DNA of 64,000 nucleotides from positions 26,574 to 90,573 of the forward strand of contig JAUNSV010000005.1 in assembly GCA_030539055.1 (NCBI GenBank), written 5' to 3'. Both the position numbers and the translations under genes were made by a program. The notes beneath the pieces were generated by a model. The model was not told the origin of the DNA. It searched no databases and worked only from the letters and a program-made list of their open reading frames with translations. The DNA is from Eubacteriales bacterium (GTDB lineage: Bacteria > Bacillota > Clostridia > Lachnospirales > Lachnospiraceae). This document shows positions 1 through 64,000 of this stretch, one piece after another; position 1 is the first letter of the stretch; each line of letters begins with the position of its first letter.

Positions 1-864
1 AACAATAATATTGAACAAAGGAGGTACAAAAGCTAAAATTAAAGCAAATAAGCACACTATAGGTGTATATATGCGTGCAAATTTTGATATAAAATTTTCT
101 GATTTAGCTTTTCTTGTACTTGCATTATCTACTAAATCTAAAATTTTAGAAACTGTTGATTCTCCAAATTCTTTTTCTGTTTTTATTTTTAAAACGCTAT
201 TTAAATTTATACAACCACTAATTACTTTATCACCTATATTTACTTCTTTTGGTAAGCTCTCTCCTGTAAGATTAGATGTGTTTAAACTTCCTTTCCCATC
301 AATAATTATACCATCAATAGGAATTTTTTCACCTGGCTTTACGATTATTGTTGTACCAATGTGTACACTGTCTGGAGACACCTTTTCTATTTTTTGATTT
401 TTCTCAATATTAGCATAGTCTGGTCTTATATCCATAAGTGCTTTTATATTTTTTCTGCTTTTTGATATAGCAAGGCTTTGAAACAGTTCACCTATTTGAA
501 AAAAAAGCATAACAGCTATGGCTTCAGTGTAATCACTGCTATAATATGTTATACTAAATGTATGATTTGAATATAATAAAAATCCGTTTTCTATTCCATT
601 TCTTTTATTAAATATTGCTATCCCTACAGCACCTAGAGTAGCTAGTGCCATAAGAAAATTTTCATCAAATATTTGACCATTTATTATGCCTTTTATAGCT
701 TTAATTAAAATATCATAAGATATAATTAAATAAATAATCATATATAATAAAAATTCTAAAATAGGATTTAAATATATGAAATGTAAAATAAATAAAAATA
801 TAAAAGTAAATATTATTCTTATTAATGTTTTCTTTTGTTTCTTTTTCATTTTGCTTTTTCTCAT
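1..864 (-). CDS. P1B-type heavy-metal-translocating P-type ATPase (Cd/Zn/Co-type), N-terminal ~288 codons; the gene continues beyond the window start
   Basis: Own minus-strand translation from ATG 864..862. It is absent from the ORF track because no stop lies inside the window. MRKSKMKKKQKKTLIRIIFTF... gives TM helices, then ...IRPDYANIEKNQKIEKVSPDSVHIGTTIIVKPGEKIPIDGIIIDGKGSLNTSNLTGESLPKEV...STRKAKSENFISKFARIYTPIV, an actuator/TM region typical of CadA/ZntA-like pumps. The plus ORF 11..397 is its antisense shadow. Confidence 0.85.
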   Translation of the reverse strand, partial: MRKSKMKKKQKKTLIRIIFTFIFLFILHFIYLNPILEFLLYMIIYLIISYDILIKAIKGIINGQIFDENFLMALATLGAVGIAIFNKRNGIENGFLLYSNHTFSITYYSSDYTEAIAVMLFFQIGELFQSLAISKSRKNIKALMDIRPDYANIEKNQKIEKVSPDSVHIGTTIIVKPGEKIPIDGIIIDGKGSLNTSNLTGESLPKEVNIGDKVISGCINLNSVLKIKTEKEFGESTVSKILDLVDNASTRKAKSENFISKFARIYTPIVCLFALILAFVPPLFNIIV

Positions 865-1082
865 TCAATATTTAAAACAAAATCGGGTTCAACTTTTTTA
901 CTTTGTTTTATTATTTCTTTTAATAATTCTTTTTCATCTACACTATCTTCATACTCTATTATCAATTTTTGAAGCATAAAATTTATTTGTGCATCCTTAA
1001 TATTATTTATTTGTTTTATTTTCTCCTCGATTTTGTTTGCACAAGAAGGACAATCTACTTCAATATTATAATTTTTCTTCAT
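861..1082 (-). CDS. Free-standing HMA-domain metallochaperone-like protein (CxxC = CPSC)
   Basis: 73-aa ORF with the HMA signature VDCPSCANKIE. Its stop TGA 863..861 overlaps the ATPase ATG 864..862 (ATGA). Confidence 0.8.
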   Translation of the reverse strand: MKKNYNIEVDCPSCANKIEEKIKQINNIKDAQINFMLQKLIIEYEDSVDEKELLKEIIKQSKKVEPDFVLNIE

Positions 1083-1155
1083 ATGATTACTCCTTTTTTT
1101 TACTTTTTATTTTCATAATTTGTTGTTGTTTTGTGTTTTGTGTCTTTTGCAATAT

Positions 1156-1179
1156 ACAATTAAACATATACTTAATTGT
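1156..1179. promoter_or_regulatory. Candidate ArsR/SmtB operator: inverted repeat ACAATTAA-N8-TTAATTGT in the divergent intergenic region
   Basis: Perfect 8-bp arms at 1156..1163 and 1172..1179, read directly. The site lies between the efflux genes (minus) and arsR (plus). Confidence 0.35.
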
Positions 1180-1268
1180 TTAATATATTAATGCATTTCG
1201 CTTTTTTTGTCAAGAGCTTTATTATTATATTTTTTTATGTTATAATAGTGTATTATATGGGGGTAAAT

Positions 1269-1631
1269 ATGAACAAAAAAAAAGCACCTCATGACCATGG
1301 GGAGCATTTAGATAGTATTATTAATTCTATACCAAAAGATAAAGATTTTTATAATGTTGCAGAAATTTTTAAACAATTAAATGATTTATCTAGGTTAAAA
1401 ATATTTTTTATACTTTGTCATGTTGAAGAATGTGTTACTAATATATCATATATTACAAATATGACAAGCCCTGCTGTATCGCATCATTTAAAATCATTAA
1501 AAAATTGTTCGCTTATAATTAGTAAAAGAAAAGGTAAAGAAGTATATTATAAAGCAGCTCTCTCAAAAAAAGCTCAAAGTTTACACCATATGATAGAAAA
1601 TTTAATTAAAATCACTTGCCCTAGCGAATAA
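1269..1631 (+). CDS. ArsR/SmtB-family metal-sensing repressor (CadC-like)
   Basis: ORF 1176..1631 trimmed to ATG 1269, which has GGGGG 5 nt upstream. HTH string ITNMTSPAVSHHLKSLKNCSLIISKRKGKEVYYK and Cys/His cluster LCHVEEC. Divergent from the metal pump. Confidence 0.85.
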   Translation: MNKKKAPHDHGEHLDSIINSIPKDKDFYNVAEIFKQLNDLSRLKIFFILCHVEECVTNISYITNMTSPAVSHHLKSLKNCSLIISKRKGKEVYYKAALSKKAQSLHHMIENLIKITCPSE

Positions 1632-1632
1632 T

Positions 1633-2742
1633 TTATTCTATAGGTACTTTTGTTAAAATGTCAAAATATAATATACCTTTTTCATCTTTTTTTACTACAG
1701 CTAAGTCTTCTATTCTTATGCCATATTTATTTTCAAAATATACACCTGGTTCTATAGATACTACTTGATTTTCAAAAATCTCACTATCTCCAAAAAGTAT
1801 ATTGTTTTCTTTTCTTTTTCTTGTAATAGTTGGAGGGCTTTCATGCACAGAAAGCATATATCCTACTCCATGACCTGTACCATGGTTATAATCTAAATTA
1901 TATTTATTCATATAATCTCTTGCTATTTTGTCTAATTCATATCCTTTTGTTCCTTGTTTAAATTTATGATTTACTAATTTTAAAAAAGCTTTTTTTACTA
2001 TTTTATAATTCCTTTTTTCCTCTTTAGTCAATTTTCCAAGCTTAATAGTTCTTGTAACATCTGTAGTACCACCTTGGTATGTAGCGCCAGAATCTATAAG
2101 CAAAAACCCTTCATTTTTAATTCTTTTACTTTTATCTCTTTTATTTGTTGGTACATCATAATGAATTGTGGCAGCAGATTCTTTATAAGCCATAATTGTT
2201 TTGAAGCTTAAGCATACAAAGTCTTTATGTTTTTTTCTTCTATTATCTAATTCTTCCATAAGCATTTTTTCTGTCCAATACTCTTTATCAAAATCTATTG
2301 TTTTTACAAACTTAATAAAGTTTGTAAGGATTTCTCCATCAATTTTATGTACCCTTTTTATATTTTGTATTTCTTTTTTAGTTTTTATTGATTTTAAAAA
2401 AGAAATGTTTGATTCAAATTTTTCTTTAGTAAATTTTTTTTCATCCTTTTTAAAATCATTATAATCTTTTATAAAAATATCTAATTCATCTAAATAATCT
2501 TTTACTTCTTTTGTAATTTTTTCTTTATCTAGATATATAACATTAAATGTAGGAGCAATGATTAATTTAGCTCTAAAAATTGGTGTATACTTTTCATCCT
2601 GTCCTCGTAAATTTAATATATAGCACACTTCTTCTTCGTCTGTAATAAAAAGATACTTGTCTTTAATTTCCTTTTTTAAATTGTTAATTAATTTTTTTGA
2701 ACTAAAGCACTCGACTTTTTTATTTAATCTCCAAATTTTCAT
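1633..2742 (-). CDS. M24B-family Xaa-Pro aminopeptidase
   Basis: 369 aa. Metal-ligand motifs HGTGHGVGYMLSVHESP and EPGVYFENKYGIRIEDL. Confidence 0.85.
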   Translation of the reverse strand: MKIWRLNKKVECFSSKKLINNLKKEIKDKYLFITDEEEVCYILNLRGQDEKYTPIFRAKLIIAPTFNVIYLDKEKITKEVKDYLDELDIFIKDYNDFKKDEKKFTKEKFESNISFLKSIKTKKEIQNIKRVHKIDGEILTNFIKFVKTIDFDKEYWTEKMLMEELDNRRKKHKDFVCLSFKTIMAYKESAATIHYDVPTNKRDKSKRIKNEGFLLIDSGATYQGGTTDVTRTIKLGKLTKEEKRNYKIVKKAFLKLVNHKFKQGTKGYELDKIARDYMNKYNLDYNHGTGHGVGYMLSVHESPPTITRKRKENNILFGDSEIFENQVVSIEPGVYFENKYGIRIEDLAVVKKDEKGILYFDILTKVPIE

Positions 2743-2743
2743 A

Positions 2744-5700
2744 TTAATCTTCCTCTACTATTATATTCTCTTTTTTTAATATATTTTGCAATTCATTTAT
2801 TAATTCTGTATTAATATTAACATTATAATTTTGTATTAATTTTTGCTTCTTTTCTTCTATCAATTTTATTATAATATTGCTTGTTCCATCATACTTTTTT
2901 AAAATATTTATTACATTATTATATTTTTCTTTGTATTCATTTACATTTTCAAAACAAATATATAAAATATTTTTTTTATCATCTAATTTTATAATTTTTT
3001 CCGCTAATAATTTTGATTTCCCTTGGTCTACTAAATCTACCTTACCCTCTATTAAGAGTTTTTCATTTTCATTTAAAAGCATTTCATATTTTTCAAATGT
3101 ATTTGGGAATACTATTACTTCTATATCTCCATATTCATCCTCTAAAGTTAAATTTGCCATTTTATAACCATTCTTAGTCAACTTACGAGCATAGCTAGTA
3201 CAAATGCCTGCAATTTTTATATTTTTATTTATATACTTTTCTATAGGTGAATTTTCATTGTCTTCATCATAATAAAATGATAATGTATTAATATTTGTAT
3301 TATGTTTTATAATATTTTTGTATTCTTCTAATGGATGCCCCGATAAATACATACCAGATGTTTCTTTTTCTCTCATGTATAAATCATCTTTTGAATACTC
3401 TCTAACATCTTTATATTCATTTAATAATGTTTCATCTTGAATATTTATATTGTTTTCATTACCCTCTTTTGAAATCATTACATCAGCAAGAGATAATTGA
3501 CCATCAACATTAAAATCAATTGATTTGTTTGAATTTTTTATAATAAGTGGATATATAATAATTTTTTGTTTTCTATTGCCACTAAATGCATCAAAAGCTC
3601 CTGCAAATATTAGTGACTCTATTGCATTTTTGTTTACATTTCTATCTTTCACTCTATTTAAAAAATTATAAAAAGATTTATACTTTCCATTTATTTCTCT
3701 TTCATCTATGATAGATTTTGCAACTATACCTCCCACTCCTTTTAATGCAGAAAAGCCTATTAATATAGAATTATTTTTTACTGTGAAATTATCAAAAGAA
3801 TTATTTATATCTGGTGGTAGAATATTTATGTTGATTGATTTTGCATATCTTATATAATTTGATAATTCTTCTCTTTTATCTATTACAGAATTACATAATG
3901 CACTAATAAATTCAATAGGATAATAACATTTTAAATATGCTGTTTGATAAGCTACATATGCGTATGCTGCTGCATGTGATTTATTAAAAGCATATGATGC
4001 AAATCCTAGGACATCCTCAAATATTTTATAAGCAATTGTTTCACTTATACCTTGAGGTACACATCCTTTTATATTTCTATCTTTATCTCCAAAAATAAAA
4101 GCTTTTCTTTCTCTCTCTAATTCATCTAAATGTTTTTTTGACATAGCTCTTCTAACCATATCAGCACCACCGAGAGAATAACCTGCTAAGCTTTTAAATA
4201 TTTCCATTACTTGCTCTTGATATACAATACAACCATAGGTTTCTTTTAATATAGGTTCTAATTCTTTGCAATCATATTTTATATTATTTGATAATCTTTT
4301 ACCTTTAATATATTTTGGAATAAAATCCATAGGTCCTGGTCTATATAAAGCAATCCCTGCTATTACATCTTCAATATTTGTTGGTTTTAATTCTTTCATA
4401 AATTGAGTCATACCTTGCGACTCCAATTGAAAGATGCCCTCTGTTTGACCCTTGCATATTAAATCAAATACTTTTTTATCATTATACTCCATTTTAGAAA
4501 AGTTTATTTCTATACCCTTTTCTTCTTTAAGCATACTTAGTGTGTTTTGTATTGCTGTAAGATTTCTTAAACCTAAAAAATCCATTTTTAATAAACCTAA
4601 CTCTTCTAGAGTTGTCATTGTTTCTGCTGCAACTATAGAACCCTCTGGTGTTCTTGCTATTGCTATATAATCATCTATATGTGATGGAGCAATAACTATA
4701 CCAGAGGCATGAATAGACATATGTCTTGGAATACCCTCTAAGCGTAAAGATAAATCGACTATTTTTTTTACTTGTGGGTCATTTTCATAATGCTCTCTAA
4801 ACTCAGATACTTTAAGGACATCTCTTTGATCAAATTTAGTAATATCTTGATGAAGTAGCGTATGTAAATTTACTTGATTTGGAATTAGTTTAGCATTCTC
4901 ATTGCATTTTGAATATTCTACATCTAGTACTCTTCCTACATCTCTAAATACTGCTTTTGCTTTTAATGTACCAAAAGTAATAATTTGTGATACATTCTCT
5001 TTACCATACTTATTGCTTACATACTCTATTACTTCATCTCTTCTTTCTTCACAAAAATCAACATCAATATCGGGCATTGTTACTCTTTCTGGATTTAAGA
5101 AACGCTCAAATAGCAGATTGTATTTTATAGGATCAATATCTGTAATACCTAAAGAGTAAGCTACAAGCGAGCCAGCAGCAGAACCTCTCCCTGGGCCTAC
5201 TGGTATACCACTTTTTTTAGCATAATTTATATAGTCTTGCACTATTAAAAAATAATCAGAAAAACCCATATTATTTATAGTACTTAATTCATACTCTAAT
5301 CTTTTTCTTAATACTTCATCTATTAAATTATATCTTTTTCTTAAACCATCATTCGATATTTTTTTTAAATACTCAAATGAATCTTCATTATTTGGTGTAT
5401 TAAAAATAGGTAAATGATATTTATGTGTTTGTTTAGTAAATTCTATACTTACATCACACATATTTGCAATTTTTTCTGTATTATCTATTGCTTCTAATGC
5501 ATAAGGAAAAAGTTTTCTCATTTCTTCTTCCGATTTAATATAAAATTGCCCACCTAGATATTTTAATCTGTCATTATCATTTACCTTTTTCCCCGTTTGA
5601 ATGCAAAGAAGAGCATCGTGTGCTTCCACATCACTTTGCAATGTATAATGTACATCATTTGTAGCTATCATGGGAATATTTAATTCTTTAGAGAGCCTTA

Positions 5701-6271
5701 CTAAAGAAATATTTACTTTCTTTTGATCTTCGTATCCATGGTCTTGCAATTCCAAATAAAAATTATCACAACCAAAAATAGACTTAAACCTCTCGGCAGT
5801 CTTTTTTGCATTATTGTATTCATTTCTAACTATATATTTTGGAATTTCTCCTGCAAGACATGCAGAAGTACAAATTAGCCCTTTAGAATATTTTTCTAAT
5901 GTTTCATAATCAACTCGTGGTTTATAATAAAATCCATCTCTAAAACCTGTTGATACTATTTTGATTAAATTATGATACCCCTCATTATTTTTGCATAAAA
6001 GAATCAAGTGGTTGTATCTATCTTCACCTTTTGAAAATTCTCTGTCGAATCTGCTTCCCGGTGCTACATACACCTCACAGCCCAAAATTGGCTTGATATT
6101 CTTCTCTCTGCAAGCTTTATAAAATTCTATAGCTCCATACATTACCCCGTGGTCTGTAATAGCAATTGCTTTTTGATTTAAAGAAGAAGCTCTGTCAACC
6201 ATCTCTTTGATTCTGCCAGACCCATCTAATAAAGAATATGAAGTGTGTAGATGTAAATGAACAAATCCCAC
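2744..6271 (-). CDS. dnaE: DNA polymerase III alpha subunit
   Basis: 1175 aa. N-terminal PHP FVHLHLHTSYSLLDGS, core GLLKMDFLGLRNL, and a length typical of DnaE. Confidence 0.95.
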   Translation of the reverse strand: MGFVHLHLHTSYSLLDGSGRIKEMVDRASSLNQKAIAITDHGVMYGAIEFYKACREKNIKPILGCEVYVAPGSRFDREFSKGEDRYNHLILLCKNNEGYHNLIKIVSTGFRDGFYYKPRVDYETLEKYSKGLICTSACLAGEIPKYIVRNEYNNAKKTAERFKSIFGCDNFYLELQDHGYEDQKKVNISLVRLSKELNIPMIATNDVHYTLQSDVEAHDALLCIQTGKKVNDNDRLKYLGGQFYIKSEEEMRKLFPYALEAIDNTEKIANMCDVSIEFTKQTHKYHLPIFNTPNNEDSFEYLKKISNDGLRKRYNLIDEVLRKRLEYELSTINNMGFSDYFLIVQDYINYAKKSGIPVGPGRGSAAGSLVAYSLGITDIDPIKYNLLFERFLNPERVTMPDIDVDFCEERRDEVIEYVSNKYGKENVSQIITFGTLKAKAVFRDVGRVLDVEYSKCNENAKLIPNQVNLHTLLHQDITKFDQRDVLKVSEFREHYENDPQVKKIVDLSLRLEGIPRHMSIHASGIVIAPSHIDDYIAIARTPEGSIVAAETMTTLEELGLLKMDFLGLRNLTAIQNTLSMLKEEKGIEINFSKMEYNDKKVFDLICKGQTEGIFQLESQGMTQFMKELKPTNIEDVIAGIALYRPGPMDFIPKYIKGKRLSNNIKYDCKELEPILKETYGCIVYQEQVMEIFKSLAGYSLGGADMVRRAMSKKHLDELERERKAFIFGDKDRNIKGCVPQGISETIAYKIFEDVLGFASYAFNKSHAAAYAYVAYQTAYLKCYYPIEFISALCNSVIDKREELSNYIRYAKSININILPPDINNSFDNFTVKNNSILIGFSALKGVGGIVAKSIIDEREINGKYKSFYNFLNRVKDRNVNKNAIESLIFAGAFDAFSGNRKQKIIIYPLIIKNSNKSIDFNVDGQLSLADVMISKEGNENNINIQDETLLNEYKDVREYSKDDLYMREKETSGMYLSGHPLEEYKNIIKHNTNINTLSFYYDEDNENSPIEKYINKNIKIAGICTSYARKLTKNGYKMANLTLEDEYGDIEVIVFPNTFEKYEMLLNENEKLLIEGKVDLVDQGKSKLLAEKIIKLDDKKNILYICFENVNEYKEKYNNVINILKKYDGTSNIIIKLIEEKKQKLIQNYNVNINTELINELQNILKKENIIVEED

Positions 6272-6286
6272 AATAAATACTATTCC

Positions 6287-6535
6287 TTAAATGAAAATTG
6301 CTTTTATTACTTTTATAGCTTCTTTTTCATCTTCACCATTTACTTCAAGTAAAAAGTCTTTTATATTTTCAAAATCAAAACTCATCATTCCCATAATCGA
6401 TTTTAAATTTACTGTTTTATCAAGGGTTTTTATAAGTATAGTCGACTTAAAATCGCAAGAAACTTGCACACAGTTTGCCACAAATTTTGGGTCTAATACT
6501 TTAGTTGAATTAAAATGAATATTTTCACTTATCAT
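6287..6535 (-). CDS. HPr-like protein of the Crh type (regulatory Ser kept, PTS His absent)
   Basis: 82 aa. KTVNLKSIMGMMS matches the HPr Ser46 region. The segment equivalent to GIHARPA reads VLDPKFV, with no His. 4-nt overlap with whiA. Confidence 0.75.
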   Translation of the reverse strand: MISENIHFNSTKVLDPKFVANCVQVSCDFKSTILIKTLDKTVNLKSIMGMMSFDFENIKDFLLEVNGEDEKEAIKVIKAIFI

Positions 6536-7182
6536 ATATCCTCCCTTATCATCTTTCTTATTTTTATAAATTTATGATTGATTTTACTTTTGGTCATACC
6601 TTTTCCAATTATACTTGCAAGCTCTGTAAGGCTTGCTTCTTGGTTATTTATTCTTGCATCACAAATAGTTACTAATTCTTCATCTAAAGCTTTTTTATCA
6701 TATTTTTCGTATAAAAGTTTAATTTCTTCAATTTGTTTTATGCCACAAGACACACTCTTCATCAAATTTGCTGTTTCAAAATTTACTCTTCTATTTATAC
6801 CTTTTCTTACATCTTTTACTACTCTTTCATTTTCAAAAGTAAGCACAGCTTGGCTTGCTCCAATAATAGATAAGAGAAGAGAAATATTTTCTGCATCCTT
6901 TAAATACAATAAATATTTATTGTTTTTAATAATTTCTTTTGCTTCTATATTAAAATATAATAATTCTTTTTTTACTTGAAGCATTTCATTTTTAGTGTCC
7001 AATACATATTCAAAATGATATTCTTTTTTTGGATCAGAAATGTGTGATTGTAAAATAAATCTTCTAATCAAGTCTTCTTTATAATCATTTTCTTTTTTAT
7101 TAGCTATATATTTTTTATGCTCTGTACCAGATGTAAGAATATTTGATATTTCTTCTTTTACTTGTTCACAAAATGAAATCAT
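6532..7182 (-). CDS. whiA: Sporulation/cell-division regulator WhiA, unusually short (216 aa)
   Basis: N-terminal SFCEQVKEEIS, LAGLIDADG-derived LIRRFILQSHISDPKKEYHFE, C-terminal HTH EASLTELASIIGKGMTKSKINHKFIKIRKM. Overlaps rapZ by 4 nt. Confidence 0.8.
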   Translation of the reverse strand: MISFCEQVKEEISNILTSGTEHKKYIANKKENDYKEDLIRRFILQSHISDPKKEYHFEYVLDTKNEMLQVKKELLYFNIEAKEIIKNNKYLLYLKDAENISLLLSIIGASQAVLTFENERVVKDVRKGINRRVNFETANLMKSVSCGIKQIEEIKLLYEKYDKKALDEELVTICDARINNQEASLTELASIIGKGMTKSKINHKFIKIRKMIREDI

Positions 7183-8057
7183 TTTTTTATATCTCTATGT
7201 TCTATATTTACTATATATTTATTTGATTTTTCTATATGTTCTTTTAAATCTTGTGCAAATACTACAGACCTATGGTGGCCACCAGTACAGCCTATGCCTA
7301 TTACTAGTGTGTTTTTCCCCTCTTTATTATACTCTGGTAATGTAAAATCAATTAATGAATATACTTTCTTTTCAAATTTTGAATAAATATTATTTTTTGT
7401 TACATACTCTTTAACTTCTTTTTGTAGTCCAGTTTTCTTTCGCAATTTATCAACATAATATGGGTTAGGTAAAAATCTTATGTCAAATAACAAATCAATA
7501 TCGTTAGGTATACCATATTTATAACCAAAGCTTATAATATTTATATTTAGTTTATATAAAGAATTTTTTTGCTTTAATACTTTAAGTAGGCTATTTTTTA
7601 AATCACCTATTTTTAGTCCATCTGTATCTATGTAATAATCGGCTTCATCTTTTAACCAATATATTTTTTTTCTTTCTAATTTGATTAATTCTATCAATGA
7701 TATTTTTTTATTATTTGAATTTAAATTTACTAATGGGTGATCTCTTCTTGATTCTTTAAATCTCTTGACTAAAATATCATCTTTTGCATCTAAAAAAATA
7801 AGAGAGTATTGAGTTTTTGTTTTTTTCCATTTTTTAAATAATTCTTCTAATTGACCAAATTCATTCTCTCCTCTAATATCTACTCCCAGTGCAATATTAC
7901 CATTTGATTTATGTGCATTAACAGAAATTTCTACAAAGTTCTCAAGTAAAGCTACTGGTAAATTATCAACAGCATAATATCCCATATCCTCTAAATGCTT
8001 TAAACAAATAGTTTTTCCAGCACCAGACATTCCTGTTACTATTAGAATTTTCCCCAC
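7179..8057 (-). CDS. rapZ: RNase adapter / nucleotide-binding protein RapZ (YvcJ)
   Basis: 292 aa. Walker A GMSGAGKT and C-terminal GCTGGHHRSV. Confidence 0.9.
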   Translation of the reverse strand: MGKILIVTGMSGAGKTICLKHLEDMGYYAVDNLPVALLENFVEISVNAHKSNGNIALGVDIRGENEFGQLEELFKKWKKTKTQYSLIFLDAKDDILVKRFKESRRDHPLVNLNSNNKKISLIELIKLERKKIYWLKDEADYYIDTDGLKIGDLKNSLLKVLKQKNSLYKLNINIISFGYKYGIPNDIDLLFDIRFLPNPYYVDKLRKKTGLQKEVKEYVTKNNIYSKFEKKVYSLIDFTLPEYNKEGKNTLVIGIGCTGGHHRSVVFAQDLKEHIEKSNKYIVNIEHRDIKK

Positions 8058-8911
8058 ATTTTCACCTCAGGTTCTAAATCAATACCATGATAAATTGAAA
8101 CTTTATTTTGAATTTTTTTCATAAGACTGTATATATCTTTTGAAGTAGCTTCACCATCATTCACTATAAACCCACAATGTTTTGTAGATACAGAAGCCCC
8201 TCCAATTTTTTCGCCTTTTAAATCGGATTCTTCAATTAATTGACCTGCATAATGTCCACTTGGCCTTTTAAAAAATGAGCCTGCACTTGGTTTATCTAAT
8301 GGTTGTTTGCCCTTTCTTAATTCTCTAAATGAACTCATTCTTTTAAGAATTTCTTCTGTTTGATCATTAATTAAAGAAAATGTTGCATTGATTACTATAC
8401 TTTTATCTTTTTGAATAATAGAATCTCTGTAGGCAAATTTACAATCCTCTTTTGATAATACTTTTTCTTCTCCATCAAAACTTATTACTTCTACAAATTC
8501 CAAATGATCAGATATATTAATATCATACGCACTTGCGTTCATAGCTATAGCTCCACCAACAGAACCAGGTATTCCACAAAGTGCTTCTAACCCAGATAAA
8601 CCACAATTTGCTGCTTCATCACAAAAAGATGTTAGAAGAGCTCCTGCTCCAACTTTAATATTGTTTCCCTCAACATTCATTTTAGAAAAATACTCTTTGC
8701 TTATTTCTATAATACAGCCATGCACACCCTCATCGGAAACTAAAATATTAGTTCCTCTTCCAAGAATATATGTTTTATAATTTTTTTCTCTAAGAAACTT
8801 TACTAATTCAATTAATTCATTTTTATCTTCTGGGCATACTATACAGTCGGCATTCCCTCCAACTTTAAATGATGTATGCTTTTTCATTGATTCATTTGTA
8901 TATATTTTCAT
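8042..8911 (-). CDS. murB: UDP-N-acetylenolpyruvoylglucosamine reductase
   Basis: 289 aa. FAD-binding FKVGGNADCIV...LGRGTNILVSD and PSAGSFFKRP. Confidence 0.9.
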   Translation of the reverse strand: MKIYTNESMKKHTSFKVGGNADCIVCPEDKNELIELVKFLREKNYKTYILGRGTNILVSDEGVHGCIIEISKEYFSKMNVEGNNIKVGAGALLTSFCDEAANCGLSGLEALCGIPGSVGGAIAMNASAYDINISDHLEFVEVISFDGEEKVLSKEDCKFAYRDSIIQKDKSIVINATFSLINDQTEEILKRMSSFRELRKGKQPLDKPSAGSFFKRPSGHYAGQLIEESDLKGEKIGGASVSTKHCGFIVNDGEATSKDIYSLMKKIQNKVSIYHGIDLEPEVKMWGKF

Positions 8912-8913
8912 TA

Positions 8914-9855
8914 TTATTCCTCATTACTATTTTCTTTTTTTCTTTTAATCATTCTTTTTTCTAATTTTTCAATTGGATTAAAACCCATTTTTCTTGAACG
9001 ATGATTTACTGCTGCACTCTCTACTATTATAGCAATATTTCTACCTGGTCTAATAGGGATTTCGTAATAATCTACTTTATTGCCAAGTATTTCTTTTTCT
9101 TTTATTTCTTCACCTAGTCTGTCATATTGAGTTTTTTCATTCCATTCAACAAGATTTATTATTAAATTTATATTTTGTTTTTCTAGGACACTTTCTGTCC
9201 CATAGCATCTTATTACATCTATAATTCCAATACCTCTTACTTCAATAAAGCCTCTAGTAACATCAGTAGAAGAACCAAGAAGAGTAACATCAGAAACTTT
9301 AGAAATAACAACAGCATCATCTGCAACTAGTCTATGACCTCTTTTGATTAATTCTAGTGCAGCCTCGGACTTACCAATGCCAGATTCTCCTGTAATAAAA
9401 ATTCCCTCTCCATATACATCAACCAAAACACCATGCGATACTATTGTGGGTGCTAATTTTACTTTTAAATATCTAGTTAGTTCAGCTATCACTTCTGTAG
9501 TGGAATTTGATGATTGCAATATAGGAATATTATTTTTAGTAAAAATTTCTATTGCTTTTTCATCTGGTATTATATTCCTAGAGTAAATAATACAAGGAAT
9601 TTTTAGTTCGGCTAATTTTTTGTATCTACTTTCTTTTTTTGAATTATCTAAAGTTTTTAAAAATGTTTGTTCTGCTTCTCCTATAATTTGTACTCTTGTG
9701 TGGTCAAATTTTTCATAAAAACCTGTTAAGAAGAGACCTAAACGATTTAAATCGGAGCTTTGTATAAATGTATTAGAAACATTAATGCCCTTATTAATCA
9801 ATTTCAACTCTTGTTTTTCTATAATATAACTTACTTTTATTTTATTACTGTCCAT
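8914..9855 (-). CDS. hprK: HPr kinase/phosphorylase
   Basis: ORF 8914..9930 trimmed to ATG 9855 (MDSNKIKV...). P-loop GESGIGKSE and IEVRGIGIIDV. Confidence 0.9.
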   Translation of the reverse strand: MDSNKIKVSYIIEKQELKLINKGINVSNTFIQSSDLNRLGLFLTGFYEKFDHTRVQIIGEAEQTFLKTLDNSKKESRYKKLAELKIPCIIYSRNIIPDEKAIEIFTKNNIPILQSSNSTTEVIAELTRYLKVKLAPTIVSHGVLVDVYGEGIFITGESGIGKSEAALELIKRGHRLVADDAVVISKVSDVTLLGSSTDVTRGFIEVRGIGIIDVIRCYGTESVLEKQNINLIINLVEWNEKTQYDRLGEEIKEKEILGNKVDYYEIPIRPGRNIAIIVESAAVNHRSRKMGFNPIEKLEKRMIKRKKENSNEE

Positions 9856-9930
9856 ATGACCCCTAAATTGCAAATAAATTGTACAAATGTATATTTTTTT
9901 GTATAATTTAACGCTTAAGTATAATAGCAT

Positions 9931-9982
9931 AAAACCAAAAATATATCAATTGAAATATTGATTACTATCCCAATTGATATAT
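9931..9982 (-). terminator. Rho-independent terminator after metI
   Basis: Perfect 12-bp arms ATATATCAATTG (9941..9952) and CAATTGATATAT (9971..9982). On the minus strand they are followed by TTTTGGTTTT (9940..9931). Confidence 0.6.
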
Positions 9983-10014
9983 TAAATATGATAAAAATGG
10001 AGGGTTATTAATTT

Positions 10015-10716
10015 TTATTTTTGCCTTTTGTCTATTTTAGTTGATAATTTGGTACCTAGTGTTTGAAATAGTTCTACCAAAATTATCAAAAATATAACTG
10101 CAAGCAGCATTATCAAATATTTATATCTATAATATCCATAATTTATAGCTATTTTGCCAAGTCCCCCACCACCTATTATACCACTCATTGCTGTGTATCC
10201 AAGTATTGTAGTCAAAGCTATAGTCATATTAGATACTAACGAGGGAAGTGCCTCCCCTATCATTACTGTAGTAATAATTTGCATAGGAGATGCACCAAGT
10301 GATTGTGCCATTTCTATAGTATCACTACTCACTTCTCTAATACTACTCTCACATAATCTAGCCACAAATGGAAAAGCAGCAATTGTTAATGGAACAATAG
10401 AAGCTACAGTACCTACAGCTGTGCCTATTATCAATCTAGTAAAAGGGAAAACTAAAATCATCAATATTAAGAATGGTATTGACCTAAGAAGATTGATTAT
10501 AATATTTAACAATTTCATAATCCATTTTGGTAGTGGAGCTATTCCTCTTTCTTCTCCTACTACCAAAATAACACCAAGAGGAAGGCCTATAATGATTGCA
10601 AAAATAGTAGAAAGTAAAGTAACATAAAGTGTTTCCCAAAGAGCAAATGGAAATTGTGATATAAAAATATTTTTTGCTTCTATTATAGTTTCCATATTAA
10701 TATTATTTAACATCAA
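10015..10716 (-). CDS. metI: Methionine ABC transporter permease
   Basis: 233 aa, polytopic, with permease loop IEMAQSLGASPMQII. Operon with metN and metQ. Confidence 0.85.
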   Translation of the reverse strand: MMLNNINMETIIEAKNIFISQFPFALWETLYVTLLSTIFAIIIGLPLGVILVVGEERGIAPLPKWIMKLLNIIINLLRSIPFLILMILVFPFTRLIIGTAVGTVASIVPLTIAAFPFVARLCESSIREVSSDTIEMAQSLGASPMQIITTVMIGEALPSLVSNMTIALTTILGYTAMSGIIGGGGLGKIAINYGYYRYKYLIMLLAVIFLIILVELFQTLGTKLSTKIDKRQK

Positions 10717-11719
10717 TATTTACCTCCTCTATTCTTACATCACCATTTTTAATAAGAAAATTTTTTGCTCTTCCAAGCGTTTCATAGTCTCCTCTAATAC
10801 CTAATAACATTGAACCATAAATATTGCCATTAATTGTTCTTGTGGATGCAGATGCAATATTTGCCTCAATACGCTCCTCCAATGCGAGTTTTGCTATAAG
10901 AGGTGTTTTTGTAGCTTTGTGCCCAGAAAAAACTATACGAATAAAATGTTCGTCCTCTTCTCCTACTACGATTGCATCTTCATTGCCCTCTGGAAATACT
11001 AATTTTTTTGTTGCTTTTTCTTTTGGGTGTGAAAAAACTTCACCTACTTCTCCTACTTCTACAATTGATCCATTATCTAATATAGCAACATGTTTGCATA
11101 TTTGCTCAACTACAGACATTTGATGAGTGATTATAATTATAGTAATACCTAATTTTTCATTTATTTCTTTTAATAATTTTAATATTGATTGAGTAGTTGT
11201 AGGATCTAATGCACTTGTTGCTTCATCACACAATAATACTTTTGGGTTAGTAGCTAGTGCTCTTGCTATAGCAACTCTTTGCTTTTGTCCACCAGATAGT
11301 TGAGATGGAAAAGCTTTTATTTTTTCTTCTAATCCTACTAAAGAAAGTAATTCTTTTGCTTTTTTTTCTGCTTCTTTTTTTGTAACTTTTTCTAAATACA
11401 ATGGAAAGCATACATTTGATAAAACATTTTTTTGCATAAGTAAATTAAAAGATTGAAATATCATTGTGATTTCTCTTCTCTTCTTTCTTAATTCACTTTT
11501 AGATAAAGTTTTAATGTCTACATTATCAATTATAATTTGGCCATCTGTTACTTCCTCTAATCTGTTTATACATCTAATCAAAGTAGATTTTCCAGCTCCA
11601 CTCATACCTATAATGCCAAATATATCTTTGTCGTTAATTGTAAGATTTACATTGTGTAAAGCATCAAAAGATAGGGAGGCAGCATTAAAACTTTTTGTCA
11701 AATTTTTTATTTGAATCAT
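10703..11719 (-). CDS. metN: Methionine ABC transporter ATP-binding protein
   Basis: 338 aa. GMSGAGKST, LSGGQKQRVAIARAL, LLCDEATSALD, plus a C-terminal NIL-type extension. Confidence 0.9.
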   Translation of the reverse strand: MIQIKNLTKSFNAASLSFDALHNVNLTINDKDIFGIIGMSGAGKSTLIRCINRLEEVTDGQIIIDNVDIKTLSKSELRKKRREITMIFQSFNLLMQKNVLSNVCFPLYLEKVTKKEAEKKAKELLSLVGLEEKIKAFPSQLSGGQKQRVAIARALATNPKVLLCDEATSALDPTTTQSILKLLKEINEKLGITIIIITHQMSVVEQICKHVAILDNGSIVEVGEVGEVFSHPKEKATKKLVFPEGNEDAIVVGEEDEHFIRIVFSGHKATKTPLIAKLALEERIEANIASASTRTINGNIYGSMLLGIRGDYETLGRAKNFLIKNGDVRIEEVNIDVK

Positions 11720-11723
11720 TTAT

Positions 11724-12587
11724 TTAACCTTTAATTGGATCTAAAGTTTTTTGTTTTCCACCATATAAACCAAGTGGCTCTACATGTATAGCTCCAACAG
11801 AAACTATATGTGTGTTATTTTCTTTATTAAAATCATCTAAATATGGTAAGTGTTGAAAGAAATTTGCGTCTACTGTGCCATCTTCTACTACATTATTTGG
11901 TATTACATAATCACTATATTCTTGTATATCTAATTTGATATTTTTTTGTGATAAAATTTCTTTTGCTATATTCAAAATTTCTGCGTGTGGAGTAGGTGAA
12001 GCAGCTATAGAAATTGTTTGATTACTTAAAGAATTATAATTGATACTATTATCGAAGCCATCTGTAGGATTATCTACAACAGATACTACTGCTCCATCAT
12101 AAGTAGCTTCTATATATTCTTTTACTTGTTTACTACTTAGTGCAGCTTTTAATGCTTTTATTTTGTCATTATTCTCATTGCCACTTTTTACACATAAGAT
12201 ATTTGAATATTGAGAAGCAGAGCCCTCAATTAATAGTGAATCTTTTGTTGGATTAAGACCAGCTGAAATAGCGTAATTTGAATTAATAACAGCATAATCA
12301 ACATCTTTTAAAATATTTGGTAATTGTGCAGCTTCTACTTCTTTGAATTCAATTTGCTTAGGGTTAGATGCAATATTTAAGATAGTAGATGTAATACTTG
12401 TATCATCTTCCAATTTAATATAACCATTTTTTGCCAATAATAAAAGAGCTCTTGCCTCGTTTGTTGTATCATTTGGTATGGCTATTGTTACCTTTGATGA
12501 AGTAACTCCACTTGTTTTTGCACCACATGCACAAAGTGTGAAGATTAAAACAGATACAATAATAGTTAAACTTAATACTTTTTTCAT
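11724..12587 (-). CDS. metQ: Methionine-binding lipoprotein (NlpA/MetQ family)
   Basis: 287 aa. Signal peptide ending in a Cys-containing lipobox (FTLCACG). First gene of the metQNI operon. Confidence 0.85.
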   Translation of the reverse strand: MKKVLSLTIIVSVLIFTLCACGAKTSGVTSSKVTIAIPNDTTNEARALLLLAKNGYIKLEDDTSITSTILNIASNPKQIEFKEVEAAQLPNILKDVDYAVINSNYAISAGLNPTKDSLLIEGSASQYSNILCVKSGNENNDKIKALKAALSSKQVKEYIEATYDGAVVSVVDNPTDGFDNSINYNSLSNQTISIAASPTPHAEILNIAKEILSQKNIKLDIQEYSDYVIPNNVVEDGTVDANFFQHLPYLDDFNKENNTHIVSVGAIHVEPLGLYGGKQKTLDPIKG

Positions 12588-12610
12588 AATTTTTTTCTCC
12601 TTTGTTTAAT

Positions 12611-12639
12611 AAAAAACCGAATGCTTGAAAGCATTCGGC
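12611..12639 (-). terminator. Intrinsic terminator (attenuator stem 3:4) 24 nt upstream of the metQ ATG
   Basis: Minus strand reads CCGAATGC-TTTCAA-GCATTCGG (12638..12617) followed by T6 (12616..12611). Confidence 0.8.
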
Positions 12640-12683
12640 ATTATTCTTAATTTTTTAATTAATATAATGAATACTTACAAGAC

Positions 12684-12755
12684 TCAAACATAAATTGACA
12701 TACCCATAGCCATGTACATATCCATCATTATGTTTTGTGAAAAGTAATAATTCAT
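12684..12755 (-). CDS. Met-rich leader peptide MNYYFSQNIMMDMYMAMGMSIYV (23 aa), candidate attenuation sensor
   Basis: Hand translation. AAGGAG at 12766..12761, ATG 12755, TGA 12686..12684. 7 of 23 codons are ATG, six of them within ten consecutive codons. Too short for the ORF track. Confidence 0.6.
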   Translation of the reverse strand: MNYYFSQNIMMDMYMAMGMSIYV

Positions 12756-12820
12756 TTCATCTCCTTAATTAATATCTAACAAGACTACTATATTTTTTTA
12801 TAATTGTCAAGCACTTTTTG

Positions 12821-12892
12821 TGACCTATACGAGAGTTGAACTCGTGATTCAGCCTTGAGAGGGCTGCGTCTTAACCCCTTGACCAATAGGCC
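12821..12892 (-). tRNA. tRNA-Glu, anticodon CUC
   Basis: Hand-folded cloverleaf. Acceptor GGCCTAT/ATAGGTC (one G-U). D arm GTC-AAGGGGTTAA-GAC. Anticodon stem CAGCC/GGCTG with loop CT-CTC-AA. 4-nt variable loop AATC. T arm ACGAG-TTCAACT-CTCGT. Discriminator A, no encoded CCA. Same architecture as Bacillus tRNA-Glu. Confidence 0.9.
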
Positions 12893-12906
12893 GTTTAACT
12901 TAGGGA

Positions 12907-12935
12907 ATTATAAAAGAAATGCTTTCGTTTGTCAA
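12907..12935 (-). promoter_or_regulatory. Consensus sigma-A-type promoter for tRNA-Glu
   Basis: Minus strand TTGACA (12935..12930), 17-nt spacer, TATAAT (12912..12907). The -10 ends 14 nt before the tRNA 5' end. Confidence 0.7.
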
Positions 12936-12968
12936 GCCTTAAAAAATTATCAATTTATTTTTTTAATT

Positions 12969-14200
12969 TTATTTTATAATGTCATTCACTATATATACAT
13001 CTTCTCTATCTATTATAGGTATACTAAATATATCTCCATAATTCAAAATAAAGTTATCATCTGTTTTATAAAAATAAATATAATCATATTGCTTGATTGT
13101 TTTTATAAAATCTTCCTTAATTAAATTCTTAGTCCATATATCTTTAGGGTGGTATATTGGATCTCCAAATGAACAAGAACGAAATTTTTTATCAAACATT
13201 TTGAATTTGAATATGCTACCTAGCAAGCCTTGGTCAGCTTGTGCTACTATTAGTATTTTTTTGTTAGCTGGGAAATTTTCCATTATATCAAAATCTTTTT
13301 TATAAATATAATCATCTGAATATAGTATGCTTTTTGGTAAATAATTTACTCCATTTGCAAAATAAATTGATAAACTTAAAGAAAAAACTATAAATAATAA
13401 ACATAACAAAAAAGATATGTTCATTTTTTTATAATTAATAATTATATTTATAAATAAAAAACCTAAAATAAAAAATAGGGAAATTAAAAATATACTACTA
13501 AATCTCCAAACAGAAGATAAATTCACAGCATCCCATTCGCTCATAATAAATAAGTATAATAAAAGAAGTGAAAATGTATATAATATTAAACCCACAATAA
13601 GGCAAATTGAAAATTTAATTATTTTATTTTTATATATTTTTCTTGTAAAAAAAGAAAAAATAGAAAATAATAAAACAAATAAACAAATCCAATTAAAAAA
13701 AGTTAAATATATTTGTTTTGTATTAAAAAACCAATTTGAATAATTTGATAATGCTTCTTTTTGATATTCTAATCCACCGTGTAAAAATAGTATATTAATT
13801 AATTGTTTTATTTTTAATAATACATTTATTTGGGTAGTATTTTCTTTAATAGATATAGGGAGTAATATTTTCCAAGAAATAAAAAATAGTAAGGGTATTA
13901 GAAATACAAATAAAAATTTTTTTAAATTATTTTTTATATTTTTTTTATCAATTTTTTGAATTAATAATAAAACTATAATGCCAAAAATGTATAAACCTAT
14001 TCCAGGTTCTTTCGTTAGTATTAGAGCTATGGCAGATAATATAATATTATAGATTTTAAATTTTGAGTGAATCCTGCAAAATATATTATTATAGCAATAA
14101 AAAATAATGATGCAGGTAGTACTTTGGCAAAAGATTGATTAAAAAATAATGCTAGACTAATTGCTACAATAATAATAACAATATATGGTATGATGAACAT
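12969..14200 (-). pseudogene. Polytopic membrane protein (~410 codons) interrupted by a frameshift near 14035-14100
   Basis: ATG 14200 opens MFIIPYIVIIIVAISLALFF...KSIILYYLP and stops at about 14030. A second frame, open from about 14100, continues ...IYNIILSAIALILTKEPGIGLYIFGIIVLLL... into the listed ORF 12969..13595. No family recognised. Confidence 0.6.
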
Positions 14201-14231
14201 TAAATAAGCTCCTTAATATAATTTAAAATGA

Positions 14232-14852
14232 TTAAAAAATCTGTCCTGGTAATTTTAATTTTTCTTTATGAGGGAAATTTTTATCAAAAAGTTCTGCTTC
14301 TGTTTCATCAACCATATATATTTTTGGCGTAGCATACTCTCCTGTTACATTAGACAAATACCCAGGTACTAATTCTTTACATAAAAAGAATGAAGCATCT
14401 TCTCCCTCTGGTAATCCATGGTAGCGAATTTTATAATTACTTGCACATACAAAGCCACTCTTACCATAGAAGTCAATATTGCCCTCAAAACATATTGCTT
14501 TGCATCCAGCTTCCTTTGCTTTTTCCAAAGAGTAATCTAACAATATTTTTCCGTATCCTTTTCTTTTATATTGTGGGTGAATACAAATTGGTCCCATTGT
14601 CATAATCGGAATCTTTTTCCCATCATCTGCTTGAATGAATGTTCTTACAAATACATTTTGACCTATAATTTTACCATCTTTCTCCATTACAAAATCAAGC
14701 TCGGGTACAAATGATGAATCATTTCTCAATTGGTTCAACACAAAATGTTCCAAACACCCTGGACGATATACATTCCAAAAAGACTCTCTTACAAGATTTT
14801 CTACATCACGATATTCTTCTTTTTTTTCATTTCGAATAATATAATTTGCCAC
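14232..14852 (-). CDS. GNAT-family N-acetyltransferase
   Basis: 206 aa. GTG start with AAGGAG 10 nt upstream. Acetyl-CoA motif QYKRKGYGKILLDYSLEKAKEAG. 19 nt downstream of fic. Confidence 0.8.
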   Translation of the reverse strand: MANYIIRNEKKEEYRDVENLVRESFWNVYRPGCLEHFVLNQLRNDSSFVPELDFVMEKDGKIIGQNVFVRTFIQADDGKKIPIMTMGPICIHPQYKRKGYGKILLDYSLEKAKEAGCKAICFEGNIDFYGKSGFVCASNYKIRYHGLPEGEDASFFLCKELVPGYLSNVTGEYATPKIYMVDETEAELFDKNFPHKEKLKLPGQIF

Positions 14853-14871
14853 TTTATTATGTCTCCTTTAT

Positions 14872-15687
14872 TTATTTTTTCATACTCTGTATTTTAGGTT
14901 TTTCATCTCTTTTTTTTGATATTGTTTTATTTACAAAATTTTCATTGTTTGTTATTACATAATTACTGATACTTAAAAAATATTTATCTTGTTGCTCTTT
15001 AAAAAACTCGTAAAGTTTTTCATAATTCCCCTCGGTTTGTGCAATATGTAGCATAGCTCTATATTTTGTTTTATCTTCGTTTTTTATGATTACTGGAATG
15101 ATATTACTGTCAAGACATTGCTTAAAAAGAATTGCTCTTCCTGTTCTTCCATTGCCATCTTGGAATGGATGAATATGTTCATACTCTGCATGAAACATAG
15201 CCATATCAATCAAGTCACGATTTCCAGTATTATATTTTGCAAGAAGATTATTAATTCTTTCTGGAACATCTTGTGGCAATGCAGTCGTAATATCACTTAC
15301 ATAATTTATTCTTTTTTTAAAATCACCAACAGCATAGCCATTTATCTTGTCGAAAAAAACTCCTATTTTAAGTTGAAAATGAAAAGCCTTTATTATTTCA
15401 ATACTTAAATCAACATCCAAGTTTTTCAAAATTTCATTGAACATTTTGAAATGACCATTCATTTCTTCTATATCTTGTGATTTATAAGTACAATCCTTTT
15501 CGGAATAGAAGGTACCTGTATCAAACAATGATGCTGTTTGTTCACTTGTCAATGTGCTACCCTCTATTTTATTTGAATTGTAAGCCATATACTTTTGAGT
15601 AAAAGCATACAATCCTTTTCTGTCTTGCTTTTCAAATTCTTCAAGTATTTGCTTTTTATACTGTTTCATAAATTTTTCATTTTCCAT
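14872..15687 (-). CDS. Fic-domain protein (AMPylase-type), class II with an N-terminal inhibitory motif
   Basis: 271 aa. Active-site HPFQDGNGRTGR. Inhibitory (S/T)xxxE(G/N) motif SNKIEG. GAGGAG RBS, 28 nt after the MTase stop. Confidence 0.85.
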   Translation of the reverse strand: MENEKFMKQYKKQILEEFEKQDRKGLYAFTQKYMAYNSNKIEGSTLTSEQTASLFDTGTFYSEKDCTYKSQDIEEMNGHFKMFNEILKNLDVDLSIEIIKAFHFQLKIGVFFDKINGYAVGDFKKRINYVSDITTALPQDVPERINNLLAKYNTGNRDLIDMAMFHAEYEHIHPFQDGNGRTGRAILFKQCLDSNIIPVIIKNEDKTKYRAMLHIAQTEGNYEKLYEFFKEQQDKYFLSISNYVITNNENFVNKTISKKRDEKPKIQSMKK

Positions 15688-15715
15688 ATTATATACTCCT
15701 CGTGTTATATTAGCT

Positions 15716-17401
15716 TTAGCTCATAATCCTTGTTTTTGCAATTTCAAAATAATCACGATTTAATTCAATTCCTATAAACTTTCTCCCTAATTTTTTGCAA
15801 GCAACTCCTGTAGTTCCACTTCCCATAAATGGATCCATGATTACATCATTTTTGTTTGTATGCACTTTGATTATTTCTTCCATTAATTTAAGACTTTTTT
15901 GTGTAGGATGCTTTGTTTTTTCAGAACCACTTACGAGCGATGTTTCATACAATGATCTTTTATACTTTTCTTTCTCTCCTTTATTAAAAATCCATTTTGC
16001 TTTTTTCTGTACTCCCCAAATTGCAAACTCCATATCTTGAACATATCTTCGTTCTATATTCCTTGGCATAGGGTTACTCTTCTTCCATATTATCACATCT
16101 TTTACATCAATATCATTTTTTTCTAATTCTGTAATAATGAAACTTATATAGTAGTATGAACAAAATATTATGATACTTCCATTTTTATCTAATAATTCTA
16201 CATAAGGTTTTATCCACGAAATGAAATCAAACTCTTTGTCCCATTCGCCAAAGTCAACTCCTTGCCTTTTTTGTTTCATAGTATTGAAATTATTTGCTTT
16301 TGAAATATTATATGGTGGATCAGTAATAATATGATTTATTATTACGCCATTTTTTTTAAACTCACTTACTTTGGTATATGCATTATCTAAATAAATTTTT
16401 GCTTCTTTATTTTCATATAGATTAACTTCATTATATTTACTCTCAATTGCTTTTCCTATCTCAAAAGCCATTAATGGTGGTACAGCATTACCTATTTGTT
16501 TGCATATTGAAGTTTTATTGCCATAAAATATAAAATCATCGTTAAAGCTTTGAATTCTTGCTGCTTCTCTTGGAGTAATTGACCTGTCTAATACTGGGTG
16601 AGAATTTCTTCCATTTGATGGTGTATCAAATCTTGTATCAATAGTTGGGCTTATATTGTTCCATTCAAGCCTTGACCATGTAGTTGCAAATTTTTGTTTA
16701 CCATGTAATTCTTTTGGTAGGGATATTTTAGCTCGCATCATTTTTTGATAATTACTTTGTGACTTATTTATATATTCACTTTCATTTTCTCCCTCTCCAG
16801 AATTTAGATATGCTAAATCGGATATTGCTTCTTTTACTGTTACTATAGTATTGTTTCCTATAGGTAAATTTATACTTCTTGTTAAAGAACCTATTATTAT
16901 TGCTCTTTCTCTATGTTCTGGAACTCCAAAATTTTTAGCATTTAACACTCCATAGTTTAATATATATCCAAGTTTATTTATTCTTTTTTTTATCTCATTT
17001 ATAAAATATCCATTCTCTGAATTTAGTAAATTTTTTACATTTTCTATTACAAATACTTCTGGTTTTATTTTTTTTATCATTTCAATATATTCTAAAAATA
17101 AAAAATTTCTTGGGTCATTTAAGCCTAGATTTTTACCTTTAAGACTAAAGCCTTGACAAGGTGGTCCGCCTATTATCATATTTACCTTATTTTTTAATGC
17201 ACTCTTTACTATTTTTTCTTTTATTATTTTATTGGTAATATCACCTACTATTACATCTGCATCTGGAAAATTCTTAGCAAAAGTCAATGCAGCATTTTTA
17301 TCAAAATCTACTGCCACTACTGTTTTCATATTTTTATTTTTATCAATACCAGACGAAAAACCGCCCGCACCACAAAATAAATCTAATATTTTAAATTCCA
17401 T
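15716..17401 (-). CDS. Bifunctional DNA methyltransferase: N-terminal C5-cytosine MTase fused to a C-terminal beta-class DPPY (N4-C/N6-A) MTase
   Basis: 561 aa. m5C motifs LFCGAGGF, GGPPCQGFS, ENV, QIGNAVPP within aa 1-310. Then IITDPPYNIS (DPPY = 16321..16310) and DPFMGSGTTGVA near the C-terminus. Confidence 0.85.
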   Translation of the reverse strand: MEFKILDLFCGAGGFSSGIDKNKNMKTVVAVDFDKNAALTFAKNFPDADVIVGDITNKIIKEKIVKSALKNKVNMIIGGPPCQGFSLKGKNLGLNDPRNFLFLEYIEMIKKIKPEVFVIENVKNLLNSENGYFINEIKKRINKLGYILNYGVLNAKNFGVPEHRERAIIIGSLTRSINLPIGNNTIVTVKEAISDLAYLNSGEGENESEYINKSQSNYQKMMRAKISLPKELHGKQKFATTWSRLEWNNISPTIDTRFDTPSNGRNSHPVLDRSITPREAARIQSFNDDFIFYGNKTSICKQIGNAVPPLMAFEIGKAIESKYNEVNLYENKEAKIYLDNAYTKVSEFKKNGVIINHIITDPPYNISKANNFNTMKQKRQGVDFGEWDKEFDFISWIKPYVELLDKNGSIIIFCSYYYISFIITELEKNDIDVKDVIIWKKSNPMPRNIERRYVQDMEFAIWGVQKKAKWIFNKGEKEKYKRSLYETSLVSGSEKTKHPTQKSLKLMEEIIKVHTNKNDVIMDPFMGSGTTGVACKKLGRKFIGIELNRDYFEIAKTRIMS

Positions 17402-17412
17402 AATTACTCCTA

Positions 17413-17445
17413 AATTTGAGGGACAAATATTATTTCCCTCAAATT
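17413..17445. repeat. Perfect 11-bp inverted repeat AATTTGAGGGA-N11-TCCCTCAAATT abutting the MTase RBS
   Basis: Arms at 17413..17423 and 17435..17445, read directly. No adjacent T-run on either strand. Confidence 0.7.
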
Positions 17446-17590
17446 ATAGTACATTTTTTAATTATATTCAATTGAATTTAATTTTCTCTTTTGAAATATT
17501 ATAAGAATATTAATTAAGGCATTAGATTTTAAGAAAGAATTTTTAAATAATAATGAAGCTATTATAAATGGTAGCGAATTATTAGATAAA

Positions 17591-17989
17591 ATGGATTCAT
17601 ACAAAGAGTGGATAAAATCAATTACAAACAATGCTCAAATAGAAACTGTGAATCCAGAATGGGTTTTGACAGATACATTTTTTGCTATAGATGAAAATGA
17701 AAAAATTGTTGGGATTATATCTTTACGCCATGAATTGAAAGGTTTTCTACTTGACTTTGGACATATAGGTTATAGTGTAAGACCAACTGAGCGATGTAAA
17801 GGGTATGCAACACAAATGCTTAAATTAATTCTTGATGTAGCAAAAAGTGCAGGATTATCTTCCTTACAACTATCTGCTGAAAGAGAGAATAAGCTATCTA
17901 TAAAAACTATTGTAAAAAATGGTGGGATTTATGAGAGAAGTTTTGAATATCAAGGTAAAATAGCAGATGTATATAGGATAAATTTGTAA
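17591..17989 (+). CDS. GNAT-family acetyltransferase, probably 5'-truncated
   Basis: 132-aa ORF with CKGYATQMLKLILDVAKSAG. The same frame stays open upstream to 17495 and reads NIIRILIKALDFKKEFLNNNEAIINGSELLDK, which has no start codon. No good SD precedes ATG 17591. Confidence 0.65.
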   Translation: MDSYKEWIKSITNNAQIETVNPEWVLTDTFFAIDENEKIVGIISLRHELKGFLLDFGHIGYSVRPTERCKGYATQMLKLILDVAKSAGLSSLQLSAERENKLSIKTIVKNGGIYERSFEYQGKIADVYRINL

Positions 17990-18058
17990 ATAATTTTGAC
18001 AATTTGAATCGCTGTAATAGTCAAGCTTGTATTTTGAATAATAACAAGTTTATTATTC

Positions 18059-26782: not shown

Positions 26783-27487
26783 TTATTCCACACCCCTTAT
26801 CTCTACTCTTTTTACATAAGGTTTTATTATATTTTTGAACTCTTCCAATTCGCTTTTTTTGAATGAGCTTAAATTTGGTGGTGTTACATTTTCTATTTTT
26901 CTAAAATTTTGTAAAAAATATTTATTTGCACCTTTTATTAAATTAGCTATTGACTCAAAATCTTCTTTTTTATTTAGCGGTTTTACACAAGTAGTTCTAA
27001 ATTCATAATCTATGTTACTATTCATTATATATTGTATGCTTTCTATTATATTATCAAAATTTGTTTTTGTACCACATAAAATTTCATAATTTTCTTTTGA
27101 TGATTTTATATCCATTGCTATCATATCTACTAAATTTTCATTTATAATTTCTTTAATAATTTCTGGCTTTGTTCCATTTGTATCTAGTTTTACTTTAAAA
27201 TTTTTTTGTTTGATTTTTTTTATGAAATTAATTAATTCATTATTTAGTGTAGGTTCTCCACCTGTTATACATACTCCATCTAATTTATTGTGTCTTGTAT
27301 CTAAAAATTGAAAAAATGTATCTTCATCCAAATCATTATTACTTTGTATATTTGTTACAAGCTCCATATTATGACAAAATGGGCATTTAAAATTACATCT
27401 CCTTAAAAATACAGTGCATGCTATATTCTCTGGATAATCAAGTAGTGTAACTTTTTGTATCCCTGCTATTTTCATTATTATCTCCAT
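26783..27487 (-). CDS. nrdG: Anaerobic ribonucleotide reductase activating radical-SAM enzyme
   Basis: 234 aa with CNFKCPFCHN and GGEPTL. Alternative start at ATG 27475. Overlaps the rsmI 3' end. Confidence 0.85.
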   Translation of the reverse strand: MEIIMKIAGIQKVTLLDYPENIACTVFLRRCNFKCPFCHNMELVTNIQSNNDLDEDTFFQFLDTRHNKLDGVCITGGEPTLNNELINFIKKIKQKNFKVKLDTNGTKPEIIKEIINENLVDMIAMDIKSSKENYEILCGTKTNFDNIIESIQYIMNSNIDYEFRTTCVKPLNKKEDFESIANLIKGANKYFLQNFRKIENVTPPNLSSFKKSELEEFKNIIKPYVKRVEIRGVE

Positions 27488-28319
27488 TTATTTGTTTTAC
27501 TTCTTTATACACTATTCTTTTATCAATTTTTCTATCTAGTGATATTTTTTTCATTGCTTCTTTATCACTTAATCCTTGATTCAATAATTCATTGTATTCG
27601 GTTTTAATTGGTTTATTATATATTACTTCTTCTTCATCATTACCTTTTATGACAATAACAAATTCACCTTTTATTTCTTTATTTGAAAAATAATTATATA
27701 TGTATTCTAGACTTCCTCTTATTGTTTCTTCGTGAATTTTCGTCATCTCTCTAGAAATAGATGCAAATCTATTTTTAGAAAATGTATTTATCAAATCTTC
27801 TAGTGTAGATAATAATTTGTGGGGAGAAATATAAAATATCATAGTGTGTTTTTCATTTTTTAATTCTAATAATTTATTTTTTTTGTCCTTTTTGTTGGCA
27901 CTTAAAAAACCAATAAATAAAAATTCATCACTATTTATTCCAGATAATGTAACCGCACATATTAAAGCACTAGCTCCTGGTATGCTTGTAACATTAATCC
28001 TCTCTTTATAGCACATATCTACTAATTCGAATCCAGGATCAGATATAATAGGTGTCCCTGCATCTGTTACTATTGCTACATTTTTATTATCTTTTAATAA
28101 TTTTATAATCTCTATTGCTTTATCGTATTTATTATGCTCATGATAAGATATCATTTTCGTTCTTATATCAAAATGATTAAGAAGTTTGATTGTGTTTCTT
28201 GTATCTTCAGCACAAATAAAATCAACCTCTTTTAATATTCTTATAGCTCTTATAGTTATATCCTCTAAATTGCCTATTGGAGTTGCTACAATATGTAATT
28301 GTCCATAATTATTATTCAT
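27438..28319 (-). CDS. rsmI: 16S rRNA (cytidine1402-2'-O)-methyltransferase
   Basis: 293 aa. LHIVATPIGNLEDITIRAIRILKEVDFICAEDTR. Confidence 0.9.
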   Translation of the reverse strand: MNNNYGQLHIVATPIGNLEDITIRAIRILKEVDFICAEDTRNTIKLLNHFDIRTKMISYHEHNKYDKAIEIIKLLKDNKNVAIVTDAGTPIISDPGFELVDMCYKERINVTSIPGASALICAVTLSGINSDEFLFIGFLSANKKDKKNKLLELKNEKHTMIFYISPHKLLSTLEDLINTFSKNRFASISREMTKIHEETIRGSLEYIYNYFSNKEIKGEFVIVIKGNDEEEVIYNKPIKTEYNELLNQGLSDKEAMKKISLDRKIDKRIVYKEVKQINGDNNENSRDTKSYTT

Positions 28320-28339
28320 ATTTTATTTTTTATAAAAAT

Positions 28340-28361
28340 GCGAAGCAAGTACTTGCTTCGC
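28340..28361 (-). terminator. Terminator after nrdD
   Basis: Palindrome GCGAAGCA-AGTACT-TGCTTCGC, followed on the minus strand by ATTTTTATAAAAAAT. Confidence 0.6.
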
Positions 28362-28387
28362 ATAAAAGCATTATATTTATTTTAATA

Positions 28388-30988
28388 TTATTCAACAAGA
28401 GTTTTTTCTTCTACATATTTTACTATGCTAGAAAGATTTACATACTTATCTGTGTCATTTACCATTAGAGTTGGTGCTTGCATAATACCAAAGTGTGCAC
28501 AATCCATAGGGTTATCCATAGCATCCACTATAGTATAATTAATGCCTGCTTTATCTAATAACTCTTCTGCTCTTCTACAATTAGGGCAAGTTTTTGTAGT
28601 ATATAATTTCAAAACATCCTTTTGAATAGTTTCTCCTATTACTTCCTCTGTGATTGTAACTTTTGGCAAAATATCTTTTAAATTGAGTTGACCATTTATT
28701 ACTTCATCACTTATATTCTCTTTTTTAATTTCTTCATTTGGTTTTTCAATTTCTTTTTCTATTTCATTTGTATTTTGCATTTTATTTTTAAATACATTTG
28801 TTACAGAATCTGTATTGTATATTGTTTGATCTGTATTAACACTTCTTATAGGAGTAGAAATAGCATTATTTATTTCTTCATTGTTTTCTCTTGATTTAAT
28901 ATCACTAAATGAAGAAACGCTTCCATTTATAACATAAGTTTTTCTGTCCTTGAACTCTTGAGCTTTTCCATCGTTCCAATTTTGGAGTGGTCTATAGTAA
29001 CCAGTGATTCTAGAATTAACTTCTGTTTTTTCTCCACACTCTGGGCAATCATAAACTTCCCCTTTTATATATCCATGATTTTTACATATAGAATAAGTTG
29101 GAGATAAAGTATAATATGGTAATTTATAATTATTAGCTATTGTTTTTACAAGTGATGCTGCTGCTTTCCAATCTGGAAGCTTCTCTCCAAGGAATGTATG
29201 GAATACTGTTCCTGATGTGTATAATGTTTGTAATTCATCTTGCACATCTAAAGCTGAAAATACATCCTCTGTATATCCAACAGGTAAGTGTGAAGAATTT
29301 GTATAATAAGGTGTTCCATCCATATTAGCTGTAATAATATCTTTATATCTTTCTTTGTCATGCTTTGCTAATCTATATGATGTTGATTCTGCTGGTGTTG
29401 CTTCTAGGTTGTATAAGTCACCATATTTTTCTTGATAATCTGAAAGTCTGTTTCTCATGTGATTGAGTACTTTTATAGAAAAATTTATTGCTTCTCTGTT
29501 TGTTAAATCCTTTTTTATCCAAGATGCATTTAAACAAGCTTCATTCATACCTACAAGACCTATTGTAGAAAAATGATTGTTGAATGTTCCCAAATATCTT
29601 TTTGTATAAGGATATAAGCCTTTCTCTAAAAAGTTTTCTATTGTTTTTCTTTTTACTCTTAGTGATCTTGCAGATATATCCATAAGTCTATCTAATTCTT
29701 TAAAAAATTCTTCTTCAGTATTTGATGCATAAGCTATGTGTGGCATATTTAATGTTACAACACCTATTGACCCTGTTGATTCTCCACTTCCAAAAAAACC
29801 ACCAGATTTTTTTCTTAATTCTCTTAAATCTAATCTTAATCTGCAACACATTGATCTTACATCAGATGGTTCCATATCTGAATTTACATAATTTGAAAAA
29901 TATGGAATACCATACTTAGCTGCCATTTCAAAAAGTAATTTGTTGTTCTCTGTTTCGCTCCAATCAAACTCTTTTGTTATAGAATATGTAGGTATAGGAT
30001 ATTGAAAGCCTCTACCATTTGCATCACCCTCAAGCATTATTTCAATAAATGCTTTATTAATCATATCCATTTCTTTTTTGCAATCTTGATATTTAAAATC
30101 TACTTCTTTACCACCTACTATACAATTCAATTGTGCTAAATCGTTTGGCACTGTCCAGTCGAGTGTTATATTTGTAAATGGAGATTGAGTACCCCAACGA
30201 GATGGTGTATTAACACCATAAATAAATGATTGAATACATTGTTTTACTTCTTTGTAAGGTAAATTATCTACTTTTACAAAAGGTGCTAAATATGTATCAA
30301 ATGAAGAAAATGCTTGAGCTCCAGCCCATTCATTTTGCATAATTCCAAGGAAGTTGACCATTTGGTTGCAAAGCGTAGAAAGATGATTTGCAGGAGATGA
30401 TGTGATTTTGCCTGGTATTCCACCAAGACCTTCTTTTATTAATTGCTTTAATGACCAACCAGCACAATAACCTGTAAGCATAGATAAATCATGAATATGA
30501 ATTAAAGCATCTTTATGTGCCTCGCAAATTTCTTCATCATACACTTCTGATAACCAATAATTTGCACTTATAACACCTGAATTAGATAAAATAAGCCCAC
30601 CTACAGAATATGTAACTGTAGCATTTTCTTTTACTCTCCAATCATTAACATTAAGATAATTATCTACTACTGATTTATAATTTAATAAAGTTGTAGAAGA
30701 ATTACGAAGTTTTTCATGTTGTCTTCTATACAAAATATATGACTTTGCAACATCTGCATATCCAGCTTGTATTAACACTTCTTCAACAGAATCTTGAATT
30801 TCTTCAACTTTAATTTTACCCTCTTTTACTTTTGTACTAAAATTTGAAGTAGTAAGCATCCCCAAATTTTCAATTATTGATGGATGATACTCTCTATTTA
30901 CAGACTCAAAAGCTTTTCTTATGGCATCGTTAATTTTATTAAGATTAAAATCAACTATTGAACCATTTCTTTTTTCTACAACAAACAT
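28388..30988 (-). CDS. nrdD: Class III (anaerobic) ribonucleoside-triphosphate reductase with a C-terminal linker and a glutaredoxin/NrdH-like domain
   Basis: ORF 28388..31036 trimmed to ATG 30988 (GGGGAG RBS; ATP-cone MFVVEKRNGSIVDF). Finger loop SMCCRL, Zn ribbon CPECGEK, glycyl-radical RITGYYRP. Then ~105 aa of low-complexity sequence, then LYTTKTCPNCRRAEELL (CPNC = 28588..28577). Confidence 0.9.
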   Translation of the reverse strand: MFVVEKRNGSIVDFNLNKINDAIRKAFESVNREYHPSIIENLGMLTTSNFSTKVKEGKIKVEEIQDSVEEVLIQAGYADVAKSYILYRRQHEKLRNSSTTLLNYKSVVDNYLNVNDWRVKENATVTYSVGGLILSNSGVISANYWLSEVYDEEICEAHKDALIHIHDLSMLTGYCAGWSLKQLIKEGLGGIPGKITSSPANHLSTLCNQMVNFLGIMQNEWAGAQAFSSFDTYLAPFVKVDNLPYKEVKQCIQSFIYGVNTPSRWGTQSPFTNITLDWTVPNDLAQLNCIVGGKEVDFKYQDCKKEMDMINKAFIEIMLEGDANGRGFQYPIPTYSITKEFDWSETENNKLLFEMAAKYGIPYFSNYVNSDMEPSDVRSMCCRLRLDLRELRKKSGGFFGSGESTGSIGVVTLNMPHIAYASNTEEEFFKELDRLMDISARSLRVKRKTIENFLEKGLYPYTKRYLGTFNNHFSTIGLVGMNEACLNASWIKKDLTNREAINFSIKVLNHMRNRLSDYQEKYGDLYNLEATPAESTSYRLAKHDKERYKDIITANMDGTPYYTNSSHLPVGYTEDVFSALDVQDELQTLYTSGTVFHTFLGEKLPDWKAAASLVKTIANNYKLPYYTLSPTYSICKNHGYIKGEVYDCPECGEKTEVNSRITGYYRPLQNWNDGKAQEFKDRKTYVINGSVSSFSDIKSRENNEEINNAISTPIRSVNTDQTIYNTDSVTNVFKNKMQNTNEIEKEIEKPNEEIKKENISDEVINGQLNLKDILPKVTITEEVIGETIQKDVLKLYTTKTCPNCRRAEELLDKAGINYTIVDAMDNPMDCAHFGIMQAPTLMVNDTDKYVNLSSIVKYVEEKTLVE

Positions 30989-31080
30989 TTTTTCTCCCCT
31001 TAAAATATTACTTTTATTTGCAAAAAAAAACACCAATTATTTTTATAAAATAACAAGTCTTTTTTTCCTTGTGTTTCAAA

Positions 31081-31154
31081 ATTATACCATATCAAAATAT
31101 TCAAGTCAACTACATATTGATAAATTTTTGGGAATATACCACTATATATTGTGG
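31081..31154 (-). promoter_or_regulatory. nrdD promoter with two NrdR boxes
   Basis: Minus strand TTGACT (31109..31104), 17 nt, TATAAT (31086..31081). Box CCACTATATATTGTGG (31139..31154) matches the acaCwAtATaTwGtgt consensus at 14/16. The weaker box CAACTACATATTGATA (31107..31122) overlaps the -35. Box centres are 32 bp apart. Confidence 0.7.
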
Positions 31155-31197
31155 TTTTTAATTAAAACTTAAATTTTTAGCATTTTTGAACTGTTGT

Positions 31198-31629
31198 TTA
31201 TTTTTTGTAAATAATTTCTCTTTCATTATCGCCAATTTTTTTAAAATAAATCCACTTTGAGTACTTAGGTATTTCACTTTTTATTAAATCTGCCCATTCT
31301 ATTATTATAATATTATTTGAGTATATGTATTCTTCAAAACCTATATCTATTAATTCACTTGTTTTTTCTATTCTATACATATCAAAATGCACTAATTTAT
31401 TGAGTTCTTTGTTTTTTGGAAGATTGATATTATACTCTTGTACAATAGTAAATGTAGGTGAGCAAATATCTTCTTTTATACCTAAGGATGCAGCAAATCC
31501 TTTTACAAAATGAGTTTTTCCTGTACCTAAATCTCCTACTAAGCAAAATATGTCGCCATTTTTTGCTTCCTTAGCAATATTAGAAGCAATACTCATAGTT
31601 TCTTTTACATTTTTACTCTTATATATCAC
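31198..31629 (-). CDS. tsaE: tRNA t6A37 biosynthesis ATPase TsaE
   Basis: 143 aa. GDLGTGKTHFVKG and SPTFTIVQEY. Confidence 0.9.
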   Translation of the reverse strand: MIYKSKNVKETMSIASNIAKEAKNGDIFCLVGDLGTGKTHFVKGFAASLGIKEDICSPTFTIVQEYNINLPKNKELNKLVHFDMYRIEKTSELIDIGFEEYIYSNNIIIIEWADLIKSEIPKYSKWIYFKKIGDNEREIIYKK

Positions 31630-32720
31630 TTATGATTCCTTTTTGTGAAATTCCCAATCTTTCTAATGCTTACATGAACTATGTTTAGTCCATAAATTTT
31701 CATAATATAATAAAAAAATTTTTTACTTCTTTTATTGTATATATCCATCAATAAAAAAATGTATTTTGTACTTGGAAAAATACTTTTTAAATATTCTTTA
31801 TCATAAGACCATTTATCAATTTGTGAGTCTTTTATTTTATTGTATATATAATCGAATTTTTTTTCTTTGGTGGATTTATCATATCTATAATCATAATATA
31901 TAACTGATATATAAAAAAGAAAAGATACACAGCAAATATAATACAAAATACTTGATGTTTTTATTTTTGTATTATCTATTTCATGATATTTTTGTAAAAT
32001 TAGTTCAGCCTTTCTTAGAGAACCAATATCGCATACTCTCTTTTTCTTTAAAGATTTTGCTACAGTATGTGATGTATGCTCAAAAATATAATAATAATCA
32101 TTAGAATTTGTAAAAGATATTTTTTTTACATGTTTCATATAATCCATAGAAAATGCTGTATCATCAAATATTATGACATCTTTATCAAATTTAATATTAT
32201 ATTTTTTTATTATATCTAGTTTAAAACAATGGCTCCAACAATAGCATGCAAATTTTTCAAAATATAAAGCCCATCTTTCACTGTCATCATTTGGTATTTT
32301 TAAATTTGTAGTAATATTTCTTTCATCTATTATATTATATTCATTTTCAAAAAATGATACTTTTTTATATCCGCACAATACTACATCTGAATTTTCTTCT
32401 TCGTATTTTGTTATAAAATTTGAAATAAAATTTTTAGAAACATAATCATCTGCATCTACAAAAGTCAAATACTTGCCACTTGCACTCTCTATCCCTTTAT
32501 TTCTTGCACTTTGTACTCCACCATTCTCTTTTTTTATTAATACTATTCTATTGTCTATTGAAGCATATTTTTTACAAACAAAAAAAGAATTATCTTTAGA
32601 TCCATCATCAATCAAAAGTATCTCTATATTATTGTATGTTTGATTAATAAGTGAATTGATGCATTTATCTAAAAATTTTTCTCTATTATATATTGGTACT
32701 ACAATTGATACTTTATCCAT
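31626..32720 (-). CDS. Family-2 glycosyltransferase
   Basis: 364 aa. VSIVVPIYNREKFLDKCINSLINQTY, DDGSKD, DADD. Confidence 0.85.
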   Translation of the reverse strand: MDKVSIVVPIYNREKFLDKCINSLINQTYNNIEILLIDDGSKDNSFFVCKKYASIDNRIVLIKKENGGVQSARNKGIESASGKYLTFVDADDYVSKNFISNFITKYEEENSDVVLCGYKKVSFFENEYNIIDERNITTNLKIPNDDSERWALYFEKFACYCWSHCFKLDIIKKYNIKFDKDVIIFDDTAFSMDYMKHVKKISFTNSNDYYYIFEHTSHTVAKSLKKKRVCDIGSLRKAELILQKYHEIDNTKIKTSSILYYICCVSFLFYISVIYYDYRYDKSTKEKKFDYIYNKIKDSQIDKWSYDKEYLKSIFPSTKYIFLLMDIYNKRSKKFFYYIMKIYGLNIVHVSIRKIGNFTKRNHK

Positions 32721-33207
32721 TTACTTTACTTAAATTTTTTGTGTAATTATAAAATTCATTTCTTTTATCTAAAAGAATTCTATTTGGTATAATATGCCCA
32801 TGTATTGAGTCCATAAATATTATAAGCATTGTAGGTCTTTTTACTACTTTTCTAACAGCACTCCAAGGTGTAGATGCTTTTTTGTCTTCAAATTTTACAT
32901 GTATGCCTTGATCATTGAAACCTAAAGTAATTTCTTTTTGAGCATTTTTCTTTTCTCTTTTTAATACTTTAATATATAAAATCAGAGGCTGCAATATTGT
33001 ACAAAAAGTGGAACCAAAAATTAATATAAATTTGAAATTCCAAGCAAATGAAAAAAATACGCCTGTAATAAGAGTATAAATAAGTACAACAATTGCTATA
33101 ATTGAAATAATAGCATATATAACTCCAGATACAGAATACATAGTGTAATACAAAGAAGATTGAAAAAGATCTTTTGTTTCTAATTTGTATGTAAATTCAT
33201 AATTCAT
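32713..33207 (-). CDS. YcxB-like membrane protein
   Basis: ORF trimmed to ATG 33207 (MNYEFTYK...), which overlaps the upstream TAA by 1 nt. Two TM helices plus a C-terminal bPH-like region. Confidence 0.5.
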   Translation of the reverse strand: MNYEFTYKLETKDLFQSSLYYTMYSVSGVIYAIISIIAIVVLIYTLITGVFFSFAWNFKFILIFGSTFCTILQPLILYIKVLKREKKNAQKEITLGFNDQGIHVKFEDKKASTPWSAVRKVVKRPTMLIIFMDSIHGHIIPNRILLDKRNEFYNYTKNLSKVNG

Positions 33208-33689
33208 TATTTTTCCTCCATTGCCAATATTTTGCAATATTTGACATTTTCAATTTTTTCAATTTCCTCTGCTATTCTTATTATTTCATCGCTTTTCATT
33301 GGTACTTCTATACTAAGCGACACATTTGTATAACCATTAACTGGAATTGATTGATGAATAGTAAGAATATTACATTGAAATTTTGATACTATTCCTGTAA
33401 GTATCGATAAAAAACCTAGCTTATCTTTACAAGATACATCTAAAGACACAACCTTTCCTCTTGCAGAATGAGAAAAAGGAAAAATATCTTTACAATATTT
33501 ATAATATGATGCTCTTGAAATACCTATAGTTTGAACTGCTTTTTGAATTGATATATCGCCTTTTTCGAGAAGCTCTTTTACTTTTAATACCTTTTTTAAT
33601 ACTTCGGGAACAGCTTTTTGCCCTACCAAAAAAAACTTTTCTTCCTCTGGCAATATATTGTTGTTAATTTGTATGTTTTTATTATCCAT
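33207..33689 (-). CDS. ACT-domain protein of the UPF0735/PheB type
   Basis: 160 aa. HTH-like ISIQKAVQTIGISRASYYKY followed by ACT-like VVSLDVSCKDKLGFLSILTGIV. Confidence 0.6.
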   Translation of the reverse strand: MDNKNIQINNNILPEEEKFFLVGQKAVPEVLKKVLKVKELLEKGDISIQKAVQTIGISRASYYKYCKDIFPFSHSARGKVVSLDVSCKDKLGFLSILTGIVSKFQCNILTIHQSIPVNGYTNVSLSIEVPMKSDEIIRIAEEIEKIENVKYCKILAMEEK

Positions 33690-33786
33690 TTTTTTACATT
33701 AAAATACTTTGTCCATTATACATTATTTTTATTAAATTAACAACTACTCATTAATTTTTAAATAATAGGAAAGCTCCCTTTATAGA

Positions 33787-33822
33787 TTGACTTTCCCCTT
33801 AATTTGTGATAGTATTTAAGGG
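33787..33822 (+). promoter_or_regulatory. fic promoter with a flanking inverted repeat
   Basis: TTGACT (33787..33792), 17 nt, TAGTAT (33810..33815). CCCTTAA (33796..33802) and TTAAGGG (33816..33822) bracket the -10. Confidence 0.6.
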
Positions 33823-33843
33823 AAAATTAAGGAGGCTAAGGGA

Positions 33844-34890
33844 ATGAGAGAATTTAACTACTCACAAATCAAAGAACAAAAATGGGACTCTGATATCCTT
33901 AGGATTATAGCTGCCATTTATAAAGAAGCTGGAAAGCAAGAGCAATACCTAAAACAGCGTCCAGAGGCACTGGAAAAACTCGTGGATATTGCAAAGGTAC
34001 AAAGTACGAAAGGTTCGAATGAAATTGAAGGTATTGTTACCACCAACACACGAATCAAGCAGTTGGTCAATGAAAAAACAACACCAAGAAACCGAGATGA
34101 ACAGGAAATTGCTGGATACCGTGATGTACTTAATATCATTCATGAAAGCTTTGATGCAATTCCGATTTCTAGAAATTATATCCTACAGCTACACAAAATC
34201 CTATACAGCCATATGAACAACCCAATTGCTGGGCAAACAAAAAATGTTCAAAACTATATTAGCACTACTTATCCAGATGGACATACAGAAATCCTGTTTA
34301 CTCCACTTTCTCCGTTTGAAACACCTGAAGCACTTGATAGAATTTGTGAAGAATATAATCGAGTGATTGGAAATATGGAAGTTGAGCCTTTGATTGCAAT
34401 ACCAGTTTTTATTCACGACTTTTTATGTATCCATCCTTTCAATGATGGAAATGGTCGAATGAGTCGATTGCTCACTACTTTACTTTTGTATCAAAACGAA
34501 TTTTATGTTGGAAAGTACATTTCACTAGAAGCAAAAATCGCACAAGCAAAAGACCTTTATTATGATGCTCTTAGTCGTTCACAAGATGGATGGCACGAGA
34601 GTAGTGAGAATACCATCCCTTTCATCAAATATCTGCTCGGAATTATTTTATCAGCATATAAGGATTTCGAGGAAAGATTTTCCATTGTGGAAACCAATCT
34701 TCCTGCCATAGATATGGTAAGAAAAGCAATACAAAATAAAATCGGAAAATTTACCAAGCAGGACATTCGAGAATTGTGTCCATCTCTAAGCTTAAGTTCA
34801 ATCGAGAGTTCTTTAAGCAAGCTAGTAAAATACGGTGAGCTGTCACGTGATGGTGTAGGAAAATCAACCTGTTACCTTCGATTGAAATAA
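33844..34890 (+). CDS. Fic-domain protein, class II, with a C-terminal wHTH-like region
   Basis: 348 aa. HPFNDGNGRMSRLL and inhibitory motif SNEIEG. Visibly higher G+C than its neighbours. Confidence 0.85.
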   Translation: MREFNYSQIKEQKWDSDILRIIAAIYKEAGKQEQYLKQRPEALEKLVDIAKVQSTKGSNEIEGIVTTNTRIKQLVNEKTTPRNRDEQEIAGYRDVLNIIHESFDAIPISRNYILQLHKILYSHMNNPIAGQTKNVQNYISTTYPDGHTEILFTPLSPFETPEALDRICEEYNRVIGNMEVEPLIAIPVFIHDFLCIHPFNDGNGRMSRLLTTLLLYQNEFYVGKYISLEAKIAQAKDLYYDALSRSQDGWHESSENTIPFIKYLLGIILSAYKDFEERFSIVETNLPAIDMVRKAIQNKIGKFTKQDIRELCPSLSLSSIESSLSKLVKYGELSRDGVGKSTCYLRLK

Positions 34891-34970
34891 ATGCACTTAA
34901 GCAATCTTTCTTTCCCTTAAATTTCTCACTATTTTAATGTGAACAATAATTATTACGAAAAGCATCGACC

Positions 34971-34994
34971 AACTGGTAGGTGCTTCTCTTGTGT
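34971..34994 (+). terminator. Probable terminator hairpin after fic
   Basis: AGCATCGACC-AACT-GGTAGGTGCT (one mismatch, one G-U), followed by TCTCTTGTGT. Confidence 0.4.
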
Positions 34995-35314
34995 ACTAAT
35001 CCAGAGCAGAATTTATCATAACATCACCTCAATATATGCTCTCACTCTATCTTCAATTTTCATTTTTCTTGCATAAATAATTAAGTTTGAAATATTTTTT
35101 TTCTTATCGTTAATATATCCTTTCAATGCTTTTGAAAAAATTTCTAAGTCAATTTTTGATTAGTTTTTTACTATATCACAAATTGTTTCATATCATTAGA
35201 CACAAAGCAATTTGTAGTACATACAATTTTTAATTTATCATTAATTACTATTGGTTCTCTTACTTTTTTTATTTCACTTGTACATTCTACAACTAATATA
35301 TCTCCATTTTTATC

Positions 35315-37873
35315 CTACTTCCCACAGCAATTTTTGTATTTCTTACCACTTCCACAAGGGCAAGGGTCATTAGGATACACTTTTTTATCTTGATGTACTA
35401 TTGTTCTTTTTGTAGTTTCTTCTCCCCTATTTGTGCCAGTTGGTTTTATTACTTCTTTTCTTTCTATTTTTTGTTCTAGTTGAATATGGAATAATATTTT
35501 TATTGTTTCTTCTTTTATTGATTGAGCCATTGAATCAAACATTTCATATGCTGCTACTTTGTATTCTACAAGTGGGTCTTTGTGTCCATACGCTTGCAAG
35601 CCTATGCCTTGGCGAAGAATATCCATATCATCTATATGATTCATCCATTTTGAGTCTATAACACGAAGCAATATTACTCTTTCTATTTCTCTTGATTTAT
35701 TTTCATCATTTATTATTTTTTCTCTATCTTCATATAATAGTTTTGCTTTTTTAATCAACAAGTCTTTTAACTCTTGTCTATCTTTAATTTGTACTAATGT
35801 TTCTTTATTAAAAGTAGTAATTGGTGCTATCATTAATACTTGTTCTATAGTGTTGATCAAATCTTCAAATTCAAATTTATCTATCAAATTTGCATCTACT
35901 ATTTTATTGATAGTAGTATCTATCATTCCCATAATGAGTGGATGAATATTGTCGCCATTTAAAACTTTTGATCTTTCTTCATATATAACTTCCCTTTGTT
36001 CATTATTTATTTCATCAAATTTTAAAAGTTGTTCTCTTATTCCAAAGTTAGAAGACTCTATTCTCTTTTGTGCTTTTTCAATAGTTGATGTAAGCATCTT
36101 ATGCTCTATTTGCTCTCCCTCTTTTATACCAAGAGAGTTAAAAATATTAATTAAATTTTCTGATCCAAAAAGTCGCATAAGATCATCTTCTAGTGAAATA
36201 TAAAATCTTGATTCCCCTGGGTCTCCTTGTCGACCAGAACGGCCTCTCAATTGGTTATCAATACGGCGTGATTCATGTCTTTCTGTACCAATAATTTTAA
36301 GCCCACCTTGCTCTTTTGCTTTATCATCAAGCTTAATATCTGTTCCTCTACCAGCCATATTAGTTGCTATAGTAACAGAACCAAAGCTTCCTGCACTCGC
36401 TACTATTTCTGCTTCTTTTTCATGCTGTTTTGCATTTAAGACATTATGCTTTATTCCTTTTCTTTTTAACATCTCGGAAAGCATTTCAGATGTATCTATA
36501 TTTATAGTACCTACTAGTACAGGTTGACCTTTTTTATTTGCTTCTTCTATTTCTTCTACAACAGCATTGAATTTTTCTCTTTTTGTTTTATATACAGCGT
36601 CTTCTTTGTCTATTCTTATTACAGGTACATTTGTTGGAATAACTATAACATCCATAAAATAAATATTTCTAAACTCTTTTTCCTCTGTTTGTGCTGTACC
36701 TGTCATACCTGCTTTTTTTTCATATTTATTAAAAAAGTTTTGGAAAGTAATAGTAGCTAAAGTTTTTGATTCTCTTTTTATATTCACATGCTCTTTTGCT
36801 TCTATAGCTTGATGCAAACCATCGGAATACCTTCTTCCAGGCATAAGTCTACCTGTAAATTCATCTACTATAATTACTTCATTGTCTTTTACGATATAAT
36901 CTTTATCTCTATGCATCAAATTGTGTGCACGAAGTGCTAGTGTAATATTGTGTTGTATTTCTAGGTTGTCTGGTGATGATAAATTTTCTATGTGAAAAAA
37001 TTCTTCTACTCTTCTTACTCCCTCTTCTGTTAGAGTTACATTCTTCTCTTTTTCATTTACTAAATAATCCCCAGTTTCTTTTACTTCTTCTCCCATAATG
37101 ACATCTATTTTATTTAATTCTTTTACATCTTCACCTCTTCTCAATTGTAAAGCGAGCATATCGCATGCTTCATATAACTTTGTAGATTTTCCAGATTGAC
37201 CAGAAATTATAAGTGGAGTACGAGCTTCATCAATTAAAACAGAGTCAACTTCATCAATTATGCAATAATGAAGCCCTCTTAAAACTTGACCCTCTTTATA
37301 TATTGCCATATTATCTCTCAAATAATCAAATCCTAGTTCATTGTTTGTAACATAAGTAATATCTGCATTATAATTTTCTTGTCTTTCCTCTGTTGTCATA
37401 GAATTTAATACAACACCAACTTTTAACCCAAGAAATTCATGAACTTGACCCATCCAATCTCTATCTCTTTTAGCCAAATACTCGTTGACTGTAACTATGT
37501 GAACTCCCTTTCCTAAAAGTGCCATAAGATAAGCTGGGCAAGTAGATACAAGAGTTTTACCCTCTCCTGTTTTCATTTCTGCTATTCTTCCATGATACAA
37601 TATTATTCCACCGATAATTTGAACAGGATAATGCTCAAGACCTATTACTCTTCTGCTAGCTTCTCTTACTGTAGCAAATGCTTCTGGAAGAAGTGAATCT
37701 AATGTTTCTGAATTTTTTAATCTTTCTCTAAATATATTTGTTTGATTTCTTAATTCTTCATCACTTAATTTCATCATTTTGTCTCTTAGTGAAAGAGTTT
37801 TTTCCACTAAAGGCATTATTAATTTTACTTCTCTTTCTGAATGTGTACCAAATAATTTTTGTGCTATTGACAT
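35315..37873 (-). CDS. secA: Preprotein translocase ATPase SecA
   Basis: 852 aa. [28 protein letters not shown]-terminal Zn finger [15 protein letters not shown]. Confidence 0.97.
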
Positions 37874-37958
37874 TTCATTTTTCCTTTTTGTTTTTTCTTT
37901 TTATTATTAGTTTTTGTTTTGTTATTTGTTTTTGTTTTTGTTAATTTTTATTTATTAC

Positions 37959-39416
37959 TTATTTAAAATTTTCATCTTTAATAAAAGCATCTCTTCCCCA
38001 AACATGGTTCAATAATTCTATTCTCTCATTTACAAATGCAATAATTTTTTTTGCTCCATCATATTTTTTTAAATATTCTTTTCCTAAATCATTTTGCAAT
38101 TTGGATGCTTCTTTTAATGCATTGAATGTAACATCTGATAATTTTCTACTTTCATATAACTTTTGCCATTTATTTTTTAATTTATCTCTAAACCACTCAC
38201 AAGTCATAAATGGTACTAACCAAGGGTTAGTTTGGTTCATACCATCATAGCGTGATAAAAAAATACTTGCAAAATATCCATCATCTGCTTTCCCCTCACA
38301 CGTCCATCCAAAGTCCCAAGGAGCTGTAAGAGTTAATTTTTTGTATATACTACTATCACTAAAATCTATAGCTAAGTAAAAGCTTCCACAGCCAAGGTCC
38401 ATATCTTTTACTAATTCGTACAATATAACCATATTGATTACTGATTCTATATCTATAACATTTGATACTATTTGTTCTATTGTAACATCATCATCTGATT
38501 CATCTATCAAATCATAATTTTCATCAAATTTCAATTTTTTATTTTCATATATTGCTCTAAATATTATTTCAAAAACATTGTTTACATATTTCGATATAAA
38601 TTTTGTTTGTTCATCATTTGTAATATCACTTTTTATAATATATGTTTTGTTTTGAAAATATTTTGATTGTCCTATAATATCTTTTACTATATCGTATTTG
38701 TGTTTTACTTCAAATGATGGGTGCTCTTTGTCATCTGTATTATCTATTTCTATTAAATATCCTATTTTGTTTGCACTCTCATTATCTTTTGGTTCATAAA
38801 TATCTACTCTTCCACTTCCTGCTTGATTTTGTTCACATAATAAATAAACACCCTTAAAATCTTGATTAACATACACATTTACAAAACAAGAATCTGATGC
38901 ATAATATTTTCCATCAAATATTTCTTTTGCTAATCTGAATCCTTGATAATCTGTGAGCAAATTATCGTATGTTTTTAATAAAACCCAACTCTTGTACTCT
39001 TTTTCATTGTGTAAGCCTAGAAGCCCTTGTTTTTTTGTAAATTTTATTCTATAGGGTTTATCTGTTCCTTGCTGTGTGGAATTGCCACGAACTTTTACTT
39101 CTGCTTCTGCACTCAATTCATATTTTGAGTTACAATTGAATACATCTATTACAGATTGCACATATTTATGTTTAGATACTATAGCTTCTTTTTTTAATGT
39201 AGAAATATGTACTATTGGCATCTCTTTTTGTTGTATAACACTTTCTTTAAACTCATTTAAGCTTTCTAAGTATTTTTCATATTCTATTTTCATGTCTTCT
39301 TTAGAATAAAAAATTTCTTTTGCAATATTTTTTGTTGGTAGCAAAAAGAGTATTGCAAAAGAAAATATTGTTGCAAGAAACAAACTATTTTTATTAATTC
39401 TATGTAAAAAAAACAT
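37959..39416 (-). CDS. CotH-family kinase-like protein with an N-terminal signal/anchor
   Basis: 485 aa. KVRGNSTQQGTDKPYRIKFTKKQ...KSWVLL pattern typical of CotH. Confidence 0.7.
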   Translation of the reverse strand: MFFLHRINKNSLFLATIFSFAILFLLPTKNIAKEIFYSKEDMKIEYEKYLESLNEFKESVIQQKEMPIVHISTLKKEAIVSKHKYVQSVIDVFNCNSKYELSAEAEVKVRGNSTQQGTDKPYRIKFTKKQGLLGLHNEKEYKSWVLLKTYDNLLTDYQGFRLAKEIFDGKYYASDSCFVNVYVNQDFKGVYLLCEQNQAGSGRVDIYEPKDNESANKIGYLIEIDNTDDKEHPSFEVKHKYDIVKDIIGQSKYFQNKTYIIKSDITNDEQTKFISKYVNNVFEIIFRAIYENKKLKFDENYDLIDESDDDVTIEQIVSNVIDIESVINMVILYELVKDMDLGCGSFYLAIDFSDSSIYKKLTLTAPWDFGWTCEGKADDGYFASIFLSRYDGMNQTNPWLVPFMTCEWFRDKLKNKWQKLYESRKLSDVTFNALKEASKLQNDLGKEYLKKYDGAKKIIAFVNERIELLNHVWGRDAFIKDENFK

Positions 39417-39464
39417 ATAATTAATTATAAACTATTTTACATTTTTGTCAATATTGAAAGAGCT

Positions 39465-41633
39465 TTAATTTGCATATTTTTCGGCTAGTTTAAGCGTATC
39501 TTCATTTTCAAATACTAATCCATCACTCATTTCATATTGTCTTAATGATATATGAAAATTTTCTATAGTTTTTTTGCCTAATTTTTGATTATGATAATAA
39601 AAATCATAATATACAAAATTGTTTAATATACATTTTTTATCATCTATATCTGTTACTTGAACTTCACTATATTTACTACCATTATTATATATTATGAAAG
39701 GTAATTTGTAATCATAATTTTTTATATCAAAAAATTCGTAATCTGTTTGTTTTAATGCTTCTTTTACATTATCAAAATTTTCATATATAGGATAATCCAT
39801 TTGTATTTCTCTTATTACAGCTCTACTAGACATATAATTTTCATATCTTAAGTCTGCAACTTGATTAATATCTTTATCTTTAATTTTGAAAGAAATAATT
39901 GCTATAGGGTATGTATCTATTTTATCTTCAAGTTTTTGATTTAGTAAATCTAATTTATATGCTTTTACTATATTCTCAATTTTTTCTTTTTCATCAAATG
40001 TAGTTTTTCCATTAATGTCTTTTAATACTAGTTCGCTAATGTCTTCATTATTTATATTTATTAGCGGATATATTTTTTCTTTATAATTTTTATCATTAAA
40101 TATTTTATTATAAGAATTTAAATAAGTTCTCAAATCTATTTTATATGTTCTTGCTTCTTTCTTCCCATTATTGAATTCATATAAAATGTTGACTGTGCTT
40201 TCATTTAATTTATCTTTACCTTGTTTCAATTCTTCAATTGCACCTTTTGCAATATTTAAGATGCTCGCTTTGCTATCTTCATTTTGTAATTTCATTTCAC
40301 TCATCAATTTTTCGTTTGGGTCTACATATTCATAATGCCCTTTTATATTTTTTTGGAATGATGAATAATCTAATATTTCATCATAAATTACAATAGAAGC
40401 ATTCTTTAATTCTTTATTTTGTGGTAAAAATTCATCGTATTTAAAAAAGTCCGTTTTAAACATAGCTAGTACTAATAAAGAAAACGCTATGCAACAAGTA
40501 AGCGATATTTTATTATTAAAAGCTTTTTTAAAATCATTATTATATATTATTTCTAATACTACATGTGATATTATACAAAATCCCACTACTCCTATTATTC
40601 CAAACTCTAATTTTGGAGTAATAGCATAAAGTGATATTCCTAGTATCCCGCTAAGTAGTACAATAGGTATTCTTGTGATAGGTTTTAATATATCAAATGC
40701 AAATACACTTTCGCTTCTTTCTAAAGGTCTTATTTTATATATTTTTATTGATAAAAATATAATAATTATTATTAAAAATGCTACAATTATTAATGTCATA
40801 TTTATTTTACTTAAGATTACATCTAAACCTACCCATTCATTACTTATTTGAGCATTGTACTCTTTTCCTATTCTTTGGAGTGATACAAGTGGTGATAAGA
40901 ATTGCAATTTCTTAAACAAAGGAAGAAAGGTATCATTATACATATAATATGTTTTGAAAAAAGCGTTATGATATAATTCTAAACCATATGATAATAGAGG
41001 AAAAGCAACTAGTGTGGCTGCAATTCCAAGGGATGCTACAAAAAACTTCCCCGTAATTAAAACAATAAATATAAATAAAGAATAAGATAAAACAAAATAT
41101 AATGTATTTATTAAAAAAGCAAAAAATATGTAAGTGTAAATATCACTAAAGTATATTCCTTTTATTTTTATACACATTATTGAAAATATTGTTGTTAATA
41201 TATAAGGTATCAAAAAGCATAATAAGCCTGTTATATATTTATAAAAATATATTTTTTTTCTATTTAAAGCTAAGCTATGATAAAAATCTACTTGTTTTTT
41301 ATGATGCAAATAAGAAAAGAAAAATATTGCCAAAAAAGCACCTATCCCTATTATATACGCACTCATTTGTTTTACACCAAAAGTGTCTATAACTATATTT
41401 TCTTTTAATTTGTTAAGTTCACTTATTGTAACATATAATTTATCTGTATTAAAAATATCATTTTGATTATTTAGGGCATTACTACTTTGTGAAATATAAG
41501 TTTCTTCTATATTACCAATTTGCATCATAAATGATCCAGGTAATATTATACACAATAATACAAGTACAATAATAAATATAGATACATTCTTTTTTAATTC
41601 ATTTTTTAAAGCAAAAGCAAAAATTTTATTCAT
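39465..41633 (-). CDS. Large ABC-2-type permease-like membrane protein with a C-terminal extracytoplasmic domain
   Basis: 722 aa with many TM helices in the N-terminal ~400 aa. 8-nt overlap with the ABC ATPase gene. Confidence 0.6.
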   Translation of the reverse strand: MNKIFAFALKNELKKNVSIFIIVLVLLCIILPGSFMMQIGNIEETYISQSSNALNNQNDIFNTDKLYVTISELNKLKENIVIDTFGVKQMSAYIIGIGAFLAIFFFSYLHHKKQVDFYHSLALNRKKIYFYKYITGLLCFLIPYILTTIFSIMCIKIKGIYFSDIYTYIFFAFLINTLYFVLSYSLFIFIVLITGKFFVASLGIAATLVAFPLLSYGLELYHNAFFKTYYMYNDTFLPLFKKLQFLSPLVSLQRIGKEYNAQISNEWVGLDVILSKINMTLIIVAFLIIIIIFLSIKIYKIRPLERSESVFAFDILKPITRIPIVLLSGILGISLYAITPKLEFGIIGVVGFCIISHVVLEIIYNNDFKKAFNNKISLTCCIAFSLLVLAMFKTDFFKYDEFLPQNKELKNASIVIYDEILDYSSFQKNIKGHYEYVDPNEKLMSEMKLQNEDSKASILNIAKGAIEELKQGKDKLNESTVNILYEFNNGKKEARTYKIDLRTYLNSYNKIFNDKNYKEKIYPLININNEDISELVLKDINGKTTFDEKEKIENIVKAYKLDLLNQKLEDKIDTYPIAIISFKIKDKDINQVADLRYENYMSSRAVIREIQMDYPIYENFDNVKEALKQTDYEFFDIKNYDYKLPFIIYNNGSKYSEVQVTDIDDKKCILNNFVYYDFYYHNQKLGKKTIENFHISLRQYEMSDGLVFENEDTLKLAEKYAN

Positions 41634-42510
41634 AAATATTGTTTGCTCCTTTCATTTCATTAATAAATATTTCTTCAAAAGATAATGGTAAAACTTCTAA
41701 ATACATATTATTTCTTTTATTCAATTTTTGTTTTATTTCTTCTTCACTACCCCTTACTACCATTATAATTAATCTTCCTTTATGCTCTATAGTAGAAATG
41801 TCTAAATCATCAAACTTATCTTCTTTTTCATCACTTAATATTAATTGAACCTTATGTATGTTAGCTTTTATATTTTCATAATCATTTGATAAAATGAGCT
41901 TTCCCTCATTAAGTATCCCTATAGAGTCACACATATCCTCTAATTCTCTTAATGCATGTGTTGCTGCTATTATAGTTAAATCTCTATTCTCAATATTTTC
42001 TGCTATGTAACCTTTCATTTTTTGCCTTGTAAGTGGGTCTAATCCATCAAAAGCTTCATCTATCAAAAGATATTTTACATTAACACATAGTCCCAAAATA
42101 ATACTTATTTGTCTTTTCATTCCTTTTGATAATTTACTAATTTGCTTATTCTCATCTAAATTAAAATCATTTAACATTTTAATATATAATTCATTATCAA
42201 AATTTGAATAATATATTTTAAAATAATCTTTCATTTCTTTAATTGTGGAATTTGCAAAAAAATATTCATCATCTGAAATAAACATCATTTCTTTTTTAAT
42301 ATTTTCATTTTCAAAATTGTTTTCATTATCTATACTTATGCTTCCAGAATCAGCTTTGTATATAGAAGCAATTAACCTAAGCAATGTTGATTTGCCTGCT
42401 CCATTTGTGCCAGCAAGTAAAAATATTTTTTTATTTTCTATTTGAATATTAATATTATCTAATACAAGTTGATCGTTAAATGTCTTTTTAATATTATTTA
42501 TTTGTATCAT
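41626..42510 (-). CDS. ABC transporter ATP-binding protein
   Basis: 294 aa. GTNGAGKST, LSKGMKRQISIILGL, LLIDEAFDGLD. Confidence 0.9.
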   Translation of the reverse strand: MIQINNIKKTFNDQLVLDNINIQIENKKIFLLAGTNGAGKSTLLRLIASIYKADSGSISIDNENNFENENIKKEMMFISDDEYFFANSTIKEMKDYFKIYYSNFDNELYIKMLNDFNLDENKQISKLSKGMKRQISIILGLCVNVKYLLIDEAFDGLDPLTRQKMKGYIAENIENRDLTIIAATHALRELEDMCDSIGILNEGKLILSNDYENIKANIHKVQLILSDEKEDKFDDLDISTIEHKGRLIIMVVRGSEEEIKQKLNKRNNMYLEVLPLSFEEIFINEMKGANNIYE

Positions 42511-42525
42511 TTTATCTCCTTTTTT

Positions 42526-42885
42526 TTATTTAAAAAATTCATCTATAACATCATATATTTCTTTTTTAGTTAATTTTATGACTAAGCCCTCTTTAATCAA
42601 TTTTTTTAAATCATCTTTCCATTGTTGTTTAAAATGAGATATAGCTTTTTCTTCCTTGCATACAAAAGAGCCTCTTCCTTTTATGGTGTATATGAAGCCT
42701 TCTTTTTCCAATTCTTGATAAGCTCTTTGTATAGTATTGGGATTGATTGATAAATCTTTTGAAAGATTTCGTACTGAGGGTATTGCTTCATCTATTTTTA
42801 ATACATTTGTTAATATTAGCCTTTCAAATTGATCTATAATTTGCTCATATATGGGTCTTTTGTCTTTATAATTTATGACAATCAT
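42526..42885 (-). CDS. GntR-family (YtrA-subfamily) transcriptional regulator
   Basis: 119 aa. IPSVRNLSKDLSINPNTIQRAYQELEKEGFIYTIKGRGSFV. Confidence 0.85.
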   Translation of the reverse strand: MIVINYKDKRPIYEQIIDQFERLILTNVLKIDEAIPSVRNLSKDLSINPNTIQRAYQELEKEGFIYTIKGRGSFVCKEEKAISHFKQQWKDDLKKLIKEGLVIKLTKKEIYDVIDEFFK

Positions 42886-42957
42886 TCATTTCTCCTTTCT
42901 TTAATATTTTATAAAACTATTTCCATAATAATACTTCTTTTGTATGAAGTGTACTGC

Positions 42958-43016
42958 TTGTATTATCTGTACTAATCGTAGTAATACAATTATATCATTT
43001 ATTTTTGTTTTGTCAA
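42958..43016 (-). promoter_or_regulatory. Promoter of the ytrA-like operon with a palindromic operator candidate
   Basis: Minus strand TTGACA (43016..43011), 16 nt, TATAAT (42994..42989). Immediately downstream lies the imperfect palindrome TTGTATTA..TACTA-ATCG-TAGTA-ATACAA (42958..42989). Confidence 0.55.
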
Positions 43017-43020
43017 GTAT

Positions 43021-43056
43021 AAAAAAATACACTTTATATTTATTATTAAAGTGTAT
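43021..43056 (-). terminator. Terminator after aroQ
   Basis: Arms ATACACTTTA (43027..43036) and TAAAGTGTAT (43047..43056). On the minus strand the hairpin is followed by a T-run encoded at 43026..43021. Confidence 0.65.
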
Positions 43057-43144
43057 TTATAGTATGTTTATTGTATATTTTTAATGTATTAATAGTTTAT
43101 TATTTGTTTATTAATAATTTCCTTTTAATGTATTTATAGAATAT

Positions 43145-43588
43145 TTATTGTTTATTATTGTTAAAATTTTCTACCAAAAAATCCAATGCTTCTATATATC
43201 CATTAATTCCTTTGCCAATAATACTTTTTTTACAAAAATCTCTTATGTAACTTTTTTTTCTAAATTCTTCTCTATCTGAAATATTTGTAATATGCACTTC
43301 TACTGTAGGCACATTAATAGTTTTTAGAGCATCTAGGATTGCTATGCTTGTATGAGTGTATGCTGCTGGGTTAATAATTATGCCATCTATATTTTCATAT
43401 AACTCTTGAATTTTATCTACAATAGCACCCTCATGATTTGATTGAAAAAATTCTACATCAACATTTAATTCTTTTGCATGTGTTTTTATTGTATTAATCA
43501 AATAATTATAATCTTCTCTTCCATAAATATCTACTTCCCTAATACCAAGCATATTAATATTTGGTCCATTAATTATAATAACACGCAT
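43145..43588 (-). CDS. aroQ: Type II 3-dehydroquinate dehydratase
   Basis: ORF trimmed to ATG 43588 (GGAG 8 nt upstream). MRVIIINGPNINMLGIRE and HISNI-like HITNISDREEFR. Confidence 0.9.
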   Translation of the reverse strand: MRVIIINGPNINMLGIREVDIYGREDYNYLINTIKTHAKELNVDVEFFQSNHEGAIVDKIQELYENIDGIIINPAAYTHTSIAILDALKTINVPTVEVHITNISDREEFRKKSYIRDFCKKSIIGKGINGYIEALDFLVENFNNNKQ

Positions 43589-43607
43589 AAACAAAACTCC
43601 TATAATA

Positions 43608-44720
43608 TTATTCTTCTTGCAAAACTTCTTCACACTCTTTTAAATATTTTGTTATTTCTAAATGTTGTGGGCAAGCTTCTTCACATTGCTTGCATCCTAT
43701 ACAATCAGAGGCTCTGTGATTAAGTGGTGCAATTTTTTTATAATCATCTTTAGCTTCTTTTGTTTGACCATTTGATAAGTGTTTATTCATTGCTTCAAAA
43801 ATTTTTGGTATATTTATTTGTTTTGGGCAACCTTGAGTGCAATAACGACAAGCTGTGCATTCTATTAGATGTAAACTATCAAATACTTTTTGTGCTTTGT
43901 TAATTATTTCTTTCTCTTCATTATTTAATGGTTTAAAATTAGACATATAAGAAATATTATCATCCATTTGTTCAATATTTGACATCCCAGATAATACTTT
44001 GTATACTCCATCCAAAGAGGCAGCAAAGCGAATTGCATAAGAAGCAAATGAGGCATCTTTATTGTAATCAAGCATTAATTTTTTTACTTCTTTTGGTGGA
44101 TTAGCAAGAGCACCACCTTTTACTGGCTCCATTACTATTATTTTTTTGTTGAACTTATTTGCTACTTCATAATTTTTTCTTGATTGAATATTTTTATTTT
44201 CCCAATCAGCATAATTAATTTGTAATTGTACAAATTCTACTTCTGGGTGTTCGTTAAGCAATCTTTCAAGCAAAACTGGTCCTGAATGATAAGAAAAGCC
44301 TATATGCTTTATGAGTCCCTCTTTTTTCTTTTCTTTAAGAAAATCCCATAAATGAAAATCTTCATATTTTTTGTAATTATTGGATCTTATTGCATGCAAT
44401 AAATAATAATCAATATATTTTACATTAGTTCTTTTTAAGCTTGTATATAATTGTTTTTTTGCTACTTCCTCTGTAGGTGCAAATAAAAAAGCACATAGTT
44501 TAGTTGCTAATGTATACTCTTCTCTTTTATGTCTATTCACTAGAGCTTTTCTTGCGCTTGCTTCTGACCCTATATATATGTGTGCTGTGTCAAAATAATT
44601 AAAACCTGCATCTAAAAATTTATCTACCATAATAGAAGTAGTTTTTATATCTGTAAGAGGTCTTATGCCTGGTAGTCGCATAAGTCCAAATCCCAATTTA
44701 TTATTATTATCAATTTGCAT
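43608..44720 (-). CDS. Aldo/keto reductase with a C-terminal 2x[4Fe-4S] ferredoxin domain
   Basis: 370 aa. AKR N-terminus FDTAHIY and Cys clusters CTACRYCTQGCP and CIGCKQCEEACP. Confidence 0.8.
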   Translation of the reverse strand: MQIDNNNKLGFGLMRLPGIRPLTDIKTTSIMVDKFLDAGFNYFDTAHIYIGSEASARKALVNRHKREEYTLATKLCAFLFAPTEEVAKKQLYTSLKRTNVKYIDYYLLHAIRSNNYKKYEDFHLWDFLKEKKKEGLIKHIGFSYHSGPVLLERLLNEHPEVEFVQLQINYADWENKNIQSRKNYEVANKFNKKIIVMEPVKGGALANPPKEVKKLMLDYNKDASFASYAIRFAASLDGVYKVLSGMSNIEQMDDNISYMSNFKPLNNEEKEIINKAQKVFDSLHLIECTACRYCTQGCPKQINIPKIFEAMNKHLSNGQTKEAKDDYKKIAPLNHRASDCIGCKQCEEACPQHLEITKYLKECEEVLQEE

Positions 44721-44750
44721 AAAAAATCTCCATTACTTTTTTTGGTATTT

Positions 44751-45554
44751 TTACATATTTTTATTTTTATTATATGAATTAATAATAGCATTAATTACGC
44801 TAGATCTAAATGCACCATCCTCTAGTGTTACTACTCCCTCTATTGTAGTACCTTGTGGGCTACAAACTCTATCTTTCAAAATAGCTGGGTGTGTGTTTGT
44901 TTCTTTTATATAGTTAGCTGTGCCTAATATTGTTTGAAGTGTATATTGTAAGGCTTTATCTCTTCTTACACCACAATGCACTAGACCATCGCACATACTC
45001 TCTATAAAAATACTCACATATGCAGGAGCACAACCCGTAACAGCTTGTGCTTTGTCTATCATTTCTTCCTCTACAATATCAAGCTCGCCTGCTTTATCTA
45101 GTATTTTACAAAAATTAATTATTTCATCATCAAATACATCCTCATTTTTTGATACTAAAATCATACCTTGACCTACGCTTACAGCTAAGTTTGGCATAAT
45201 TCTAATAGTAGGGCAAGTATCATTTATGTACTCATTTATTTTTTTTATACTAACTCCTGCCGCCATTGAGCATAAAATAAATCTGTTGTTGTTCTTCTTT
45301 CTATTAATTAAATCTTCACTTAATTGATTCAATAATTCTTTTATATTTTGTGGTTTTACTCCAATAAAAATTAAATCGCATTTTTGTACAATTTCTTTGT
45401 TGTTGCTTGAAGTGCAATCTAATTCAAGAGAAATTTCTTTAGTTTTTTGTATATTTAATTCTGAAATCAATAAATCTTCTTTTTTTACATTCTTTCTTAC
45501 ACAAGATGCTAGTGCTTTCCCCATATTGCCAACGCCAATAAATCCGTATTTCAT
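44751..45554 (-). CDS. proC: Pyrroline-5-carboxylate reductase
   Basis: 267 aa. GFIGVGNMGKAL and SPQGTTIEG. Confidence 0.9.
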   Translation of the reverse strand: MKYGFIGVGNMGKALASCVRKNVKKEDLLISELNIQKTKEISLELDCTSSNNKEIVQKCDLIFIGVKPQNIKELLNQLSEDLINRKKNNNRFILCSMAAGVSIKKINEYINDTCPTIRIMPNLAVSVGQGMILVSKNEDVFDDEIINFCKILDKAGELDIVEEEMIDKAQAVTGCAPAYVSIFIESMCDGLVHCGVRRDKALQYTLQTILGTANYIKETNTHPAILKDRVCSPQGTTIEGVVTLEDGAFRSSVINAIINSYNKNKNM

Positions 45555-45574
45555 TTTTTCTCCTTTTAAATAAA

Positions 45575-46861
45575 TTATTTTATATTGCCTTGTCCTATAA
45601 TTACATATTTATATGAAGTAAGCTCTTCAAGCCCCATTGGCCCTCTTGCATGCATTTTTTGTGTAGAAATACCTATTTCACATCCAAGACCAAATTCACC
45701 ACCATCTGTAAATCTTGTAGAGCAATTCACATATACAGCACAACTATCTATTACATCTGTAAATAGTTTGGCATTATTTTCGTTATTTGTAATTATGCTA
45801 TCAGAGTGATTAGTTGAATGATTGTTTATATGTTCGCAAGCTTCTTCCACATTTTGTACTATTTTTACAGCTAAAATATAATCAAGAAATTCTGTATCAA
45901 AATCTTTTTCATTTGCTTTCTTTAAATATTTTTTTTGTATATCATTACTTTTATTATTGCATATTTCATAAGCTTCTTCATCAAGCCTCAATTCTACTGC
46001 TTGCAATGATTTTTTTAATCGTTCATCTATCAATTTATTCATTAATTTTATTAATACTTCCTCTTTTATACCTCTATGTATAAGAAGTACTTCTTCACTA
46101 TTGCAAACTGATGGTCTTTGAGTTTTTGCATTTTCTACTATATCTATTGCATTTTCTATATTCGCACTCACATCAATATAAACATGACATATGCCACTTC
46201 CTGTTTGAATACATGGCACTTTGGAATTTTCCATACAAGCTTTTATTAATCCTTTTCCACCTCTTGGAATCAATAAATCTATGTAATCAAGTCCATTCAT
46301 CATTTCCATAGCACTATTTCTATTTGTATCTTGAATAAGTTGTATTACATCTTGTGAAATGTTAGTTTCTTTTAGCCCCTCTCTTAGTGCGTTAGTGATT
46401 GCATTTGAAGAATTAAAAGCTTCTTTTCCAGTTCTTAAAATACAAACATTGCCAGATTTTAAACAAAGAGCACTACAATCAGATGTTACATTTGGTCTAC
46501 TCTCATATATAATACCTATAACTCCAAGTGGCACAGTTACTTTTTTTATTTTAATTCCATTTGGTCTATCTATTGTTTTTAATATTGTATTGCATGGATC
46601 TGGCAATTTGATTACATCCTCTATTCCCTTTGCCATACTTTCTATTCTTTCTCTATCTAAAAATAATCTATCGAGCATAACATTAGAAAGAGTATTTTTT
46701 GATAATTCCATATCTATTTCATTTTGTTTTAATATTTCACTTGTATTATTCAATAAAGAATCTGCCATTTTTTTTAATGCTTCATTTTTTTCTTCTGTTT
46801 TAGCAAGTACAAATTCCTTTTGTACACTTCTTGCTTTCTTCATTATTTCTAATGTAGTCAT
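45575..46861 (-). CDS. proA: Glutamate-5-semialdehyde dehydrogenase
   Basis: 428 aa. Catalytic-Cys region VYVNCSTRFTDGGEFGLGCEIGIST. Confidence 0.9.
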   Translation of the reverse strand: MTTLEIMKKARSVQKEFVLAKTEEKNEALKKMADSLLNNTSEILKQNEIDMELSKNTLSNVMLDRLFLDRERIESMAKGIEDVIKLPDPCNTILKTIDRPNGIKIKKVTVPLGVIGIIYESRPNVTSDCSALCLKSGNVCILRTGKEAFNSSNAITNALREGLKETNISQDVIQLIQDTNRNSAMEMMNGLDYIDLLIPRGGKGLIKACMENSKVPCIQTGSGICHVYIDVSANIENAIDIVENAKTQRPSVCNSEEVLLIHRGIKEEVLIKLMNKLIDERLKKSLQAVELRLDEEAYEICNNKSNDIQKKYLKKANEKDFDTEFLDYILAVKIVQNVEEACEHINNHSTNHSDSIITNNENNAKLFTDVIDSCAVYVNCSTRFTDGGEFGLGCEIGISTQKMHARGPMGLEELTSYKYVIIGQGNIK

Positions 46862-46870
46862 GATATCCTC

Positions 46871-47641
46871 CTACTTTTTTGCTATAAATCTTGTTCCTAC
46901 TTCTTTTCCATTGATTATATCAAATATGATTTTAGGGTCTTTTCCATTTGTTATAAAAAGATCTGTACCCGCATCGCAAGTAATTTTTGCTGCATTTATT
47001 TTTGTAATCATTCCACCTGTAGAAAGTTCAGAACCTTTATCTCCACATAGAGCATAAATATCATCTGTTATTTCATATATATTTTTTATTAGAGTAGCAT
47101 CTTTATTTTGCTTTGGATCATTAGTATATAATCCATCTATATCAGAAAGTAAAATTAATAAATCTGCATCTATATTTGCTGCTACATAAGCTGCCAGTGT
47201 ATCATTGTCGCCTATGGAGCATATTTCTTTTATAGCTACTGTATCATTTTCATTTATTATAGGAATAGCACCAAGATGTATTATTCTTAAAATTGTATTT
47301 TTAAAATTTTCTCTTCGAATATCATTATTTATATCATCTTCTGTTAATAAAATTTGAGCTGCAAATTGACCAAAATTTTGAAAGTGTTTATCATATATGC
47401 CCATTAATTCAAGTTGACCTATAGCAGCACAAGCTTGTTTTGTGGGTATGTCTTTTGGCTTTTTCTCTAATGAAAGCTTTCCTACTCCCATAGCTATAGC
47501 ACCAGATGATACCATAATTACTTCATTGTTCTCTTCTTTTAATTTTGATACTACAAAGCAAAGAGAATCAATACTTTCTTCATTAATAATTCCATATTGA
47601 TTTGTAATAGTTGAAGTACCTATTTTTATTACTATTCTCAT
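46871..47641 (-). CDS. proB: Glutamate 5-kinase (no PUA domain)
   Basis: ORF trimmed to ATG 47641 (AAGGAG 6 nt upstream). VIKIGTSTI and GDNDTLAA. Confidence 0.9.
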   Translation of the reverse strand: MRIVIKIGTSTITNQYGIINEESIDSLCFVVSKLKEENNEVIMVSSGAIAMGVGKLSLEKKPKDIPTKQACAAIGQLELMGIYDKHFQNFGQFAAQILLTEDDINNDIRRENFKNTILRIIHLGAIPIINENDTVAIKEICSIGDNDTLAAYVAANIDADLLILLSDIDGLYTNDPKQNKDATLIKNIYEITDDIYALCGDKGSELSTGGMITKINAAKITCDAGTDLFITNGKDPKIIFDIINGKEVGTRFIAKK

Positions 47642-47715
47642 AACATTCTCCTTACTAATCAATAAATAAATTTATTATATTATCACACATCTTTAAGTTA
47701 AAATCAATAAATTAT

Positions 47716-48747
47716 TTACTTTAGCATATCGCATATATCTAATATCAATCTTTCGCTCTTCTCCCAACCTAGGCAAGGGTCTGTGAGAGATTTTCCATAG
47801 CATTTTCCATTTAACTCTTGTGCACCATCTTCAATATAACTTTCTATCATTAATCCTTTAAGCATTTTTCTTATTGAAGAAGAATAATTGTAACTGTGCA
47901 CTACTTCTTTTGCAATACGAATTTGCTCAATATAATTTTTTGCACTATTTGAATGATTCACATCAACAATAATTGCAGGATTACTTAATTCACTTTTTTC
48001 ATATAATTCACATAAAAATATTAAATCTTCAAAATGATAATTTGGCAAAGCATTGCCATGCTTATTCACATAACCTCTTAAAATAGCATGTGCGTACTCG
48101 TTACCTTTGCTTTGAACTTCCCATCCTCTATATATAAATCTATGTGCTCTTTGAGCTGCTTTGATAGAATTCATCATTACACTTAAATCTCCACTTGTTG
48201 GGTTTTTCATTCCAACTGGAATATTTAATCCACTTGCTGTAAGTCTGTGTTGTTGATCCTCTACAGATCTTGCACCAATAGCTACATATGATAAAAGATC
48301 ATTTAAATAACGATGATTTTCTGGATATAACATTTCATCTGCACATCCAAATCCTGTTTCCTCTATGGCTCTCATATGCAAATGTCGAATAGCAAGAACA
48401 CCATTAAATAAATCTGACTTACCACTTGGGTCTGGTTTATGAAGCATCCCCTTGTAACCTTTTCCATTTGTACGAGGTTTATTTGTATATATGCGAGGAA
48501 TAATTAATATTTTATCTTCAACTTTGTCTTGTACTTTTCTTAATCTACAAATATAATCTAGGAGTGCATCTTCATTGTCTGCAGAGCAAGGACCTATGAT
48601 AAGTACAAATTTATTTTGTTTTCCACTAAATACATCTTGAATTAATTTATCTCTTTCTTCCTTGATTTTTTTTGAATTTTCGGATAAAGGAAATGCTTCT
48701 TTTACTTCTTTAGGAATAGTTAGCTTTTTTATAAATTCCATATTCAT
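47716..48747 (-). CDS. 3-deoxy-7-phosphoheptulonate (DAHP) synthase, type I-alpha
   Basis: 343 aa. IIGPCSADNEDA, TNKPRTNGKGYKGM. Confidence 0.9.
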   Translation of the reverse strand: MNMEFIKKLTIPKEVKEAFPLSENSKKIKEERDKLIQDVFSGKQNKFVLIIGPCSADNEDALLDYICRLRKVQDKVEDKILIIPRIYTNKPRTNGKGYKGMLHKPDPSGKSDLFNGVLAIRHLHMRAIEETGFGCADEMLYPENHRYLNDLLSYVAIGARSVEDQQHRLTASGLNIPVGMKNPTSGDLSVMMNSIKAAQRAHRFIYRGWEVQSKGNEYAHAILRGYVNKHGNALPNYHFEDLIFLCELYEKSELSNPAIIVDVNHSNSAKNYIEQIRIAKEVVHSYNYSSSIRKMLKGLMIESYIEDGAQELNGKCYGKSLTDPCLGWEKSERLILDICDMLK

Positions 48748-48771
48748 TCAATTACACCTCTAATTTTTAAT

Positions 48772-49632
48772 TTAATCTTTTTTATCAAACAAAGCTCTTC
48801 TAATTGTAGACTTTTTCATTTTTTCTCTCATACCATCTACATCATTATTGTATAGCATATTTCTAAAATTTTGTAATTCATTAAGAAAAATATCTATGTT
48901 TTTTATGAGAGAGTTTTTATTTAATAAAAATAATTCACTCCACATCTCATCGTTTATTCTTGCAATTCTTGTTAAGTCTCTAAAAGAATCTCCAGTATAT
49001 TTTTCAATATGCTCACTTTCATTACATGTCATAAGTGATATAGCTATGCAATGAGTAAGTTGTGATACAAAACCTACCATATCATCATGCTCCTCTGGAG
49101 TAAGAATTGATACATTTTCAAATCCTAGTAATTGTCCTATTTCCATACATGATACAATTGCATCTTTTGTATTCTTCTTTGTTGGAGTTACAATATAATT
49201 TGCATTATTAAATATTTTTGTTGTACTATTTTCTACTCCATATACTTCTCTTCCTGCCATAGGATGAGCTGCTATATATTCAACATCATCTCGTAATATA
49301 TTTTGAATATCATAAATTATAGAAGTTTTTACACCTGTAACATCTGTAATCAAAGCACCAGTTTTAAAATATTTTTGATTTTCTTTTATCCATTCAATTA
49401 AAATATGAGGATAAAGAGCAAATATTATTATATCTGCTTTTCTTATCATTTCTTTATCGATTGATATTGTACCCTCATCAATTATTTCTTCTTTTATTGC
49501 ATAATCAATAGATGACTGGTCTTTAGTAATTGCACTTATATGAAATCCATATCTCTTAAGCCCTTTTGCATAACTTCCACCCATTAATCCTAATCCTACT
49601 ATTAAAATGTTTTTATTTATATCAACTATCAT
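48772..49632 (-). CDS. tyrA: Prephenate dehydrogenase
   Basis: 286 aa. IVGLGLMGGSYAKGL and AAHPMAG. Confidence 0.85.
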   Translation of the reverse strand: MIVDINKNILIVGLGLMGGSYAKGLKRYGFHISAITKDQSSIDYAIKEEIIDEGTISIDKEMIRKADIIIFALYPHILIEWIKENQKYFKTGALITDVTGVKTSIIYDIQNILRDDVEYIAAHPMAGREVYGVENSTTKIFNNANYIVTPTKKNTKDAIVSCMEIGQLLGFENVSILTPEEHDDMVGFVSQLTHCIAISLMTCNESEHIEKYTGDSFRDLTRIARINDEMWSELFLLNKNSLIKNIDIFLNELQNFRNMLYNNDVDGMREKMKKSTIRRALFDKKD

Positions 49633-50833
49633 ATTTTACCTTTAATCCTAAATTTTGTAATTTATAAAAAAAATCTGGAAAACTTTTATTTATTGCTTCC
49701 ATTCCATCTATAGAACCACCAGTTAAGCTCAATAATACAGAAAGGGCCATTACTATTCTGTGATCATTATGACCATTTAATATTGTTTTTGGTTTTTCTA
49801 ATTTTCCTTTAATAATTATTTCGTTATCTAAAATTTTTGTATCTATTCCACATTTTTTTAATTCCATTTGCATTGCTTTTCCTCTATCGGATTCTTTTAA
49901 TTTTAGTCTGTTTGTATTTATAAAATATCCATTTCCTTTTATAGCACTAAGCGTAAAAAGAACTGGTGCTAGGTCTGGGCAGTCGCTTAAATCTATTTTT
50001 TCTTTTTTGTTATTTTGAATTATATCAAAATATTTTTTATATATTTTATCTCCCTGAATTGTATTATCATTTAATCCTTTAATTGTAATTTTTCCACCTA
50101 TTAAATTAAAAGCATCTAAAAATGCTGCGTTTGAATAATCTCCCTCGATTTCTACATTTGTGCTTTTATATTGTTGATTCCCTTTGATAAAAAGTGTATT
50201 TTCATTCTCCCAAAAAATATTTATATTATATAATTTTAATATTTTTTTTGTCAAATTAATATAAGATTTACTCTCTATTGATTTGTTGATTTTTATTTTG
50301 CTATCACCTTTTAATAAGGGAAGTGCAAATAATAATCCAGAAATAAATTGACTGCTTACATTTCCATCTACTTGATACTCTCCACTTTTTAATTTTCCTT
50401 TTATTAATAATTCATTTTCTAATTTTGTTATTTTTACATTTGATTTTTCAAATATATTTTTATATAAAAGAACTGGTCTAGACATTAATTTACTACTTCC
50501 ACATAATTTTCTTTCTATATTATCTATTACACATAAGGGAATTAAAAATCTCAATGTGCTTCCACTTTCATTGCAATTTAGAGTAGTATTTTCTTGCGAA
50601 AACTTTCCATTATTTCCATATACTTCGACACTTTCTTTATTACATAATATTTTGATGCCTAAAGCCATCAAACATTCTATAGTAGCTTTTACATCCATAG
50701 AGTATGAAATATTAGAAATTTTACTTATACCATTTGCAAGGCTAGCACTTATTAATGCTCTGTGTGTTTCACTTTTTGATGGTGGTGCTTCTATTATACC
50801 CTCCACTTTGCTTTTTTCAATAAATATTTTCAT
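49622..50833 (-). CDS. aroA: 3-phosphoshikimate 1-carboxyvinyltransferase (EPSP synthase)
   Basis: 403 aa. PPSKSETHRALI, CNESGSTLRFL, NDHRIVMAL. Confidence 0.9.
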   Translation of the reverse strand: MKIFIEKSKVEGIIEAPPSKSETHRALISASLANGISKISNISYSMDVKATIECLMALGIKILCNKESVEVYGNNGKFSQENTTLNCNESGSTLRFLIPLCVIDNIERKLCGSSKLMSRPVLLYKNIFEKSNVKITKLENELLIKGKLKSGEYQVDGNVSSQFISGLLFALPLLKGDSKIKINKSIESKSYINLTKKILKLYNINIFWENENTLFIKGNQQYKSTNVEIEGDYSNAAFLDAFNLIGGKITIKGLNDNTIQGDKIYKKYFDIIQNNKKEKIDLSDCPDLAPVLFTLSAIKGNGYFINTNRLKLKESDRGKAMQMELKKCGIDTKILDNEIIIKGKLEKPKTILNGHNDHRIVMALSVLLSLTGGSIDGMEAINKSFPDFFYKLQNLGLKVKYDS

Positions 50834-52071
50834 ATTTCCTCTTTTATATTTATTATTTCTTTTACTACATCTTCAATTTCTTTATCATTTTTTATTATAA
50901 TATCGCTTGCTTTTAAATAATAATTGATCCTTTCATTATATAATTTTTTTAAGCTCTCTATATTATTCGAAAGTGGTCTACTTTTTGTTGGTATTATATT
51001 TTCTACTTTTCTATCAATAAAAAATATTTTGCCATTTTGCTTTAATCTCATTATATTATTATTCCTTAATATAGAGCCTCCACCAGTTGATATTATTATA
51101 TTATTAAATTTTGATACTTCTTTTATTACTTCTTCTTCTATATTTCTAAAATATTCTTCTCCAAATTTATCAAATATTTCTTTTATTTGCATATTGCATT
51201 TTTGTATTATCATTGTATCTGTATCATATATTTTTCTTTTTGTAATAGAAGAAAGTACTTCGCCAATGGTACTCTTTCCAGAGCCTGGCATTCCAATTAA
51301 TACAATATTTTCTTTATTATTTAATATTTTATTATATACTTCATCATATATATTTTTTTCGTATTTAATATTTAAAAATTTTTCACTTGCTCTTATTGCT
51401 TGACTTACAAGCATATATAAACCACCTGTTGCTTTTTTACCATTTATTATTGAATTGTAAACTAATTCACTTCTTAAAGGATTATATATGCAATCTATGA
51501 TAACTTGGGCGTTACTAAATATATTAATATCTATAGGAGAACTATCTGTTTTTGGAAACATTCCAATAGGTGTAGTATTTATAATAATATCAAATTTATT
51601 GAATTGTTTATATGCTTCTTCATAATTTATAACATTTTCTTTTTTATTTCTTCCTACAATAATAATTTCTTTTGCACCTAATTTTTTTGATACACATTTT
51701 GCTGTACTACTTGTACCACCACTGCCACAAATTAATACTGTTTTATTTTTTATTATTATATTATTTTTATTTATTAAATCTATCATTCCATCAAAATCTG
51801 TATTGTAACCATATAATGTACCATTTTTATTTACTATAGTATTAATTGCTCCTATCTCTTTTGCATTATCATCTATATAATTTAAATATGGAATTACTAA
51901 TTGTTTATAAGGAATAGTAACATTGATTCCAAGAAAATCTTTTTTTATAAAAAACTCTTTTAAATTTTCTTTTTTTATTTCACATATTTCATATTTGTAT
52001 GGTGCAAATTGCTCGTGAATTTCTTTTGAGAAAGAATGTATTAAACTTTCGCCTATGATTCCATATTTCAT
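50830..52071 (-). CDS. Fusion protein: shikimate dehydrogenase (N-terminal) + shikimate kinase (C-terminal)
   Basis: 413 aa. GESLIHSFSKEIH and NVTIPYK (AroE), then IVLIGMPGSGKSTIGEVLS (AroK P-loop). Confidence 0.85.
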   Translation of the reverse strand: MKYGIIGESLIHSFSKEIHEQFAPYKYEICEIKKENLKEFFIKKDFLGINVTIPYKQLVIPYLNYIDDNAKEIGAINTIVNKNGTLYGYNTDFDGMIDLINKNNIIIKNKTVLICGSGGTSSTAKCVSKKLGAKEIIIVGRNKKENVINYEEAYKQFNKFDIIINTTPIGMFPKTDSSPIDINIFSNAQVIIDCIYNPLRSELVYNSIINGKKATGGLYMLVSQAIRASEKFLNIKYEKNIYDEVYNKILNNKENIVLIGMPGSGKSTIGEVLSSITKRKIYDTDTMIIQKCNMQIKEIFDKFGEEYFRNIEEEVIKEVSKFNNIIISTGGGSILRNNNIMRLKQNGKIFFIDRKVENIIPTKSRPLSNNIESLKKLYNERINYYLKASDIIIKNDKEIEDVVKEIINIKEEI

Positions 52072-53177
52072 TTAATTTTCCTCATATACTCTATTCCTCC
52101 TCTTGCTAATAATAAATCATATATAACTATGGCACTCAAAGCATCAACTACTACTCTTGCTCTGTGAACAATTGCTGGGTCATGCCTGCCTCTAATTACT
52201 ATTTTTACATTTTTATTATTTTTAAAATTTATTGTATCTTGCTCTTTAGCAATTGAGGGTGTAGGTTTTATGGCACATCTAAAAAGTATAGGTGATCCAT
52301 TACTTATGCCACCATTAATACCACCATTATTATTTGTTTTGCTTTTTACAATATTATTTTTTACATATAATGAATCATTTGCTTTGCTACCTCTTAATTT
52401 GCTTATATTAAAACCAGCTCCATACTCTACTCCTTTTACTCCAGGTATAGAAAACAAAGCGTGAGATAACACACTCTCTATAGAATCAAACCAAGGTTCT
52501 CCTACTCCCGAAGGAACTCCTATAATACTCGTTTCTAATATTCCACCTACGCTATCTTTATCATTTGATGCTTTAATAATTTCTTCTTTCATTAATTTAG
52601 CTTTGTTATCATCTAATGTAGCAAATGCTTTTTCATTTAGTACTTTTATATCTTCTTTGTAATTTTTAAATTTTGCATCTTTTATATTTGCACATTGTAA
52701 AATATGTGTTCCTATAAAAATATTTTGTTCCTCAAGTGCAAGTTGCACTATAGCACCTAGTGCTACTATAGGGGTTGTAAGTCTTCCACTAAAATGACCT
52801 CCGCCTACATAATCATTAAAACCATAATATTTTTTATATGCACTATAATCAGCATGCCCTGGGCGAGATATTTCACTTAATTCATTATAATCATTTGATT
52901 TAATGTCTTCATTTGGAATAATAATACAAATTGGGGATCCTGTAGCAATATTATTTTTTACTCCACTTATGATTTTGTATTCATCTTTTTCTTGTCTTTT
53001 TGTAGAAATTTTGCCTATTGGTTTTCTGAACAATAATTTTTTGTTAATATATTCATTATTAATTTTTGTGCCTGGAGCAAGCCCATCAAGCATAGCACCA
53101 ATGTAAGCACCATGGCTTTCCCCAAAAAGTGAAATTGATAAGTTGTTTCCGAAAGTGTTTTTCATTTTTATCTCCAA
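52068..53177 (-). CDS. aroC: Chorismate synthase
   Basis: 369 aa. FGESHG, RPGHADY, GGGHFSGRLT. Confidence 0.92.
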   Translation of the reverse strand: MEIKMKNTFGNNLSISLFGESHGAYIGAMLDGLAPGTKINNEYINKKLLFRKPIGKISTKRQEKDEYKIISGVKNNIATGSPICIIIPNEDIKSNDYNELSEISRPGHADYSAYKKYYGFNDYVGGGHFSGRLTTPIVALGAIVQLALEEQNIFIGTHILQCANIKDAKFKNYKEDIKVLNEKAFATLDDNKAKLMKEEIIKASNDKDSVGGILETSIIGVPSGVGEPWFDSIESVLSHALFSIPGVKGVEYGAGFNISKLRGSKANDSLYVKNNIVKSKTNNNGGINGGISNGSPILFRCAIKPTPSIAKEQDTINFKNNKNVKIVIRGRHDPAIVHRARVVVDALSAIVIYDLLLARGGIEYMRKIK

Positions 53178-54205
53178 TTTGTTTTTTTGTAGTCTTCTAT
53201 AATTTTTGTTAATTCATCAATTGTAATATCTTTTAATATTGCATTTCCTATTTCTTCAACATAGCAAATTGTTATTTTATTTTCATGAAATTTTTTATCA
53301 TGCTTTATAACATTAATAATATCATTTGTATCATAATCAAAATTTGTAGGTAGGTTTACTTTCTCCAATACACTTTTTATTCTTTTTGAAATATTTTTAT
53401 TACACATTAAAAGCATTCCTATAGATATACATTCTCCATGATAAAGATTATGCTTGTTTAAATGTTTACTTTCTATAGCATGGCCTATTGTATGACCATA
53501 ATTTAATATTTTTCTTAAATTTAATTCTTTTTCATCTTTTTCTACAATTTGTTTTTTGATTTTTAGAGATTTTTCTATTATTAAATTTATGTTTTTATTA
53601 TAATCTTCTTTTTCTATTAATTCAAATAATTGTTTGTCACTTGTAATTGACATTTTGATAGCTTCTGCTAATCCATTCAATACTTGTCTTTTTGGGAGTG
53701 TGTGTAACAAATTAGAATCTATCAATACTTTTTTTGGTTGATAAAAAGCACCTACAATATTTTTGTATCCATCTAAATTAATTGCACATTTTCCACCAAT
53801 TGATGAATCTATTTGCGATAAAAGAGTTGTTGGAATATTATAAAAATCTATACCTCTCATATAAGAAGAAGCTGCAAAGCAAGCCATATCACCACAAACG
53901 CCTCCGCCAAGAGATATAATACAATCGTTTCTTGAAAAATTTTCTTTTAATAAAAATGACAAAATATTATTGTAATTAGTAATATTTTTTTGATCCTCTC
54001 CATGTTTAAATTCAAATACATAATAGTCTTTTATTTGTTTAGATAAAATTTCTACATACTCTTTTGGTATAAGATCATCTATTACAATTAATGTTTTTCT
54101 ATTTAAATTAAAATACTCTTTTGCTTTTTTTAATATGTCTTTTTCAATTACAATATCATAACTATCATCTACTTTTTCTTTTATTAAATTCATTTTTAAA
54201 ATCAT
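53168..54205 (-). CDS. aroB: 3-dehydroquinate synthase
   Basis: 345 aa. LGGGVCGDMACFAAS and LNYGHTIGHAIE. Confidence 0.9.
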   Translation of the reverse strand: MILKMNLIKEKVDDSYDIVIEKDILKKAKEYFNLNRKTLIVIDDLIPKEYVEILSKQIKDYYVFEFKHGEDQKNITNYNNILSFLLKENFSRNDCIISLGGGVCGDMACFAASSYMRGIDFYNIPTTLLSQIDSSIGGKCAINLDGYKNIVGAFYQPKKVLIDSNLLHTLPKRQVLNGLAEAIKMSITSDKQLFELIEKEDYNKNINLIIEKSLKIKKQIVEKDEKELNLRKILNYGHTIGHAIESKHLNKHNLYHGECISIGMLLMCNKNISKRIKSVLEKVNLPTNFDYDTNDIINVIKHDKKFHENKITICYVEEIGNAILKDITIDELTKIIEDYKKTNWR

Positions 54206-55314
54206 TAATCATCCTCCGGATTTTTATATTCAATAAATGACCCAAGAATTTTTAATTTGTCGCAATATTGTTGTAATTTTTTTACCATTTCCATTCCTTT
54301 GCTTGTATAAATATTTCCATCAAATTCTACATAAAAATAGTATTGCCATGATAATTCTTTCATAGGTAAGCTTCTTAAACTACGCATATTAAATTTATAT
54401 TCGCCAATAATATTAATTGCTTTTGCTAAAGCACCTGCTTCATTTTTTACTGTAAAAAATATTATTGATTCATCGGCATCTTGTACACTTTTATCACATT
54501 TTAGTGAAAGAATTGCAAATTTTGTAGTATTATCATTATTTAAATTTATATCATGATCTATAATTTCTAAACCATATATTTTAGCTGTTTCTTCACTTGC
54601 TATTGCTGCTATAGTATAATCATTTTTTTCTTTCACATCCATTGCTGCAATTGCTGTGTTGGCAGATATTAAAGTATTATATTTATGCTTTTGTATATAT
54701 TTTGTGCATTGGCTAAGTGCTTGTGGATGGCTTATTACAGTTTTTATAGTATCTATAGTAGAACCTTTTATTGCAAGAAGATTTTGTCTTACTTTAAGAT
54801 TGTATATTCCATTTACATATAAGGGACCAGAAAACATCATATCCATTACTTGTGAAACATCACCAGCTGAACTATTCTCTATAGGAAGCAAACAGCATTC
54901 GCACTCTCCTATAACAACACTATTGTATGCATCTTGAAAGTTTGGGTATGCATGATAATTTGCATCCTTAAATACATGAGTGCTAGCTATGTGTGCAAAA
55001 GCTCCCTCTACTCCACTAAAACCAACATCGATTCCCTTTAATACTCTTCTTTGATATTTTTTAGATAAATCCATTATATTTTTAATAAAAAGAGAATAGT
55101 AAGAGTGATATTCTAAATTATTAATATATTTTATATTTTCATCTATTACCTCTTTTTCTCTATTTGAATTTAATATAGGTATAGCGTGTTCTCTTTTGAA
55201 ATTTGAAATATCTTTTACTATCTCCATTCTTTTTTCAAAAAGAACTGCCATCTCTTTATCTATTATATTTATTTTTTCTCTTTTTTCTTGTAAGTCATCC
55301 ATATTATTCTCCAT
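54205..55314 (-). CDS. pheA: Bifunctional chorismate mutase / prephenate dehydratase
   Basis: 369 aa. N-terminal CM helix REKINIIDKEMAVLFEKRMEI, PDT LPIENSSAGDV and TTKFAIL, C-terminal ACT region. Confidence 0.85.
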   Translation of the reverse strand: MENNMDDLQEKREKINIIDKEMAVLFEKRMEIVKDISNFKREHAIPILNSNREKEVIDENIKYINNLEYHSYYSLFIKNIMDLSKKYQRRVLKGIDVGFSGVEGAFAHIASTHVFKDANYHAYPNFQDAYNSVVIGECECCLLPIENSSAGDVSQVMDMMFSGPLYVNGIYNLKVRQNLLAIKGSTIDTIKTVISHPQALSQCTKYIQKHKYNTLISANTAIAAMDVKEKNDYTIAAIASEETAKIYGLEIIDHDINLNNDNTTKFAILSLKCDKSVQDADESIIFFTVKNEAGALAKAINIIGEYKFNMRSLRSLPMKELSWQYYFYVEFDGNIYTSKGMEMVKKLQQYCDKLKILGSFIEYKNPEDD

Positions 55315-56598
55315 TTATTTTTTTATACCATTTGGATATATTTTTTTCATTGTGTTATCGTTGTATGTTTCATCTACCCATGATTCAAAACTATTGTTAG
55401 CTAAAATATTACTACTTCTTAAATCGTATCTCTTTAGTGCTATAGTAGACATTATTAAATCCATCATAATAAATATAAGCATTAAAAAAGTTATTATTTT
55501 ACCAATTTTCATGGGAATTTTTTCTATTAATTTTGATATATGTGGGTATATTTTTTTTAGCCATATTACAGAAGCTATACCCCAAAAAAAGCAATACAAT
55601 AAATTTATTCGCCCACCTAAATTAAATGGTATATGACTATAATCCCAAAATACTTGACCAAAAACTAATTCTGTAAATATGCTACAAATGTATTCAAATG
55701 CACCACCAAGTATTACTCCAAATAAAAATAAAAAACTATCAGATTTTTCTCTATAATTATATAAAACCCAGGTGCCACCAGATAGAGCTATGCCCCACAC
55801 TATGCTAAATTTGCCCCATACTAAACTAGTTCTACTCATTAATATGCCTGTAGTAATATAGCAAAATATAGTTTCTATAATATCACCCATAAATGAACAA
55901 ATAATAAATAACCAAAATAATTTATATGAATTGCATCCTTTAGCAAAAATATTTGATTTTTCCTTTTTTACTTTTTCTTTTGCTTCTGGAAATGCTTTTT
56001 TTATACGCCTTTCTTGAATATAAATAATTTTTTCATTTAAATCCATAGAAAGCTTTATTAAGCCTTTATGGATTTTTTCTGCTCTAACAAATTTTTTGGG
56101 AATACCTAATACATAAAAATAAGTTAGTATTATGTCTATTGCAAATAATGATAATATGACTATTAGTATTACAAATCCAATTCTAAATGGTATTCTATTT
56201 AATATATTAATTAAAATATTATTTAAATATGTGATACTTGTGATGCCTAAGAGACCACCAATAATCAAAGATCTTAAATTCACAAAACCACTTATGTTGA
56301 ATTTAGAAGAAGAATAATCCCACCATTTTTTATGAAATATGACTTGAAGTAAATTACCTACTATCAATTCACATAAGCCATATATTATAGCACTTCCAAT
56401 AAATAAGAATACTATTCTATCCGATAAATCAAATAAAAAAAGTTTAATTAATATCGCACTTATTCCATATATGCTTAAAAGAGGACCAGCTAATACTCCT
56501 CTATTAATAAACTTATTATGTTTGTATGCTGCATAAGAGCATTCAAATATCCAACCTAAAAAAGAATATACTAAAAACAACCACATTATGAAATACAT
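55315..56598 (-). CDS. Polytopic membrane protein with two tandem modules resembling the 'putative ABC-transporter type IV' family
   Basis: 427 aa. Repeated FLGWIFE/FMGDIIE-type TM modules. Abuts pheA with no gap. Confidence 0.5.
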   Translation of the reverse strand: MYFIMWLFLVYSFLGWIFECSYAAYKHNKFINRGVLAGPLLSIYGISAILIKLFLFDLSDRIVFLFIGSAIIYGLCELIVGNLLQVIFHKKWWDYSSSKFNISGFVNLRSLIIGGLLGITSITYLNNILINILNRIPFRIGFVILIVILSLFAIDIILTYFYVLGIPKKFVRAEKIHKGLIKLSMDLNEKIIYIQERRIKKAFPEAKEKVKKEKSNIFAKGCNSYKLFWLFIICSFMGDIIETIFCYITTGILMSRTSLVWGKFSIVWGIALSGGTWVLYNYREKSDSFLFLFGVILGGAFEYICSIFTELVFGQVFWDYSHIPFNLGGRINLLYCFFWGIASVIWLKKIYPHISKLIEKIPMKIGKIITFLMLIFIMMDLIMSTIALKRYDLRSSNILANNSFESWVDETYNDNTMKKIYPNGIKK

Positions 56599-56721
56599 AA
56601 ATTGACACCTATTAATAATAAATATTATAATTTTTAAAAGATATTTAAAAAATTATATGTATTGTAGTATAACATTTATATTTTTTTTCGTAAACAAGAA
56701 AATATAGAGGTGATATTTTTT

Positions 56722-57588
56722 TTATATGATAGAAAGAGTTGCTATCATTCCACCCCTATCTTTTCCATGGTACCTATGTGAAAAGAAAATTTCTGGATTA
56801 CATTTTGTGCATAAGTTTACTATATCTATATTTTCTTCATCTAAGCCTTCATTTATTAAATTTCTTTTATTTATTTCCCATAAATTCATATATGTTTTAT
56901 TGTCTTTTTTAATAATATTAGACTTATAGTTTTTGTCTTTTTTTAAAAATAATTGCTCCACATCATCTTTAATCTCAAAACAAGAGGCACAAATGCTAGG
57001 TCCTATAATAGAAATTATATTTTTGGGATTGGAATTATATTTTTCTTTAAATATATTAATTGCATTTTTAGATATATTATTTAATGTTCCCATCCAACCA
57101 GAGTGAAGAAGTGCTATTACTTTTTTATTTGTATCAACCAAATATATTGGAGTACAATCTGCATGCTTAGTACAAAGAACAATATCTTTTTCGTTTGTTA
57201 TAAAACCATCTATGAAATCTAAATCAAAATCATTATTGTATATATTATTATTTATATTGTTTTTATCTATAGTAAGAATATTTGTTGTATGTCTTTGGAG
57301 TGCATATACCATTTTGTTATATTCTGCATTTATAGCATTAGCATAAATTTTTCGATTAATATCTACTTTCTCTTTTGTTTCATCTCTTAAATTAGATAAA
57401 TTCATACTATAAAAACACCCCGAACTCTTCCCACCAAATCTTGTAGAAAAAGAGTTGTTAATCCAATTATAATTATCTAATTTATTAAATGATAAATATA
57501 TTACATCTTCTTTTTTATGCAAGGTGTAACTTTTATTTAATTTTATTTTTTTGTCATTAGTTTTGTAGCACATTTTTATTCCTTTCAA
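56722..57588 (-). CDS. pgeF: Peptidoglycan editing factor / YfiH-family (laccase-domain) protein
   Basis: 288 aa. TKHADCTPIYL and LLHSGWMGT. Confidence 0.8.
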   Translation of the reverse strand: MKGIKMCYKTNDKKIKLNKSYTLHKKEDVIYLSFNKLDNYNWINNSFSTRFGGKSSGCFYSMNLSNLRDETKEKVDINRKIYANAINAEYNKMVYALQRHTTNILTIDKNNINNNIYNNDFDLDFIDGFITNEKDIVLCTKHADCTPIYLVDTNKKVIALLHSGWMGTLNNISKNAINIFKEKYNSNPKNIISIIGPSICASCFEIKDDVEQLFLKKDKNYKSNIIKKDNKTYMNLWEINKRNLINEGLDEENIDIVNLCTKCNPEIFFSHRYHGKDRGGMIATLSII

Positions 57589-57633
57589 TTATACTTTGTT
57601 GATTTTTGTTATTTTAAATGTTATACTCCTTTT

Positions 57634-64000: not shown

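Follow-up and report, generated by a model that had tools for sequence, protein, structure and literature searches.

The metQNI methionine importer genes of the analysed window (the whole 64-kb stretch of DNA) are preceded by a short leader which, on computational grounds, is probably a ribosome-mediated (leader-peptide) transcription attenuator sensing charged elongator Met-tRNA and controlling read-through into metQNI. The element most likely switches the importer on when the cell is short of methionine and, as far as computation goes, extends a known mechanism to a new amino acid. Attenuation by leader peptides is described in textbooks, and SAM riboswitches, T-boxes and proteins including MetJ and MtaR are known regulators of met genes; to our knowledge, methionine is absent from the amino acids known to be sensed by leader-peptide attenuation.

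The leader lies between metQ and its immediate upstream neighbour on the same strand, a tRNA-Glu gene located 180 nt upstream of the terminator hairpin (Table 1). The terminator scan found no terminator in the interval between the tRNA gene and the leader, and the promoter of the tRNA-Glu gene is a possible source of the transcripts entering the leader. The leader may also have a promoter of its own, the putative −35 element of which is the TTGACA hexamer listed in Table 1. The best −10 sequence at 17-nt spacing from this hexamer, TAGTCT (12788..12783), is poor, and the hexamer was not reported by the promoter scan; related leaders (see below) carry a clear TTGACA-N17-TATAAT at the equivalent position. 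No promoter-like site was found by the scan of the gap between the terminator and the metQ ATG.

Table 1. Features of the metQNI leader locus in the window (positions are those of the window).
Feature	Position	Strand	Basis or remark
metI, permease	10015..10716	−	PF00528 (BPD_transp_1)
metN, ABC ATPase with C-terminal NIL domain	10703..11719	−	ABC_tran and NIL domain matches
metQ, NlpA/MetQ substrate-binding lipoprotein	11724..12587	−	PF03180, E = 6.6e-79; MetQ/NlpA family name by NCBI
metQ Shine-Dalgarno (SD), AAAGGAG	12597..12603	−	within the 23-nt gap from U-tract to metQ ATG
Intrinsic terminator, 10-bp stem (5 G-C pairs), loop UUUC, U6	12611..12639	−	terminator scan; −14.8 kcal/mol
Region 3, antiterminator 3' strand, AAUAAU-GCC-GAAUGCUU-U-CAAG	12623..12645	−	antiterminator hairpin 12683..12622
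Region 2, UCUUGUAAGUAUUCAUUAU, switch strand	12664..12682	−	2 nt after the stop codon
Leader ORF, 23 codons + TGA, MNYYFSQNIMMDMYMAMGMSIYV	12684..12755	−	ATG at 12755, TGA 12686..12684; sequence and ORF list
Met-codon cluster, codons 10-19 (M M D M Y M A M G M)	12699..12728	−	leader ORF translation
Region 1, AUGAUGGAUAUGUACAUGGCUA	12728..12707	−	in the Met cluster; pairs with region 2
Leader SD, AAGGAG	12761..12766	−	5 nt before ATG; aligns with the conserved AGGAGA of the family
TTGACA −35-like hexamer, putative leader promoter	12806..12811	−	45 nt upstream of leader SD; sequence inspection
tRNA-Glu(CUC) gene	12820..12892	−	ARAGORN; Rfam RF00005, 60.5 bits
Sigma-70 consensus promoter TTGACA-17-TATAAT of the tRNA-Glu gene	12907..12935	−	12/12 matches

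The leader peptide contains 7 Met among its 23 residues, 6 of them within codons 10 to 19, and no Cys. The six clustered AUG codons stand upstream of the MetQNI importer genes and specify the amino acid that these genes supply. A stop-free stretch with at least 5 ATG in 12 codons occurs nowhere else in the six frames of the window, and a 10-codon stretch with 6 ATG likewise occurs there only once, at the leader cluster; the binomial chance expectation for such a cluster is approximately 0.0014 per 128 kb, i.e., both strands of the window. When aligned with 44 relatives, the leader has its SD and ATG in the same columns as theirs, which are almost invariant.

Within 12300..13200, the minus strand has a single terminator-like site, the hairpin GCCGAATGC-TTTC-AAGCATTCGGT (12639..12616) followed by T6; shuffled sequences of this region average 0.2 sites on both strands. 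From the end of the U-tract (12611) to the metQ ATG (12587) there are 23 nt, and the metQ SD lies among them. Region 2 has 3 alternative partners, namely, region 1, the start-codon region and region 3, the last of which spans the 5' arm and the loop of the terminator and reaches 2 nt into its 3' arm. Pairing of regions 1 and 2 involves 18 bp (duplex −17.7 kcal/mol, hairpin −18.6 kcal/mol; shuffle p = 0.003), and the duplex is stronger than 99.9% of those formed with random 24-mers from the window. The antiterminator hairpin formed by regions 2 and 3 (12683..12622) has an energy of −14.0 kcal/mol, its core duplex of −8.9 kcal/mol being only marginal against chance (p = 0.04-0.08). The energies of the 3 hairpins are balanced, with −18.6, −14.0 and −14.8 kcal/mol for 1:2, 2:3 and 3:4, respectively. 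The initial annotation, made from the letters of the DNA, had described the SD, the ATG and TGA of a 23-codon ORF with 7 Met codons, as well as regions 1, 2 and 3, all of which are present with the sequences and at the coordinates it gave; the pairings that it had drawn by hand are real and stronger than it had stated. It had also placed a terminator in front of metQ, leaving no room for a separate metQ promoter, and both points hold, although the gap is 23 nt rather than the 24 nt that it had counted.

The effect of a ribosome was simulated by masking in an MFE model, with the window transcript cut before region 4. In this model, region 3 stays free of pairing both in the absence of a ribosome and with one placed at the stop codon. 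If Met codon 10, 11, 13 or 19 occupies the A site, i.e., for 4 of the 6 Met codons of the cluster, a 13-16 bp antiterminator forms between regions 2 and 3, reproducing the switch expected from the trp/his-type logic proposed in the initial annotation. If the A site holds Met codon 15 or 17, the exposed start-codon region captures region 2, and antitermination from a stall at these codons would, according to the model, need a trailing ribosome. Across 47 leaders of the family described below, upstream pairing involves a fraction of 0.42 of the terminator arm without a ribosome, 0.45 when a ribosome is stalled at Met codons and 0.37 when it is at the stop codon (p = 0.11-0.14), and the antiterminator forms in many members even without a ribosome.

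We infer that the ORF is translated, that ribosomes stall at its Met codons and that the outcome responds to methionine. Transcription would start upstream, at the tRNA-Glu promoter or at the leader's own weak promoter, and a ribosome would load at the AAGGAG/ATG and trail the RNA polymerase. With ample methionine, the ribosome would clear the six AUG codons (10-19) and reach the UGA, where it would overlap region 2; once it has moved past or left, region 1 or the start-codon region would capture region 2. Region 3 would then be free for region 4, the terminator would form and transcription would stop 23 nt before metQ. When charged Met-tRNA is scarce, the ribosome would stall with an AUG in the A site and cover region 1, region 2 would pair with region 3 as soon as the latter is made, sequestering the 5' arm of the terminator, and the polymerase would continue into metQNI. 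Methionine starvation also limits charging of the initiator tRNA, which could lower translation of the leader itself.

Searches of the leader region against Rfam at the gathering threshold returned the tRNA only. For the S-box (RF00162) and other SAM riboswitches, 12500..12950 contains no match at either the gathering score or E ≤ 10, and the leader contains none for the T-box (RF00230) at E ≤ 10; neither the S-box nor the T-box was detected in 20 related loci. A riboswitch or T-box in the leader was therefore rejected, in agreement with the initial annotation, which had seen neither S-box nor T-box features. The best sub-threshold Rfam match is the trpB motif (RF04312), which aligns with the 1:2 hairpin and the terminator of the window; at 26.7 bits against a gathering score of 59, membership in this motif was rejected and the resemblance was attributed to generic layout only. 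Scans of the leader peptide and of the second, ORF2 peptide found in relatives (see below) matched no Pfam or NCBIfam family, and no description of a Met leader-peptide attenuator was found in Rfam 15, Pfam, NCBIfam or full-text literature searches, consistent with the earlier remark that none was known. A metagenome scan with the Met pattern of the window, ATGATGGAYATGTAYATGNNNATGNNNATG, matched only 3 (ATGTAT)n microsatellite contigs.

Leaders of the same organization are common upstream of orthologous metQ genes. Of approximately 72 metQ loci with enough upstream DNA, all from Clostridia MAGs of 33-63% GC, approximately 50 have an SD, a short ORF rich in Met and mostly also in Cys and then an intrinsic terminator (47 leaders found by the ORF scan, 3 by a covariance model and 2 in 60%-GC contigs), with the terminator located 12-46 nt past the stop codon and an SD, ATG, Met/Cys-rich ORF and terminator in all leaders found. 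A short ORF with clustered ATG codons in related leaders, which the initial annotation had proposed to look for, thus recurs in most of these loci. Met and Cys account for 19% and 10% of the residues of the peptides, respectively, with a median of 4 Cys per member. In most relatives the Cys codons are interspersed among the Met codons (MMMEMCMWTCRMCM...), suggesting that the family probably reports both sulfur amino acids, whereas the copy in the window, which has no Cys codon, would report Met only; one relative (L070, MMEMYMW) partly has the same M-Y-M replacement as the leader in the window. Unlike in the window, most family leaders have no adjacent tRNA gene.

The covariation evidence comes from the leaders of the relatives rather than from the window's own copy, and covariation was assessed on a MAFFT alignment which was not fitted to any structure. 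For the antiterminator, 81% of the cells are paired, compared to 27-69% when the partners are slid, compensatory changes are present in 11 of the 13 pairs, and neither the count of cells with double changes nor the covariation score was matched by any of 500 shuffles. For the terminator, 82% of the cells are paired and 63 carry changes in both partners. Thus, the covarying stems which the initial annotation had suggested as a check are evident for the antiterminator and the terminator, but support for the 1:2 pairing is modest (65% paired versus 32-49% with slid partners), and the best partner of region 2 in many relatives is the SD of the leader itself, not region 1. Duplexes between region 2 and the terminator of the same leader are stronger than non-cognate ones (−13.3 versus −10.8 kcal/mol; permutation p < 1e-4), the difference being significant overall even though region 3 was cut too short for the subfamily with the ISDMFS sequence.

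Whether the leader of the window belongs to this Met/Cys-rich metQ leader family was assessed with covariance model R1, built without the window. The leader is the top match to the model in the window and aligns over its full length (25.2 bits, E ~6e-5); for scale, confirmed members score at least 33.5 bits and the SD with ATGAAAAA alone scores 20.9 bits, so that membership at 25 bits is borderline. The sequence-only family profile (nhmmer) matched only the Met cluster in the window, with a non-significant E-value of 0.18. The window and the family share the core motif ATGATGGA(T/G)ATGT(A/G)CATG, and the leader occupies the family position directly upstream of the orthologous metQ. No close relatives of the window's genome were found in the collections; its MetQ is a singleton, with the next relatives being approximately 70% identical.

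Four other explanations of the locus were considered. The AUG triplets might be a repeat array for a methionine- or SAM-activated RNA-binding protein, as in the case of TRAP, with binding rather than translation deciding the outcome. They recur at 3 or 6 nt spacing over approximately 30 nt and overlap the strand which competes for region 2, and, since AUG is the only codon for Met, sequence alone does not distinguish a codon from an RNA motif. TRAP attenuators, however, contain 9-11 (G/U)AG repeats separated by 2-3 nt, do not require translation and go together with a trap-like gene in the genome, whereas the repeats in the window are AUG triplets at 0 or 3 nt spacing, strictly in a single reading frame downstream of an SD and ATG. 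At a fixed distance upstream there are a strong SD and a start codon, the start ATG being almost invariant in the family, and in every member the frame is open from this ATG through the cluster, the ATG triplets being distributed 316, 27 and 5 by frame. Furthermore, Cys codons are used in both forms (125 TGC and 44 TGT), the number and spacing of the AUG triplets vary freely between members, as would not be the case for a fixed array bound by a protein, and no candidate gene for a binding protein is linked to the locus. We consider such an array very unlikely. Equally improbable is a translated leader that senses general translation stress or an antibiotic, in the manner of ermCL and the ABCF leaders, and not methionine. 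A short ORF with alternative hairpins and a terminator is also found in drug-responsive attenuators, and a ribosome slowed on region 1 for whatever reason would affect the structure in the same way; nevertheless, the Met (and Cys) content is the only strongly conserved property of the peptide while other residues vary, a downstream resistance gene is absent, and the controlled genes are always methionine importers, with a single case of a Cys/Met PLP enzyme.

Still less probable is that the ORF encodes a functional Met-rich micropeptide, for instance, an oxidant sink or a metal binder, and that the hairpin is an ordinary, partly leaky intergenic terminator. Protective Met-rich peptides do exist, including a periplasmic hypochlorite scavenger (PMC4436054), and some gene callers annotate members of the family as hypothetical proteins. 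However, the peptide has no signal peptide and no matching Pfam or NCBIfam family, and no peptide sequence is conserved beyond Met and Cys: the best-conserved 'residues', ISDMFS, correspond to the RNA strand that is complementary to the terminator and covaries with it. In addition, the element always precedes methionine genes and, according to the scan, metQ has no promoter of its own. Least probable, and strongly disfavoured, is a coincidence in which the hairpin terminates the tRNA-Glu unit, with its nearby gene, perfect promoter and no other terminator, and the Met-rich ORF arose by chance in AT-rich sequence of a 27% G+C genome, where AU-rich pairings such as the marginal 2:3 core come easily: the ATG cluster is not expected by chance in the window, the layout recurs before orthologous metQ in approximately 50 genomes of 33-63% G+C, mostly without an adjacent tRNA, and metQNI would be left without any promoter.

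The proposed Met-sensing leader-peptide attenuator resembles the enterobacterial attenuators (trpL, hisL, pheL, leuL, thrL and ilvL), which consist of an SD-led short ORF with a run of regulatory codons and mutually exclusive 1:2, 2:3 and 3:4 hairpins, the last of these being the intrinsic terminator before the first structural gene. The leader in the window shares the SD-led ORF, the codon run, the exclusive hairpins and a stop codon near region 2, and its energy balance is similar to that of the trp attenuator, but it differs in its regulatory codon, AUG, in controlling an ABC importer and not a biosynthetic operon, and in its host, which belongs to low-GC Clostridia; no Met-specific leader is known among the enterobacterial attenuators. 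The S-box (SAM-I) and the Met-specific T-box are the usual controllers of met genes in Firmicutes; in both, the RNA structure itself recognizes SAM or uncharged tRNA, and translation is not needed. They occupy the same 5' leader position of metNIQ-type operons and have the same terminator/antiterminator output as the leader in the window.

Among the published candidates, a His leader has been described upstream of hisS/hisZ in Firmicutes (Naville & Gautheret 2010, PMC2965389) and His attenuators in Gram-positives more generally (PMC9413887). These leaders belong to the same phylum, rely on the same mechanism and stand where a T-box or riboswitch is usual, but their amino acid is different and they have no sequence relationship to the leader of the window; neither paper reports a Met or Met/Cys leader, nor do comparative attenuator surveys report a Met-specific one (PMC2965389, PMC1262725, PMC11109978). 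In actinobacterial Cys leaders, too, a uORF rich in a sulfur amino acid controls genes of sulfur metabolism. The leaders of actinobacterial cys operons lack a conserved intrinsic terminator hairpin (PMC1262725), and the mycobacterial polycysteine uORFs are described as leaderless (bioRxiv 10.1101/834739); these uORFs carry Cys runs only, whereas the leader in the window has no Cys but has an SD and a clear intrinsic terminator. The trpB motif, found in Firmicutes before amino-acid transporters, combines a hairpin, the 3' shoulder of which is a possible antiterminator, with a linker and an intrinsic terminator, and its authors noted that it could be a classic attenuator (Breaker lab 2024, PMC11109978). 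Its hairpin-linker-terminator layout is like that of the leader in the window, which scores below the gathering threshold of the motif.

Since AUG is also the start codon, a Met-leader signal is entangled with initiation, which makes it conceptually awkward; as Met limitation affects both initiation and elongation, a widespread natural solution would be informative on how the 2 demands for Met-tRNA are separated. The family shows an apparent dual read-out of Met and Cys in one peptide and would explain the regulation of methionine uptake in many uncultured gut Clostridia without an S-box at this locus. At approximately 150 nt, the element is a compact part that could serve as a methionine-responsive switch, and covariance model R1, together with the list of loci, makes the claim directly testable.

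With moderate confidence, we propose that these leaders constitute the first Met-specific ribosome-mediated attenuator and a widespread, previously undescribed class in gut and rumen Clostridia, which senses Met-tRNA (mostly together with Cys-tRNA) through an AUG/UGY-rich leader and replaces the S-box or T-box before MetQNI and at least 1 Met/Cys biosynthetic operon, with most members acting in series with an 18-residue uORF ending in Arg-Met-(Cys)-stop. The biosynthetic case is L008, in which the leader precedes a Cys/Met-metabolism PLP enzyme gene (PF01053) followed by metQ. The second ORF (ORF2; ..LVRANFRFGRM[C]) is a conserved 18-codon frame located in the interval between the terminator and metQ of most members. 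The window, which offers no more than 23 nt for it, lacks this frame, as do L006, L044, L043, L047 and L056, and its absence from clear members indicates that ORF2 is not obligatory for the family. Where present, the 18-residue uORF could be a nascent-peptide stalling sensor, giving rise to a two-stage sulfur amino-acid switch.

Each of the elements that the initial annotation had placed in front of metQ, namely a Shine-Dalgarno (SD) sequence, a Met-codon ORF and a terminator, is present on the minus strand, followed by metQ (PF03180), metN (ABC_tran and NIL) and metI (BPD_transp_1). Across all six frames of the entire window, the Met cluster alone contains at least 5 ATG in 12 stop-free codons, and it alone contains 6 ATG in 10 codons; the chance expectation for such clusters is approximately 0.0014 per 128 kb, and base composition does not account for the Met cluster. 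The leader terminator is the sole minus-strand terminator-like site in 12300..13200, a scan for which shuffled sequence yielded 0.2 sites on average on both strands. The 23 nt between the end of the U-tract and the metQ ATG (12587) contain only the metQ SD and, consistent with the claimed lack of a promoter there, no promoter-like site. A three-codon mini-ORF, ATG AAA TGA (12752-12760, minus strand), directly follows the leader SD and, out of frame, overlaps the leader start codon; it is probably not used, because it has zero spacing after the SD.

Features of the metQNI leader and its alternative pairings
Feature	Position	Strand	Sequence or energy	Basis
tRNA-Glu(CUC) gene, upstream of leader	12892..12820	minus		
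Hexamer, −35 of putative leader promoter	12811	minus	TTGACA	sequence
Leader SD	12766..12761	minus	AAGGAG	sequence
Leader ORF start	12755	minus	ATG	sequence, ORF list
Leader ORF peptide	from 12755	minus	MNYYFSQNIMMDMYMAMGMSIYV	ORF list
Leader ORF stop	12686..12684	minus	TGA	sequence, ORF list
Region 1, pairing with region 2 (1:2)	12728..12707	minus	AUGAUGGAUAUGUACAUGGCUA; 18 bp; −17.7 kcal/mol duplex, −18.6 kcal/mol hairpin	
Region 2, pairing with region 3 (2:3)	12682..12664	minus	UCUUGUAAGUAUUCAUUAU; −14.0 kcal/mol hairpin	
Region 3, partner in 2:3	12645..12623	minus	AAUAAU-GCC-GAAUGCUU-U-CAAG	
Terminator hairpin (3:4)	12639..12616	minus	GCCGAAUGC-UUUC-AAGCAUUCGGU, then U6; −14.8 kcal/mol	terminator scan

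The tRNA-Glu(CUC) gene lies directly upstream on the same strand and has a perfect promoter, TTGACA-17-TATAAT (tRNA and promoter, 12820-12935). No terminator was found between this gene and the leader in the minus-strand scan of 12300..13200, and the putative promoter of the leader itself is weak, its −10 element being only TAGTCT. This arrangement makes it possible that the leader and metQNI are transcribed as a 3′ trailer of the tRNA transcript.

The alternative pairings originally drawn by hand were borne out and are even stronger than proposed, with 18 bp in 1:2. The region 1 strand spans 5 of the 6 internal Met codons, and its pairing with region 2 exceeds that in shuffled sequences (p = 0.003) and is better than for 99.9% of random 24-mers of the window. 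The 2:3 helix occupies the 5′ arm and loop of the terminator and the first 2 nt of its 3′ arm, its core being by itself marginal against chance in the window copy (p = 0.04-0.08). In the global minimum free energy fold, region 2 (12679-12664) is paired with the start-codon region (12760-12741), which is predicted to provide a second hold on region 2 without a ribosome.

Folding of a transcript ended just 5′ of region 4, with the ribosome modelled by keeping unpaired everything between 15 nt upstream and 12 nt downstream of the A-site codon's first base, reproduced the trp-type logic suggested by the initial annotation, within the bounds of an equilibrium model, which is not proof. Without a ribosome, region 3 has almost no pairing (4 bp with the start region), and the terminator is therefore able to form. 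An A site at Met codons 10, 11, 13 or 19 yields the 2:3 antiterminator with 13-16 bp; at Met codons 15 or 17, the exposed start region captures region 2, which a trailing ribosome would block; and at codon 21 or the stop codon, region 3 is released once more. In the family-wide simulation, the ribosome states were not clearly separated; the antiterminator is the default fold of many members, which give it up only with a ribosome at the end, so that the family may be more of a two-state switch than the window copy.

At the gathering score, Rfam 15 gave a tRNA as the sole match in the 64 kb, and neither a SAM riboswitch nor a T-box matched the leader at E ≤ 10, which upholds the reported absence of S-box and T-box features; both were also absent from all 20 related loci checked. 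The best sub-threshold match to the leader is the trpB motif (RF04312; 26.7 bits versus a threshold of 59), a generic hairpin plus terminator. According to its authors, it is possibly a classic attenuator itself (PMC11109978).

A search with the MetQ of the window, restricted to a single genome for each GTDB species, revealed 80 loci (60-72% identity), nearly all from uncultured Clostridia metagenome-assembled genomes, with labels including Oscillospiraceae, Acutalibacteraceae, Ruminococcus, Lachnospiraceae and Christensenellaceae. Upstream DNA was sufficient for judgement in approximately 72 loci, 47 of which share the layout of conserved SD (AGGAGA), ATG and short ORF (median 36 codons) that is very Met-rich and usually Cys-rich (e.g., MKKLGFIANMMMEMCMWTCRMCMAF... 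and MKKQQSVMMMAMAMDMRMCMSFKHD), with a strong intrinsic terminator 12-46 nt past the stop codon in each. Clustered ATG codons thus recur in orthologous leaders, and a covariance model added three further members. Among 46 distinct leaders, Met and Cys account for 19% and 10% of residues, respectively; the ORF frame contains 316 ATG versus 27 and 5 in the other frames, and Cys is encoded by 125 TGC and 44 TGT codons. No convincing Met-rich leader ORFs were found away from met-operon heads when the related loci were scanned with two cut-offs for ATG density; the few other matches, all at the looser cut-off, were not Met/Cys-cluster leaders. In one locus (L008:844-3855), the order is leader, second small ORF, PF01053 enzyme (a Cys/Met-metabolism PLP enzyme of 427 aa), PF07155 ECF-transporter S component and metQ; the leader here heads a longer operon and is therefore not confined to the importer.

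The leader is present, too, with a terminator, on two contigs of ~60% GC encoding tandem-domain MetQ homologues. These belong to the top-scoring homologues (proteins P0002-P0047; L084:1501-2826, L085:1501-2784), which are 380-445 aa long and have HMMER scores well above the scale of the 287-aa self-match, consistent with a duplicated NlpA domain. Clostridia-type metQ with the leader also occurs in bins labelled as Bacteroidota (L027, L043, L047, L054, L056 and L069; Bacteroidaceae, Bacteroidales, Bacteroides stercoris, Alistipes communis and Barnesiella intestinihominis), which look more like mis-binned contigs than a true occurrence in Bacteroidota.

Pairs were counted on a MAFFT alignment of the window and 44 family leaders that had been fitted to no structure. 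The terminator is paired in 82% of cells versus 37-59% when slid, with 63 cells changed on both sides and a covariation of 0.383 versus 0.226 in shuffles, and the antiterminator in 81% versus 27-69%, with compensatory changes in 11 of 13 pairs and a score reached by 0 of 500 shuffles. Region 2, which in the family is the 'ISDMFS' segment (UCCGAUAUGUUCUCC), pairs better with its own terminator than with those of other loci (means of −13.3 versus −10.8 kcal/mol; permutation p < 1e-4). The 1:2 pairing, clear in the window, holds in part across the family, with 65% of cells paired versus 32-49% when slid and a covariation score reached by 1 of 500 shuffles. Of the upstream strands, the Met cluster pairs best with region 2 in approximately 14 loci and the window (e.g., UGAUGGAGAUGUGCAUG); in many others the leader's own SD does (AGGAGAAC; e.g., L012:2561-2575 with L012:2665-2681), because region 2 contains the anti-SD UUCUCC. 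With region 2 bound to the SD or, in the window, to the start-codon region, the leader RNA, once finished or if untranslated, would shut its own translation start. Region 2 lies within the ORF in most relatives, 10-45 nt upstream of the stop codon, and at or just past that codon in the window, L028 and L044.

One subfamily, its peptides terminating in ...FAA or ...CAA, carries between region 2 and the terminator a small hairpin with the stop codon in its loop (L014:2745-2790, L039, L078, L006, L008, L012 and L055). The stems vary (CCGC-UUAAGUUUUU-GCGG, CCGCAUCG-UAG-CGAUGCGG, UUGUGC-CGCUUAAAUUUU-GCACAA), which points to structural conservation at this site. AUGUGCAU in the family Met/Cys cluster (e.g., L046:28-51, L063:2759-2782) is self-complementary, with G-U allowed, and AUGUACAU of the window is a perfect palindrome. 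Such M-C-M or M-Y-M repeats therefore form potential local hairpins inside the codon cluster, and RNA structure, such as a pause hairpin, may be part of the reason why the Cys/Tyr codons are kept, besides sensing.

The window leader aligns with the family over its full length, with ATGATGGATATGTACATGG opposite ATGATGGAGATGTGCATGTG, and L070 has in part the same M-Y-M replacement. It is the top match in the window to a covariance model built without it (full length, 25.2 bits, E ~6e-5); the scores are 33.5-139 bits for confirmed members and 20.9 bits for the metQ SD with ATGAAAAA alone. The nhmmer search with the family profile gave E = 0.18. Given these borderline scores and the lack of a Cys codon and of a second small ORF, the window leader would be either a family member, strongly diverged and AT-rich, or an analogue that arose by convergence; both cases lead to the same functional reading.

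Ribosome-mediated attenuation sensing elongator Met-tRNA, and in relatives both Met and Cys, best explains the observed elements, energies, uniqueness, conservation and covariation. The leader ORF would be translated, ribosomes would stall at its AUG codons and the leader would respond to methionine. Methionine limitation would also lower initiator tRNA charging, which an untranslated leader without termination would tolerate; the simulations hint at such an arrangement in many family members, contrary to the terminator-permissive fold of the ribosome-free window copy. A TRAP-like protein that binds AUG triplets and decides the outcome is disfavoured by the strict reading frame behind a conserved SD and ATG and by AUGs that vary in number and spacing. 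Sensing of general translation stress fits poorly with conservation limited to Met/Cys content and with targets that are always methionine genes, and what look like 'conserved residues' of a putative functional Met-rich micropeptide belong to the RNA strand covarying with the terminator. A mere coincidence, with the hairpin serving as the terminator of the tRNA gene, is countered by the low chance expectation and the recurrence in approximately 50 genomes.

Attenuation by leader peptides is an already-known kind of mechanism, described for His leaders in Firmicutes (PMC2965389, PMC9413887), Cys leaders in Actinobacteria (PMC1262725, 10.1101/834739) and BCAA uORFs (PMC10272879). No Rfam family covers the related leaders, no Pfam or NCBIfam model covers their peptides, annotated by gene callers, where at all, as 'hypothetical protein', and no Met leader was found in the openly searchable full-text literature, in line with the initial annotation, whose author was aware of none; an earlier description in subscription-only literature, outside this scope, is possible. 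The specificity for methionine appears to be new, as do the dual Met/Cys content seen in relatives and the family as a whole.

Approximately 38 of the 47 family loci, but not the window, contain a second SD-led small ORF directly past the leader terminator and before metQ (e.g., L012:2792-2857, L004:2867-2950, L014:2856-2912). Its conserved peptide of approximately 18 residues, x-x-x-[YF]-F-E-x-L-V-R-A-N-F-R-F-G-R-M, matches no family in Pfam or NCBIfam and ends in Arg-Met, followed by the stop codon or by Cys and a few residues. Synonymous codons vary across loci (Leu CTC/TTA/CTG, Arg AGA/CGG, Ala GCG/GCA/GCC), so that the peptide itself looks selected, and the final CGA-ATG is constant. This second ORF could act as a further attenuation stage, or its nascent peptide could serve as a stalling sensor.

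Follow-up and report, generated by a model that had tools for sequence, protein, structure and literature searches.

Class III ribonucleotide reductases (RNRs) are oxygen-sensitive glycyl-radical enzymes that make the building blocks of DNA. At the locus considered here, the gene of such an enzyme, nrdD, continues in the same frame into a small domain with a CPNC motif, and the question arises whether this domain supplies the electrons for ribonucleotide reduction. The enzyme is the sole route to dNTPs in this gut-type bacterium, and its electron supply is therefore central to growth.

Here, we analyze the locus within a window of 64,000 nucleotides, by which we mean the whole stretch of DNA that was examined (contig JAUNSV010000005.1 of a Lachnospiraceae genome). 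The original prediction described a class III RNR fused to a glutaredoxin/NrdH-like domain, which would hard-wire the reductant to the enzyme and point to a non-formate mechanism, in an architecture not recognized as a standard one. We will argue that the protein is probably a double-cysteine-plus-glutamate class III RNR that is reduced by its own CPNC domain, held on a tether of ~100 residues and recycled by an enzyme of the TrxB family. The hard-wired reductant is, in our judgment, the most economical reading of the data, while other parts of the prediction have to be revised.

Architecture and distribution of the fusion

The features of the locus are collected in Table 1. According to the ORF listing of the window, nrdD and the redoxin are held in one uninterrupted reverse-strand frame (28388..31036) with no internal stop. 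Translation probably begins with the ATG at 30988, downstream of a GGGGAG ribosome-binding site, and the resulting protein has four parts, from the N to the C terminus an ATP-cone, the NrdD core, a linker predicted to be disordered and a CPNC thioredoxin-fold domain. The NrdD models all score above their curated cut-offs, with 635.5 bits for PF13597 (cut-off 26.2), 1123 for NF006126 (548) and 519 for TIGR02487 (326). Since the core models end at residue 685 (PF13597) or 686 (NF006126), the last 181 residues are truly extra, which is the length of extension that had been proposed. The glycyl-radical motif RITGYYRPLQNWNDGKAQEFKDRKTY occupies residues 660-685 (29011..28934), with the extension following from 28933, and residues 801-804 map exactly to 28588..28577, where the CPNC motif had been placed.

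Table 1. Coordinates of the nrdD::redoxin gene, its domains and residues, and the neighboring elements in the window.
Feature	Position	Strand	Basis
nrdD::redoxin CDS, 866 aa + TAA stop	28388..30988	-	ORF list, translation, profile searches
ATP-cone, allosteric on/off domain, residues 3-92	30713..30982	-	PF03477, E 5.6e-20
Class III RNR catalytic core with glycyl-radical domain, residues 121-685	28934..30628	-	PF13597, NF006126
Cys175, strand-A active-site cysteine	30464..30466	-	aligns to T. maritima C125, P. copri C171
Finger loop M380-C381-C382-R383, double-cysteine type	29840..29851	-	aligned to T. maritima SCCR, P. copri MGCR
Glu529 in NLEATPAE, putative active-site proton source of thiol-type NrdD	29402..29404	-	alignment
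Zn-ribbon ligands C635, H638, C648, C651	29036..29086	-	read from sequence; invariant, 60 homologues
Gly663, glycyl-radical site in RITGYY	29000..29002	-	read from sequence; invariant, 60 homologues
Linker, ~102 aa, N/E/K/I-rich, predicted disordered, residues 686-787	28628..28933	-	composition, AF2
Thioredoxin-fold redoxin, 79 aa, residues 788-866, beta-alpha-beta-alpha-beta-beta-alpha	28391..28627	-	PF00462, AF2, Foldseek
CPNC redox motif, C801 + C804	28577..28588	-	invariant in 18- and 60-sequence alignments
Pro839, thioredoxin-fold cis-proline, in QAPT	28472..28474	-	A-P invariant in alignments
Intrinsic-terminator-like hairpin + T-run right after stop codon	28338..28363	-	11-bp stem, 5 GC pairs
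rsmI, 16S rRNA C1402 2'-O-methyltransferase, between nrdD and nrdG	27438..28319	-	TIGR00096, 265 bits
nrdG, radical-SAM activase, parted from nrdD by rsmI	26783..27487	-	TIGR02495, 210 bits (cut-off 131)
Sigma-70-like promoter, TTGACT, 17 nt spacer, TG-TATAAT	31081..31109	-	consensus match only
NrdR-box-like palindrome ACCACAATATATAGTGGT, upstream of promoter	31138..31155	.	consensus comparison

It should be considered whether the fusion could be an artefact, in which a stop codon overlooked near 28930, or a frameshift there, has joined nrdD to a small redoxin gene, as was allowed for at the outset. The frame in the window is, however, open throughout, and the same frame and domain order are repeated in 12 of 12 independent same-genus assemblies, although their linkers vary between 78 and 178 aa. 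With related loci located by full-length protein alignment, a fusion in one frame is also found at all 80 loci examined, which lie in 80 other genomes and include those of the cultured isolates Butyrivibrio sp. FCS014 and Ruminococcus turbiniformis. Judged from these frames, the artefact seems effectively refuted, and the NrdD-redoxin fusion is real.

The linker, first put at ~105 aa and described as N/E/K-rich, measures 102 aa and has an N+E+K content of 37%, as compared to 22% in the core. In the AF2 full-length model, pLDDT values of 28-38 are obtained across residues 698-789. Linkers in the genus range from 78 to 185 aa and are not alignable, and with a median of 29 aa in the wider family the linker of the window protein is unusually long. 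Linkers of the genus start with a conserved helix and also contain a short FNDVFKNN...NFYKD motif, and they might thus serve for docking instead of being a passive tether.

The order nrdD-rsmI-nrdG is common to just one same-genus genome (G004). Upstream of the gene, the candidate promoter has 11 of 12 consensus matches and is the best of the region. The palindrome further upstream resembles an NrdR box when compared with the NrdR consensus, and an NrdR gene is encoded in the genome.

The view that the architecture is not a standard one has to be abandoned, as the fusion is the rule in a large NrdD clade of gut and rumen Clostridia. The 120 best database homologues are all fused, with lengths of 783-950 aa, and the closest named ones are Lachnospiraceae MAG proteins. 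About one sixth of the 299 sampled Clostridia genomes carry the fusion (50 fused, 249 unfused), and the redoxin domain occurs in Clostridia almost solely as the NrdD tail, with 50 of 54 matches in ORFs of 595-868 aa. Beside the unfused NrdDs of 51% identity (L110, L111), no separate redoxin gene that could represent a fusion precursor is present within ~6 kb. The architecture is common in gut Clostridia and has been listed previously (one example in Table S1 of PMC6187632), and its significance is not specific to this window. In the literature searchable here, we found no biochemistry on any fused NrdD.

Active site and the possible role of formate

The catalytic residues were identified by alignment with the thiol-type enzyme of T. 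maritima, whose chain is only distantly related (core match E 8e-35, 123 bits), and with the formate-type enzyme of P. copri. The alignment yields the second finger-loop cysteine and the glutamate that a thiol-type enzyme was expected to have. C381-C382 are aligned to C329-C330 of T. maritima, where P. copri has G-C, and Glu529 aligns to the glutamate of T. maritima FNIEQVPAE (residue 495, printed numbering), where P. copri has a leucine. Cys175, the MCCR finger loop including the thiyl cysteine C382, and Glu529 are all invariant in an alignment of 60 homologues. The finger-loop motif classes are those of Burnim 2022, and the subtype definitions of Wei et al. 2014 (PNAS) and 2015 (Biochemistry) are used in the form in which PMC4493059 and Burnim 2022 relay them. 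NrdD2 enzymes require, according to PMC4493059, a third cysteine and an active-site glutamate, while the methionine is optional. Both residues are found here, the extra cysteine next to the thiyl cysteine being C381 and the glutamate E529, and the aligned active site carries the thiol-type (NrdD2) signature with the methionine retained. The fused cores are all at least 65% identical, and the association of the tail with MCCR and Glu may therefore have arisen once and been inherited, instead of reflecting repeated selection.

According to Burnim 2022, MCCR-type enzymes may be able to work with either reductant, the methionine serving formate chemistry. Because Met380 is kept in the finger loop, this protein also has what formate chemistry requires, a point that counts against the reading proposed above.

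One alternative is that the turnover electrons come from formate via Met380/Cys175 and that the tethered redoxin acts as a maintenance or activation factor. It would then maintain the cysteines of the Zn-ribbon or of the active site in the reduced state, letting NrdG form the glycyl radical, and it might further serve in repair of the enzyme after oxidative episodes. Thioredoxin is reportedly necessary for the activation of E. coli NrdD, which is in line with such a role, and so is the fact that pyruvate formate-lyase (PFL) is also encoded in 62% of the genomes with a fused NrdD (31 of 50). The genome at hand, on the other hand, encodes no PFL-like enzyme, and there is therefore no obvious internal formate source for its only RNR. 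Moreover, Glu529 and Cys381, which are specific to disulfide chemistry, do not vary, and the dedicated, translationally coupled trxB of most relatives (see below) suggests a stoichiometric electron flux and not occasional repair. We therefore regard a pure maintenance function as unlikely.

We have also considered the argument that the fusion tracks the absence of PFL. In the 299 Clostridia genomes, the PFL frequency among the fused ones given above compares with 148 of 249 among the unfused ones (odds ratio 1.1, p = 0.76), and as a general argument this was rejected. Since the fusion is not enriched in PFL-less genomes, a lack of formate is not the general driver of the architecture, and the cross-tabulation is a caution that missing formate metabolism does not explain its distribution. 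Given the retained methionine and the lack of an anticorrelation between fusion and PFL, the non-formate mechanism of the original prediction is unproven.

Redoxin domain and its probable reductase

As had been suggested, the tail is a redoxin with a thioredoxin fold and a CxxC motif. In addition to having the CPNC motif, it matches Pfam Glutaredoxin PF00462 with 35.6 bits (cut-off 22.9, E 1e-8) over profile positions 2-39 of 60 only, and its AF2 model has a pLDDT of 93.6. Foldseek gives TM values of ~0.73 to Grx/Trx structures, but Grx, Trx and NrdH are not separable at such size. The motif is CP[NKR]C throughout the 80 related loci, and A-P-T around the cis-proline is invariant in one alignment (A1). 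Within the genus the domain has a pN/pS of ~0.32, and it is under purifying selection.

The label 'glutaredoxin/NrdH-like' is appropriate at the level of the fold, but not at that of the family, as the Grx and NrdH equivalog models reach 18-32 bits compared to cut-offs of 86-90 (27.8 bits for Grx TIGR02181, cut-off 90; 17.9 bits for NrdH TIGR02194, cut-off 85.75). These values bear on another option, in which the tail would receive its electrons from a low-molecular-weight thiol instead of TrxB and would be either an NrdH orthologue or a classical, GSH-dependent glutaredoxin. Although the Pfam Glutaredoxin threshold is passed and GSH-binding glutaredoxins are among the best Foldseek matches, the motif is CPNC instead of CPYC, and glutaredoxins in the PDB match the N-terminal half of the tail only (residues ~5-47), whereas the alignments with PDO, MJ0307, NrdH and Trx chains run through the cis-proline. 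The genome has no Glu-Cys ligase (PF04262), and in relatives it is trxB-like genes that adjoin nrdD. We therefore regard this option as very improbable.

The fused NrdD is the only RNR of the genome, which is 99% complete and in which the class I/II RNR domain (PF02867) is absent. No further Grx-family domain is found elsewhere in the genome, and one Trx is encoded. A trxB-like gene lies immediately downstream of the fused nrdD, often overlapping it, in 63 of the 80 related loci, and in two of the genomes with such a linked gene it is the sole TrxB. It is important to add that no trxB adjoins nrdD in the window or in most of the genus, an observation against the TrxB-fed CPNC domain as the reductant. 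A search of the genome for the operon-type trxB-like gene gave the canonical TrxB alone, a single NADPH-type enzyme (CATCD, HRRDELRA) on another contig.

Proposed electron route

On the basis of these results, we infer the following electron route for reduction by the tethered CPNC domain. NrdG would put the radical in place at Gly663, and catalysis would be begun by Cys382. Two electrons would then be provided by Cys175 and Cys381, which would become a disulfide, as suggested by homology to the N. bacilliformis enzyme. This disulfide would be re-reduced by the tethered CPNC dithiol of the same or the partner protomer, and the oxidised redoxin would be recycled by a flavoenzyme of the thioredoxin reductase family. 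In the present organism, the latter would be the single NADPH-type TrxB from the other contig, possibly acting via the single thioredoxin. Overall, TrxB would thus take electrons from NADPH and hand them to the tethered CPNC, which would pass them on to the active-site disulfide. A point against this route is that the redoxin would have to gain access to an active site that is buried in class III RNRs. The stricter version, in which the CPNC domain is the obligatory reductant for turnover and formate is unused despite Met380, we put forward only tentatively, with some doubt that it holds.

If the CPNC domain is indeed obligatory, a reductant would be assigned for the MCCR-plus-Glu enzymes, which make up the majority of the double-cysteine class III RNRs, and a folded redoxin would be able to act directly on a glycyl-radical RNR whose active site is plugged. 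The fused redoxin, usually with its own TrxB-type reductase behind it, is the strongest genomic hint that MCCR/Glu RNRs use protein thiols, and the fused enzyme is a convenient self-contained construct for testing this idea.

Comparison with known systems

The closest known case is an entry in the 2018 survey by Rozman Grinberg et al. (PMC6187632, Table S1), a Glutaredoxin:NrdD fusion from Lachnospiraceae bacterium TWA4 (WP_082039398.1) of RNRdb subclass NrdDd. As in the window protein, a Grx-family domain is covalently attached to the catalytic subunit of a class III RNR, and the host likewise belongs to the Lachnospiraceae. The entry is a single table row without analysis or biochemistry, and the window protein is set apart by the unusual length of its linker. 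The window protein also fits the redoxin-RNR fusions of that survey in general, in that one polypeptide comprises an RNR component together with a Grx-family domain, and this is conserved in relatives.

With the NrdD2 enzymes of Neisseria bacilliformis and Thermotoga maritima (PDB 4COI/4U3E), the protein shares the double-cysteine finger loop, the strand-A cysteine, the active-site glutamate and a protein dithiol as the presumed reductant. Those enzymes are distant relatives of subclass NrdDh, employ free thioredoxin and have SCCR without the methionine, whereas the window protein has a tethered redoxin and MCCR. The NrdD3 of Methanosarcina barkeri has, in the account of Wei et al. 2015 given in PMC5704485, an adjacent NrdH-like redoxin and a ferredoxin:disulfide reductase. 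There too, by that account, a class III RNR is genetically linked to a small redoxin of its own and to a reductase, but as separate genes, with an active site lacking the glutamate and a ferredoxin-dependent reductase. In the present case, the redoxin is fused, the glutamate is present, and the neighboring reductase of the relatives is of the TrxB family.

A precedent for a working fused reductant is provided by Facklamia ignava NrdB, whose N-terminal Grx domain has been shown experimentally to be an RNR reductant (PMC6187632). Here also a redoxin domain is fused to an RNR component, but the system is of class I, the Grx domain is located at the N terminus of the radical-generating subunit, is GSH-dependent, and targets the C-terminal cysteine pair of NrdA.

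The catalytic subunits of class I and II RNRs have a C-terminal CxxC 'swinging tail', a short peptide whose own reductant is a free redoxin. In both cases, a flexible C-terminal appendage brings a dithiol to the active site, as proposed here for the CPNC domain, but unlike the peptide tail of the class I and II enzymes, the appendage of the window protein is a complete folded redoxin domain.

Domain architecture and fold

In the ORF listing, the gene of the fused NrdD (P0001) occupies one single frame, and its start codon is likely the ATG at 30988, 7 bases after a GGGGAG ribosome-binding site, which gives a protein of 866 aa. The NCBIfam equivalog NF006126 ('ribonucleoside triphosphate reductase') matches P0001 with 1123 bits, and its 684 positions are exhausted at residue 686. 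Since the Pfam core match likewise ends at 685, the final 181 residues lie beyond a complete NrdD, in agreement with the original prediction. The N/E/K-rich linker expected there was also found, with 102 aa and an N+E+K content of 37% vs 22% in the core, followed by a redoxin domain of 79 aa. The positions previously assigned to the end of the glycyl-radical motif and to CPNC proved exact.

Features of P0001 and related sequences (window coordinates unless a residue or locus is named)
Feature	Position	Strand	Remarks
nrdD::redoxin open frame	28388..31036	minus	single frame
ATP-cone	residues 3-92	minus	Pfam
Class III RNR domain PF13597	residues 121-685	minus	Pfam, 635 bits
Glycyl-radical motif	ends 28934	minus	
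Clade linkers	28628-28933 (window); L002-L012; P0066-P0105		related loci and homologous proteins
Glutaredoxin-family match	P0001 tail	minus	Pfam, 35.6 bits (threshold 22.9)
CPNC, C801-C804	28588..28577	minus	
Finger loop S-M-C-C-R	M380, C381, C382, R383		T. maritima S-C-C-R; P. copri M-G-C-R
NLEATPAE	E529		T. maritima FNIEQVPAE, Glu, residue 495 by printed numbering; P. copri YSILATPAE, Leu
Strand-A Cys	C175		T. maritima C125; P. copri C171
Intrinsic-terminator-like hairpin	28363..28338		after nrdD stop
266-aa ORF	25892-26692	minus	directly downstream of nrdG; flavodoxin-like N-terminus, two 4Fe-4S ferredoxin motifs
Canonical TrxB	one in genome		365 bits; CATCD; HRRDELRA
Thioredoxin	one in genome		WCGPC
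Adjacent trxB-like genes (examples)	L021:5098-6030; L058:5441-6394		related loci

In the AlphaFold2 prediction, based on a 60-sequence alignment, residues 698-789 are disordered (pLDDT 28-38), and residues 790-865 form a beta-alpha-beta-alpha-beta-beta-alpha fold with pLDDT 92-94 (93.6 when the domain is predicted in isolation) that superimposes on glutaredoxins and thioredoxins with a TM of about 0.7. The assignment of the tail as 'glutaredoxin/NrdH-like' can thus be retained as regards the thioredoxin fold and the Pfam Glutaredoxin match, but the equivalog models for classical Grx and NrdH give only 18-32 bits, with cut-offs of 86-93. Profile alignments to PDO, MJ0307, NrdH and Trx chains extend through the cis-Pro region, and those to Grx cover the N-terminal half only. 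Judged by these profiles, the tail is neither a classical Grx nor an NrdH. A third cysteine of the domain, C830 (NPMDC; 28499-28501), is conserved in 12/12 same-genus proteins, and its counterpart is missing from fused homologues outside the genus.

The fusion was examined by a search of 40 related genomes, including 12 of the same genus. In all 12 of the latter, a single open frame of 832-964 aa spans both the NrdD core and the redoxin domain, which confirms the fusion and, as comparative evidence, speaks strongly against a missed stop or frameshift. C801, P802, N803, C804, A838 and the cis-proline P839 do not vary among 60 homologues. Within the genus, pN/pS is ca 0.32 for the redoxin domain vs 0.15 for the core, synonymous sites being close to saturated. 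The linkers of the 12 genomes (78 to 178 aa) are not alignable, and in the clade of the window they span 78-185 aa, whereas the median of the family is 29 aa. A helix just past the core (SAKLAATRIEQMGENLFK) and the motif FNDVFKNN...NFYKD within the otherwise hypervariable linker are common to most genus members; in P0001 both are degenerate, NVFKNK being the remnant of the motif.

Active site and reductant

P0001 was compared with the solved structures of T. maritima and P. copri NrdD, thiol-type and formate-type, respectively, by HMMER alignments. The double-Cys loop and the Glu of P0001 side with T. maritima, while the Met of the finger loop is shared with P. copri and is not found in T. maritima. 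A third Cys and an active-site Glu define NrdD2, with Met optional (PMC4493059), and P0001 has them. Of the double-Cys enzymes, 83% are MCCR (Burnim et al., bioRxiv 2022.04.23.489257). The residues would therefore allow thiol chemistry, and on comparison with Burnim et al. on MCCR enzymes formate use is possible too. The Cys/Glu pattern is thus compatible with the non-formate mechanism originally predicted, but MCCR is also compatible with formate.

The genome of the window (1.51 Mb, 27% GC) is 99% complete, and no class I/II RNR, PFL-like enzyme, Glu-Cys ligase or other Grx-family domain was found in it. This leaves the fused enzyme as the only RNR, and the gene content shows no obvious internal formate source and no glutathione. 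NrdR is encoded in the genome, and a palindrome resembling an NrdR box, ACCACAATATATAGTGGT, lies upstream of nrdD at 31138-31155; at about 31106-31121 another, degenerate box overlaps the -35 element of a strong sigma-70-like promoter (region 31081-31155). Expression of this sole RNR is thus probably under NrdR repression.

Among 80 related loci, 63 have a gene of the thioredoxin-reductase family that begins only a few bases from the nrdD::redoxin stop, with nrdG upstream. In 61/63 cases these genes have CA[V/I/L]CD instead of CATCD, and in many the HRRxxxR NADPH motif is missing, so that these may use another electron donor. At L085 and L030 the adjacent gene is the sole TrxB of the genome, and the L021 genome has a canonical TrxB plus the diverged adjacent copy. 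There is no trxB near nrdD::redoxin in the window, where the hairpin is followed by rsmI and nrdG; most same-genus and same-family fused genes likewise lack trxB or nrdG neighbours. Within the genus, only the window and one other genome (G004) have the order nrdD-rsmI-nrdG. The reading frames of rsmI and nrdG share up to 50 nt (27438-27487). The 266-aa ORF has weak Pfam matches, close to the threshold; its product is a candidate donor of electrons to the NrdG cluster.

On the basis of NrdD2 homology, of F. ignava NrdB as a precedent for a fused Grx and of the linkage to trxB seen in relatives, we consider it fairly probable that the tethered redoxin is the turnover reductant. NrdG would generate the Gly663 radical, and Cys382 would then start catalysis. 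Cys175 and Cys381 would provide the electrons and end as a disulfide, to be reduced by the CPNC dithiol, and the redoxin would be regenerated by TrxB/NADPH, directly or via Trx.

If the fusion had arisen from a lack of formate, fused genomes should be without PFL. Among 299 Clostridia genomes scored by a TIGR01255-type match, PFL is present in 31/50 fused (62%) vs 148/249 unfused ones (59%), i.e. it is independent of fusion (odds ratio 1.1, p = 0.76). This keeps alive another role for the redoxin, in activation or in keeping cysteines reduced, with formate driving turnover. Such a role is nevertheless rather unlikely, and fits the window's genome poorly because of its lack of PFL.

Comparison with known fusions

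A search with the tail only returned 64 protein clusters, nearly all of them 780-830 aa long and carrying the annotation NRDD+Glutaredoxin, from sources including Holdemania filiformis, Butyrivibrio, Eubacterium and Lachnospiraceae; the best 120 full-length homologues all fall within 783-950 aa. Scanning one genome per species gave at least 596 related loci; MCCR, NLEATPAE and a CP[N/K/R]C tail are present in every one of the best 80. The records of these 80 are labelled Oscillospiraceae, Acutalibacteraceae, Lachnospiraceae, Christensenellaceae, Erysipelotrichaceae, Bacilli and, for some, Lentisphaeria, MAG labels being taken as recorded; two cultured isolates, Butyrivibrio sp. FCS014 and Ruminococcus turbiniformis, are among them.

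MAGs with the label Lentisphaeria or Victivallaceae, and one MAG labelled Acidiphilium, contain fused NrdDs 66-78% identical to P0001 (L044, L049, L052, L089, L091, L080), reflecting either horizontal transfer or mis-binning. A homologous ENA metagenome protein (P0003, 1393 aa) contains two inteins, one directly before the strand-A Cys (LSGY|C...HN|CAGWSL) and one in the finger loop (SM|C...HN|CRLRL), where canonical splicing would leave a single loop Cys.

The original interpretation was largely reasonable, but the architecture, not recognized there as standard, is common: in an even sample of the window's class, 55/300 genomes (36/178 genera) encode the redoxin domain, and in 50/54 of them (the window's own excluded) it lies within an ORF of 595-868 aa, i.e. 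it is fused. Our literature search found no biochemical study of any fused NrdD. The RefSeq survey of Rozman Grinberg et al. (2018) lists Grx fusions to NrdA, NrdB, NrdD and NrdJ and names one 'Glutaredoxin:NrdD', from Lachnospiraceae bacterium TWA4, subclass NrdDd (PMC6187632). The NrdD-redoxin fusion is thus very common and already tabulated, and P0001 is a further member.
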